This document shows positions 1-42,333 of a stretch of DNA of 42,333 nucleotides, piece after piece. The translations under genes were made by a program, and so were the position numbers. This DNA comes from a virus. Within the stretch, counting starts at the first letter, position 1. The number at the start of each line of letters is the position of its first letter. Below the pieces are notes generated by a model. It ran no database searches, was not told the origin of the DNA, and saw only the letters and a program-made list of their open reading frames with translations. Location: the IMG/VR virus record IMGVR_UViG_3300045988_165172. One strand, given 5' to 3'.

Positions 1-55
1 GAGGATTTAGCAAGGTGGCAACTGTAAACTTTACTAATAGCGATAACTATGCAGA
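1..55. repeat. Terminal overlap copy 1 (identical to 42279..42333)
   Basis: Exact 55-nt identity read directly from the sequence. It lies inside a coding frame that is continuous across the junction. Confidence 0.95.
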
Positions 56-119
56 GAAATATGATATCTATAAATCAGATAATGCCAATTTAGGAAATAC
101 TGATGTAACTATAAAATAA
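3..119 (+). CDS. 3' end of the wrap-around tail fibre / BppU-like ORF that starts at 41195
   Basis: The frame is continuous with 41195..42333 once the 55-nt overlap is collapsed (GFSKVATVNFTNSDNYAEKYDIYKSDNANLGNTDVTIK, TAA at 117..119). Confidence 0.8.
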   Translation, partial: GFSKVATVNFTNSDNYAEKYDIYKSDNANLGNTDVTIK

Positions 120-133
120 GGGAGGTATATAAA

Positions 134-2263
134 ATGGGTATTGAAATAATAGGAAAACTTACTCAAAAGAATAATGGCGACTTTAAATTAGTTGATTTAG
201 AAGATGTTGACTATGACGGAACTGGTAAAAATGCCAAACAGGAATTAGAAAAGAAAATAGAAGAAGCTAAAAATAGTTCAACACCATATGATGACACTAA
301 AATAAAAACTGATATAAATATCATTAAAACTGATTTAGGGACTGAGGAATTAACTACTACTAATAAAACTGTTAAAGGCGCAGTAAATGAAGTTGCTGCA
401 CAATATAACAATATTGCGAAACAAACTATAACAACTGAAGAAAGAACAAAATTAAATAGTTTAAATAATTATGATGACACTACTGTTAAAACTAATATAC
501 AAAATGTACAACAACAAGTAAATAATTTAGTACTTGGAGCAGTAGGAGATGGGAACAACGCCGAAGTTGTTCAAGCAAGAGGTAATTATACAGTACTAAA
601 TGATAGATTTGATAGTATTGAGAATGACTTATATCTTACTGAAACATTGAATAGTAATAATTGTATAGGTTTTAATGATAGTACACAACCCATAACTGCA
701 AACGGCGTTACACTAACCGTAAGAAATGGGGCATTTGAATTAAATGGTACCGCTACGGCTAATACAGAATTAAATATTATTTCCCTTCAAAAATCACCTA
801 TGCTCGAAGCTGCCCAGTATACATTTAAGGTAGAAAAGATATCAGGGAATACAATTCCTGATAATCAATCATTGAAAGTATATTACACTAGTAATAAAAT
901 GTTTGATGTTGAGGAAACTGCAAGTGCAACTGTTACATTTAGTGAAGTGCAAAATAGATTAAAATTCCGTATTGTTGCAGGAGTTCAATACAATAATTAT
1001 AAGTTCCACTTTTGGGGCGAAAAAGGTAGTAGTTGCGGGGATTATAAAGAATACGGACACGGGTCTGTAAAAATTGAAAAACATAAAAAAGATTTTGATA
1101 ATTTAAATGACCATATTGAGAATGTTAGCATACATACTACGGCAGAAGAAAAACAAGCAATATCTGAACTTACAGTTAGCTCTACAATCTTTGTTGATGA
1201 AATTAATGATACCGTTAATAAGATATATAATAATATGAATGGGCAATGTTTATGCTTTGCATGGATTTCTGATACACATACGTATCCAAATTACGATAGT
1301 AGTGATAGTTCTGCAGCGCAGTATCTAAATGAAATTAATACTATTAAATTTGTAAATAGAAAAGTAGGATTCGATATGTTAGTGCATGGTGGTGATATGG
1401 TTAATACACAATGGTTGTGGAGAAATCCAACTACTACCAATGAAGTTTATGGAAAAGTAATACATGATTATGTTAATGAATTAAGAAAAACTGAAATTGA
1501 TGACATTTATGTATGTATGGGTAACCATGATAGTGGATTTATACCTAATAATACAGGTTCAGGTGTAGGAACTGAATATTCAAATTACAGTTGTTTTTAT
1601 AAAAATAGTAGACAGAGGGCAAGTGACAATAAAGGTAAAGTAGTAAGAGATGGCATTAACCCTTATTATTATGTTGATTTTGATAATTTAAAATTAAGAT
1701 GTATGTTCTTAGCAACAGATATGGATAGTACAAAAACTGATTGGAAGGGTATGGACTATGAACAAGCAGAGTGGATAAAAAACACTTTACAAAATATACA
1801 AACAGATTATAATGTAATACTCTTTACACACATACCTATAACTAGATTCTATACTGTTATGACTAAGAATGGTTCTACAACATCAATAATAAACCTACTT
1901 AACGGCTTCAATAACCATACGGTAGTTGACAACCAAGGTAGTAGTTTAGATGCAGACTTTTCAAATAAAACTGGTAAAATATTAGCTTGTTTCTCGGGGC
2001 ATTATCATGGGGATAGTATTATTTTACCAAGTGATGAAAAAGCTAAATTTACTTTCCCTGAAATTACAATTACTTCTGGTGGTTATTTAACTAATAAAGT
2101 AATAACAACTGGGGATTTTTCTAATGAGGCGGATGCACCAGCTAGAGAGTACGGAAAGGTAACACAAAATGCTTGGGATGGTGTGGTATATAGTAAAACA
2201 GATAATAAAATATATTTAACACGCTTTGGAGCAGGAGAAGATAGAGTTATTGATTTATCTTAG
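134..2263 (+). CDS. Tail fibre-like protein with C-terminal calcineurin-type metallophosphoesterase domain
   Basis: RBS GGGAGG upstream of the ATG. The N-terminus is fibre-like (AEVVQARGNYTVLNDRFDSIE). The C-terminal half carries all five MPE motifs in order: ISDTHT, HGGDMV, MGNHDS, FTHIP, SGHYHGD. Confidence 0.75.
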   Translation: MGIEIIGKLTQKNNGDFKLVDLEDVDYDGTGKNAKQELEKKIEEAKNSSTPYDDTKIKTDINIIKTDLGTEELTTTNKTVKGAVNEVAAQYNNIAKQTITTEERTKLNSLNNYDDTTVKTNIQNVQQQVNNLVLGAVGDGNNAEVVQARGNYTVLNDRFDSIENDLYLTETLNSNNCIGFNDSTQPITANGVTLTVRNGAFELNGTATANTELNIISLQKSPMLEAAQYTFKVEKISGNTIPDNQSLKVYYTSNKMFDVEETASATVTFSEVQNRLKFRIVAGVQYNNYKFHFWGEKGSSCGDYKEYGHGSVKIEKHKKDFDNLNDHIENVSIHTTAEEKQAISELTVSSTIFVDEINDTVNKIYNNMNGQCLCFAWISDTHTYPNYDSSDSSAAQYLNEINTIKFVNRKVGFDMLVHGGDMVNTQWLWRNPTTTNEVYGKVIHDYVNELRKTEIDDIYVCMGNHDSGFIPNNTGSGVGTEYSNYSCFYKNSRQRASDNKGKVVRDGINPYYYVDFDNLKLRCMFLATDMDSTKTDWKGMDYEQAEWIKNTLQNIQTDYNVILFTHIPITRFYTVMTKNGSTTSIINLLNGFNNHTVVDNQGSSLDADFSNKTGKILACFSGHYHGDSIILPSDEKAKFTFPEITITSGGYLTNKVITTGDFSNEADAPAREYGKVTQNAWDGVVYSKTDNKIYLTRFGAGEDRVIDLS

Positions 2264-2400
2264 AAAAACTTATGAATTGATGGTACTAATAATTATAATA
2301 GAAATAATGTAGTAGAAAGTTTAAATGTATCATTTACTACCACATTAAACACTGCATATATTTAATATACACAATATAAAAATATTGCGTACTTAGTTTG

Positions 2401-2429
2401 TTGCATATTTTGACATCTTTCTATACTAT
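2401..2429 (+). promoter_or_regulatory. Candidate sigma-A promoter of the moron (TTGCAT-17 nt-TACTAT)
   Basis: The hexamers and the 17-nt spacer were read from the sequence. The site is directly upstream of the RBS GAGGGAGG. Confidence 0.4.
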
Positions 2430-2455
2430 TTATGGTATAGAGGGAGGTATTTTTA

Positions 2456-2706
2456 TGGCACATTCTGTAGTAGTAAAAAAAGAAGAAAAAGTAAAACATA
2501 TATTTGATTTATTAGGAGATGACTTAACTGAAGAAAATTTTAAAGAAAAATTTAAAAGTATATATCCTAAGGATTGGCAGAGAATAATTTCTACTTACAA
2601 TAAACATGAGAGAAAAACAAAACCAGGGAAAAAACATCCTATGCCTAATCCAGAAAAATATTTAAGTAATATGTTTAAAGTATATTATAAAAAATTAATA
2701 GGATAA
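2456..2706 (+). CDS. Hypothetical small basic protein (83 aa), moron-like
   Basis: ATG at 2456 is preceded by GAGGGAGG. The TTG at 2398 in the ORF track lacks an RBS. The gene has its own promoter-like site and terminator. Confidence 0.6.
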
Positions 2707-2725
2707 GTTTTTAATATATCGTCCC

Positions 2726-2757
2726 AAAAGAGTCTTAAAAAATGAGACTCTTTTTTA
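2726..2757 (+). terminator. Rho-independent terminator
   Basis: AAAAGAGTCT (2726..2735) pairs with AGACTCTTTT (2745..2754) and is followed by a T run. Confidence 0.75.
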
Positions 2758-2778
2758 ATTGGAGAAAGGAGTTGATAT

Positions 2779-3432
2779 ATGAAAATTGCAATATTAGATT
2801 CAGGCATTTTCCCTCATATTGACTTAAGAGAAAAAATAATCTATGGTAAAAACTTTACATCAGAAGGTAATAGCCAAAATGTAGAAGACAATAACGGGCA
2901 TGGTACCCATGTAGCAGGAATTATACATAGTATTATCCCAGAAGCACAGCTATTAATAGTAAAAGTATTAGACAGATATGGCAAAGGCAATATAGAAGAC
3001 GTGACAGAAGGTATATATTATGCTATAGAAAAGAATGTAGATATAATTAATATTTCTATTTCTTTCGAAGATGAAGATAAAGAAATGGAGGAAGCTATAC
3101 AACTTGCAAAGGATAAAAATATACCAGTAATATGTGCAGCAGGAAATAACAATGTAATAGAATATCCAGCACAGTATGGGATTAGTGCAGGGTCCTTAGA
3201 TCCTACTAGCGGGAATATATCTGAATTTTGCTCTAAGGATTGTGTTATATATGCACCAGGAGAAAATGTAACCAGTACATACCTTAATGATTCTTACGAG
3301 ACAATGACAGGTACATCTATGGCAACAGCAAAGGTAACAGGATATATAGCAAAAGAAATAAAAAATAAAAGAGATATAGTTAAATTTGTAGAAGAAAATA
3401 AATATATATATAAAGGAGTAGTAGGAGTATGA
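2779..3432 (+). CDS. Compact subtilisin-like (S8 family) serine protease, no signal peptide
   Basis: Catalytic D-H-S order with the classic contexts: AILDSGI, GHGTHVAG, oxyanion AAGNNN, GTSMATA. Only 217 aa. The TGA stop overlaps the ATG of the next gene (ATGA). Confidence 0.8.
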   Translation: MKIAILDSGIFPHIDLREKIIYGKNFTSEGNSQNVEDNNGHGTHVAGIIHSIIPEAQLLIVKVLDRYGKGNIEDVTEGIYYAIEKNVDIINISISFEDEDKEMEEAIQLAKDKNIPVICAAGNNNVIEYPAQYGISAGSLDPTSGNISEFCSKDCVIYAPGENVTSTYLNDSYETMTGTSMATAKVTGYIAKEIKNKRDIVKFVEENKYIYKGVVGV

Positions 3433-3659
3433 ATGAAGAACTACTAGAAGACAAAGTAAAAACGCATGAACAAAGGATAAACGCACATTCTGACAGATTA
3501 GACAAATTAGAAAATAGACAAGCAGAAATGACAGTAAAATTAGATAATTTATGTAGCACCATAGATAAATTATCAATAAATTTAAACAAACTAACTTATG
3601 CAATTATAACAGCATTGGTTAGTTTTTTCTTTTATGTAATACAAAATCATCTTTTTTAA
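3429..3659 (+). CDS. xhlA: XhlA-like lysis accessory protein (coiled coil plus C-terminal TM helix)
   Basis: 76 aa with an N-terminal coiled coil (EQRINAHSDRLDKLENRQAEM) and a C-terminal hydrophobic helix. It sits immediately upstream of the holin. Confidence 0.7.
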   Translation: MNEELLEDKVKTHEQRINAHSDRLDKLENRQAEMTVKLDNLCSTIDKLSINLNKLTYAIITALVSFFFYVIQNHLF

Positions 3660-3673
3660 TAGGAGGTAATGAG

Positions 3674-3871
3674 ATGAAATTTAATTTAAAACAACAAGTA
3701 AAAAATAAATACTTTTGGGTATCAGTAGTTAGTTTAATTGTTTTAACTGCTCAGCAATTTAACTTGGACTTTATACCAGCTAATTTTCAAGATTATGTAA
3801 ACTCAGTTTTAACAATTTTAGTTGCTATGGGCATACTTACAAATAATAGCACTCCAGGAATCGGAGAATAA
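3674..3871 (+). CDS. Holin (phi LC3 / Phage_holin_1-like)
   Basis: 65 aa. Motif KNKYFWVSVVSLIVL, two hydrophobic segments and a polar C-terminal tail. RBS AGGAGG. Sits upstream of the endolysin. Confidence 0.8.
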   Translation: MKFNLKQQVKNKYFWVSVVSLIVLTAQQFNLDFIPANFQDYVNSVLTILVAMGILTNNSTPGIGE

Positions 3872-3976
3872 GAATAGGTATAAACATAAGGTGAATATTT
3901 TGAAAAGTGCTTAGAAAGCTAACTGCAAGGTCGTTTTTTTAAGCACTTTATTATTTTAGAAAGGATTTGATATTTT

Positions 3977-4786
3977 ATGAATAAGCCAGTGATAGTAGAA
4001 AAATGGCAAAAAAGAAATAAATATGGCAGACCTGGAACAAAATTAAATTATACGAAAGTAGCTATACATTATACAGGAAAGGCGGATGTAAAAGGCATAA
4101 ACACAGTATCTTATTTCAACAATGTTGTGGCGAATGGATACAAAGTTAATGGAAAATATATCTATGCATCCGCTCACTTCGTTATTGATCTAGATGGAAC
4201 TATATACCAACTAATTCCGTTAAATGAAATCTGTTATGCGACTAATAGTGCTAATAGCTACGCTGTAGGAGTAGAAGTAGCTACAACAGGAAGCGACAAC
4301 CATTATACAGACGCTACATATAAAAGTATGGTCGAATTATGTGCGTGGTTATGTGCTAATAAAGGACTTAATCCAAAGCAAGATATAATACGTCATACAG
4401 ATGTTGTAGGGAGAGCATACAAACTATGCCCTATATATATGGTAAATAACCCAGATAAATATGAACAATTCAGATTAGACTGTTATAACGTAAAAGCAGG
4501 TAAAGTCAGCTTAGATAAAGTTGTAAATTGTACTAATGGAAAAGGTAAGGTTACAGTAATTCCTGATGCGACACAAAATAAAACACAACTTGTAAGAATA
4601 TTACAAGACGTAAATATACGCAGTGCAGCTGATTTTACTGATGCAAGTGTAATCGGCGTAGTTAAAAAAGGAGGAGTATATACTGTTGTTGAAAAAATAG
4701 AAAGAACAGGAACAGATATGTATAAACTTAAATCAGGAGTTTATATAACAGCATCTCCAAAATATGTAGAAGTATTTGAAAAATAG
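3977..4786 (+). CDS. Endolysin: N-acetylmuramoyl-L-alanine amidase (Amidase_2/PGRP) with C-terminal SH3b wall-binding domain
   Basis: Amidase_2 motifs are present (AIHYTG, SAHFVIDLDG, YAVGVE, IIRHTDV, KLCP). The C-terminus has an SH3b-like segment (VNIRSAADFTDASVIGVVKKGGVYTV). Confidence 0.85.
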   Translation: MNKPVIVEKWQKRNKYGRPGTKLNYTKVAIHYTGKADVKGINTVSYFNNVVANGYKVNGKYIYASAHFVIDLDGTIYQLIPLNEICYATNSANSYAVGVEVATTGSDNHYTDATYKSMVELCAWLCANKGLNPKQDIIRHTDVVGRAYKLCPIYMVNNPDKYEQFRLDCYNVKAGKVSLDKVVNCTNGKGKVTVIPDATQNKTQLVRILQDVNIRSAADFTDASVIGVVKKGGVYTVVEKIERTGTDMYKLKSGVYITASPKYVEVFEK

Positions 4787-4834
4787 GTATAAATAGTACA
4801 TATATAGTCGATGCTTCTAATAGGAGGTAGGCGT

Positions 4835-4924
4835 ATGAAAATAGATATATTATTAAGACTAGGATACTTTGTATTAGGAGTATTATTTGCAACAGCTATA
4901 ATACCATTGTTGCTAATAAAATAA
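4835..4924 (+). CDS. Small hydrophobic peptide (29 aa), hypothetical
   Basis: RBS AGGAGG 7 nt upstream of the ATG. Sequence MKIDILLRLGYFVLGVLFATAIIPLLLIK contains one TM helix. The terminator follows immediately. Confidence 0.4.
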   Translation: MKIDILLRLGYFVLGVLFATAIIPLLLIK

Positions 4925-4954
4925 GGCTAGGGAAGTTATTTTCCTTAGCCTTTT
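4923..4954 (+). terminator. Rho-independent terminator ending the lysis operon
   Basis: AAGGCTAGGGA pairs with TCCTTAGCCTT (one G-U pair) around an 8-nt loop, with Ts at the 3' side. Confidence 0.7.
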
Positions 4955-4993
4955 ATTGTATAATGTAATAAAGATGTTTTTATGGGGCAATTC

Positions 4994-5043
4994 TACATGT
5001 ATCATGGGACAGACAAACAATAATCCGTATGTTGATACATGTA
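4994..5043. other. Candidate attP core: perfect 11-bp inverted repeat flanking a 28-bp centre
   Basis: TACATGTATCA (4994..5004) and TGATACATGTA (5033..5043). The total span is 50 bp. It abuts the 3' end of the serine recombinase gene in a non-coding gap. Confidence 0.35.
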
Positions 5044-5049
5044 AAAAGT

Positions 5050-6558
5050 TTATATTTTAAATTTAACCTCTAAAGTAAACTGTGCAAATCTCTTTTTTTC
5101 TTTATAATATAAAATTTCCTTTATAACAGTTTTTAAAGCCTTGTTTTTCAGCTCTATGTTATCTGTATTCTCATAGTCTCCTATAGCGCACTCTATATTT
5201 TTTGCTAATTCTTTATAATCAATATCCTTACTAACTTCTGCTTCCAGTAGCTTTTTAGTACCTTTTATAGCAGTTTCTATTTCCTCTTTCTTAGCTGCTA
5301 AAGTTTGTTGCCTTTCTAAAAAAGTATCTACATCATAGATGCCTCTTTCTAGCAAGTCATGTAGCTTATTTTTCTGCTTATCTAATTCTGTTTTTTCTCT
5401 ATCTAAACTAATTAAAGTATTTTGTAACATCTCTAATTGCTTATTTTCTTTATCCTCTATCTCCGTATTGTTTAACTCGTCTTTAATTTCTTTTAATTTA
5501 ACTTTTAGTGTGTTTAATATTTCTTCTTCTACTAGATCTAACCTAGAAGAACCTACCTCATAGCAATTTTTACAACGCAAATAAAGTACTGGTCCTTCTT
5601 TAACAGTATTATAAGATGCTACCATTGTATGTTTACAATAAGAACATTTCACTATACCTGCTAGTGGATTAACTAATTTTCTATCGTTTTTCTTAGATGG
5701 TATTTGATTGCCTTTTCTTATTTCTTGTGCTTTATTCCAGTCCTCTTCACTTATAATAGGTTTATGTTTGCCTTTGTATATTAGCACATCGCTTTCTTTA
5801 TTTTTCTTTGTCTTAGTCCCTTTTCTACGATACTCAAACCAAGTTACATACCCACAATACGTTTGATTTCTTATAATTCTTCTAACTGCACATTCTGTAA
5901 AATCTTTACCAGCAGTTGTTTTGTAGCCTAAAGTGTTCAACCTTTTCATTATTCTAAAAGAACCTTCACCATTTAGATACATATCAAATATAAGTTTTAT
6001 TGCTGGCGCTGTTTCTTCATCTATAATCATATGCCTTTTCCCGTATTCATCATATCGAAACTTATAACCAAGTGGCGCTGTTGAGCCTATAAAATTACCT
6101 TCTTCTATACTTTTTACACGCCCTCTTTGCATTCTTTTTGTTATTACTTTTAATTCCCTACGTGCAAAAAACGTTTTAAATTCGGTCATTTCTTCGTCTA
6201 GGTCGTTATTTAGGTTATACGTTTTATCTGGAGTAATAATAAGTGTATTAGTTTTTTTAAAAGTGTTAATTATTCTCCCTTGGTCCTGCATATCTCCACG
6301 TCCTAAACGGTCTATATCCATGCATAACACAGCATCATACATATTTTTTTCTATTTCTTCTAATAACTTTATCATTTTTGGTCTCTTAGCAATGCTGTCA
6401 CCTGTTTTTATTTCTTCCTTTATTTCGATAACGTTAAGATCCTGGTTTTTAGCAACTTCTAATAGTGTGCTTCTATGTCTGGCTAGTGTGTCAACGTCTT
6501 CTTTTTTCTCCAGTTCTTCATCGGCACGACTTTTTCTTAAATATATACATGTTTTCAT
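5050..6558 (-). CDS. int: Large serine recombinase (phage integrase)
   Basis: N-terminal resolvase domain (CIYLRKSRADE, DRLGR), a recombinase domain, a Cys-rich zinc ribbon (CSYCKH...CKNC) and a C-terminal coiled coil. 502 aa. Confidence 0.9.
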   Translation of the reverse strand: MKTCIYLRKSRADEELEKKEDVDTLARHRSTLLEVAKNQDLNVIEIKEEIKTGDSIAKRPKMIKLLEEIEKNMYDAVLCMDIDRLGRGDMQDQGRIINTFKKTNTLIITPDKTYNLNNDLDEEMTEFKTFFARRELKVITKRMQRGRVKSIEEGNFIGSTAPLGYKFRYDEYGKRHMIIDEETAPAIKLIFDMYLNGEGSFRIMKRLNTLGYKTTAGKDFTECAVRRIIRNQTYCGYVTWFEYRRKGTKTKKNKESDVLIYKGKHKPIISEEDWNKAQEIRKGNQIPSKKNDRKLVNPLAGIVKCSYCKHTMVASYNTVKEGPVLYLRCKNCYEVGSSRLDLVEEEILNTLKVKLKEIKDELNNTEIEDKENKQLEMLQNTLISLDREKTELDKQKNKLHDLLERGIYDVDTFLERQQTLAAKKEEIETAIKGTKKLLEAEVSKDIDYKELAKNIECAIGDYENTDNIELKNKALKTVIKEILYYKEKKRFAQFTLEVKFKI

Positions 6559-6571
6559 ATGATTTCCTCCT

Positions 6572-6597
6572 AAAAAAAGAGCAGCTGCTAACTGCCC
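6572..6597 (-). terminator. Possible terminator downstream of the lipoprotein gene
   Basis: On the - strand, GGGCAG...CTGCTC forms a short stem followed by T7. The stem is weak. Confidence 0.3.
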
Positions 6598-6667
6598 TGT
6601 ACGTATCTATATTATTTATTTCTATTTTTTTAGTTTCTATTCCTTTATATTCTATATGTTAATCTTA

Positions 6668-7321
6668 TTATTTAATAACTTTAGTATTACTATCTAGTTT
6701 CAAATATTGACCATCTTTTAATGTTATTAACTTACTTCCAGAAAAATAATCTGCTGTTTGTAAATCAGGACTATTATTATATCCACCAGCTAAATTATTG
6801 TATAGACAAAACCAACCCTCAGAGCCATCATTTATAGCTTCTAATTTATGTTCTCCAGGAGTTATATCTTTGCCTACTATATACATACCATTTGTAAGTT
6901 CATCAAGATTAGAAAAATCTAATGCTTCATCCTTTATCTCATCAACTTTATATAAATCACATTTGTTTAATTGTAAATATTGGCCATCTTTTACTTCTAT
7001 ATAAGAGAAATTTTCAAAAGCATTTGAATCAACCTTAGAATCTAAGTCTCCAGTAGTATCAGTAGTTATATCAAAACTTCCCATAAATTCACCATCATGT
7101 TTAACTAAAACATAAATTCCTGGATCTAAATCTTTTCCAACTTTAAACGTACCATCACTTAGTTTGAAACTAATTTTATCTTCTTGTTGATTTTCTGTTG
7201 AACCTTCTGTATCTTCCGGTTGTGAAGAAGATTCAACAGAAGTGGTATTAGTACTATTACTACAAGCGGTAATATTTAAACATAACAAAAAACATAACAC
7301 AATATTTAATATTTTCTTCAT
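6668..7321 (-). CDS. Prophage lipoprotein with internally duplicated domain (candidate superinfection exclusion or moron product)
   Basis: Signal peptide with a lipobox (LCLNITAC). Two similar halves (DGTFKVGKDLDPGIYVL...VKDGQYLQL and NGMYIVGKDITPGEHKL...LKDGQYLKL). An alternative GTG start lies at 7327. Confidence 0.75.
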   Translation of the reverse strand: MKKILNIVLCFLLCLNITACSNSTNTTSVESSSQPEDTEGSTENQQEDKISFKLSDGTFKVGKDLDPGIYVLVKHDGEFMGSFDITTDTTGDLDSKVDSNAFENFSYIEVKDGQYLQLNKCDLYKVDEIKDEALDFSNLDELTNGMYIVGKDITPGEHKLEAINDGSEGWFCLYNNLAGGYNNSPDLQTADYFSGSKLITLKDGQYLKLDSNTKVIK

Positions 7322-7546
7322 TATCACAAAACTCCCTCTTTTTTATTTTTCTTAAATTGTAGCATATTATACAGAGTTTTATACTAAAAAATGCCAAAAT
7401 ACCTCTTTTTATTTATTAGTTGGTAGTATAATATATATTATAAGTATTTCGGAACATTTTAAATGCTATATTATAAAAAATCGTATATAATATAGATAAA
7501 GAATATATAGAACAAACGTTCTATAAAAATGAATTAGGGGGGCAAC

Positions 7547-7663
7547 ATGCAAAATATATTAGAAAGAGATGAAATAATAAAATTATTAGGTCAAAACCAT
7601 TTAGAGTTATACATACAACTTGCCGAAAAAGAAATAAAAAAAGCAAATAATGAAGAAAAGTAA
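7547..7663 (+). CDS. Hypothetical 38-aa protein
   Basis: G-rich RBS (AGGGGGG) upstream of the ATG. The ORF ends at the bidirectional terminator. Confidence 0.4.
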   Translation: MQNILERDEIIKLLGQNHLELYIQLAEKEIKKANNEEK

Positions 7664-7676
7664 ATCGATATAAAAA

Positions 7677-7701
7677 AGGACTAGGAGTTTTTCCTAGTCC
7701 T
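7677..7701. terminator. Bidirectional terminator between the small ORF and the repressor gene
   Basis: AGGACTAGGA pairs with TCCTAGTCCT. There are A runs upstream and T runs downstream. It overlaps the repressor stop codon. Confidence 0.7.
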
Positions 7702-8011
7702 TTTTAAAACTTAATACCATTTCTAAAATAGATTCAAATTGTTCATCTGTTAACTGATCAGTTAATCTTATTGCTTTCTTTTGCCTTTCTGTTATATCTT
7801 CTATAGGTTTTTTATCTTCTGATAAACCAAGTAAGTAGTCGGTAGTTACATCAAATATTTTTGATAATTGTACGAGCGTTTGTGCATCTGGAACACTCTT
7901 TCCTCTTTCATAATAGCCATATGCACTTTTTGTTAAACCTATTTTATCAGCAATATCTTTTTGAGTATATTCGTTTTCTTCCCTTAGTTCTCTTAATCTC
8001 TTAGCTAACAT
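7694..8011 (-). CDS. CI-like repressor, XRE-family HTH
   Basis: HTH_3 signature (YTQKDIADKIGLTKSAYGYYERGKSVPDAQTLVQLSKIFDV). ATG at 8011 has RBS AGAAGGG; the ORF-track GTG at 8035 is an alternative. The gene is divergent from the cro-like gene. Confidence 0.85.
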   Translation of the reverse strand: MLAKRLRELREENEYTQKDIADKIGLTKSAYGYYERGKSVPDAQTLVQLSKIFDVTTDYLLGLSEDKKPIEDITERQKKAIRLTDQLTDEQFESILEMVLSFKKD

Positions 8012-8080
8012 TTTATTTTCCCTTCTTTTTATCACATTGATTTATATCTAGTAATATGTTACAAGTAGTTACTAATTTAA

Positions 8081-8101
8081 TATAAGTAAATTATACTTAT
8101 A
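8081..8101. promoter_or_regulatory. Candidate operator (21-bp palindrome TATAAGTA-AATTA-TACTTATA)
   Basis: Palindrome read from the sequence. It overlaps a possible - strand -10 element (ATTATA at 8090..8095). Confidence 0.35.
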
Positions 8102-8169
8102 TATTCTCCATTTATGCAAATATTCCTTATCTTTTTTATAATAAAAATAAAAAATTTTTGCCAAAATTA

Positions 8170-8198
8170 TTGACAAGCAAGTTATACTTGCCTATAAT
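8170..8198 (+). promoter_or_regulatory. Early lytic promoter (TTGACA-17 nt-TATAAT)
   Basis: Perfect consensus hexamers with a 17-nt spacer, about 75 nt upstream of the cro-like gene. Confidence 0.75.
8177..8191. promoter_or_regulatory. Candidate operator GCAAGT-TAT-ACTTGC inside the promoter spacer
   Basis: Perfect 15-bp palindrome lying between the -35 and -10 elements. Confidence 0.5.
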
Positions 8199-8275
8199 AA
8201 AAGTATAAAAGCAAATAAAACTTAACTAAAATTAAAAAAACAAAAATAATTCAACCTAGAGGAGGTGATAAACAA

Positions 8276-8488
8276 ATGAATAAATTAAGAGAACTTAGGG
8301 TAGAGAAAAAGTATAGACAGATAGATTTAGCTAAAAAAATAGGGGTAACAAGACAAGCATTTTCTTGTTATGAATTAGGGATAGCTAAACCATCATTAGA
8401 TAAAGCCAAGATGATTGCAGATATATTTGACTGTTCTATAGAAGAAATTTTTTTTAATAATGAATACAAATTAAATTCACCTAAATAA
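8276..8488 (+). CDS. Cro-like XRE-family HTH regulator
   Basis: 70 aa. HTH_3 motif (YRQIDLAKKIGVTRQAFSCYELGIAKPSLDKAKMIADIF). RBS GGAGGTG. Confidence 0.85.
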   Translation: MNKLRELRVEKKYRQIDLAKKIGVTRQAFSCYELGIAKPSLDKAKMIADIFDCSIEEIFFNNEYKLNSPK

Positions 8489-8531
8489 TGTGCAAACAAG
8501 TTTGATGTACTTGCAGAGAGGAGATTGAAAC

Positions 8532-9377
8532 ATGAACTATATAGATGAAATGAACAAAACTGTAGAAAGAATAGTACAAACAGTATCATCTAGAGAAGTA
8601 GCTGAAATGATGGAGGTTAGACATAGTGACTTATTAGAAAAGATAGAAAAAATAAATAAAGATTTTGAAAACGGAAAAATCCGTTCTCAAAAATATTGGA
8701 TAGAAGGAACTTATAAAGTTCCAGGTAACAACAAAACATACAGAGAGTTTCAAATTACAAAATTAGGTTGTGAATTTCTAGCACATAAAAGTACTGGAAC
8801 AAAAGGTAACTTATTTACCGCTAGATATATGGATAGATTCGAAGAAATGGAAAAAACATTAAAAGAACAAAATACACCTTCTTATATGATAGAAAATCCA
8901 GTAGAAAGAGCAAAACGTTGGATACTTGAATATCAAGAAAAAGAAAAATTAGTAATAGAAAATCAACAACAAACAAAAGTTATAGAAAAACAGTCCGAAG
9001 TTATAGGAGAAATGGCTCCAAAGGCAGAGTATTTTGATGCTTTAGTAGATAACAACTTACTTACAAATATAAGAGATACTGCTAAAGAATTAGGAATAAA
9101 AGAAAGAACTTTTACAGAGTGGTTAATTCAAAAGAATTTATGCTACAGAGATAAAAAAAGAAAAATTAAACCTTATGCAAATAAGATGAAGTACTTTGAA
9201 TTAAAAGAATTTACAACTGCTTGGGGACATAGCGACACACAAACACTTATAACTCCTAGAGGTAAAGAAACCTTTAGATTACTTCTTATAAAAGATGGAT
9301 TAATAAAAGATCATAACAAGCAATTAGAGTTAGGATTACCAGTTAACGAAGTTACAAAATCAGATTTTTATAATTAG
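8532..9377 (+). CDS. Antirepressor: Rha-like N-terminal domain plus ANT-like C-terminal domain
   Basis: Rha-like region (SSREVAEMMEVRHSDLLEKI). ANT-like region (YFDALVDNNLLTNIRDTAKELGIKERTFTEWL). Confidence 0.75.
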   Translation: MNYIDEMNKTVERIVQTVSSREVAEMMEVRHSDLLEKIEKINKDFENGKIRSQKYWIEGTYKVPGNNKTYREFQITKLGCEFLAHKSTGTKGNLFTARYMDRFEEMEKTLKEQNTPSYMIENPVERAKRWILEYQEKEKLVIENQQQTKVIEKQSEVIGEMAPKAEYFDALVDNNLLTNIRDTAKELGIKERTFTEWLIQKNLCYRDKKRKIKPYANKMKYFELKEFTTAWGHSDTQTLITPRGKETFRLLLIKDGLIKDHNKQLELGLPVNEVTKSDFYN

Positions 9378-9388
9378 GAGGATTAAAT

Positions 9389-9802
9389 ATGGAAGATAAT
9401 AAAAAAATTGGATTTACTTATTTGGGAGACATAAGAATAGAGAGAGCAAATGTTAGAGTGATAGAAATAGGGGCTGGAAGTCTTAAATTTGCACTAGACG
9501 AAAGATATCCTTACTACATAAAGGTTTATATAGGAGATAGCTCTGACGAAGGATTCGAATACATAGACGACATATCAGGGATAGATCCAAAAATAAATGA
9601 TGATGAATTTATGACAATAGTTCTTAATTATTGTGTGCAACATGTAGAGTTTATAACAAATAAAGCAATGGAGGAAAGGGTTCAAAATTACTATAAAAAG
9701 TTAGAAAAAGAGAATCAAAAGGTAAAACAAATTTTATCTCAATATACAGATGAACAGTTATTAAACGAAGTTAACGAAAGAGGGCTTTTAGGGGGTAACT
9801 AA
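9389..9802 (+). CDS. Hypothetical protein
   Basis: ORF with RBS AGGAGG. No motif recognised. Confidence 0.6.
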   Translation: MEDNKKIGFTYLGDIRIERANVRVIEIGAGSLKFALDERYPYYIKVYIGDSSDEGFEYIDDISGIDPKINDDEFMTIVLNYCVQHVEFITNKAMEERVQNYYKKLEKENQKVKQILSQYTDEQLLNEVNERGLLGGN

Positions 9803-9804
9803 AT

Positions 9805-10008
9805 ATGGCGATATACACAGGAACAGAACATTTTTACAGACGCAATCCAGAAGAAGTAGCCGACGTATTAAGACATAAAGGATTTAAGGAAGAATGGAGT
9901 ATTATAACTCCTTTTCAACAAGAAATAAAAATGTTTCATAAACTACAAAACAAATTCGCATTATTAAGAAAGCAAGGCAACCATACAGTAGTTGATTATA
10001 GTAGATAG
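9805..10008 (+). CDS. Hypothetical protein
   Basis: Tightly packed ORF in the early operon. Confidence 0.55.
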   Translation: MAIYTGTEHFYRRNPEEVADVLRHKGFKEEWSIITPFQQEIKMFHKLQNKFALLRKQGNHTVVDYSR

Positions 10009-10141
10009 GAGGTAACAATGGCAAAATACATAGCAGTAAGTTTTATATTTAGCATCGGATTTTTTTAGGGGCATGGTGGAGAAGTATCCACGAATAGGAC
10101 AAATTTTAGACAGCATATTTTTTATAAAAGGGGGTGCTTAG

Positions 10142-10318
10142 ATGGAGTATAAAGTAACAGGACAATATGAAAACGACAGAGCAAAAGTAATTATGATGTC
10201 TCCAGTAGGGCTTACAGAAGAGGAAAGAACAATAATATTAAAAGATATAAAGAAAGCGTTTTACGAAATAGCAAAATACAATTATCTACAAGCACGAGAA
10301 GAAAGTGCTGGCGCTTAA
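10142..10318 (+). CDS. Hypothetical protein (58 aa), not in the ORF track
   Basis: RBS AAGGGGG upstream of the ATG. The frame was read by hand and ends ...ESAGA. Confidence 0.5.
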   Translation: MEYKVTGQYENDRAKVIMMSPVGLTEEERTIILKDIKKAFYEIAKYNYLQAREESAGA

Positions 10319-10333
10319 AAAGGAGGTGATTAT

Positions 10334-10438
10334 ATGAAATGTACACCAGAGGTCCTAAACTACCTAGCAAACAAATATCCAAGTATGACAGTAAAACAAC
10401 TTATAGAGTTAATGAAATCAAAATGCAACTGGAGATAA
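10334..10438 (+). CDS. Hypothetical protein (34 aa), not in the ORF track
   Basis: RBS AAGGAGGTG 5 nt upstream of the ATG. Confidence 0.45.
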   Translation: MKCTPEVLNYLANKYPSMTVKQLIELMKSKCNWR

Positions 10439-10450
10439 GGGGGATAACAA

Positions 10451-10678
10451 ATGAAGAGTAAAGAACAAATTTACAATGATGTAAAAGAGCTTGTTGAAGC
10501 TCAAGATAAAGAAAATTACTTAGCATACTACAAAGTATTTTTAGACAACTCAGGAAGACATGACATACCAACAGAAGAAAAAGAAAACATAATCAATCAA
10601 GCATACTCAAAATATGAACAACAATCAGCAGAATTATATGACATCTTAGATCATGCATACCTAGATTTTATCTCATAA
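10451..10678 (+). CDS. Hypothetical protein
   Basis: ORF with RBS AAGGGGG. Confidence 0.6.
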   Translation: MKSKEQIYNDVKELVEAQDKENYLAYYKVFLDNSGRHDIPTEEKENIINQAYSKYEQQSAELYDILDHAYLDFIS

Positions 10679-10685
10679 AAAAACA

Positions 10686-10715
10686 AGCTATCTAGAGTAC
10701 CGAATCTAGATAGCT
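10686..10715. terminator. Strong hairpin (11-bp stem, 8-nt loop); the U tract is on the - strand only
   Basis: AGCTATCTAGA pairs with TCTAGATAGCT. It is preceded by A7 on the + strand, which reads as a T run after the hairpin on the - strand. Confidence 0.4.
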
Positions 10716-10771
10716 AACAAATACTATATGTAATATAAGATACTTAAATTATAACATAAAAGGGGGATAAT

Positions 10772-11077
10772 ATGAAGTTAAAATTGCAATCTGAGGGAGT
10801 AAAACAATCCGACATAAAAACACTAGAACAAAGATTATTCCTAGTTAGATTATACAGAAATGAAAGCGACCCAGAAGGTCGATTAGGTTTCATAGAAGGA
10901 GCAGAATTTGCTTTAAATAACAGAAAAAACATGACAATAGGAGATTTTAAAAGACATTACATAAAAACATATGAAAAAATAGGACAAGTAAAACATGACA
11001 GTTATGAAAGCAGTTTATTATATGCTTTACGACTTAATATAGAAGAATTAGAGAGAAATAAGGAGGTTGAGTTTTAA
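10772..11077 (+). CDS. Hypothetical protein
   Basis: RBS AAGGGGG. The stop overlaps the start of the ERF gene. Confidence 0.6.
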   Translation: MKLKLQSEGVKQSDIKTLEQRLFLVRLYRNESDPEGRLGFIEGAEFALNNRKNMTIGDFKRHYIKTYEKIGQVKHDSYESSLLYALRLNIEELERNKEVEF

Positions 11078-11703
11078 TGGCAGATAACCTATATCAAAAG
11101 TTATTAGCTATACAAGGAGAATTGAAATGTAATAAGTCTCAATACAATTCCTTCGGGAAATATAGCTATAGAAGTTGTGAAGATATTTTAGAAGCAGTAA
11201 AAAATCTACTTGTAAAATATCAAGCAACAATAATAATCACAGATGAAATTAAACTTATAGGTGACAGATATTATGTAGAAGCGAAAGTTAAATTTATAGA
11301 TGTAGTAAGTGGACAATTTATAGAAAATAGTGCATTAGCTAGAGAGGACGAACAACAGAAGGGAATGTCAGCTAGTCAAATTACTGGAAGTTGCAGTAGT
11401 TATGCTAGGAAGTATGCTTTAGGAGCAATGTTGCTGCTTGATGATGTAAAGGATGCCGATGCAATTCATAGCAAAGAAGATAGCAACAAATCACATAGTC
11501 AAATAGATACAACAAGCACTAGAAAATTATCGGACAAGCAGTTAGCTAGATTATATGCAATAGCTAATAAAGCTGGAGCAGATAAAGATCTAGTTAAACA
11601 ACAGGTTATGAAAAAGTTCAACAAAGAAGTAAAAGAACTAACTAAACAAGAGTACGATATAGTTTGCAATGGGTACGAAAAGGCAGCAGAAAAAACAGCA
11701 TAG
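11077..11703 (+). CDS. erf: ERF-family single-strand annealing recombinase
   Basis: ERF-like N-terminal pattern (LYQKLLAIQGEL...YSYRSCEDILEAVKNLL) and the SSYARKYALGAMLLLDDVKDAD block. Confidence 0.75.
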   Translation: MADNLYQKLLAIQGELKCNKSQYNSFGKYSYRSCEDILEAVKNLLVKYQATIIITDEIKLIGDRYYVEAKVKFIDVVSGQFIENSALAREDEQQKGMSASQITGSCSSYARKYALGAMLLLDDVKDADAIHSKEDSNKSHSQIDTTSTRKLSDKQLARLYAIANKAGADKDLVKQQVMKKFNKEVKELTKQEYDIVCNGYEKAAEKTA

Positions 11704-11730
11704 AGAAACTAGGGAGGGGAGTAATAAAAA

Positions 11731-11754
11731 AGAAAGGGGTTTATTCCCCTTTCT
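11731..11754. terminator. Hairpin terminator (AGAAAGGGG / CCCCTTTCT); the T run is on the - strand
   Basis: 9-bp stem with a 6-nt loop. It overlaps the stop codon of the - strand RHH gene. Confidence 0.6.
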
Positions 11755-11890
11755 CCGAGTTAACTTTAACATAATCTTTTAAAACTTTAATTATTAGATT
11801 TGATAAAGATCTATCTTCTTTAATTGCTATTTGCTCTAGTTTTTCTCTTAAATCATTTGGCATTCTAAATGTAAATTGTTTAGTCGACAT
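11741..11890 (-). CDS. Ribbon-helix-helix (Arc/CopG-like) DNA-binding protein, 49 aa, not in the ORF track
   Basis: MSTKQFTFRMPNDLREKLEQIAIKEDRSLSNLIIKVLKDYV is a textbook RHH beta-alpha-alpha pattern. RBS AGGTGG. The gene runs opposite to the surrounding operon. Confidence 0.7.
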   Translation of the reverse strand: MSTKQFTFRMPNDLREKLEQIAIKEDRSLSNLIIKVLKDYVKVNSEKGE

Positions 11891-11978
11891 ACAATACACC
11901 ACCTTTGCTTTTTATTTACATTTTAACATATTCAAGTAAGATAAAGCAATATTATTATATTATTTTGCAAGACAAGTA

Positions 11979-12007
11979 TTTACAATGTAAGACAAAAATA
12001 GTATAAT
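11979..12007 (+). promoter_or_regulatory. Candidate promoter for the replication genes (TTTACA-17 nt-TATAAT)
   Basis: Hexamers and spacing were read from the sequence. It is flanked by a direct repeat AAGACAA x2. Confidence 0.5.
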
Positions 12008-12052
12008 ATAACTATAAAGATACGAAATTTGACTAAAGGGGGCGAGCAGATA

Positions 12053-12790
12053 ATGAATGAATTACAAAAATCTTATTATGCGATAATTCCAGCTAATGTA
12101 AGATATGATAATGATTTAACTCCTAATGCAAAGCTACTATATGGAGAAATAACTGCTTTATGTAATGAAAAAGGTTATTGCTGGGCTAGTAATAATTACT
12201 TTGCAGAGTTATATAAGGTATCTAAGAAATCTATTTCAAAATGGATAAACCAACTAATACAAAAGGGATATATAAAATCACAAATCATATATAAAGAAGG
12301 AAGCAAAAGTATAGAAGAAAGAAGGTTGTATATAAGTACCCCTATGGAAGAAAAGTTCCATACCCCTTCACCAAAAGTTCTGTACCCTATGGAAGAAAAG
12401 TTCCATACCCCTATGGAAGAAAAGGTTAAGGATAATAATACATATATTAATAATACAAATAATAATGCTGTTATTTCTTTAGATGATATAGACAATATAT
12501 GGAAATTATATCCTAATAAGAAAGATAAAGCTAAAGCCTATAAGTACATTAAAAGAATACTTACAAAAGAAAAGATAAGTGTAGAAGAATTAGAAAGAGC
12601 AGTAAAAAGATATGCTAAAGAAAAAGAAAATACAGACAAGCAATATATAAAACATGGAAGCACATTCTTTAATGGAGCTTATATAGATTATTTAGATGAA
12701 AACTACCAACCAAGTGAATCAGTTCAACCAACTACAAAAATCGAATCATCATTAGACTTGCTAGACTTGATAAATGGACCTGGGGAATAG
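12053..12790 (+). CDS. Replication initiator / replisome organiser (DnaD-like, N-terminal winged HTH)
   Basis: YYAIIPANVRYDNDLTPNAKLLYGEITALCNEKGYCWASNNYFAELYKVSKKSISKWINQLIQKGYI is the common phage initiator HTH pattern. The gene is followed by the helicase. ATG at 12053 has RBS AAGGGGG. Confidence 0.7.
   Translation: MNELQKSYYAIIPANVRYDNDLTPNAKLLYGEITALCNEKGYCWASNNYFAELYKVSKKSISKWINQLIQKGYIKSQIIYKEGSKSIEERRLYISTPMEEKFHTPSPKVLYPMEEKFHTPMEEKVKDNNTYINNTNNNAVISLDDIDNIWKLYPNKKDKAKAYKYIKRILTKEKISVEELERAVKRYAKEKENTDKQYIKHGSTFFNGAYIDYLDENYQPSESVQPTTKIESSLDLLDLINGPGE
12341..12424 (+). repeat. Iteron-like direct repeats inside the initiator gene (candidate ori)
   Basis: CCTATGGAAGAAAAGTTCCATACCCCT occurs at 12341..12367 and 12386..12412. 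A partial third copy lies at 12410..12424. The repeats encode PMEEKFHTP. Confidence 0.6.
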
Positions 12791-12798
12791 GAGGATTT

Positions 12799-14130
12799 AT
12801 GAACAATTATTTATACAATTTAGAATATGAAAGAATAGTTCTCGGGAGGGTATTGTTAGAACCTAACTTATTTGAAGTAATACAGGATTTATCAGAAGAA
12901 ACTTTTTATTTCGAATATAATAAAGTTATTTATAAAGCAATGAAGCTACTGGATAAAGAAAAATCACCGATTGATCTAATAAGTTTAGTAAATAAGATAG
13001 AACAAATAGATAATACAGTTGAAATGATGTATATAACGAATTTAAACCAATATGCTGCAACAGCAAGTAATATAGAGTTTTATATTGGTGAACTAAAAGA
13101 AATGAAACAAAAAAGAGATACAGTAGAACTTGCTAAAAGCCTTATAGAAGGGATTCAAACAGGTAGAAATATAAATACTTGCATTAACACTTTTGAAACT
13201 GGAACAAAGGCAAATAAAGAAGTAGATGAAGATAATGCATTGAGTTCTATAATAGCAAATATGTTTGACAAGTTAGGGGAAAAGATAGAACGTGTATTAA
13301 CTGGAATAAAAATAGTGGACAAGCTAACAGAAGGCGGATTAGCTAAAAAAGAATTACTTACTATAGGAGCTAAAAGTGGAGTTGGGAAAAGCGCTATGAG
13401 CTTAAGAATGGCTATCAACATGCTTAAACAGGACAAAAAAGTCCTAATAGTTAGCAGAGAGATGAGCAAAGAGCAAGTAGCTGAAAGAATCTTACTGAGT
13501 TATGCAGGGATAACAAGACAAGAATATCGTAGTGGAGAGTTATCATCAAGCAAGACCAAGAGAGTGATAGAGGCTATGGAGAACCTTAACACAGATAATT
13601 TAAGGATAGATGACTCGATAAGCACGATAGCGCAGATTAAAAAGGCGCTAAGGACATATAAGCCGGACGTACTTATAGTAGATTATGTACAACTATTAAC
13701 TCCAACAGATACAAAGGTCCCTAGAGAACGACAAGTAGCAGAATTGTCGAGGGAATTAAAGAATATAACATTAGATTACAACATGATAGTGATACAGCTA
13801 ACACAACTAGCGGATAAAGGTACTGGAAATTATAGACCACATGGTGAAACTTATTGTAGAGAATCAAGGGCAATATACCAAGATAGCAATCAAGTGGTTT
13901 ACATACATGAAGTTACAGAAGAGAAGGAATTAGAACAAGCATGGAAAAGAACAGGTTTTAATGAAGGCACTAGACTAGAAGAATTTATCGAAAGCATGAG
14001 GGATAAAAAAGAAAAAGGTTATACATTAGTTGAAGTAATTCTGGATAAGAATCGAGATGGAGATAAAGGGTCTAGATATTATCTGTTCTGCGGAAAGGAA
14101 TTAATGTATTATCCTATAGGAAATAAATAG
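12799..14130 (+). CDS. Replicative DNA helicase, DnaB-like
   Basis: DnaB N-terminal pattern (EYERIVLGRVLLEP), Walker A GAKSGVGKSA, and the DYVQLL block. Confidence 0.85.
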   Translation: MNNYLYNLEYERIVLGRVLLEPNLFEVIQDLSEETFYFEYNKVIYKAMKLLDKEKSPIDLISLVNKIEQIDNTVEMMYITNLNQYAATASNIEFYIGELKEMKQKRDTVELAKSLIEGIQTGRNINTCINTFETGTKANKEVDEDNALSSIIANMFDKLGEKIERVLTGIKIVDKLTEGGLAKKELLTIGAKSGVGKSAMSLRMAINMLKQDKKVLIVSREMSKEQVAERILLSYAGITRQEYRSGELSSSKTKRVIEAMENLNTDNLRIDDSISTIAQIKKALRTYKPDVLIVDYVQLLTPTDTKVPRERQVAELSRELKNITLDYNMIVIQLTQLADKGTGNYRPHGETYCRESRAIYQDSNQVVYIHEVTEEKELEQAWKRTGFNEGTRLEEFIESMRDKKEKGYTLVEVILDKNRDGDKGSRYYLFCGKELMYYPIGNK

Positions 14131-14141
14131 GGGGCACGGAG

Positions 14142-14342
14142 ATGGAACTGTATAAAAATTACAACGAAAAAACCATAAAATTTATAAAAGAGTTAGGATT
14201 TTATGGCAAAACACCAAAGGAAATAGAATTACTAATTGTTTCAGAACTAGAAAAATGCAAGAAAAATAGCACTGATGAGGAAATAAAAACCATTGCAGAA
14301 GTTCAAGGACGTTTATTGGAGCATATAAAAACTATGAAGTAA
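14142..14342 (+). CDS. Hypothetical protein
   Basis: ORF with RBS in the operon. Confidence 0.55.
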   Translation: MELYKNYNEKTIKFIKELGFYGKTPKEIELLIVSELEKCKKNSTDEEIKTIAEVQGRLLEHIKTMK

Positions 14343-14382
14343 CTACAGGGGCTTAAACAAGCCTCTAGAAAGGGGGATAATC

Positions 14383-14937
14383 ATGGCAAATAAACCAATA
14401 ACAGAAGATGAAAAATGTAAGATAAAAGAATTGTACGAAAAAGGTTATAGTATCCTACGAATAGCAAACGAAATAGGCAGAAGTGACGGAACTGTAAAAA
14501 AATATGTACAAGAAATGAAACTTGTAAAACCACCAAGACCAAGCTTAGTAGGGGAAAAATTCGCAAGATTGACAGTATTGGAATTGGATTATGTGAAAAG
14601 TAGAAGAAGATACTGGAGATGCAAATGCGAATGCGGAAATGTAGTAACGGTAAGCGAGGGCAACTTAAAGCATGGTATAACAAAATCTTGTGGGTGCATA
14701 AAGAAAGAGTACCTACAAAACAGAAAAAAGGGGAAAACAACGAAAAGAGTTAAGCCAAGAAAAAACAAAGGTGGCGTGTATTATTTCCAACCAGGTGACA
14801 TAGTCTTAAAAGGCAATTATGAAGTAGAAGGATATAAAAGAGGAGGAGAAGTAAAAGAATTCAAAATGTCGCCTGAGGAATTAAAGAAATACCTAAAGGA
14901 GCTTGAAACGAAAGAAGTAAAAAGAAGGGGGAGATAA
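14383..14937 (+). CDS. Hypothetical DNA-binding protein (N-terminal HTH plus Cys4 ribbon)
   Basis: HTH-like region KELYEKGYSILRIANEIGRSDGTVKKY, then WRCKCECGN...KSCGC. Confidence 0.5.
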   Translation: MANKPITEDEKCKIKELYEKGYSILRIANEIGRSDGTVKKYVQEMKLVKPPRPSLVGEKFARLTVLELDYVKSRRRYWRCKCECGNVVTVSEGNLKHGITKSCGCIKKEYLQNRKKGKTTKRVKPRKNKGGVYYFQPGDIVLKGNYEVEGYKRGGEVKEFKMSPEELKKYLKELETKEVKRRGR

Positions 14938-14938
14938 C

Positions 14939-15340
14939 ATGGGACAAAATCTAATTGTAGCTAAAAATATAAAAACTGGAGAAGTGGTAGAATTTGCAAC
15001 ACAAAAGGAGGCAACAGACTACTTTAAAGGGATATATGGAGATAAAATAAGAAATTCAAACGTAGTAGCAATGTTAAAACAAAAAACAGCTTACAAAGGA
15101 ACATGGGATGTTAACTACATAGGAGATGGACAAATTACAAAAAAATGCGACCATTGTGGTAAAGAATTTAAGACAAGAAGAAAACAACAAAGATTTTGCG
15201 ATGGAGTTTGTAGAGATGACTACTATGCTGAAAAAGCATTAGTTGATTATAAAGACAAACTAATACCAAAAAAGTCAGAAAAGGAAAAAGAACTTATACA
15301 TAAATTATATCTTATGCTTGAACCGATTAGAACTAAATAG
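14939..15340 (+). CDS. Hypothetical protein with C-terminal zinc ribbon
   Basis: CDHCGKEF...RFCDGVCRDDYY. The N-terminus resembles NUMOD-type DNA-binding modules. Confidence 0.5.
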   Translation: MGQNLIVAKNIKTGEVVEFATQKEATDYFKGIYGDKIRNSNVVAMLKQKTAYKGTWDVNYIGDGQITKKCDHCGKEFKTRRKQQRFCDGVCRDDYYAEKALVDYKDKLIPKKSEKEKELIHKLYLMLEPIRTK

Positions 15341-15350
15341 GGGGCAGGAT

Positions 15351-15818
15351 ATGGACAGATATACACTAGATAGAAATTCAGAAGGCTACGCAGATGACAC
15401 AGCATATAAAGCTATAAGAAATGCAGATAGAGATTTAGAAACTAAAGCAACGGGAGGACTAAAAATGAAAGGTGAAGATTTAGAACAAGCAACTCTAATT
15501 CAATGGTGCAATTTACAATCTTGTAAATATTCGGAGTTAAAATTAATATTCGCTATTCCTAATGGTGGATATAGAAACAAAGGAGAAGCAAGAAAACTAA
15601 AAGCTACAGGGACAAAATCAGGAGTGCCAGATTTGTTCCTGGCTGTTCCGAGAAATAACAAATCAGGATTATTCATCGAAATGAAGGTCGGTAGAAACAA
15701 ATGTACCGACAATCAAAAGAAATGGATTAGAGAGCTAATCAATCAAAATTACGAGGTAAAGGTTTGTTATAGCGCAGAAGAGGCTATTCAGATCATTAAG
15801 AGATATTTGGGAATATAG
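15351..15818 (+). CDS. VRR-NUC domain nuclease
   Basis: GVPDLFLAV...LFIEMKVG...QKKWIRELI matches the D-ExK VRR-NUC core. ATG at 15351 has RBS AGGGGG; the ORF-track TTG at 15318 overlaps the previous gene. Confidence 0.7.
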   Translation: MDRYTLDRNSEGYADDTAYKAIRNADRDLETKATGGLKMKGEDLEQATLIQWCNLQSCKYSELKLIFAIPNGGYRNKGEARKLKATGTKSGVPDLFLAVPRNNKSGLFIEMKVGRNKCTDNQKKWIRELINQNYEVKVCYSAEEAIQIIKRYLGI

Positions 15819-15820
15819 AT

Positions 15821-16081
15821 ATGGAATTTGAATGTGAAAACCTAACAACTCTAGGATGCCCAAGAATGGATGCAGTAAAAGAACTAATGCTACTGGAACA
15901 AATAGAAAACAATGTAGAACTGGACTTAAAAAATATTTGTAGGAATCAATGTTGTAAAGACTGCGACAATCTTAATAAATGTGGTTATACATGTGGCAGA
16001 ATTAGTTGGAAGGATCCGGTAGAAGAATTTAAACAAGAAGAAATTAAGTCGATAGAATATACACAACTTAGTTTCTTCTAG
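15821..16081 (+). CDS. Hypothetical Cys-rich protein
   Basis: ORF only. Contains CCKDCDNLNKCGYTCG. Confidence 0.5.
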   Translation: MEFECENLTTLGCPRMDAVKELMLLEQIENNVELDLKNICRNQCCKDCDNLNKCGYTCGRISWKDPVEEFKQEEIKSIEYTQLSFF

Positions 16082-16094
16082 GGGGTAAAAACCT

Positions 16095-16637
16095 ATGAAT
16101 GAATATAGAGAATGGGCAAAAGAAAAAGGATTATGTGTGAATTGCCTTAAAGAAAAAGCATTAAAAGGGAGAACAATGTGTGCTGAATGCTTAGATAAAC
16201 ATAAAGAACGTTGTGAAAAAACTAGAAGTGAAAAATCAAAAGAACAAAGAAGAAAATATATAAAAAGAAAAAGAGATTTATGTATAGCATTTGGTATATG
16301 TAGAGAATGTTTGAAAAGGGAAGCGAAGATAGGAAATAAATGCTTGGAATGCCACGTTAAAGAGATTAAGAGAAATAGAAACAGAACGATACAAAAGACA
16401 GTTCCAAGAAGCTTAAGAGTAGAAGTGGGATTGTGCTATATATGTGGGCAAAAAGTATTAGAAGGTAAAAAATTATGTGAAAAACATTACAAAATAGCCT
16501 GTAAAAATATAGAAAAGGGTAGAAATAGTGTTAATTTACAAGAACATTATTGGCGTAAACTTGATAGCGCTTATGTTAAAAGAAATCATTTTTATAAAGA
16601 GCAGAATAAGAAAATGATTGAAGGTGAAAGTCTATGA
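16095..16637 (+). CDS. Hypothetical protein with three CxxC...CxxC zinc-ribbon repeats
   Basis: GLCVNC...CAEC, then CRECLK...CLEC, then GLCYICG...CEKH. Confidence 0.5.
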   Translation: MNEYREWAKEKGLCVNCLKEKALKGRTMCAECLDKHKERCEKTRSEKSKEQRRKYIKRKRDLCIAFGICRECLKREAKIGNKCLECHVKEIKRNRNRTIQKTVPRSLRVEVGLCYICGQKVLEGKKLCEKHYKIACKNIEKGRNSVNLQEHYWRKLDSAYVKRNHFYKEQNKKMIEGESL

Positions 16638-16781
16638 AAATAAATAAAATTCAATATTTACAAATCCTTGTAAACAAGGTTATGAGATTTGAGGATTACT
16701 TAGTCCAATAGTTTGACAAACCATCTTAAAGTTAGGTGAAATATTGGATTATATAGGAGTTAAGTATTAGGAGGTGATTAA

Positions 16782-16907
16782 TTGATATTAGCAAGATACA
16801 AAGAATTAGTCGAACTGGCTAAGAAATACATAGAAAAGGGATATAGCACATTGGAAGCAATTAAATTAGCTGAAAAGGAATTGGAGGGAGATTATGAGAG
16901 AAATTAA
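16782..16907 (+). CDS. Possible small ORF (41 aa, TTG start)
   Basis: RBS AGGAGGTG 5 nt upstream of the TTG. It overlaps the yopX-like start by 14 nt. Confidence 0.3.
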   Translation: MILARYKELVELAKKYIEKGYSTLEAIKLAEKELEGDYERN

Positions 16908-17292
16908 ATTCAGAGGATATGACAAATTCGATAAAAGATGGGTTTATGGTTATGGATTACATCAATCAATTTTTATAGATGGTTCATCTAATGCATACGT
17001 AACAGCTGGTATTAGAGAAGTATTTATTGTAGATAAGGAAAGTGCTGGACAATATACAGGTTGTAAAGATGCTAACGGCAAAGAAATATATGAGGGAGAT
17101 ATAGTGGAAAAAGACTTTATGGAACCATGGCTTGACGATTCAAAACTTATAGGTGTTGTAGAAATGATAGAGGGTTGCTGGTGTGTTGTTAATGATAAAA
17201 AGAAGGTAGCTAAAAATCTATGGAGTGAAACAGATGTTAATCGTGTTATAGGAAATGTGTACGAGAATAAAAACTTATTGGAGGAAGAATAA
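16894..17292 (+). CDS. YopX-family protein
   Basis: IKFRGYD...WVYG...GQYTGCKDANGKEIYEGDIV...IGNVYEN is the YopX signature. Confidence 0.8.
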   Translation: MREIKFRGYDKFDKRWVYGYGLHQSIFIDGSSNAYVTAGIREVFIVDKESAGQYTGCKDANGKEIYEGDIVEKDFMEPWLDDSKLIGVVEMIEGCWCVVNDKKKVAKNLWSETDVNRVIGNVYENKNLLEEE

Positions 17293-17438
17293 TGGAAGAA
17301 ATAAAACAAGCACTTAAAACTTTAAAAGAAGAATGTAAAAGATGCAGTTCAGTACAATGCGAAAGTAATTGCTTTATATACAAAGTATTAGGAGAATGTA
17401 TAGCAGTTAACTCAGTACCAGAAACATGGGAAGTATAA
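17292..17438 (+). CDS. Hypothetical Cys-rich protein (48 aa), not in the ORF track
   Basis: TAATG overlap with the yopX-like stop. The frame was read by hand. Confidence 0.45.
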   Translation: MEEIKQALKTLKEECKRCSSVQCESNCFIYKVLGECIAVNSVPETWEV

Positions 17439-17461
17439 ATAATTTATTAAGGAGATTGAAT

Positions 17462-17857
17462 ATGACTAAAGAAGAATTAATGCAATATGGGAGTATAGAA
17501 TTAGAAGTAAAACAAATAAAAGAAAGAATAGAATACCTAGAAGAAAAGAAAACAAGTATAAAAAGCCAAGTTATAACAGATATGCCTGTAGGTGGAGGAG
17601 AAGGGACAGATATATTGACATTAATAACAAAAATCGAAGATAGTCAGATTGAATTGATACAAAAGCAAAGTAAATTAGTAGATATAATGGAAAGTATAGA
17701 ACATACAATAGACGGATTAGAAGATAGTACAGAAAGATTAATATTGAGATCTAGATATTTGCAATGTAAGAAATGGGAAGAAATATGCGTAGAACTTAAT
17801 TACAGCTGGAGACAAATACATAGATTGCACTCAAATATACTTAAGAAAATAGCTTAG
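17462..17857 (+). CDS. Sigma-70 region-4-like regulator (DUF1492/DUF722-type phage transcription factor)
   Basis: C-terminal ERLILRSRYLQCKKWEEICVELNYSWRQIHRLHSNILKKI. ATG at 17462 has RBS AAGGAG. Confidence 0.6.
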   Translation: MTKEELMQYGSIELEVKQIKERIEYLEEKKTSIKSQVITDMPVGGGEGTDILTLITKIEDSQIELIQKQSKLVDIMESIEHTIDGLEDSTERLILRSRYLQCKKWEEICVELNYSWRQIHRLHSNILKKIA

Positions 17858-17866
17858 GAGGGAGAT

Positions 17867-17941
17867 ATGGAAGCAATAATATCAGATGTAATATTTCTGT
17901 TAGTAATAGTAATTTGGATAGCAAGTAGATTATTTGTATAA
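17867..17941 (+). CDS. Small hydrophobic peptide (24 aa)
   Basis: RBS GGAGGGAG upstream. Sequence MEAIISDVIFLLVIVIWIASRLFV. Confidence 0.35.
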   Translation: MEAIISDVIFLLVIVIWIASRLFV

Positions 17942-17951
17942 GGGGGATAAT

Positions 17952-18626
17952 ATGTTTACAATAAATGATTTTAAAGTAAAGTTAATAAATGGTGAAGAAG
18001 TAAAAAACTTTGTAAAAAGACATGGAGAATTTGCAACAGTTTGCTATAATACTCCAAAAGAAAAAGCAGAAGTAGTTGGAAAACATTGCTTACAAAGTGG
18101 ACATTTTAGTGGGTCAAGACATTTATTCTTTGTGTTTGAACTAAAATGTGTACCACGTTCAGCAGTTGACCAAGCAGTTAGACATAATATAGGATTTGTT
18201 ACAAATGTTCAATCTCTTAGATATTGTAACAAAGACGGAAAAGTAAGTTTATATGCAGCACCGGAAATAGCAAAAGATATATATTTATCAAATTCGTTGC
18301 GTAATTACGAATCACAAGTACAAGCTAATTATGATTATTTTCAAAATAATATGAAAGCTGAAGGCTGTACTAATGAACAGGCTAACGAAATAGCAAGAAC
18401 AGTATTACCGATAGGAATAGCTACAGAATGTAACATAGCAGTAAACATAGAATGTTTAATACATTTAGCTAATGTGCGTTTATGCACTAGAGCAGAACTT
18501 CCGATAAGAACAATAGTAAAAGAAATGGTAAGACAAGTTGTAGAAGTAGAACCACGTTACAAACCTTATTTAGTGTCACAATGTAAGAAACTTGGATATT
18601 GCCCAGAAGGTAAGGATTGCAAATAA
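17952..18626 (+). CDS. thyX: ThyX-like protein (flavin-dependent thymidylate synthase fold) with non-canonical signature motif
   Basis: SGHFSGSRHLFFVFEL...AVRHNIGFVTNVQSLRY and RTVLPIG...NIECLIHLANVRLCTRAE match the ThyX architecture. The RHR...S...SxRY motif reads RHN..F....SLRY here. Confidence 0.65.
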   Translation: MFTINDFKVKLINGEEVKNFVKRHGEFATVCYNTPKEKAEVVGKHCLQSGHFSGSRHLFFVFELKCVPRSAVDQAVRHNIGFVTNVQSLRYCNKDGKVSLYAAPEIAKDIYLSNSLRNYESQVQANYDYFQNNMKAEGCTNEQANEIARTVLPIGIATECNIAVNIECLIHLANVRLCTRAELPIRTIVKEMVRQVVEVEPRYKPYLVSQCKKLGYCPEGKDCK

Positions 18627-18646
18627 TATAATATAGGGGGACTGAA

Positions 18647-19117
18647 ATGGAGAAACAAGTAAAAGAACTAGCGAAAGAAGTAATATTTGAAATAAAAAAT
18701 CAACAAAAAGATAGACGATTACATAATACAAAATTATTAATGAAAAATTACGATAAGCTTAAAAATCATATTGAAAAAATTAATAGTGACGGGTTTATGG
18801 GCTATTTTGGGGAAGATCTACAGGAAGCACTAGAAGAAAATGATGTATTTCTTAATAGCGTCCTTAGAACAAAAGCAAGAACAGCGCAAATGGTTTCTTG
18901 TATAGATATATCATTAGAAATATTAGCAGATGAATACGAAGAAAATGGAACATATTATATCTATGATGCCTTTCATATGTATTATATAGAAAAACTTACA
19001 TACGAAGAAATAGCAGAGAAACTTAATGCTGGTAAAAATACACCTGCTAGATGGGTAAAAGAAGTCTTGAATAAATTAAATATCTTATTATGGGGAGTTG
19101 ATGCACTAGGGATTTAA
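18647..19117 (+). CDS. ArpU/RinA-like late transcription regulator
   Basis: Sigma region-4-like C-terminus (LTYEEIAEKLNAGKNTPARWVKEVLNKL). It is the last gene before the packaging module. Confidence 0.65.
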   Translation: MEKQVKELAKEVIFEIKNQQKDRRLHNTKLLMKNYDKLKNHIEKINSDGFMGYFGEDLQEALEENDVFLNSVLRTKARTAQMVSCIDISLEILADEYEENGTYYIYDAFHMYYIEKLTYEEIAEKLNAGKNTPARWVKEVLNKLNILLWGVDALGI

Positions 19118-19150
19118 TAGGGATTTAATGGGGTTTTAATAGGGAGTTAT
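19107..19150 (+). repeat. Four tandem 11-bp repeats (TAGGGATTTAA x2, TGGGGTTTTAA, TAGGGAGTTAT)
   Basis: Read directly from the sequence. The array starts in the last codons of the ArpU-like gene and ends 6 nt before a TATAAT at 19157..19162. Confidence 0.8.
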
Positions 19151-19400
19151 CAAAGATATAATGTTATTATAGAGAAATTGTAAAAACGCAATTCCTTTAT
19201 TTCTTTAAAGTATTTCCCTAGAAGCCTGGTAAACTTCTAGATTTTGAATTGGTTTGAAACTAGTAACAACGAAAAGTACATTCCTCCGGGCATGAGGGAA
19301 GCCTGCTAATAATTCCCTCTTAAAAAAGATATTAATTATGCAACCGCATAACTAATTTATAAATTTTCATATTTAAAATCTTCCCTTAAGTTATTGTAGA

Positions 19401-19425
19401 GAGAACCCTTCGGGGTTCTTTTTGT
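19401..19425 (+). terminator. Rho-independent terminator inside the leader upstream of terS
   Basis: GAGAACCC-TTCG-GGGTTCTT, followed by TTTGTTG. Confidence 0.75.
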
Positions 19426-19456
19426 TGTGTAAAAATATAGAAAGGAGTGGTATTAA

Positions 19457-19900
19457 GTGAAACTAACTGAAAAGCAGAAAGCATTTTGTGACTATTATAT
19501 AGAATCACTTAATGCTACTGAAAGTTATAAAAAAGCTTATAATTGCACTAATGAAACAACAGCAAGGACTAATGGAGCTAAAAACCTTCAAAAACCTTCA
19601 ATAAAAAAATACATAGATGAACAATTGCAACAAATACAATCAAACAGAATTGCTGATGCAACGGAAGTACTTGAATATCTTACAAAAGGCATGAGACAAG
19701 AACTAGAAGAAGAAGTAGTAGTTATGGTAAATAAAGGTGACTTTATAAGTGAACCTCAAATAATTAAGAAAAAGATATCTATAAAAGAGTCTAATAAATG
19801 TGCTGAGCTTCTAGGCAAAAGATACGGCTTATACACTGAAAAGATAGAAGCTGATGTTAATCAAGTTATATTTGTTGGAGAGGATAACCTTGAAGATTGA
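19457..19900 (+). CDS. terS: Terminase small subunit (Terminase_2-like)
   Basis: GTG start with RBS AAAGGAG. LTEKQKAFCDYYIESLNATESYKKAY...AKNLQKPSIKKYI. Confidence 0.85.
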   Translation: MKLTEKQKAFCDYYIESLNATESYKKAYNCTNETTARTNGAKNLQKPSIKKYIDEQLQQIQSNRIADATEVLEYLTKGMRQELEEEVVVMVNKGDFISEPQIIKKKISIKESNKCAELLGKRYGLYTEKIEADVNQVIFVGEDNLED

Positions 19901-21140
19901 TATTTCTAAGAAAATAGGTAAAGGATATAAAACATTTTGGAATTTTAAAGGTAGATACAGAGTTGTAAAAGGTGGTAGAGCTAGTAAAAAATCTACTACA
20001 AATGCACAATGGATAATATACAAAATGATGCAATATCCATTAGCTAACACTTTGGTAATAAGAAGAGTATTTAATACTCATAAGGATTCAACTTGGACCC
20101 AATTAAAGTGGGCAACTAATAATTTAAATGTTGCGCACCTTTGGCACTTTAGTAAATCACCATTAGAAGCTACTTATTTACCTACAGGACAGAAAATTTT
20201 ATTTAGAGGATTAGATGATCCAATGTCTATAACATCTATAACAGTGGAAATAGGTTATTTATGTTGGTGTTGGTTTGAGGAAGCATTTCAGATAATGGAC
20301 GAGGATTCTTTTAATAAAGTTGATATGTCTATAAGAGGGGAATTACCTTCAGGATATTTTAAACAAATAACTTTAACCTTTAACCCGTGGAGTGAAAAGC
20401 ACTGGTTGAAGAAAAGATTCTTTGATGTAAAAGATGATGATATATTAGCTTTAACAACAAATTATAAATGTAATGAGTTTCTAGGTGAAGATGACAGAAG
20501 AATATTTGCAAAAATGAAAAAGAATAATCCTAGACGATATGGAATAGAAGGCCTAGGAGACTGGGGAATAGCCGAAGGACTTGTATATGAAAACTTTGAA
20601 GAATTAGAGTTTGATTATAAAGAAATAAGCAAGCAAGAAGGTGTTAATGCATATTTTGGACTTGACTTTGGTTATACAAACGACCCAACAGCTTTTATAT
20701 GTATCCTAGTTAACCAAGAACAGAACTTATTATATATATTTGACGAACATTACCAAAAGGCTATGAGCAATTCAGATATAGCTTCTATGATTAAATATAA
20801 AGGATATGCAAAGGAAACTATTATAGCTGATAGTGCAGAGCCTAAGAGTATTGATGATATAAAGAAAAAAGGTATAAGAAGGATAAAAGCAGCATTAAAG
20901 GGAAAAGATTCTATTTTAAATGGTATAGCGAATATACAAGATTATAAGATATATGTACATCCTAGATGTGAAAATACTTTAATAGAATTAAGCAATTATG
21001 TTTGGGATAATAAAGATGGAGTTGTATTAAATAAACCAATAGATGACTATAATCACTTAATGGATGCACTAAGGTATGCTATGGAAAGTACAAAGATGAA
21101 AAATAGAATTAAATCAGAAAAACTTGATTTAGGAATATAG
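19890..21140 (+). CDS. terL: Terminase large subunit (PBSX-type)
   Basis: Walker A-like VKGGRASKKS and a C-terminal nuclease region. The TTG at 19890 has RBS GGAGAGG; the ORF-track ATG at 19854 is an alternative start. Confidence 0.85.
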   Translation: MKIDISKKIGKGYKTFWNFKGRYRVVKGGRASKKSTTNAQWIIYKMMQYPLANTLVIRRVFNTHKDSTWTQLKWATNNLNVAHLWHFSKSPLEATYLPTGQKILFRGLDDPMSITSITVEIGYLCWCWFEEAFQIMDEDSFNKVDMSIRGELPSGYFKQITLTFNPWSEKHWLKKRFFDVKDDDILALTTNYKCNEFLGEDDRRIFAKMKKNNPRRYGIEGLGDWGIAEGLVYENFEELEFDYKEISKQEGVNAYFGLDFGYTNDPTAFICILVNQEQNLLYIFDEHYQKAMSNSDIASMIKYKGYAKETIIADSAEPKSIDDIKKKGIRRIKAALKGKDSILNGIANIQDYKIYVHPRCENTLIELSNYVWDNKDGVVLNKPIDDYNHLMDALRYAMESTKMKNRIKSEKLDLGI

Positions 21141-21151
21141 GAGGTGAGAAA

Positions 21152-22588
21152 TTGATATTAATACCAGGATTCGAAGAAGTAAAAAGACCTATATTTATTA
21201 CAGATAAAGAAAGACTGGAGCTTGATAATGTACAGAATATATTAAATGAACATCAGTGGTTTAAATCTGAAAAATATTATAGGAATTTAAAATATTATGA
21301 AGGTTATCACGAAATATTAAATAGGACAATGGATGACCCTAAAAAACCTAATAATAAAATAGTTGTAAACCTTCCTAGCTTCACAACAGATATAAGAACT
21401 GGTTATTTTAGCGGAGAACCTCTTACTTTTTCTAGTGAAGATGACAATATAACAGAAAAAATAAATAATATACTTGATTATAATGATTTTCAAGATATAA
21501 ACACAGAGCTTGACCGATTAACTAGTATATACGGCCATGCTTTTTTAATTTTATACATAGATAAAGATGCAAATATAAGACTTACAACAGAAACTCCTGA
21601 TAACATGGTTATTGTTTATGACAATAGCTTAGAAAAAAATATTGTAGGAGCTGTAAGGTATTACTATTATACAGATGCATCCGACAATGAGCAAAAGGTT
21701 TATATGACAGTCTATAACAAAGATATGATTGAATATTATAACGGCAAAGTAGGAGCTCCAGAGCTAGTTGATATAGAAGAAAATTATTTTAAAGACATTC
21801 CTGTTGTTGAATTTATGGAGAATGAAAACCGAAAAGGCTGTTATGAAGATGCAATAAGTATAGTAGATGCAATAGAATCTGTTATATCTTCAAGTGTTAA
21901 TGAGATAGAGTATTTTGATAATGCTTACTTACTGTTAAAAAATTTAGCTGGAACAGAAAAAGAAGATATCGATAAGATGAAAGAAAATCGAGTTATGCTA
22001 GTTGAAGATGATGGCGATGCTGAATTTATTACAAAAACAGTAAATGATGATTATACTCAAAACTTGCTTAATAGATTAGTTAATGACTATCACAAAGTCA
22101 CTAAAACACCTAACCTAACAGATGAAAAGTTCGCTGGAAATGTATCTGGTGTATCACTTAAATTTAAGTTATTCGCACTTGAAAAAGATATGGCCAAGAA
22201 AGAGAGTAAATGGAAAAAGTCAATTCAATCAATGCTGGAGCTTATATGCACTGTTTTAAATATAAAAGGAACAAGCATTGATTACAGAACTATCAAGATA
22301 ACATTTACTAGAGCATTACCAACTAATACATTAGAACAGGCTCAAATGGTTTCTCAGTTATCTGGAATAGTTTCAAGAGAAACATTATTAGCTCAGTTAG
22401 ATTTTATAGAAAATCCTAAGCAAGAAATAAAATTGATAGATAAAGAACAAGAGGAACAAATGAAAAAGTTTGATATGTATGCTGATAGTGATGTAGTTAG
22501 TGATCCAAAGGAGGATGATAAAAATGCTAATAACGATAATGGCATGGATAATGTTAACGATAATGGCATGGATAATGTTAGCATATAG
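21152..22588 (+). CDS. Portal protein (SPP1 gp6-like)
   Basis: Size, position after terL, and SPP1-type portal pattern. TTG start with RBS AGGAGGTG. The C-terminus carries a duplicated NDNGMDNV. Confidence 0.85.
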   Translation: MILIPGFEEVKRPIFITDKERLELDNVQNILNEHQWFKSEKYYRNLKYYEGYHEILNRTMDDPKKPNNKIVVNLPSFTTDIRTGYFSGEPLTFSSEDDNITEKINNILDYNDFQDINTELDRLTSIYGHAFLILYIDKDANIRLTTETPDNMVIVYDNSLEKNIVGAVRYYYYTDASDNEQKVYMTVYNKDMIEYYNGKVGAPELVDIEENYFKDIPVVEFMENENRKGCYEDAISIVDAIESVISSSVNEIEYFDNAYLLLKNLAGTEKEDIDKMKENRVMLVEDDGDAEFITKTVNDDYTQNLLNRLVNDYHKVTKTPNLTDEKFAGNVSGVSLKFKLFALEKDMAKKESKWKKSIQSMLELICTVLNIKGTSIDYRTIKITFTRALPTNTLEQAQMVSQLSGIVSRETLLAQLDFIENPKQEIKLIDKEQEEQMKKFDMYADSDVVSDPKEDDKNANNDNGMDNVNDNGMDNVSI

Positions 22589-22721
22589 CTTGATAGGATT
22601 AGTAGTAGAATTTCTTTTTATATTTGTTGGCAATACAACTAAAGATAGAGTTAAAGGTTTTGTAGATGTTGTTTATTTTGCCTTTACTATATACTTCATT
22701 TTGAGGTTTATATATGGGTAG
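22524..22721 (+). CDS. Small membrane protein (65 aa) overlapping the portal 3' end in the +1 frame
   Basis: RBS AAGGAGG (22507..22513) upstream of the ATG at 22524. Two or three hydrophobic helices. The ORF fills the portal-gp7 gap and overlaps the gp7-like start. Confidence 0.5.
   Translation: MLITIMAWIMLTIMAWIMLAYSLIGLVVEFLFIFVGNTTKDRVKGFVDVVYFAFTIYFILRFIYG
22531..22578 (+). repeat. Perfect 2 x 24-nt tandem duplication
   Basis: TAACGATAATGGCATGGATAATGT occurs at 22531..22554 and 22555..22578. Confidence 0.9.
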
Positions 22722-23610
22722 GAAAGCAAAGTATTACTTAGGAATGAAAAATCGTGATTACTGGCATCAAAGAATGCTAGACAGAGATAAGAAAAGTAAG
22801 CTATCTGAGGATAAGGTAGTAAAGAAATTGGCTGATGCATATCACGATTCTTATATGAAAATATCAAAGGAGTTAGATAGTTTCTATAATAAATACGCAA
22901 TAGAAAATAATTTAACTTACGCAGAAGCAACTAAGCTATTAACTCCAGTAGAAATGCGAGAGTATGGTCGTAAAGTCCAAGAATTAAAACAACTATATCA
23001 AGCTACTAAAAGCGAAGAAGTATTAGCACAATGGAAAATAATGAGTGCTAGAGGCAAAGTAACAAGGTTACAAAGTTTACTTGATGGGATAGATATAGAG
23101 ATTATAAAAAATAGTCATAACGTACAAATGAATATGACAGAGCATCTAACAGGAATGTATAAAAGGTCCTATAAAGAAGCTTTAGCTGATGCTGGAGTAA
23201 CAAACAAAGTATTACCTAAAAGAGCTATAAAAGATGCAATAAGTTATCCTTGGAGTGGTAGACAGTTTTCAAGCCGTATATGGAGCAATAAGACAGCTAC
23301 AATGAACAACATAAGGGAAACACTAACGAAAGGATTAATACAAGGAAAATCAGTACAGAAAATGGGACAGGAGCTAAGAAAATTAGAAGGTGTTAGTAAG
23401 TATCAAGCTGAAAGACTTATTAGAACAGAAACAAATTTCTTTACAACTAAAGGACATATAGACGGATATAAAGCTAACGGTGTAAAAGCTCTAGAGATAT
23501 GCGTTTCATTTGATGAACGTACTTGTGCAGACTGTGAAAGTATGGATAGGGAGGTGATACCGATAAATGAAGTGAGTTACGGAAGTAATATCCCTCCATT
23601 TCATCGGTAA
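22714..23610 (+). CDS. Head morphogenesis / minor capsid protein (SPP1 gp7, Mu F-like), cut short by an in-frame TAA
   Basis: RLIRTETNFF...ICVSFDERTCADCE...NIPPFHR, then TAA. The same frame continues KHCFCRCTVIPVVDYKEGEY to 23673. Confidence 0.8.
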   Translation: MGRKAKYYLGMKNRDYWHQRMLDRDKKSKLSEDKVVKKLADAYHDSYMKISKELDSFYNKYAIENNLTYAEATKLLTPVEMREYGRKVQELKQLYQATKSEEVLAQWKIMSARGKVTRLQSLLDGIDIEIIKNSHNVQMNMTEHLTGMYKRSYKEALADAGVTNKVLPKRAIKDAISYPWSGRQFSSRIWSNKTATMNNIRETLTKGLIQGKSVQKMGQELRKLEGVSKYQAERLIRTETNFFTTKGHIDGYKANGVKALEICVSFDERTCADCESMDREVIPINEVSYGSNIPPFHR

Positions 23611-23672
23611 AAGCATTGTTTTTGTAGATGTACGGTTATTCCAGTTGTAGATTATAAGGAAGGAGAATATTA

Positions 23673-23936
23673 ATGAACGAACAAGAGTTTTTAGATTGGT
23701 GTAAGAATGAAGTTGTAAAATATACGAATAATCACTTAGATAAATCAGATAGCAAGCAAATAACGAAAGATGATGTGTTTATGGTTTGGTGTACTAAAGT
23801 TTTACAAAATAACAAAGCATTGTTAAGTACAACTTTATTTGACGGAATGTATTATGAATGTACATACAACGGAGATAAAAAAGAAATGTACATAGATGCT
23901 TACAAGAAATGGGAAAACTACAAAGTTATTAAATAG
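23673..23936 (+). CDS. Hypothetical protein conserved in Firmicute phage head modules
   Basis: ORF with RBS GGAAGGAG. No function recognised. Confidence 0.6.
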   Translation: MNEQEFLDWCKNEVVKYTNNHLDKSDSKQITKDDVFMVWCTKVLQNNKALLSTTLFDGMYYECTYNGDKKEMYIDAYKKWENYKVIK

Positions 23937-24016
23937 AATTAAAGTTAATAAACCTAAGAATATTAATATAAATTGAACGATATGGACATTGGACATATTG
24001 GGCAAGGAGGTAAAGA

Positions 24017-24646
24017 ATGAAAAAAGGTATAAAAATGAATTTACAGTTAATGGCTGATACAGGAGCTGGAGGTGGTTCACCAAGTCAAACAGATGGTGGA
24101 ACAAATAATACTGATGCTGGAACTGGGGCTAATGTAGAAGGAGCAGAAAATCAAACACCATCATTTGATGATATTTTAGGTGGCAATAAAGACTATCAAG
24201 CTGAATTTGACAGAAGAGTAAGCAAGGCTTTACAAACTGCACAAGCTAAATGGGAAGCAAATAAACAAACTGCTATAACAGAAGCTGTGACAGAAGCTGA
24301 AAAACTTGCGAAAATGAAGTCAGATGAAAAAGCTAAATATGAGCAAGATAAAAGAATAAAAGAATTAGACAAAAGAGAAAAAGACATAACAACTAGAGAA
24401 CTGAAAGCTCAAGCTTATGAAACATTAGCAGAAAAGAATTTACCAAAAGAGTTAATTGATACTCTTAACTTTTCAGATGCAGAAGCTTGTAATGCTTCTA
24501 TTGAAGCAGTTGAAAAAGCTTTCCAAAATGCTGTTAAAAAGGCAGTTGATGATAGATTAAAAGGAAGTAAACCAGTAAAACCAGCTGAACAAACTAATAG
24601 CGATGTATTTGGGTTTAACTTCACAGGTGTAAGACCTAGAAAATAA
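24017..24646 (+). CDS. Capsid scaffolding protein
   Basis: Gly-rich N-terminus, then a charged helical region (KAKYEQDKRIKELDKREKDITTRELKAQ). It lies directly upstream of the capsid gene. Confidence 0.7.
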   Translation: MKKGIKMNLQLMADTGAGGGSPSQTDGGTNNTDAGTGANVEGAENQTPSFDDILGGNKDYQAEFDRRVSKALQTAQAKWEANKQTAITEAVTEAEKLAKMKSDEKAKYEQDKRIKELDKREKDITTRELKAQAYETLAEKNLPKELIDTLNFSDAEACNASIEAVEKAFQNAVKKAVDDRLKGSKPVKPAEQTNSDVFGFNFTGVRPRK

Positions 24647-24663
24647 TAGAAAGGATGATGTAA

Positions 24664-25575
24664 ATGACAGTAAATTACGCAGAAGTTTATAGCAGGGAGC
24701 TAGCAAATGCTTATCCATATGTTTTATACTCAGGAGCATTATGGAGTAACGAAAATACAAAAAAATATAAAGTAGTAGATGCAAAGACTATAAAAATACC
24801 ACTTTTATCTACTGGAGGCAGAGTTAACGGAGATAGAACTAAAATTGGAGACTTCTCTCAAAACTTCTCAAATGAATGGGAGACTAAAACACTTACTAAT
24901 CATAGAATTTGGCAAACATTAGTGCATCCGCAAGATGTAAATCAAACTAATATGGTAGCATCTATAAGCAATATTACAAAAGTAATGAATGAAACTAAAA
25001 AGTTTCCTGAGTTAGATGCAATGATGTTCTCTACTATATATTCATTAAGAAATACACAAAAAGCAATAACTGCCGAAACTGCTGAATTAACATCAGCTAC
25101 AGTATTGACTAAATTCGATGCAATGATGGATGCTATGGATGAAGCATTAGTACCTGTTAGTGGTAGAGTTCTATATTGTGATACATATACAAAAACTTTA
25201 ATCGACAATGCTATAACTATAGTAAGAAATAATGGAGATAAAAAGTTAGCTAGAAATGTATCTAGATTAGAAGAGGTTGACATAGTTTCTGTGCCAACAT
25301 CATTATTTAAAACAGAATATACATTCAATGACGGGAAAACACTTAATCAAACTGATGGTGGATTTACAGCAAAAGCCGGAGCTAAAGATATGGCTATGAT
25401 ATTACTACATCCAAGTGCTATATTACCTATAGTTTCTTATTCGTTTGCGCAACTCCAACCACCAAGTGCATTGTCTCAAGGTAAATATGTATACTTCGAA
25501 GAATCTTTCGAAGATGTATTTATCCTAAATAAAAGAGCTGATGCAATACAAATATGCGTAAAAAAAACAACTTAG
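24664..25575 (+). CDS. Major capsid protein
   Basis: 303 aa. Position after the scaffold gene, a strong RBS, and no other capsid candidate. Confidence 0.75.
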   Translation: MTVNYAEVYSRELANAYPYVLYSGALWSNENTKKYKVVDAKTIKIPLLSTGGRVNGDRTKIGDFSQNFSNEWETKTLTNHRIWQTLVHPQDVNQTNMVASISNITKVMNETKKFPELDAMMFSTIYSLRNTQKAITAETAELTSATVLTKFDAMMDAMDEALVPVSGRVLYCDTYTKTLIDNAITIVRNNGDKKLARNVSRLEEVDIVSVPTSLFKTEYTFNDGKTLNQTDGGFTAKAGAKDMAMILLHPSAILPIVSYSFAQLQPPSALSQGKYVYFEESFEDVFILNKRADAIQICVKKTT

Positions 25576-25584
25576 GTGATATGA

Positions 25585-25902
25585 ATGGATATTTCTAAAA
25601 TAAAAATAAAATTAGGATTAGCCGATGATTCACAAGATGAATTATTGGCTATTTTATTGTTAGATGCTACTAATTATATGCAAGTATATCTAGAAACACC
25701 AACTATACCATGGGAACTCGAATTTATAGCCGAAGAAGTTACTATTAAAAGATATAGAAGAATTGGTGCAGAAGGAATATCTACAGAAAAAATAGATGTC
25801 CTTTCAACTACTTATAAGTCGGACGATTTCTATGAGTACAAGCCATTAATGAAACAATATAGAGCTAATAACACGAGAATAAAAAGGTTAAGGATGTTAT
25901 AA
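25585..25902 (+). CDS. Head-tail connector (gp6-like)
   Basis: LGLADDSQDELLAILLLDATNYMQVYL pattern and gene order. Confidence 0.6.
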   Translation: MDISKIKIKLGLADDSQDELLAILLLDATNYMQVYLETPTIPWELEFIAEEVTIKRYRRIGAEGISTEKIDVLSTTYKSDDFYEYKPLMKQYRANNTRIKRLRML

Positions 25903-25904
25903 GT

Positions 25905-26210
25905 ATGGATTACAGAGAAAAAGCAACTATACTTGTTACAGAAAAAATATCTGATAATATGGGTGGCTATAAAGAAACTGAAATAGAATTGAAAACAATA
26001 AAATGCAAAGTAGCTCCTTATACGGTTAAATCTATAGATAGTAAAGGAAGAGAAATATCATACTCTTTAAATAAATTATTTACAAAAGAAAAAATATTAG
26101 ATGATCTAGATAGTGATTTTTCTGTTTTATACGGTGGCAAACGATATAAAAAAGTATCTACTGCCGATTATGGTAAGTGTTACATGGTAATTATGGAGCG
26201 TGATGACTAA
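25905..26210 (+). CDS. Head closure / head-tail adaptor protein
   Basis: Size and gene order only. Confidence 0.5.
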   Translation: MDYREKATILVTEKISDNMGGYKETEIELKTIKCKVAPYTVKSIDSKGREISYSLNKLFTKEKILDDLDSDFSVLYGGKRYKKVSTADYGKCYMVIMERDD

Positions 26211-26557
26211 TGGAAATTAAAATATCCTCAGATGCTGAAAAAATACTAAGAGAATTCAATTTTATTGAAACAGTTGAAAAAGATGTTAGTAAGCTTATAA
26301 AAAATACTTTGCATAATATTGAAAGAGACGCAAAAAAAAGTTGTCCAGTTGATACTGGAAGGCTTAGAGGTTCTATTACAACTAATATAATTTCTACTTA
26401 TTCAGGAGAAACTGGAACTAATGTGGAATATGCAGATTATGTAAATAGTGGGACAAGATATCAACAAGCACAACCATATTTTGATTCAGCAGTCGAAAAG
26501 AATGAAGAAAAGTTCAATGAAAAATTAGATAAAATAATAGAGGAGTTGATAAAATAA
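26210..26557 (+). CDS. HK97 gp10-family tail component
   Basis: CPVDTGRLRGSI...GTNVEYADYVNSGT signature. Confidence 0.7.
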   Translation: MEIKISSDAEKILREFNFIETVEKDVSKLIKNTLHNIERDAKKSCPVDTGRLRGSITTNIISTYSGETGTNVEYADYVNSGTRYQQAQPYFDSAVEKNEEKFNEKLDKIIEELIK

Positions 26558-26940
26558 TGTTTACTTTAGATTTACAGTCTGAACTTTACAATATCTTATC
26601 AGCTTTAAATTATGATGTATATGACCATGTGCCTAAAAATGCACCGCTACCATATATTAGAATTGGCACATTTTACGGAAATGATGATTCTTCAAAGATA
26701 AATGCAGGCTCAAAAATATATCAATATATAGATGTATTTTCTAATTACAAAGGCAAAAAAGAAATTATAAACATTATGCAAGATGTAAATAGAAATCTGC
26801 AGAATACAGAAATGAGATCCAATGATTTGTTGGCTTTTATTTATTTAGATAACTTTAAAATATTAGAACAACAAGATGCAGAGGGTAAATATCAACATGG
26901 AATTTTAGTATATAAAATTTTAACAAAAGAAAAGGAGTGA
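26557..26940 (+). CDS. Tail completion / terminator protein (DUF3168-like)
   Basis: VYDHVPKNAPLPYIRIG...IDVFS pattern and gene order. Confidence 0.6.
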   Translation: MFTLDLQSELYNILSALNYDVYDHVPKNAPLPYIRIGTFYGNDDSSKINAGSKIYQYIDVFSNYKGKKEIINIMQDVNRNLQNTEMRSNDLLAFIYLDNFKILEQQDAEGKYQHGILVYKILTKEKE

Positions 26941-26944
26941 TTGC

Positions 26945-27385
26945 ATGAAGCTAGATAACTTACAATTGTTAGCTGAAAGTGGCGATAGCGGAGAAGTTAT
27001 AAGAGGACTAGATATAATTGTATCTATAGGCGGTAAAGCTATAGGCGGACAAAAGAACTGCAAATTATCTATTAAAGCTGATTCCATAGATACATCTACA
27101 AAAACATCAGGAGATTGGAAAAGAAAAATATCTGGAGCTAAAGAATGGTCAGCTACTTGCGACGGATTTTATTATACTGGAGATGAAGGTTACGATGCTG
27201 CAGTTGAAGCGGTATTAGGTTCTACTGCGGTTGATGTAGTGCTAGCTAATAAAACAAATACAGTAGGATTTAAAGGTAAAGCTTATATAGTAGGCTTGGA
27301 TTTAGATGCACCTTATGATGATGCTCTTACATATGATTTAAGTTTTGATGGAAATGGCAAATTAGAAAAAGCTAGTGCTGTTTAG
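26945..27385 (+). CDS. Major tail protein
   Basis: 146 aa. It sits immediately upstream of the G/GT chaperone pair. Confidence 0.7.
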   Translation: MKLDNLQLLAESGDSGEVIRGLDIIVSIGGKAIGGQKNCKLSIKADSIDTSTKTSGDWKRKISGAKEWSATCDGFYYTGDEGYDAAVEAVLGSTAVDVVLANKTNTVGFKGKAYIVGLDLDAPYDDALTYDLSFDGNGKLEKASAV

Positions 27386-27394
27386 GAGGAATAT

Positions 27395-27727
27395 ATGATA
27401 TTAAATATAAACGGAAAAGACTATGAATTAAAGTATTCTATGAGAACACTTAAAAAATTATCTTTAAGTGGATTAGATCCATTTAGAGATACAGAGAAGG
27501 TTACGGGAACTGTAGCCAATACAATAAAATCATTTCATTATGGACTTTTGGAAGAAAATAATAAAATGACAGAAGCTATGGCAGAAAAACTAATGGATGC
27601 CTATGTAGCAGAAGGAAATTCAATACTTGATTTATCCTCTTTAGTACTTGAGGCTATAATGGAGGGTTTAGGAATGAATACAGATGATGAAATAGAAGAT
27701 AATGAAGAAAATGAAGAGGGAAAGTAG
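27395..27727 (+). CDS. Tail assembly chaperone (G-like)
   Basis: Position between the major tail and tape measure genes. Acidic C-terminus. The slippery site lies in its last codons. Confidence 0.75.
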   Translation: MILNINGKDYELKYSMRTLKKLSLSGLDPFRDTEKVTGTVANTIKSFHYGLLEENNKMTEAMAEKLMDAYVAEGNSILDLSSLVLEAIMEGLGMNTDDEIEDNEENEEGK

Positions 27728-28062
27728 AGCTTAATAAGTTAATAGAAAATCTATATAAAAAGTTAGTTGGTGGTATGAAAATGCCACCTTCTTCTTTTTG
27801 GCATCTAACTATACATGAAGCTAATTTGATATTAGAGGGCTATAAAAAAGAACAACAAGAGCAATATAACTTAAATCTTTGTTGCCTTCAAAATGCTTTA
27901 GGAATGGCCTTTGGTGGAGGTAAATTCAAACCTATAAATCCATTTGAGAACGCTAAGAGTAAAAAAGAAGCTCACAGAGTAAGTAAGAAACAAAGAGAAG
28001 AAAACTTAGCACATATAAATAATCTGTTTAAAAAATTTGGAGGTGGTGAAAATAGCAACTAA
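27395..28062 (+). CDS. Tail assembly chaperone GT-like fusion made by -1 frameshift at 27718..27724
   Basis: The -1 frame is open from 27715 to 28062 and covers the ORF-track entry 27775..28062. Predicted product 222 aa. Confidence 0.7.
27718..27724 (+). promoter_or_regulatory. -1 programmed frameshift slippery heptamer G GGA AAG
   Basis: X XXY YYZ heptamer in the correct zero-frame phase, 1 nt before the TAG of the G-like ORF. Confidence 0.7.
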
Positions 28063-28645
28063 AGTTTTAAACGTAAAGATTAATGCTGATATAGCTTCCT
28101 TCAAAACCAAAATGCAAGATGCTACAAAATCAATTAAGGATATGACAGAAAGCATTAAAAAGGCATCTGGCAAAAGTAAGCTAAGTGATGCGCTAGGTAC
28201 TAGTGAATTTGGAAAGAAAATAGAAGAAATTAAAACAAAAGCATCTAACCTAGGGCAAGTTTTTAAAGCATTGCCAGGACCAGCGAAAGCACTTGTAGTT
28301 GTAACAGCTTTAACTGTTGCAGCTAAAAAGTTATATGATGCCGGGAAAAAGAGGTTTTTCGAAGGTTTAGATAATATAAAGGATACGGTATCACCAGTTT
28401 TTAATGGGATGCTCACCTCTATAAATGCAGTTAAAGATGCATTTAGTGAGATAACAGGATTTGATTTTAATTTTTCAAGTCTTATTACTACTGGAGTAAA
28501 TTTTGAATCTCAAATGAAAACAGTTGCTACAATAGCTGGAAGTGTAGGGACTGAATTTGACCAGTTAGTTGCAAAAGCTAGAGAATTAGGAGCTGCAACT
28601 ACATTTAGCGCTAGTCAAGTGGGCCAAGCAATGCAATATATGGCT
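28037..28645 (+). CDS. Tape measure protein, exon 1
   Basis: The conserved TMP core (TFSASQVGQAMQYMA) stops abruptly. The remaining ORF-track residues (KHTWSAIKKFIVKNSGLKLGS) are read-through into the intron. The start codon is uncertain (TTG 28037). Confidence 0.75.
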
Positions 28646-29043
28646 AAACATACATGGTCGGCTATAAAGAAATTTATAGTAAAAAATAGTGGGTTAAAAT
28701 TGGGAAGCTAAGTCAAAAGATATGCTAATCAATTACCAATCTATATAGGGATATATAGAAGGTTTAGAGACTAGATAAAGTAAACTAGAACAGTTGAAAT
28801 ATCCACGAAATCCACTACCTTAACAAGTAAGGTTGAAGGTAAAGAGATAGTCCAACTCTTATTTTGAATTTTCATATAGAGTATGCTCTAATAAATATAG
28901 AATAACAAATATGAAAAGGAGAAATGCAATGTATAAAAATATTGATTTTTTTAAAAAGAAAAAAAGAAAGATATGAAAAATATTGGAGTGCATTGTAGGG
29001 AAACCTAAGTTCTAGGATAAAGAGCCTAGACAATGAAGTTTAG
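28646..29043 (+). ncRNA. Group I intron (ORF-less, IA-like) interrupting the tape measure gene
   Basis: R-like GGTTTAGAGACTAGA (28761..28775) and S-like AAGAGATAGTCC (28842..28853). Helices P1, P2, P3, P4, P6, P7 and P8 could be folded, with coordinates given in the first finding. U28645 pairs with G28656. The intron ends in G29043. Confidence 0.8.
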
Positions 29044-31995
29044 ATGGCTGGTTGGTCAACTCAAGAGATGCTTGATGGTGTACAATCTACATTAAATCTA
29101 GCAAAAATAGGGGCTACAGATTTAGGAACAGCAAGTGACATTTTGACTGATGATTTAACAGCACTCGGAATGCAAGCAAATCAAGCTGGCGACTTTGCAG
29201 ATAAATTAGCTGCAACTATTACTAGAAGTAATACTGATGTTGTTTTATTCGGTGAATCTATGAAACAAACAGGTGCTATAGCTGGTTCTTTAGGCGCAAC
29301 AATGACAGATGTATCTACTAGTATAGGACTAATGGCTAATGCGGGTATAAAAGGTTCGAAGGCAGGTATGTCTTTAAAAAATTTATTATCGAATTTAGCT
29401 AACCCAACTGATGCTATGGAAGTAGCATTAAAAAAATTAGGTATGACCGCAGATAAAACTGGTTCGTATTTAAAGACAACATCAGACGGATGTGTAGACT
29501 TAGAAGCGACAGTAAAAGCCTTAAAAGCAGGCACTGACAATATGACTAGAAGTCAGAAAGCATCTTTAATTGCAACTATTGCTGGTAAAAATGCTTTACC
29601 AGGGGTAATGAGTTTACTTAATGCATCTACAGAAGATTATAATAGTTTATCAGAGGCTATAGATAATTCTACGTCTACAGTTAGCATGTTTAATGAAAAT
29701 ATGTCTATAATGGGCAAAAAAGGAAACGATGCAAAAACTACTATAGAGAGTATGAAAAAAGTATTTAGTGAGACAGAATTATCAGCAACAGCATTAGGTT
29801 TAAGCAGTAAAGATTTAGGTTATGCAATTTCATTACTAGGTGATGATAGCAAAGTTACAACTAGTAATGTAGAAGATTTACTAGATGTAATTGAAAGCAT
29901 GGATAATGCTAGTGGGAAAATAGACAGTCTTTGGAGAAATTTAGGAAATGCTAAAAACTTAGATATAAATAAATACATAGATTATAACTCTACATTATCA
30001 GAAATAGATAACTCTATAGTTGGATTAACTTCTCAACAGAAGAAGCAGGTTAAACAACAGTTAAAAGAAAATATGACAGTTAAAGAAGCTAATAAAGTAT
30101 TAAGTAAGTATGGTTTAACCGCTAAACAAGTATCTTTATCAACCATGACAACATCGCAAAAGATGGATTATCTTAGATCTTCACTAAAAGGAATGTCAGA
30201 TGAGCAAATAAAAGCACAACTTGAAACTTTGGGACTTGGAGATAGTTTTGATGAAGTTAACGAAATAGTTGATATGTCAGATGAAAAATACAAAAGATAT
30301 AAAAAGAACCTTAAAGAAATTGAAGGATTATCAACTAGATTAGCTGATAGCATTGATGAAACTACAAAATCTACTTTTTTGGCACTATCAAGTGCTATTG
30401 AAGATAGCTTAATAGGTGCTTTTGAAAAAATGAAACCAGCACTTGTAAGTGGTTCGCAAGCTCTTACGGACTTTTTCTCAAGCTGGAGAAATGGAGATAA
30501 AAACACTTATACTTTTGAAGGCTTAGAAACCGGTTTAGAAAATTTAAAAGCAAAGGTGCAAAATGCTGCTAAACAAATACCTAATCTTATAACAAATGCA
30601 ATAAGTGGAGCAAATCGATTAATATCAGGAGGAGCACTAGATAGTTTATTAAGTATGGGTAGCAATATAGTGCAAAATATATCGCAAGGAATTATAAATA
30701 ATAAAGAAGGTATAACAACGGCTATATCTGATTTAATAGGAAAGATTTGCAACTGGATAGAAACAAATGGCCCTACTATAAAAGAAGCAGGAAGTGTTAT
30801 ATTAAATGCCATAGGAGATGGTATAAGAAATAATAGAGACCAAATTAATACTGCCTGTGGGGTTATTTATGATGCAATAAATGAATGGACTGCTGCAAAT
30901 GCTGAAAATATGGGATTGCTTGGTGGTTCAGTAGCAGATAAATTTATAGGCGGATTTGTTAAGGGGTTTGTTTCAGAAAAATTAGCAAGTATAAGCGGAT
31001 TCTTTGATGGATTATTTGGAAGTAATGGGACTATAAGCCAAAATTTTAGTATGACAGCTGGACTTAGAACCGGGAAAGAATATGGAAGTGGAGCACAACA
31101 GGGATTAGAACAAAGTAAAACAACTACTTCTCAAACTGCATCTGAAATAGGAGATGGAATTTCTAAAAATATAATGACTAAGTTAGAAACTATGAATACT
31201 AGCCAATTAAAAGAGCTTGAAAAAGAATTAAAATCTTTACAAACTACAACTCAAAATGTAGCTAATGGAATAGGCACTAATTTTGGTAAGATAAGAAGTT
31301 CTATTAGGGAAAATTTAGTTGGAAGTGTTAACATAGGCAGAAATCAATTTGTTAACTTAGCTAATATAATAAAAAATCAATCACAAAACGCTAGAAATAG
31401 TGCTACATCTAGTTTTATAAGCTTAAAGAAAGTAATAAGTACTCAAGTATCAGAAGCTAGACAAACTGTTACATCTAAAATGATATCCATTGCTAATGTT
31501 GTGAGAACACAGTCTTGGAATGCTAGAAATGCAGCAACATCTAGTTTTATAAGTCTAGCAAAAGTAATTAGAACGCAAATGGCTAATGCTTATTCTTCTG
31601 TAAGCACATACATGAATAAAATAGCTAGTGCGACTAACAGAACGCTTACAACAAAAGTTAATGTAACTAAAACAGTATCTACAGTTAATGCAGTTTCATC
31701 TAGCATTCCAGTTGTAGCAAACTTACAGAATTTTAGTGCTATAGCAAATAGAAGTTTAGTTGCAACAAATGCATTAGCTACAGCTAGCGTAACACCAGTT
31801 TCTGCTAGAAGTACTTTTGGTGGGTATAGTAATAATGGTAACTTATACAGTAATAAGGTAAGCCCTGAACCTATTTATTTGGATATATCGCTAGAGTTGG
31901 ATTCTAAGATTATCGCAAAAAAAACCGCAAAATATGTAGATGGTGAGCTTAGTGTTATTGATAAAAGGGATAGTAGAAAGAGAGGTGCTAAATAA
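29044..31995 (+). CDS. Tape measure protein, exon 2
   Basis: It begins MAGWSTQEMLDG..., continuing the TMP core motif. No RBS precedes its ATG. It is long, helical and repeat-rich. The spliced total is about 1186 aa. Confidence 0.8.
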   Translation: MAGWSTQEMLDGVQSTLNLAKIGATDLGTASDILTDDLTALGMQANQAGDFADKLAATITRSNTDVVLFGESMKQTGAIAGSLGATMTDVSTSIGLMANAGIKGSKAGMSLKNLLSNLANPTDAMEVALKKLGMTADKTGSYLKTTSDGCVDLEATVKALKAGTDNMTRSQKASLIATIAGKNALPGVMSLLNASTEDYNSLSEAIDNSTSTVSMFNENMSIMGKKGNDAKTTIESMKKVFSETELSATALGLSSKDLGYAISLLGDDSKVTTSNVEDLLDVIESMDNASGKIDSLWRNLGNAKNLDINKYIDYNSTLSEIDNSIVGLTSQQKKQVKQQLKENMTVKEANKVLSKYGLTAKQVSLSTMTTSQKMDYLRSSLKGMSDEQIKAQLETLGLGDSFDEVNEIVDMSDEKYKRYKKNLKEIEGLSTRLADSIDETTKSTFLALSSAIEDSLIGAFEKMKPALVSGSQALTDFFSSWRNGDKNTYTFEGLETGLENLKAKVQNAAKQIPNLITNAISGANRLISGGALDSLLSMGSNIVQNISQGIINNKEGITTAISDLIGKICNWIETNGPTIKEAGSVILNAIGDGIRNNRDQINTACGVIYDAINEWTAANAENMGLLGGSVADKFIGGFVKGFVSEKLASISGFFDGLFGSNGTISQNFSMTAGLRTGKEYGSGAQQGLEQSKTTTSQTASEIGDGISKNIMTKLETMNTSQLKELEKELKSLQTTTQNVANGIGTNFGKIRSSIRENLVGSVNIGRNQFVNLANIIKNQSQNARNSATSSFISLKKVISTQVSEARQTVTSKMISIANVVRTQSWNARNAATSSFISLAKVIRTQMANAYSSVSTYMNKIASATNRTLTTKVNVTKTVSTVNAVSSSIPVVANLQNFSAIANRSLVATNALATASVTPVSARSTFGGYSNNGNLYSNKVSPEPIYLDISLELDSKIIAKKTAKYVDGELSVIDKRDSRKRGAK

Positions 31996-33998
31996 TGCCA
32001 GTATATTATTTTGAATATAATAAGGTAATTATATCTGAATTTGAGGGTTTTGGGGTAGTAGATGTAGATATGCCTACTATTCCGGAACATGAAATATCTA
32101 GTAAAACTATACAAGGTAGAAATGGTAGCATCTTTCATTCTGCTAAAGATAAAGATAGAGAAATTACTGTAAAAATAAATGTATTAACAGATAATCAAGA
32201 TAACTATACGCAAACAACAACTGACTTAAAGAATTGTTTTAAAAGTAAAGATGAAGCTAAATTATTTTTAGAATCAGAAGATAAATATATAAATGCAGTA
32301 GTAAAGAGTTATAACTTTGGAGATAAATACATATCTGAAAATAATTGCTACGGAGAAGGAGAAATTGTTTTTTACTGCCCAGATCCTTATTTTTATGGTG
32401 GCGACCTTAAAATATACGATGAGTTATCCGATGAAGAATTAGATAATGAAGGAGATGTAGAAACATTTCCCAAAATAGCAATTGAGTTTTCAGAGGAATC
32501 TACATTCTTACAAGTTGATTCTGACAATGGTTCTATCTTATTAGGCAACTATCCAAGGGTAGGATTAGAAAATACTACATCAGAAAAAACAATAGTTAAT
32601 GAAAAGTGCGAAAGTTTATCAGCATGGACTTCTACAGGTAATGTTGTAGATGAAGGTGCTACAGGAGATACGCTTGTAATAAATGAAGCAGGACGTATGT
32701 TTTCTCCTAATATAACATCTACAAGTGATGGATGGCATGGAGCATGCTATAGAAGAAATTTACCAGAAAACACTAAGAACTTTGAAGTTACTGGCTTTTT
32801 CTTATTTTATTCAGACTATTGGGATATTAATGGTGGTGGTGGAAGTTCTACACCTGGTTCTAATCAATACAAAATAGTTGCTAATCCGACATTAAATATA
32901 CGTTCTGGAAGAGGTACAAGTTATAAAAAGCTTGGTTCTATACCATACGGAAAAACAGTAACTGTTACAGATATAAGCGGTGGCTGGGGAAAAGTAACGT
33001 ATAATGGAGTAACTGGTTATATCTACATGACTTATACGCAAAAAGTAAGTATTAGTAATTACAATTACAGAACTACAGCAAATCTTAACATGAGGTCTGG
33101 AAGAAGTACAAAGTATAAAATACTAATAACAATACCGAAAGGTACATCTCTTAATATAACAGATATAAGTGGAAGCTGGGGGAAAACTACTTATGGTGGG
33201 AAAACAGGTTATGTATATATGAGTTATGTTACAAAATTAGCTACATCTTCTGCTATAACAATAATAGGAAAAGACACGAGTGATAAAGCAGAAGAAAATA
33301 CAGCAGATTCTGCTAAGATGGGTCTATTAGAGCTATATGGATTTGATTCAAATAATAATAAACTATTCAAATGTCAATTATTAGATAATAACTACTATTA
33401 TAAACATACTACGCCAAGCATGTATATTGGGTCAACTAAAGTATTAACAGATGCTACAAGTTGCCCTGCTCCAAAGACAAAAACAGACGAGGATGGAAAC
33501 AAAATAAAAATAGATTCTGGTGAATCTGGATCAGCATGGAATCATTTTTATGGAAACTTTAACATCAAGAGAGTCGATGGAACATGGAGAGTTAAAGTTA
33601 ACAAAAGAGATGCACAAAATAATATAACAAAAACATTAATGCTAGATAATTTAGCGAATAGCAAATATCCAACAGGAGACTTAGCTTACATAGTGATTTA
33701 TATGGCAGGATACGGAAGTTATCCTATACAGAATATGGCGATGAATATGTTATATGTAACAAATCATACTCCAGAAACGCCTGAGGAATACAACGAAATA
33801 ATCTTTGAGCCTGGCGACATTGTAAACATAGACTGCGAAAACAATACAGTTATAAAAAATGGGGAAAACTTCATGCAACATTTAGATATAGGGAGCACTT
33901 TTTTCCCGCTAAGTCCAGGCAAAAATGATATATCGGTGTCAACTTCATGCACAAGCCAAGTGTCAGCAGCAATTAGTTTTGTAGAGAAATTCAATTAA
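31995..33998 (+). CDS. Distal tail protein (Dit) with an insertion of two tandem SH3b domains
   Basis: Sipho_tail-like N-terminus (TIQGRNGSIF). Two SH3b-like repeats: NIRSGRGTSYKKLGSIPYGKTVTV...GWGKVTYNGVTGYIY and NMRSGRSTKYKILITIPKGTSLNI...SWGKTTYGGKTGYVY. Confidence 0.8.
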   Translation: MPVYYFEYNKVIISEFEGFGVVDVDMPTIPEHEISSKTIQGRNGSIFHSAKDKDREITVKINVLTDNQDNYTQTTTDLKNCFKSKDEAKLFLESEDKYINAVVKSYNFGDKYISENNCYGEGEIVFYCPDPYFYGGDLKIYDELSDEELDNEGDVETFPKIAIEFSEESTFLQVDSDNGSILLGNYPRVGLENTTSEKTIVNEKCESLSAWTSTGNVVDEGATGDTLVINEAGRMFSPNITSTSDGWHGACYRRNLPENTKNFEVTGFFLFYSDYWDINGGGGSSTPGSNQYKIVANPTLNIRSGRGTSYKKLGSIPYGKTVTVTDISGGWGKVTYNGVTGYIYMTYTQKVSISNYNYRTTANLNMRSGRSTKYKILITIPKGTSLNITDISGSWGKTTYGGKTGYVYMSYVTKLATSSAITIIGKDTSDKAEENTADSAKMGLLELYGFDSNNNKLFKCQLLDNNYYYKHTTPSMYIGSTKVLTDATSCPAPKTKTDEDGNKIKIDSGESGSAWNHFYGNFNIKRVDGTWRVKVNKRDAQNNITKTLMLDNLANSKYPTGDLAYIVIYMAGYGSYPIQNMAMNMLYVTNHTPETPEEYNEIIFEPGDIVNIDCENNTVIKNGENFMQHLDIGSTFFPLSPGKNDISVSTSCTSQVSAAISFVEKFN

Positions 33999-34011
33999 AG
34001 TAGGTGATGCA

Positions 34012-37000
34012 ATGACAGATATAACATTATTTATATTAGATAAGAACAAAAGAATAATAGATGTAGTATCCAATGCAGGAACAGAAGAAAATGCATTTTG
34101 GGATGATACATTTACGCAAGAAATAAATGTTGCATCCATTTTCGAATTCTCATTAGAATTGAATCAAAGAACAAAAGAATCTATTAAAACAGGTAATTAC
34201 ATATTATTTAGATATCGTAGCAAAAATTTCCTGTTTACTATAGTTACTGTAGAAACTGATGACTCTAATGGTTATGCAGAAGCACAGGTATATTGTGAAT
34301 CTATATCACTTATCTTGTACAATAGCGTTATACAAAAAAACACATTAAATAACTGTAATGCTACTACATTTCTAACTACTATTCTACAAGATACAGACTT
34401 TTTAGCTGGATATATAGATGTAGCAGTAAATAGAAATGCTGCGCTTATTGAAATAGATAAATCAACTTCTGTATATGAATTGTTAACAAGTAAACTAGAA
34501 ACATATAAAGCAGAAATGGATATTCGTATTGAAGTAGAAGGAAATAAAGTTACTGACATGTATATAGATTTATATAGCAAGCTTGGTTCTGATAATGGAG
34601 CTAGGTTTGATTACAATACTAATCTTGAAAGTGTAAATAGAAAAGAAGATATTTCTGATTTATGTACTGCAATAATAGGAATAGGAAAAGATGACCTGGA
34701 TTTTCGTGAGGCTGAATGGAACATAGAAGCTGGAAAGCCCGCAGATAAAATTAGAGGTGCGAATTTTATAGCGGACGATATAGCTAATGCTATGTTCGGT
34801 TTCCCAGGTAAATACATCTACGGCATATACGAAGATGATAGCTGTGAAGATGCTTATACATTACTTGAAAAATCATATGAAGCTTTACAAGAACGCAAAC
34901 AGCCAAAAGTTGATTATGAATGTAAAGTAGCATATTTAGATGGAGACATTAACTTAGGAGATGCCATAACAATAGTAGATAGAACTTATCCGGAACCCTT
35001 ACAGTTAATTGCTAGAGTAAATAAATTAGAGATAAGTTTTTCTGACGAAAGTAAAAACACTTGCAGCTTTGCTAATTACAATAAAGCGTATTCTAATATG
35101 ATAACAAAAAACGATACATTCGAGCAGCTAAAGAATTACATATTAGGACTTAATATAGGCAAATTAACATTAGCAGAAATAGAAATAATTAAACAATATA
35201 TGAGACAATTAGGAATAGATAAAGAAACTATAGATAAATTATTTTCAGATATATTAAATAATCCTGATACTAAACCTGGAACTGGCGGGAATAAAGATAC
35301 CTTGGTTAAAACTATAGAAGGTGGCTTATGGCTAGGTGATTCAAGGATGGTAGCCATGAAGAAATATAATTTGTTCAAATTAGCTGATAGTGATACAAGC
35401 ACAGAACCAGGAACAATTACAACAGATGATTATAAAAAGGCATTAGATTTATATAACTCTATTGGAATTGGAAGTAAGATAAAAATATCTCCTACTGCAT
35501 ACGAAAAATTAGTATCTAGTTCTAATCAATATAAAATTTCTACTATAGCTAAATACTGGTCACAAAAGTTTGGATTAGATCCAAATATAACACTTGCAAT
35601 GATAATGGCAGAATCTAGCGGTAATCCATATGCGCATGGTTCTAGTTCAGGGTCTGGATATGGGTTAATGGGATGCGAAAGAAGCGTGTTTTTTAACCAC
35701 ACACAGACATTAAAATTTGTAGACGGAACAACACAAAGTTTTACTCCTTCATACGCTACAATGCAACCTGGAAGCGGCGGCACAACTACTCTTAACGGTA
35801 TAACAGTAGATAGAAACATATCAAATCAAGTTATGTTAGGATGCAACGAATTAAGACAAGCATTTACATACGCACATAATAACATATTTGCGGGATTAAT
35901 CTCTTACAATATGGGTGTTGGTGCTATGTATTGGATTGTGTCAAGATATGTATGTGATACATATGGCTATACATTTGTGAATATGAATTCTATTTCCGCA
36001 CAATCTGCAGTGGCACAGAAAAAAATATATGAAGTATTGGATAACGGCGGCTTCGAATTTGCTAACTGGAGACAAGTATATAAGAATAATGGTGGCGGTG
36101 GTACTGTAAACAACGTAGAAGGTTACTTGGCATGGTATCAAATTCAAGACGGACAGTTACCTTATCTAGTAGATAAAAATGGTAATAAATTAGGTTATGG
36201 AGTTTCTGGAAAAACAACAGCCACTACTAATTATTCTGCACCTGTAAGCACTGTAACATATGTAACAAATACGCAGCTTACACCTACAAGAAACAAAATA
36301 GTAGACAAAGCAAAAGAAATAGTACAATTACATATAGATGGACTTGCTTCTTATTCTCAATATCCACGTACTATAGATGATACTAAGCGTAAGTATATAG
36401 CGAAAGGAACATATGTAAAACTTAATTCTAGTTCATGGGGATATGTTGGAAGTACTTATAATGGAATATCTACATCTGTTAACGGTGGCAAAGGTGTTAT
36501 AGGTTATGACTGTTCTTCTTTTGCATCTTGTTGCTATATGAACGCAGGATTAAGATCTATGTATAATGGAAACTGTTCTGGTGGAACTATAATGAGTGAA
36601 ATAACAAAAAATGGCGGTATGATGTGGTTAGCTAATGCAGAAGGTAGAGCTAAAGCAAAACCAGGAGATTGTATAATGTTCTGTACTAACCATATACCAA
36701 CGCAAGCTGATATGGATAATAGAAAATTACTTGCCACACACCATGTAGGCGTTTATATTGGAGACGACCAAATGGCACATGCAAGCATGTGGACCACAGT
36801 ACCAAATGCGATTAAGATAAGTAAATTAAGTACATATCCAAGCCTTAAATATGCGTTTTTTATTCGCCCAAAAGATTTACAGGAATCAGATGCAAATGAA
36901 TCTGTAATAGAAGATACAACAACAGATGAAGGAAACAATATAATAAGTAAATGTGTGATAGGTGCTAGTGCCTATCATTTTTATTCTGGAAACCAGCTAA

Positions 37001-38421
37001 AGAAAATAGTTCAAGTTGGCTCTTATTCTGATACTACAGAATATCCTTCTGATGTTCCTTATGTATTTGTACATTTAGGAGTAAACGACCCTTATCAGAG
37101 TGGCTATAGCGCATTAAAAAATTTATTATCTCTGTTAAGAGCCAAATACCCTAAAAGACCTATTTTTGTAGCGAAAGAAATACATGTTGGCTCAAAAGTA
37201 TCTAATTATGTAGATTATAACAAAGCTATAGATACATTTAACACACAAATTCTCGATTATTGTAATAATCATGAAAATGTATATCAAATTGATATTAGCA
37301 CAGATCTTGAAGAGGGTGGCATATTAAAATCTTCATTAACTGCAGACGGTATACACTTAAAAACAAAAGACAACTATAAAACATTATTTAACAATATAAC
37401 AAACAGAATTAAGTTCACAAATAAAGACAATACAGAAAGTGGCGGTGACAATACTGGAGATAGTGGCAGTAGTGGTGGCGATAATACTGGGGACACAACA
37501 ACACCAAATTATAAAACTGTAAATGAAACGTTAGTATCTACAAATAACTATTATTATGATGATGTATTAGAAAGCTTAACTTTTACATTGCCAAGTAAGG
37601 CAGTAGATAGTTATTATACAAGACTAAAATTTACTACATCACCAAACTTCAAATATAACCAGTCAACTACATGTTACTTGGAAGGTGATGATTGCAAGAA
37701 CGGACAATTAATACCAAAACCTAATACAACATACAAGATAATAATAATGACTAATACAATAAGCTCTATAAGTTCTAAATATTATGGTTCTGTTACTACT
37801 ATTAAGACTGGAGAATATACAGATTTTGCAGACTTTGTGGGTGGCGAAAAAGTAACAGAAATAGCAAAAACATATCTTAACCGTACAAACTTAGAATACA
37901 TAGGTCAATATTCTACAACTGCTATAGTAACACCAGCAAACTTTACGAATCCAGCGGCTAATCTAAGTAAATGGTATGATTCAGTTAGAAAGAAAGACCA
38001 AATAGACGGCAGCACATTAGTACAATTTTCATATATGGGAATAGATTATGATACTTCTCCTTATGCAAATCACAAAATGACAAGTATCAAAAGAAGCAAT
38101 AAATATAGTTGGACCTTTACATTTCCAAGACTTGCTGCAAACCAAGCGAAATATTGCATAACTAATGGATGGGTTTTACATGGAGCAGACCTTGTTAATT
38201 TCAGTAACCTAGAACCAGGGGATTTAATCTTCTATGACTCTGATACAAAAGATAATAATCGTTACATGAATTGTTCACATGTTTCTATATGTATCGGAAA
38301 AATAAATGATGTTATGACTTGTATAGAATCCACTACGTGTGAAAACGGCGTAAGAACGATAGCTATAAAGGATAATGCCGCAGATAAGATATTATTTGTA
38401 GCAAGACCAAAAAAGGCATAA
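34012..38421 (+). CDS. Tail-associated lysin (Tal) with lytic transglycosylase, NlpC/P60, SGNH-esterase-like and a degenerate second NlpC/P60-like module
   Basis: N-terminal prophage tail endopeptidase-like region. SLT motif AESSGNPYA...GYGLMG. NlpC/P60 motif GYDCSSF...HHVGVYIG. SGNH-like HLGVNDP...ADGIHLK. C-terminal IDGSTLVQFSY...CSHVSICIG. Confidence 0.8.
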   Translation: MTDITLFILDKNKRIIDVVSNAGTEENAFWDDTFTQEINVASIFEFSLELNQRTKESIKTGNYILFRYRSKNFLFTIVTVETDDSNGYAEAQVYCESISLILYNSVIQKNTLNNCNATTFLTTILQDTDFLAGYIDVAVNRNAALIEIDKSTSVYELLTSKLETYKAEMDIRIEVEGNKVTDMYIDLYSKLGSDNGARFDYNTNLESVNRKEDISDLCTAIIGIGKDDLDFREAEWNIEAGKPADKIRGANFIADDIANAMFGFPGKYIYGIYEDDSCEDAYTLLEKSYEALQERKQPKVDYECKVAYLDGDINLGDAITIVDRTYPEPLQLIARVNKLEISFSDESKNTCSFANYNKAYSNMITKNDTFEQLKNYILGLNIGKLTLAEIEIIKQYMRQLGIDKETIDKLFSDILNNPDTKPGTGGNKDTLVKTIEGGLWLGDSRMVAMKKYNLFKLADSDTSTEPGTITTDDYKKALDLYNSIGIGSKIKISPTAYEKLVSSSNQYKISTIAKYWSQKFGLDPNITLAMIMAESSGNPYAHGSSSGSGYGLMGCERSVFFNHTQTLKFVDGTTQSFTPSYATMQPGSGGTTTLNGITVDRNISNQVMLGCNELRQAFTYAHNNIFAGLISYNMGVGAMYWIVSRYVCDTYGYTFVNMNSISAQSAVAQKKIYEVLDNGGFEFANWRQVYKNNGGGGTVNNVEGYLAWYQIQDGQLPYLVDKNGNKLGYGVSGKTTATTNYSAPVSTVTYVTNTQLTPTRNKIVDKAKEIVQLHIDGLASYSQYPRTIDDTKRKYIAKGTYVKLNSSSWGYVGSTYNGISTSVNGGKGVIGYDCSSFASCCYMNAGLRSMYNGNCSGGTIMSEITKNGGMMWLANAEGRAKAKPGDCIMFCTNHIPTQADMDNRKLLATHHVGVYIGDDQMAHASMWTTVPNAIKISKLSTYPSLKYAFFIRPKDLQESDANESVIEDTTTDEGNNIISKCVIGASAYHFYSGNQLKKIVQVGSYSDTTEYPSDVPYVFVHLGVNDPYQSGYSALKNLLSLLRAKYPKRPIFVAKEIHVGSKVSNYVDYNKAIDTFNTQILDYCNNHENVYQIDISTDLEEGGILKSSLTADGIHLKTKDNYKTLFNNITNRIKFTNKDNTESGGDNTGDSGSSGGDNTGDTTTPNYKTVNETLVSTNNYYYDDVLESLTFTLPSKAVDSYYTRLKFTTSPNFKYNQSTTCYLEGDDCKNGQLIPKPNTTYKIIIMTNTISSISSKYYGSVTTIKTGEYTDFADFVGGEKVTEIAKTYLNRTNLEYIGQYSTTAIVTPANFTNPAANLSKWYDSVRKKDQIDGSTLVQFSYMGIDYDTSPYANHKMTSIKRSNKYSWTFTFPRLAANQAKYCITNGWVLHGADLVNFSNLEPGDLIFYDSDTKDNNRYMNCSHVSICIGKINDVMTCIESTTCENGVRTIAIKDNAADKILFVARPKKA

Positions 38422-38433
38422 GAAGGTGATAAA

Positions 38434-41172
38434 ATGAGCTATACGACACAGTATGAAGAATATACAGAAAACTATAATAATATAATAAAAGTTTTAAGCG
38501 ACATAATAGAATCAGGTGAAGTTACATCTGGTTCTCAGGCGCTTCTTGAAGAAGCTTATATAGATTATAATAACAGTTATGCCGACACTTTGCGTACTTT
38601 TCAAACCATCAAAGAAAGTACGCAAACCAAGAAGTTGCAGGACATTGAGATAAAAAAAATTGACGCAACTAAGAAAAATATAGTAGACATATTAACAAAC
38701 AACGGAGTCAATAATTCAATCTACCTCGATGACAATGATAATATTATGATTAATGGTGAATATGTACCAGACTTGAATCAAATTAAGATAACAGTAGATC
38801 AACAGAACAAAAAAATTGAATCTATGATAAGTGGCGGCGAAATAGAAATAGATGGAGAAAAAAAATCTGTACAAGTCGCATTTACCGATTTAAAACAAAC
38901 TGTAGATACCGTTTCTTCAACTGTAACTAATTTCCAACAAAAGGTCGAAAAAGACTATTATACCAAGGAACAAACCACTTCACAAATAACGCAAAAAGCG
39001 TCAGATATTACAACTACAGTAGCTAATACTTATGCAACTCAAGATACAGTTAATAACATGGGTACTATGATACAACAAAAGACAGATGAAATAACAAGTA
39101 CTGTAGCATCGCTTAAAAAAAACTTAGCTGATAATTATTCTACATCTACAGAAGTAACGTCACAGATAACGCAAAAAACAGATGAAATTACTGGTTCTAT
39201 ATCAAAAACGTACGCAACTAAGGATTCGGTTACAAGTCTCGATACTACGTTACAGACTAAGATTGGAGAGGTTTCAAGCACTGTAACAAGCGTTAAAAAA
39301 GATCTAGCTGACAACTATACAAATAATACAGATCTTGCTACACAATTATTACAAACAGAAAATAGCATTACTGCTACAGTAAAATCAACATACGCAACAA
39401 AAGATTCAGTTAATACTTTTGCATCACAAATACAACAAACAGAAAACAAAATTAATATGGTAGTAGCTAGTAATAGTACAGAAACAAATGTAATACTTAC
39501 AGATAAAGCACTAACAGCTATATCAAACAATATTAATTTATCAGCAGATAATATAAAACTAGAAGGATATACGACTATTAATGGCGGCTTCAAAGTTGAT
39601 ACTTCTGGAAACATAGAAGCAACTAATGCTAATATAACAGGGGAGATAAATGCTACATCTGGTAAAATTTCTTCGGACTTAGAAGTCGAAGGATTGAACG
39701 TATCAGGAACATTAACAGCCGATTCACTTAATGTTAGACAACTTAATTGCGGTGATTTGAATGGTGTAGTGTCTGATGTAGCTCTTGTAGTAGATTCAAC
39801 AATCGATACATCAAATGTCTTTGAGAATAACGGCAAATTTAGCTCTTTACAAAGAGCAATAGAGAGTATTCCTAAAAATTTAAATGGATATACGGTATCT
39901 ATCGAAGTTAATTCAATATTATATGAAAATATAACTATAAAGGGATTTAATGGGGGCACTTTATATATTAAATTTAATAAGAATAATTGTGGTTATATAT
40001 TTGGACATAATTGTGGAGCAGAATTGCTATTGCAGGGAACTGGAACAACTTCACAGATATTAGTAAGTAACTATAAAACAACAGGAAATGTCAACATGCG
40101 TACGGGCGGAGATGTTTCTTACAATATAGTTCAAACAGTTCCAACTGGAGCAACATTATTGCTTACAAACTTTAACTCAAATGGTTGGGGATACACTACA
40201 TATAACGGAAAAAGTGGATGGATGAGTACAAATACAAGTTATATGGTAAAAGAAGAAGTATATGAAACATCTGGTTCGTCAACTGCTATACAACCAAGTG
40301 AATTACTAACACAAGATGGTAAAAACTATGCTGCAGTATTTCGTAATTGTCCTTATGTAGCTTTATTTGATTTAGAAGTGTATGGCAAAACTGGCAATGC
40401 GTCAAATTATGCTATCGGCTCCATAAGAGGATCCTATGTAGATATAGAAAATAGTAAAATTTGTGGAAGCGAAAACGGAATGTTAGCTAGTAGAGGTGGT
40501 AGAATATTTGAATCAAATGTTAACGGTAAAGTAAATAAAATCGCACAAAAGGCTGAATTGAGTGGAATGATTTATATAAATGATGGTACAACTATAAATG
40601 GGACAACATCTAAAGATAGTTCTTCTCAAGTTATATATTCTGAATCTGGAGCAGTCCAAGATACAACAAGTAATGTTGGAACAAATACCAATACTACAAC
40701 TGCTACAACTACAGTAACTATAACTAGTACAGGTGCAGATACATATAGAAGTACAATGTATAATAATTACAAACAAGACAACACAGCGCGTCAAGGCAAC
40801 TATGGTTGGGGTGATTGTAACGGTTTGTGGCTATTTGGTTCTAAGTTCACACAGCTTAAAGGTAAAACTATTACTAAATTAACAGTTACAGTAAATCGTA
40901 TACAAGGTGGTATATATGGTAATGTTACTGCTACATTAAAAATGCATGGATACTCAACTAAACCTAGTGGTATGCCAACATATACATCTGGTTGGAGCAC
41001 ATCGATAACAACACCTATAAATACAACTAAAACTATAGAAATAACAGATGCAACAGTTCTTAATGCCATAAGCAATGGTACTTGTAAAGGATTTGGAGTT
41101 CAAGGTGCTTATGATTCTAGTCATTACGCCGTATTTGATGGTAACTGTACTTTGACTGCAACTATACAATAA
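38434..41172 (+). CDS. Tail fibre / receptor-binding protein with 60-aa repeats and an SH3b domain
   Basis: Three 180-nt repeats (TSQITQK..TYATKDSV). SH3b-like NMRTGGDVSYNIVQTVPTGATLLL...GWGYTTYNGKSGWM. The C-terminus is Thr-rich with a beta-rich domain. Confidence 0.7.
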   Translation: MSYTTQYEEYTENYNNIIKVLSDIIESGEVTSGSQALLEEAYIDYNNSYADTLRTFQTIKESTQTKKLQDIEIKKIDATKKNIVDILTNNGVNNSIYLDDNDNIMINGEYVPDLNQIKITVDQQNKKIESMISGGEIEIDGEKKSVQVAFTDLKQTVDTVSSTVTNFQQKVEKDYYTKEQTTSQITQKASDITTTVANTYATQDTVNNMGTMIQQKTDEITSTVASLKKNLADNYSTSTEVTSQITQKTDEITGSISKTYATKDSVTSLDTTLQTKIGEVSSTVTSVKKDLADNYTNNTDLATQLLQTENSITATVKSTYATKDSVNTFASQIQQTENKINMVVASNSTETNVILTDKALTAISNNINLSADNIKLEGYTTINGGFKVDTSGNIEATNANITGEINATSGKISSDLEVEGLNVSGTLTADSLNVRQLNCGDLNGVVSDVALVVDSTIDTSNVFENNGKFSSLQRAIESIPKNLNGYTVSIEVNSILYENITIKGFNGGTLYIKFNKNNCGYIFGHNCGAELLLQGTGTTSQILVSNYKTTGNVNMRTGGDVSYNIVQTVPTGATLLLTNFNSNGWGYTTYNGKSGWMSTNTSYMVKEEVYETSGSSTAIQPSELLTQDGKNYAAVFRNCPYVALFDLEVYGKTGNASNYAIGSIRGSYVDIENSKICGSENGMLASRGGRIFESNVNGKVNKIAQKAELSGMIYINDGTTINGTTSKDSSSQVIYSESGAVQDTTSNVGTNTNTTTATTTVTITSTGADTYRSTMYNNYKQDNTARQGNYGWGDCNGLWLFGSKFTQLKGKTITKLTVTVNRIQGGIYGNVTATLKMHGYSTKPSGMPTYTSGWSTSITTPINTTKTIEITDATVLNAISNGTCKGFGVQGAYDSSHYAVFDGNCTLTATIQ
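38977..39480 (+). repeat. About 2.8 tandem copies of a 180-nt (60-aa) coding repeat
   Basis: Repeat starts at 38977, 39157 and 39337 align at the protein level. Confidence 0.7.
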
Positions 41173-41194
41173 AAGAGAAAAGAGAGGCGATAAA

Positions 41195-42333
41195 ATGATA
41201 AGTAAAGATTGTACTATTACTATAGACAAAGGAAATGCTAGCGTAGATGAAGATGTATATCTGTACAAAAACGACATGAATATACAGATATTATTTACGA
41301 TAGTGAATAATAAATACAGATATACTAAAAACACAGCAATTGATAACATAATTGCAAATAACAAAGCAAGTTATGCTCAGGTGAAATTCAAAAAAGGCGA
41401 TATTGAAATTGATTTTGAAGAGCAAGAAACGAAAGATGGAGCTGTAGTTTTGCTAATAAAAAAAGAATTAATAGATGAGGATACAGAATTAGGCGACTAT
41501 AGTATTCAAATACGATTATTTGATGAAAACAAAACATCTGTAATAACATTACCTCCAGTAGAAAATTGTATACATATCCAAAGGCCTCTGTTTGAAAAGG
41601 CAGGTGAAGATACAAATATAGTAGATCAAGCTCTTACAGATATGGCAGTTGTAACATACGCCGAGCCAATTAGTGCTACAAATAGTGATGGAACATATAA
41701 TAAGAAAACATGGATATCAAAAGAGAAAATTACAACTGCCGAACTTAATAGAATAGAAACAGGGATAAAAACTAATAGTGTAAATATTAAAACTATGAGT
41801 GGTACAATAAATGAAATTAATACTAAAATATGGGATATACAAAATCCTTTTGATATATCATCTATTACACTATCTCCAAATATAGCCCAAATGGGCAGTA
41901 CTGTCAGCCCTAAATTAACATGGAATTATACTCATAGTGTGATAAAAAGCCAAACTATTAATAAAGCAGCTGTTGAGAATACATTAAGAACGAAAACATT
42001 TACAGGAGTTACTGCGACAACTACTTATACTTTAGATGCCACGTCTAATAATGACACACAAAAATCAAAATCAGCTACTATTACATTTGCTAATGGTGTT
42101 TACTATGGAAAATCTACTGCAGCAACTTATGACAATGAGTTGATTAACTCATTAACAAAACAACTATCTAATTCAAAGAATAGAACTATAACAGTAAATG
42201 TAGGAGCTGGGGAGTATATATTCTATTGTGTTCCAAGCCGATTAGGTGCTTGTAGTTTTAACGTTGGTGGTTTTGACGGAGGATTTAGCAAGGTGGCAAC
42301 TGTAAACTTTACTAATAGCGATAACTATGCAGA
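41195..42333 (+). CDS. BppU-like baseplate / tail fibre protein, wraps to 119 through the contig junction
   Basis: ATG with RBS AGAGAGG. No stop before the window end. The frame continues into 56..119. The N-terminus (CTITIDKGNASVDEDVYLYKND) is Ig-like and resembles BppU. Confidence 0.65.
   Translation, partial: MISKDCTITIDKGNASVDEDVYLYKNDMNIQILFTIVNNKYRYTKNTAIDNIIANNKASYAQVKFKKGDIEIDFEEQETKDGAVVLLIKKELIDEDTELGDYSIQIRLFDENKTSVITLPPVENCIHIQRPLFEKAGEDTNIVDQALTDMAVVTYAEPISATNSDGTYNKKTWISKEKITTAELNRIETGIKTNSVNIKTMSGTINEINTKIWDIQNPFDISSITLSPNIAQMGSTVSPKLTWNYTHSVIKSQTINKAAVENTLRTKTFTGVTATTTYTLDATSNNDTQKSKSATITFANGVYYGKSTAATYDNELINSLTKQLSNSKNRTITVNVGAGEYIFYCVPSRLGACSFNVGGFDGGFSKVATVNFTNSDNYA
42279..42333. 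repeat. Terminal overlap copy 2 (identical to 1..55)
   Basis: Exact 55-nt identity with the window start. Confidence 0.95.

Follow-up and report, generated by a model that had tools for sequence, protein, structure and literature searches.

A compact subtilisin-like protease gene, putatively accessory to the lysis cassette, in a temperate gut phage of Clostridia type

The lysis cassettes of Gram-positive phages are viewed as consisting of a holin and an endolysin, sometimes extended by XhlA or XepA-like extras. What, then, could be the role of a subtilisin-like (S8) protease that is encoded directly at the head of such a cassette? The question is raised by IMG/VR record IMGVR_UViG_3300045988_165172, a stretch of 42,333 nucleotides (here called the window) from a temperate gut phage of Clostridia type, in which a compact protease gene stands immediately upstream of the genes for XhlA, a holin, and an amidase endolysin (Table 1).

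Table 1. Positions of the protease gene, the lysis cassette, and flanking features in the window.
Feature	Position	Strand	Details
Moron gene, 83 aa, Lys-rich	2455..2706	+	ATG is residue 20 of a 102-aa ORF; hairpins on both sides
Cassette leader, 10-bp hairpin AAAAGAGUCU / AGACUCUUUU with U-tract, terminator-like	2728..2756	+	hairpin 2728-2752
Ribosome-binding site (RBS) GGAGAAAGGAG	2761..2771	+	ends 7 nt before the S8 ATG (sequence)
S8 serine protease gene, 217 aa, compact	2779..3432	+	ATG start
S8 codon, catalytic Asp7	2797-2799	+	
S8 codon, catalytic His41	2899-2901	+	
S8 codon, oxyanion Asn123	3145-3147	+	
S8 codon, catalytic Ser180	3316-3318	+	
XhlA-family membrane protein, 76 aa	3429..3659	+	PF10779, 2.4e-16; phrog_1193
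Holin, 65 aa	3674..3871	+	Phage_holin_1, PF04531
Endolysin, 269 aa	3977..4786	+	Amidase_2 catalytic domain and DUF5776/SH3-like wall-binding domain
Strong terminator-like hairpin, 13-bp stem	4923..4952	+	closes the late/lysis transcription unit
Serine integrase	5050-6558	opposite	integrase domains; beyond the 4923..4952 hairpin

The identity of the protein was addressed by the two routes that the first-pass annotation of this DNA had suggested, a profile search and structure prediction. The former assigns the ORF to Peptidase_S8 (Pfam PF00082; E 1.1e-37, 130.4 bits against a gathering cut-off of 21.8 bits), with the motifs DSG (Asp7), HGTH (His41), AAGN (Asn123), and GTSMA (Ser180) and the triad order Asp-His-Ser. 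These four residues, described from the outset as an intact catalytic set, are unchanged in alignments of 26 and 56 sequences (members down to 55 % identity); a lack of conservation among homologues, which the annotation had named as an argument against itself, is not seen. The start codon lies only six residues ahead of the catalytic Asp, on the first core β-strand of the model (E2-7), which leaves no space for a signal peptide or a pro-domain, just as had been claimed. The AlphaFold model (pLDDT 92.6) has an α/β subtilisin fold and is matched by Foldseek to subtilisins and ISPs with TMq values of 0.85-0.88 and an rmsd of about 2 Å; the protein can confidently be predicted to adopt the subtilisin core fold and, as part of the reading preferred below, would be a catalytically competent minimal subtilase. 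Its size is indeed well below that of typical S8 enzymes: nearly all of the 150 best-scoring relatives from a library of 1.84 billion proteins are longer, and among these 150 there are only four full-length proteins of at most 230 aa, plus one 128-aa fragment. The description as a minimal core was likewise right, though QhpE (~219 aa, cytoplasmic) is a precedent (PMC7876137).

The closest relatives by sequence and among solved structures are the ISPs of Bacillaceae (PDB 7y6m, 6f9m, 7xr8, 2x8j/2wv7), with 44-49 % identity to named ISPs and a phmmer E-value of 1e-34 to 7y6m. Like the phage protein, these are S8A enzymes that have no signal peptide, and their catalytic motifs are the same; ISPs, however, comprise about 320 aa including a C-terminal extension, and the alignment with the phage protein ends some 60 residues before their C-termini. 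The phage protein furthermore lacks about 42 N-terminal ISP residues, a 9-residue loop after HGTHVAG, and a 7-residue loop after AAGN. The inhibitory N-terminal pro-peptide of ISPs with its LIPY/F motif (PMC6220982) has no counterpart either, and the ISP architecture is thus not the one found here. ISPs are moreover chromosomal stationary-phase enzymes and not phage lysis-cassette genes. Among the best-scoring Foldseek matches, engineered calcium-independent variants of subtilisin BPN' (delta 75-83; PDB 1suc, 1sue, 1gnv) take several places, including ranks 1, 4, 10, 29, and 36. The 9-residue gap after HGTHVAGxxxx matches what we take to be, in BPN' numbering, the deleted loop of calcium site A, whose loss eases pro-domain-independent folding of subtilisin. 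In addition, the first ~25 and last ~40 residues of mature subtilisin are missing. Lacking the N-terminal segment, the Ca-site-A loop, the C-terminal helices, and the pro-peptide, the phage protein is among the smallest natural subtilases, a minimal build that is of interest to subtilase folding and engineering.

The best NCBIfam match is QhpE (NF049966; 2.7e-27), the leader peptidase of quinohemoprotein amine dehydrogenase biogenesis, which aligns end to end over its 219-position model, but with 95.6 bits stays well under the equivalog cut-off of 165 bits. QhpE is a minimal, pro-less, cytoplasmic S8 protease whose gene shares an operon with those of the proteins it serves, and acts once, suicidally, on a single RiPP-like substrate (PMC7876137). 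Its neighbours qhpC, qhpD, and qhpG (including the QhpC precursor and the radical-SAM protein QhpD) are absent from the phage locus, where no RiPP-like substrate is evident; here, the protease gene is surrounded by a tail fibre gene, the moron gene, and the genes for XhlA, holin, and amidase.

Does the gene belong to the cassette or only stand next to it? As the first-pass annotation had stated, it directly follows a terminator-like element, a 10-bp hairpin with a U-run (ΔG −14.2 kcal/mol, z −3.4) that is not called by a simple consensus terminator scanner. This leader of hairpin and RBS precedes the S8 gene in S8-bearing phages and xhlA in S8-less ones; analogous hairpins stand ahead of the S8 gene in the related contigs L024 and L114 and ahead of xhlA in the S8-less L168. 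Since one and the same leader introduces the protease gene in carriers and xhlA in non-carriers, the protease gene lies inside the cassette. No promoter of its own fits between the leader hairpin and the ATG, and a scan for promoter-like sequences yielded 38 matches versus 42 expected from shuffled sequence, that is, no excess. Given this lack of room for a promoter, the gene is probably co-transcribed with xhlA, holin, and endolysin. At its other end, the TGA (3430-3432) overlaps the ATG of xhlA (3429-3431) in a shared ATGA (3429..3432), again as described before, with the holin and Amidase_2 endolysin genes coming next; XhlA itself has an N-terminal coiled coil and a C-terminal TM helix (TM at residue 55). 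The S8 gene hence shares strand, overlap with xhlA, and position behind the leader with no intervening terminator or promoter, and the leader common to S8-less cassettes together with the missing promoter space supports the claim that it heads a single lysis operon.

The 83-aa moron gene lies outside the cassette and marks a variable slot upstream of it: without a Pfam match, it is 99-100 % conserved in the siblings L004 and L007, and other genes take its place in other siblings. The earlier proposal that the protease itself occupies a typical moron position stood only in part, as it is the adjacent upstream slot that forms a moron hot-spot, and the protease gene is located behind the cassette leader and without its own promoter. 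The hot-spot lies near the prophage end.

Within the cassette, S8 is not universally found with its partners. It is absent from 21 of the 29 XhlA-bearing sibling contigs, which keep XhlA with up to 99 %, the holin with 100 %, and the amidase with 91 % identity; one S8-less sibling combines a 99 % identical XhlA with a 100 % identical holin. DNA homology between the window and the S8-less L168, L167, and L147 begins exactly at position 3428. In L255, the S8 copy is a pseudogene with a 20-bp frameshift, upstream of intact XhlA and holin genes. Judging from these comparisons, the protease appears to be an optional accessory, without which the machinery of XhlA, holin, and endolysin would work.

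These near-identical lysis genes in S8-less siblings also leave unsupported an obligatory processing of XhlA, holin, or endolysin in the manner of the clostridial Csp proteases and SleC, an analogy drawn for this gene at the outset, and the three unrelated membrane partners, the several endolysin types, and the frameshifted copy speak against it as well. The Csp subtilases (CspB/CspBA/CspC), which activate pro-SleC, do share the S8 family with the phage protein and act on a peptidoglycan hydrolase. However, the phage protein matches their models only weakly and partially (NF040809, 7e-08, 30.6 bits, cut-off 1250; NF040808, 18.9 bits, cut-off 675), and Csp proteins exceed 550 aa and retain their pro-domain, in contrast to the pro-less 217 aa found here. 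Unlike in the pro-SleC analogy, the endolysins near the phage protease are ordinary, variable, and functioning in S8-less siblings.

A wider survey recovered about 107 protein clusters of 194-222 aa that form one narrow family in uncultured human-gut phages. With a median dN/dS of ~0.24 over 218 pairs, the family is apparently under purifying selection. A scan of metagenome contigs added only four further members, and both of those with a named source came from the human gut. Among isolated phages (INPHARED, tblastn), all 105 matches stay below 60 % identity with no near-DNA match, those listed reaching at most 39.4 % and lying outside lysis regions in large phages of Bacillus, Lactococcus, and Staphylococcus; GTDB representative species genomes hold only distant relatives (≤42 % identity). 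Among the papers searched, none brings a subtilisin-like protease together with a holin, an endolysin, and a prophage in the manner seen here.

Throughout the family, the gene nearly always follows tail/receptor genes and precedes the gene of a small membrane lysis protein, with which it usually overlaps. The partner is either XhlA (overlap of 4 nt), an N-terminal-TM protein (4 nt), or a Phage_holin_4_1 holin (8-17 nt), three unrelated proteins, and the endolysin types of S8-bearing phages differ, too. More than 20 distinct loci share this arrangement; a synteny survey of S8 genes beside xhlA or holin genes had been called for in the first-pass annotation. In the most divergent members, L030 and L138, the gene is flanked by a Tal gene and a BppU-like fibre gene, and no lysis gene adjoins it. 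The gene is also found with different tail types (CD1375-like contexts).

A further correlate is the receptor-binding protein (RBP): 11 of 13 S8-bearing records, but only 3 of 19 S8-less ones, have a CBM-like receptor-binding domain at the C-terminus. Folded as a β-helix plus CBM/lectin-like jelly roll, this tail domain is a receptor-binding head of the usual kind rather than a cleavable chaperone. The presence of S8 thus tracks phage lineage and RBP type, a correlation that may just reflect shared ancestry across few lineages. As for the host, the genes flanking the prophage on a 266-kb contig gave no clue; the top named relatives of the endolysin, which come from a Terrisporobacter phage (73 %), Intestinibacter (67 %), and C. 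perfringens (59 %), would suggest Peptostreptococcaceae or Clostridium.

Taken together, we favour, with a probability of roughly 0.4, a late, holin-timed accessory protease that acts on host substrates, possibly envelope proteins. The enzyme would be produced late, from a read-through late transcript that also covers the lysis genes, with its translation coupled to theirs. Signal-less like the endolysin, it would accumulate in the cytoplasm and reach the envelope only once the holin permeabilises the membrane. There, it may cleave proteins of the S-layer or the wall in a Peptostreptococcaceae-like host, thereby aiding disintegration and virion escape. Endolysins of canonical cassettes are likewise signal-less and holin-dependent. 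Because the partners of the protease vary and its presence follows lineage and RBP type, the substrate would most likely be a host protein rather than a phage lysis protein, with an S-layer or wall protein as the best specific guess. A precedent for an extra soluble gene directly upstream of xhlA is xepA of PBSX (PMC6834076). The Bacillus subtilis element carries xepA-xhlA-xhlB-xlyA in the same order, from tail genes via the extra soluble gene and xhlA to holin and amidase, and the role of XepA is regarded as accessory and unresolved (PMC6834076; PMC5589764); XepA is, however, a pentameric C2-domain-like protein without protease function (PMC6834076) and without sequence relation to S8. Several points weigh against a function during exit: a domain for binding to the wall or S-layer is missing from the protein, the S8 genes of L030 and L138 have no neighbouring lysis gene, and a free, uninhibited subtilase would seem hazardous in the cytoplasm while virions assemble, with no inhibitor gene seen. 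The nearest relatives (ISPs) and the closest match in architecture (QhpE) are moreover intracellular, so that a cytoplasmic substrate would fit equally well.

It is from this last point that the alternative of a late protease directed at host cytoplasmic proteins arises, which we consider somewhat unlikely. Such an enzyme could shut down or dismantle the host, disable a late abortive-infection or defence protein, or degrade membrane-proximal factors before lysis, and its place in the cassette would merely provide very late timing that limits toxicity. The ISP-like ancestry without signal peptide or anchor agrees with this, as does QhpE, which at ~219 aa and pro-less works in the cytoplasm on a specific substrate (PMC7876137); the optional, lineage-specific occurrence is frequent for counter-defence genes, and other compact or ISP-like S8 genes lie in non-lysis regions of Firmicutes phages. 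Yet counter-defence and takeover genes are usually early, while this one is promoterless and overlaps the first lysis gene, and PADLOC returns only a generic subtilase, with no partner or target gene evident. Improbable, in turn, is a modulator of lysis timing that trims XhlA, the N-terminal-TM partner, or a holin/antiholin in its cytoplasmic portion and would sharpen or advance holin triggering, as non-essential fine-tuning rather than obligatory activation. It would account for the close translational coupling that links S8 to the first membrane protein of three cassette types, and for the co-segregation of the 3' part of the S8 gene with the partner type, but S8-less phages make do with the same XhlA (99 %) and the same holin (100 %), and a cleavage logic common to three unrelated partners with opposite topologies (phrog_32121) is unlikely. 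Gene overlaps are in any case common in phages, and the ATGA is intrinsic to the xhlA start (ATGAAT) and present in S8-less phages, too.

An association with the tail or virion, either for maturation of the baseplate or RBP or as a packaged enzyme acting on the host surface at infection, appears quite improbable. It is suggested by L027-type loci, L030, and L138, in which S8 starts 12-17 nt past a tail gene whose 3' end encodes the conserved RBP domain, by the BppU-like fibre gene that comes next in the latter two, by the co-occurrence of that domain with S8, and by phrog_3677 ('protease'), a 1125-position profile with an embedded S8 domain. The co-occurring domain is, however, a CBM/lectin-like receptor-binding head and not a chaperone to be cleaved, and three S8-less records have it as well; the tail genes of the window and of its closest relatives are set apart from S8 by a terminator and two or three genes, with S8 standing behind the lysis-cassette leader. 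Elsewhere, the gene travels with differing tail types (CD1375-like contexts). We finally regard as highly improbable that S8 is a lysogenic-conversion moron benefiting the host or a decaying passenger with no current role. Its vicinity to the moron hot-spot near the prophage end, its patchy presence, and the one frameshifted copy would fit; however, with neither space for a promoter nor a terminator between S8 and xhlA/holin, independent expression in the lysogen would bring lethal lysis genes along, and purifying selection and invariant catalytic residues argue against decay.

Two other candidates were rejected. A prohead or capsid maturation protease was dismissed because the head module (SPP1-like, with scaffold and gp7-like protein, at 19.8-25.6 kb) lies far off and S8-less siblings exist. 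For a defence system, PADLOC gives a generic subtilase (PDLC03014, 3.4e-11) and weak IetS matches without partner genes.

Returning to the favoured accessory protease on host substrates, its boldest form would add a third enzyme to holin and endolysin, a minimal signal-less 'exit protease' that is harmless in the cytoplasm, is freed through the holin lesion, and strips the S-layer or wall-bound protein layer of S-layer-bearing Clostridia, measurably improving virion release. We hold this version to be unlikely; if true, proteolysis would be a recurrent, so far unrecognised step in Gram-positive phage lysis. S8-bearing and S8-less siblings with near-identical lysis genes offer a ready-made natural experiment. 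By all appearances, the protease is an accessory of the lysis cassette and not a core lysis part. If neutral, it would merely be another accessory gene at a known moron hot-spot, whereas a conserved, selected protease at the cassette head would mean an uncharacterised proteolytic step in host disruption or late host manipulation.

As the first-pass annotation had proposed, an intact small S8 protease heads the lysis cassette. The protein matches both Pfam PF00082 (E = 1.1e-37) and the PHROG family phrog_3677 ('protease'; 8.5e-47), its gene shares an ATGA overlap with xhlA, and Asp7, His41, Ser180 and the oxyanion Asn123 are unchanged throughout alignments of 26 and 56 sequences, down to 55% identity. 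Pairwise dN/dS within the family has a median of 0.24 (range 0.07-0.42, 218 pairs). Structure prediction, suggested together with the profile search, likewise returned a subtilisin fold: the AlphaFold model (pLDDT 92.6, pTM 0.91) is disordered only in its last four residues and aligns in Foldseek with subtilisins and intracellular subtilisin proteases (ISPs) at TMq 0.85-0.88. The protease is real and its gene intact.

ISPs have a 9-residue loop after HGTHVAG, a 7-residue loop after AAGN and about 60 C-terminal residues that are absent here. The first of these gaps is presumably the Ca-site-A loop (75-83 in BPN' numbering), in agreement with which engineered delta 75-83 'calcium-independent' subtilisins are several of the best-scoring Foldseek matches. 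Removal of Ca-site A from subtilisin is said to ease pro-domain-independent folding. Also missing is the N-terminus of about 42 residues, including the inhibitory pro-peptide that ISPs carry there (PMC6220982). Among curated families, the highest-scoring is QhpE, a cytoplasmic, pro-less S8 enzyme of about 219 aa (PMC7876137); both proteins are compact and pro-less, although the score of 95.6 bits falls short of the 165-bit QhpE cut-off.

Among 5.8 billion clustered proteins, about 107 clusters of 194-222 aa matched with 54-98% identity, beyond which identity falls sharply to 320-aa ISPs at 48% or less; in a set of 1.84 billion 50%-identity cluster representatives, the family amounts to roughly one single cluster. 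Uncultured phage and metagenome contigs supply its members, and the few whose source is named are from human gut. No member was found in isolated phages (all matches below 60% identity, and at most 39.4% among the matches listed) or in GTDB representative genomes (best match 42%). Compact phage S8 proteins are also known from other contexts, for example P0135 (228 aa; within the 4709-5687 locus of contig L253, an unrelated phage), with 43% identity and likewise without the Ca-loop, whose gene overlaps a 101-aa ORF and adjoins replication genes as well as a Phage_fiber_2 gene. Lysis cassettes are thus not the only phage setting in which compact pro-less S8 genes recur.

Layout of the S8 gene and its surroundings in the window
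Feature	Position	Strand
Fibre protein, 709 aa, metallophosphoesterase domain	134-2263	+
Moron gene, 83 aa	2455-2706	+
Hairpin and U-tract	2728-2756	+
RBS	between hairpin/U-tract and S8 ORF	+
S8 ORF, 217 aa	2779-3432	+
XhlA protein, 76 aa; ATG overlaps S8 TGA	3429-3659	+
Phage_holin_1 holin, 65 aa	3674-3871	+
Amidase_2+DUF5776 endolysin, 269 aa	3977-4786	+
Strong terminator	4923-4952	+
Serine integrase	beyond terminator 4923-4952	opposite

The window as a whole is a virus record with 31% G+C, and its remainder is an SPP1-like siphovirus with TerL, portal, gp7-like protein, scaffold, major head protein, tape measure, Dit, a 1469-aa Tal and a 912-aa receptor-binding-type protein. Between endolysin and terminator lies a hydrophobic 30-aa ORF (MKIDILLRLGYFVLGVLFATAIIPLLLIK; 4836-4925), kept at 83-93% in the related contigs L168-L170, which may add a small membrane peptide to the cassette. 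The 105-nt holin-endolysin spacer holds a long imperfect hairpin (AAAGTGCTTA...TAAGCACTTT; 3901-3950) that does not fold significantly more stably than shuffled sequences (z -1.3).

An XhlA query retrieved 30 sibling contigs, 29 of them informative, with S8 present in 8/29 and absent from 21/29. Among those without it, L168 has XhlA at 99% and holin at 100%, and L167 has holin at 100%, amidase at 91% and integrase at 93%. DNA homology to L168, L167 and L147 starts exactly at 3428, one base 5' of the xhlA ATG. The ATGA overlap is the native xhlA start (ATGAAT), and the disordered protease tail (KGVVGV) is encoded by the xhlA RBS region. S8-less phages carry one of two leaders (hairpin, U-tract and RBS) ahead of XhlA, and the same two stand ahead of S8 where it is present (L024-type and L114/L115-type, respectively); all these hairpins fold at -14 to -16 kcal/mol (z -3.4 to -4.1). 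Since the leaders are common to S8 and, in its absence, to XhlA, the sequences identify S8 as an optional cistron that comes first after the cassette leader and has no room for a promoter of its own. In one scaffold (L255), a 20-bp deletion frameshifts S8 before Ser180, with XhlA and holin intact downstream.

The expected synteny with lysis genes recurs, but the partner varies. At 80% identity or more (8 viral contigs), S8 overlaps XhlA by 4 nt and the endolysin type differs; in a 70-74% group, 8-17 nt are shared with a Phage_holin_4_1 holin gene; and in a 61-66% group the next gene, after a 4-nt overlap or a 7-13 nt gap, encodes a protein of 93-101 aa (phrog_32121) that has a TM helix at its N-terminus, usually followed by holin and amidase. 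In the two loci that diverge most (51-58%), S8 is flanked by Tal and a BppU-like fibre gene, with HicA following and no lysis gene adjacent. The HicA toxin gene is directly 3' of that fibre gene (L030 7290-7904; L138 4792-4974), and the 121-aa ORF after it in L030 is, at a guess, HicB. In the 66% group (L027-L029, about 7046-10640), the whole S8/TM/holin/amidase block sits inside host-recognition genes, with BppU_N/collagen, DUF285 and CBM_5_12 genes 3' of the endolysin. Some S8-bearing cassettes hold a 194-aa ORF between holin and endolysin, homing-endonuclease-like (PF13392, HNH_3) in L029 (6242-6826) and matched by size and place alone in L118 (7349-7933) and L125 (7242-7826).

What lies upstream differs greatly: tail genes may end 12-17 nt away and CD1375-like genes 1-4 nt away, and the morons in this place include the 83-aa gene, acyltransferases, an NrdD-like fragment and IS200/605 TnpB. 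The last, a 370-371-aa ORF labelled putative TnpB (IS200/IS605-type) by sequence appearance only, ends 173 nt 5' of S8 in L008, L117, L119 and L123 (4715-5827 in L123). The usual hairpin and RBS leader is replaced there, with only about 8 nt of the original remaining 5' of the ATG, which may impair translation of S8. A conserved intergenic element of about 30-50 nt (window 2368-2444, hairpin 2416-2445) recurs at 80-96% identity at the edges of differing moron genes between tail fibre and cassette, sometimes twice per phage (L168 3862-3889; L167 3045-3076 and 3610-3660; L153 873-904 and 1438-1488); possible roles are those of a shared terminator/promoter or of a recombination boundary at which morons are exchanged.

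An obligatory role in processing XhlA, holin or endolysin, on the analogy of Csp activation of SleC, is not supported: these lysis proteins are also present in phages that lack S8, and S8 is found with three unrelated partners and with several types of endolysin. The missing promoter, the overlap with a lethal downstream gene and the purely generic PADLOC matches make it unlikely that S8 is a self-standing moron or defence gene. Overall, the initial interpretation is partly supported. Tail maturation was also considered: the last 170 aa of the 912-aa post-Tal protein (38434-41172) occur in 11/13 S8-bearing but 3/19 S8-less records, an association built on few, mutually dependent events. The domain is common to all S8-bearing phage groups (32-97% identity), and its gene lies just upstream of S8 in several. 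The modelled C-terminal 300 aa (pLDDT 85.8), however, form a beta-helix segment and a CBM/lectin-like jelly roll, probably a receptor-binding head, and three S8-less phages carry the domain too; we take the association to reflect lineage or host rather than enzyme and substrate.

Most likely, S8 is an accessory enzyme acting on host proteins at lysis. Its regulation would resemble that of the signal-less endolysin, with late production after a leaky or antiterminated hairpin and coupling to the cassette's first membrane protein; in the most specific version proposed, the enzyme would pass through the holin lesion to the envelope and cleave S-layer or wall-associated proteins there. Because the protein resembles ISPs and QhpE, a late role wholly within the cytoplasm is nearly as likely. 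Hosts of these phages are likely Peptostreptococcaceae or Clostridium: the window endolysin shares 73% identity with that of a Terrisporobacter phage, 67% with an Intestinibacter protein and 59% with a C. perfringens protein, and XhlA relatives are present in Clostridium and Clostridioides phages. An extra soluble gene ahead of xhlA has a positional parallel in xepA of PBSX (PMC6834076). What is new about this minimal S8 subtilase is its conserved but dispensable position in the lysis cassette.

Follow-up and report, generated by a model that had tools for sequence, protein, structure and literature searches.

A subgroup IA group I intron carrying the remnant of a LAGLIDADG endonuclease gene in a phage tape measure protein gene

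A tape measure gene in two pieces

The DNA analysed here (IMG/VR virus record IMGVR_UViG_3300045988_165172; 42,333 nt, hereafter the window) encodes its tape measure protein (TMP) on the plus strand in two open reading frames (ORFs), 28037..28711 (224 aa) and 29044..31995 (983 aa), separated by 332 nt. A preliminary description of the sequence had given this gap as about 330 nt and had placed a cut in the conserved TMP core between ...SQVGQAMQYMA and MAGWSTQEML; both points hold. The first ORF includes ...SQVGQAMQYMA, the second begins MAGWSTQEML, and the NCBIfam profile TIGR01760 (tape_meas_TP901) matches the first ORF over positions 8–68 and the second from position 69, so that a single conserved domain is split between the two. 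The Pfam PhageMin_Tail (PF10145) match to the second ORF begins only at profile position 27. The second ORF had also been said to have no ribosome-binding site, in agreement with the 25 nt upstream of 29044 (AAAGAGCCTAGACAATGAAGTTTAG), where a GGAGG-type site is absent.

The start of the gene is ambiguous: the longest ORF opens with TTG at 28037, gene callers choose GTG at 28046, and this GTG lies only 2 nt past a GGAGG at 28039–43 and is also the codon at which the uninterrupted homologue P0001 (below) begins. Just 5' of the TMP gene, two small ORFs (27395–27727 and 27775–28062, the second overlapping the TMP start) occupy the place where a pair of tail-assembly chaperones, often joined by a programmed frameshift, would be expected.

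A search with the spliced protein retrieved P0001, a TMP of 1183 aa with 99% identity and no interruption, together with many further uninterrupted homologues, all of which, from 99% down to 62% identity, show ...YMAMAGWS... at the junction. On the contig encoding P0001 (L001), the gene is flanked by the same neighbours as in the window, and the L001 DNA, ...GCAATGCAATATATGGCT|ATGGCTGGTTGGTCAAC... (target site ...CAATATATGGCT|ATGGCTGGTTGG...), equals that of the window minus 28646..29043 at the junction. Removal of 28646..29043 from the window gives ...TATATGGCT|ATGGCTGG... and the protein ...QYMA|MAGW..., as in this 99%-identical intron-less allele, and the product of precise removal matches the 1183-aa P0001. 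The DNA comparison by itself leaves the boundary ambiguous by 1 nt because the intron and exon 2 both begin with A; the group I rule, by which a U stands just before the 5' splice site and a G closes the intron, sets the limits at 28646..29043 (398 nt). Exon 1 (28037..28645) thus ends ...QYMA at U28645, and exon 2 (29044..31995) begins MAGW. The preliminary description had asked whether the junction was QYMA|MAGW or QY|MAGW. The former is favoured by 10–11 bits (149.3 vs 138.1 bits with Pfam, 120.0 vs 109.9 bits with TIGR01760), and both profiles run uninterrupted over the spliced junction. Without splicing, read-through from exon 1 appends 21 residues (KHTWSAIKKFIVKNSGLKLGS) up to a stop at 28709–11, 66 nt into the intron.

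Gene callers annotate two separate ORFs, exon 2 being the 983-aa one, and an ATG happens to open exon 2; on these grounds, the locus could be read as two genes on either side of a non-coding spacer, each with a translation product of its own (224 aa for the first, and a tape measure of 983 aa for the second). Against this stand the split of a single conserved domain at TIGR01760 68|69, the absent ribosome-binding site before 29044, the nature of the spacer (a full-length group I ribozyme whose fold is supported by covariation, described below) and the exact fusion of both parts at the predicted junction in a 99%-identical phage. We regard two independent genes as very improbable, and effectively as already refuted.

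The split TMP gene is subject to purifying selection, with dN/dS values of 0.15 against L001 and 0.22 against an intron-bearing relative (L002). At least 39 contigs, some of ~42 kb among them, encode the 983-aa product of the window or a near-identical 983-aa form. One cluster at 90% identity combines TMP forms of 983, 1183, ~949 and 875 aa, a mixture compatible with presence/absence polymorphism at three sites.

Covariance-model match and RNA fold

The covariance-model check proposed in the preliminary description, with Rfam RF00028 (Intron_gpI), returned a full-length match at 28638..28874 (model positions 1–253 of 253, 45.3 bits, E = 2.5e-10) in a local scan of 601 nt. Scans of the whole 42-kb window gave no Rfam match at either the gathering or the E-value threshold, because scan filters tighten with more sequence. 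The local score lies below the curated gathering cut-off for RF00028 (50 bits) since P9 is displaced in the window copy and P1 is mis-registered in the Rfam alignment. By comparison, RF00028 scores were 61.0 bits for a copy of the same intron without a 136-nt insert (L012, 3357–3593), 110.6 bits for an intron at a second TMP site of relatives (site B) and 85.3 bits for an intron of Bacillus phage Tavor_SA. A profile built from 19 family members had a single match in the window, in two segments (28639–28860, E = 2.8e-59; 28998–29052, E = 2.3e-8) that flank the 136-nt insert, and no second copy of the family was found in the window by this search.

A core-pattern scan of IMG/VR yielded more than 120 members of the intron family, from which 19 diverse ORF-free cores were aligned; these included introns from other TMPs, from the large terminase gene of Streptococcus phage SW18, from Tavor_SA and from site B of a relative. 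Pairs were counted on this alignment for a hand-built structure defined on the window sequence, with 500 shuffles and slid-partner controls. Standard pairs filled 92.0% of cells (72.5% after shuffling, 28–45% with partners slid), compensatory changes were seen at 48 of 71 pairs (shuffled mean 31.2), and the covariation score was 0.532 (0.171 shuffled); none of the 500 shuffles equalled the observed fold in any of these measures.

All helices of the group I core fold (P3 to P9, with the P3/P7 pseudoknot) form in the window, and the catalytic core spans 28688..28859. At the 5' splice site, P1 pairs 28641–46 with the guide at 28655–60; three of its six pairs are G-U wobbles, including the splice-site U28645–G28656. 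The preliminary description had proposed this register, which is borne out by a U-G at the splice site in 19/19 relatives and by covariation of the adjacent pair (GC in 10, CG in 9). Its P2 likewise stands, as a 7-bp helix (28662–68/28673–79) with a GAAA loop and compensatory changes at five of seven pairs. The R-like GGTTTAGAGACTAGA and S-like AAGAGATAGTCC elements were found as described, and their GACTA/TAGTC form P7 (28769–73/28848–52), invariant in 19/19 relatives. P3 was adopted at 28688–95/28809–16, overlapping the helix first proposed (28687..28692/28812..28817) but with different limits. P4 lies at 28698–703/28729–34, P5 at 28706–08/28724–26, P5a at 28713–14/28719–20 and P8 at 28817–21/28836–40. 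The hairpin with a GGGA loop within 28741..28758 is real, although it corresponds to P6a (28741–47/28752–58) and not, as first labelled, to P6, which is formed by 28735–37/28761–63. Between P7 and the 3' strand of P3, P7.1 (28774–77/28800–03) covaries at 4/4 pairs and is 97% paired, which supports a place in subgroup IA, as the P7.1/P7.2 elements in the preliminary description had implied; the inner helix next to P7.1 is weaker (53–71% paired).

Towards the 3' end, the domain 28996..29043 comprises P9 (28858–59 plus 28996–99, paired with 29004–09, with a GAAA loop at 29000–03), a 3' hairpin (29011–16/29025–30) and the terminal G29043. This omega G and the U28645 just before the 5' splice site agree with the preliminary description, as does a 3-bp P10 between 29044–46 and 28653–55; in the site-B and site-C introns of relatives, P10 measured 4 and 5 bp by eye. 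The 8-nt loop of the 3' hairpin (AUAAAGAG, 29017–29024; alignment columns 309–316) is essentially invariant among the 19 relatives, and its stem covaries at 6/6 pairs, a pattern that suggests a conserved tertiary contact.

Other pairings were rejected. The P4 first proposed (28699–703 with 28736–40) and the first P8 (28818–32), the latter only a local alternative that is 66% paired in relatives, break in exactly those sequences that vary. The P1 register of the Rfam alignment (U28645–G28660) is attractive for a single G-C to A-U change between site-A and site-B introns; it gives a U-G in only 8 of the 19 sequences, leaves the position unpaired in six and allows P10 in one of three introns. Taken together on the same alignment, these alternatives have a covariation score of 0.148, compared with 0.532 for the adopted fold.

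From the covariance match, the intron-less allele, the profile continuity, the covariation and the sister copies that bear endonuclease genes (described below), we conclude that the TMP gene is interrupted at 28646..29043 by a group I intron of subgroup IA, as the preliminary description had stated. The element shows each testable defining feature of group I introns, including the U-G in P1 and the terminal G with P10, except the operational Rfam cut-off, which its insert-free sibling passes. Phage genes are also split by other kinds of element (group II introns, inteins, IStrons, or insertion sequences that recoding bypasses), any of which might be imagined here, although this idea has no specific support of its own. 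No reverse-transcriptase or transposase ORF is present in the intron and no other Rfam family matched it, an intein is excluded since the element is out of frame and contains stops, and its P3/P7 pseudoknot, U-G wobble and terminal G are hallmarks of group I; of all the readings considered, one of these other elements has the most negligible chance of being correct.

Endonuclease remnant, length forms and exchange of flanking sequence

Within the intron, the 5' strand of P9 contains a segment of 136 nt (28860..28995) that can be aligned with the two ends of a 253-aa LAGLIDADG homing-endonuclease ORF found in longer copies of the same intron (L015 and L017). What survives of that gene is the ribosome-binding site, the initial 16 codons and roughly the final 14. 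In its intact form, the ORF encodes an HTH at the N terminus along with two LAGLIDADG motifs, and it matches PF14528 (LAGLIDADG_3) with 52.7 bits and phrog_4645 with an E value of 1.4e-44. The missing middle of 674 nt is deleted exactly between two copies of a 13-nt repeat (TTTTTTTAAAAAG), present at positions 301 and 975 of the L015 intron and as a single scar copy at 28946..28958 of the window. Because the deletion is not a multiple of 3, the leftover ORF of 21 codons (MKRRNAMYKNIDFFKKKKRKI, then stop; 28911..28976) is frameshifted, and the window copy thus holds the remnant and this short ORF in place of an intact endonuclease gene. The gutting of this gene by the deletion implies that the copy should be immobile by itself. 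In the preliminary description, about 190 nt after P7' had been called AT-rich peripheral sequence with no credible endonuclease ORF. The absence of an intact ORF is correct, whereas 136 nt of this stretch are not peripheral structure but the remains of a gene; the other ~48 nt are P9, the 3' hairpin and the tail. With the remnant in place, P9 is left with two possible forms, a local stem of 4 bp or a stem of 6 bp from which 136 nt bulge out, and a stable fold of the insert's own was not significant (z = −1.6).

Copies of the intron at the same site in relatives fall into several length forms. The bare ribozyme, 262 or 264 nt and free of the 136-nt insert, was found on seven contigs (L010, L012, L013, L016, L018, L019 and L022), the L012 copy of 262 nt lying at 3365–3626. 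The 398-nt form with the LAGLIDADG remnant occurs in the window and, as identical copies, on three others (L003–L005). A 1027-nt form (L002, 1974–3000; L011) carries an HNH ORF of 230 aa in the P5a loop (PF01844, 49 bits), and in a 1072-nt form (L015, 1068–2139) the 253-aa LAGLIDADG ORF sits at the base of P9, flanked by CUCU and UAGG. The longest form, of 1837 nt (L017, 2317–4153; IMGVR_UViG_3300045988_142268), holds both unrelated endonuclease genes, HNH in the P5a loop and LAGLIDADG at the base of P9. In a non-exhaustive literature search, we found nothing comparable among phage introns with two endonuclease families; Vibrio phage ICP1 has two HNH genes, but these lie in separate introns, unlike the two endonucleases in one intron of L017.

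Comparison of the exons with intron-less L001 revealed 45 differences over 3549 aligned coding positions, 43 of which fall at 28360–28625 and 29166–29271 (−286 to +227 nt of the insertion site) and only two in the other ~2.7 kb; these differences define a recombination or co-conversion tract at 28360..29271. At the 43 positions, the window bases are those of other intron-bearing alleles, with L002 and L015 matching the window over −49 to +227 and L010 and L013 over −286 to −214. Gene conversion during intron gain would be expected to cluster differences in this way, although intron loss in the L001 lineage predicts the same pattern and these data cannot tell the direction.

We propose, with a probability of roughly 0.9, that the window carries a mobile-type subgroup IA intron in the TMP gene of a ~42-kb, temperate-looking human-gut siphovirus, and that this intron splices, arrived by homing and later lost its endonuclease. 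The phage host is probably a member of the Peptostreptococcaceae. In the proposed course of events, the late transcript would fold into the ribozyme, the guide GGUCG (28656–60) would pair with the end of exon 1 with U28645 in the U-G wobble, and an external guanosine would attack 3' of U28645. The freed exon 1 would then attack after G29043, with the 3-bp P10 aligning exon 2, and exon ligation would yield ...QYMA|MAGW... within a single TMP of 1183–1186 aa. The intron would have arrived by endonuclease-driven homing that carried flanking exon sequence along, and subsequent loss of the LAGLIDADG gene through the 674-nt deletion between the 13-nt repeats would have left an immobile passenger still obliged to splice.

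Judged from sequence comparisons, the window copy very likely splices adequately in vivo, because the gene is under purifying selection and relatives tolerate a 762-nt ORF at the same place. It might be argued that the intron is genuine but that splicing has been lost or become too poor since the remnant disrupts P9, leaving TMP as a pseudogene in a defective prophage; the location of the insert in the 5' strand of P9 and the sub-threshold RF00028 score (45.3 bits, as against 61.0 in the insert-free form) would fit such decay. We consider it improbable, as both exons are intact with dN/dS of 0.15–0.22, core helices P1 to P8 are all intact in the window, independent assemblies from the human gut share an identical 398-nt intron on contigs of ~42 kb, and, in carriers of the full 762-nt ORF at the same spot, the TMP exons are intact in the part that was compared (roughly the first 450 aa and the flanks). 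Ribosomes leaving exon 1 could cross P1–P4 before reaching the stop at 28709–11 and so compete with folding. An intron bearing the remnant might accordingly be imagined to splice only partly or conditionally, depending on GTP level, Mg or the run of ribosomes into P1–P4 before 28709, and thereby to set the amount or timing of TMP. If that were true, tail assembly would be controlled through TMP amount or timing and the intron would be no neutral passenger; we rate such regulation as slightly more doubtful even than a loss of splicing.

Known tape measure introns and relatives of the window intron

[quoted passage not shown] The window intron resembles them as a predicted self-splicing element of an essential conserved gene, spread by homing endonucleases with cycles of endonuclease loss, and differs in its host gene. 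The preliminary description knew of no such intron in a tape measure gene; examples were already in print in 2008 (PMC2504315) and 2023 (PMC10448857). Tourasse & Kolsto 2008 (PMC2504315) described group I introns of subgroups IA1/IA2 at three TMP positions (TMP-IVS1/2/3) in prophages of the Bacillus cereus group, most of them without an endonuclease gene, and also listed a TMP intron in Lactobacillus phage JCL1032. Like the window intron, TMP-IVS1–3 belong to subgroup IA and lie in the conserved N-terminal part of a siphovirus TMP. Both sets show several insertion sites per gene, mostly no intact endonuclease gene, presence/absence polymorphism and a P1 adapted to its site. They differ in host clade, the window family occurring in phages of the human gut and having relatives in genomes of Romboutsia and C. 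difficile, and the window site, unlike TMP-IVS1–3, offers a full series of one intron (bare, HNH, LAGLIDADG, both and remnant).

Barth et al. [quoted passage not shown] As in the window family, the ICP1 TMP gene is fragmented by introns, endonuclease content differs among isolates and splice junctions are kept; splicing restores full-length TMP, as is predicted for the window. In contrast, ICP1 is a myovirus, its host is Gram-negative, it has three introns and HNH-3 genes, and its splicing was measured; an RNA fold was not presented in that paper (PMC10448857). Spliced introns have also been reported in capsid and minor-tail genes of Cluster J mycobacteriophages by Pope et al. 2013 (PMC3706429). 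The intron of Bacillus phage Tavor_SA (Wbetavirus, KY963369) belongs to the same ribozyme family as that of the window, with a core 75% identical over 104 nt, and sits between two CDSs that are each annotated "tail length tape-measure protein". It differs in its insertion ~110 codons further downstream (...FAQNGL|KGSDAG...) and in the absence of an endonuclease remnant.

TMP introns have thus been known since 2008 and TMP splicing since 2023, and the window is a well-documented further example rather than a new phenomenon; it leaves existing knowledge of group I introns and tape measure proteins unchanged. It adds a further case of the conserved N-terminal TMP domain as a recurrent homing target in Bacillota phages. 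The complete natural series at one site, from the empty site through the bare, HNH, LAGLIDADG and double forms to the remnant, makes the cycle of homing invasion and decay directly comparable in gut phages. For annotation, gene callers split such a TMP into a "hypothetical" protein of 221–224 aa and a 983-aa "tape measure", which inflates protein-family counts and would distort tail-length estimates drawn from TMP length, and routine contig-wide Rfam scans will under-report group I introns that bear ORFs or remnants.

The same YM(A/G)|MAGW site is occupied in diverged TMPs of four further contigs (L035, L056, L062 and L117), in Romboutsia lituseburensis DSM 797 (L145) and in the Clostridioides difficile chromosome OX246690 (L154). 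This distribution points to the short motif as a recurrent homing target in several Peptostreptococcaceae prophages. Family members on two other contigs (L076 and L104) lie a few nt from this site, and the NAG(I/L)|KGS site is used by the introns of L097 and Tavor_SA. In a genome scan, an exact 25-mer of intron A had no matches; a looser 20-base pattern hit 68 loci, of which 12 were real once P7 and P7' were required, and the remainder, in Bacteroidota, archaea and others, failed this requirement as chance matches.

Further introns of relatives lie elsewhere in the same gene. In L011 (3619–4003) and L012 (3627–4003), a 105-nt mini-exon (MAGW...DILT) stands between two group I introns, the second being the intron at site B (DILT|DDLTALG) that scored 110.6 bits. 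A third TMP intron, at site C of L010 (KNMLA|NMANPTD; ~2640–3991), contains an HNH-type ORF of 306 aa (2827–3747) and was not reported by Rfam. Its first ~45 nt (P1–P2) are identical to the site-B intron and its core is of another type, without the GACUA/UAGUC P7, so that, by sequence, it looks like a chimera of two introns.

Unannotated members of the family were also seen in other phage genes: Clostridioides phage CD1801 (L008, 2335–3120) has one with an internal ORF in its portal gene, and Streptococcus phage SW18 (L009, ~1807–2067) has one in its large terminase gene. GenBank lists the pieces of the CD1801 portal and of the SW18 terminase as separate CDSs.
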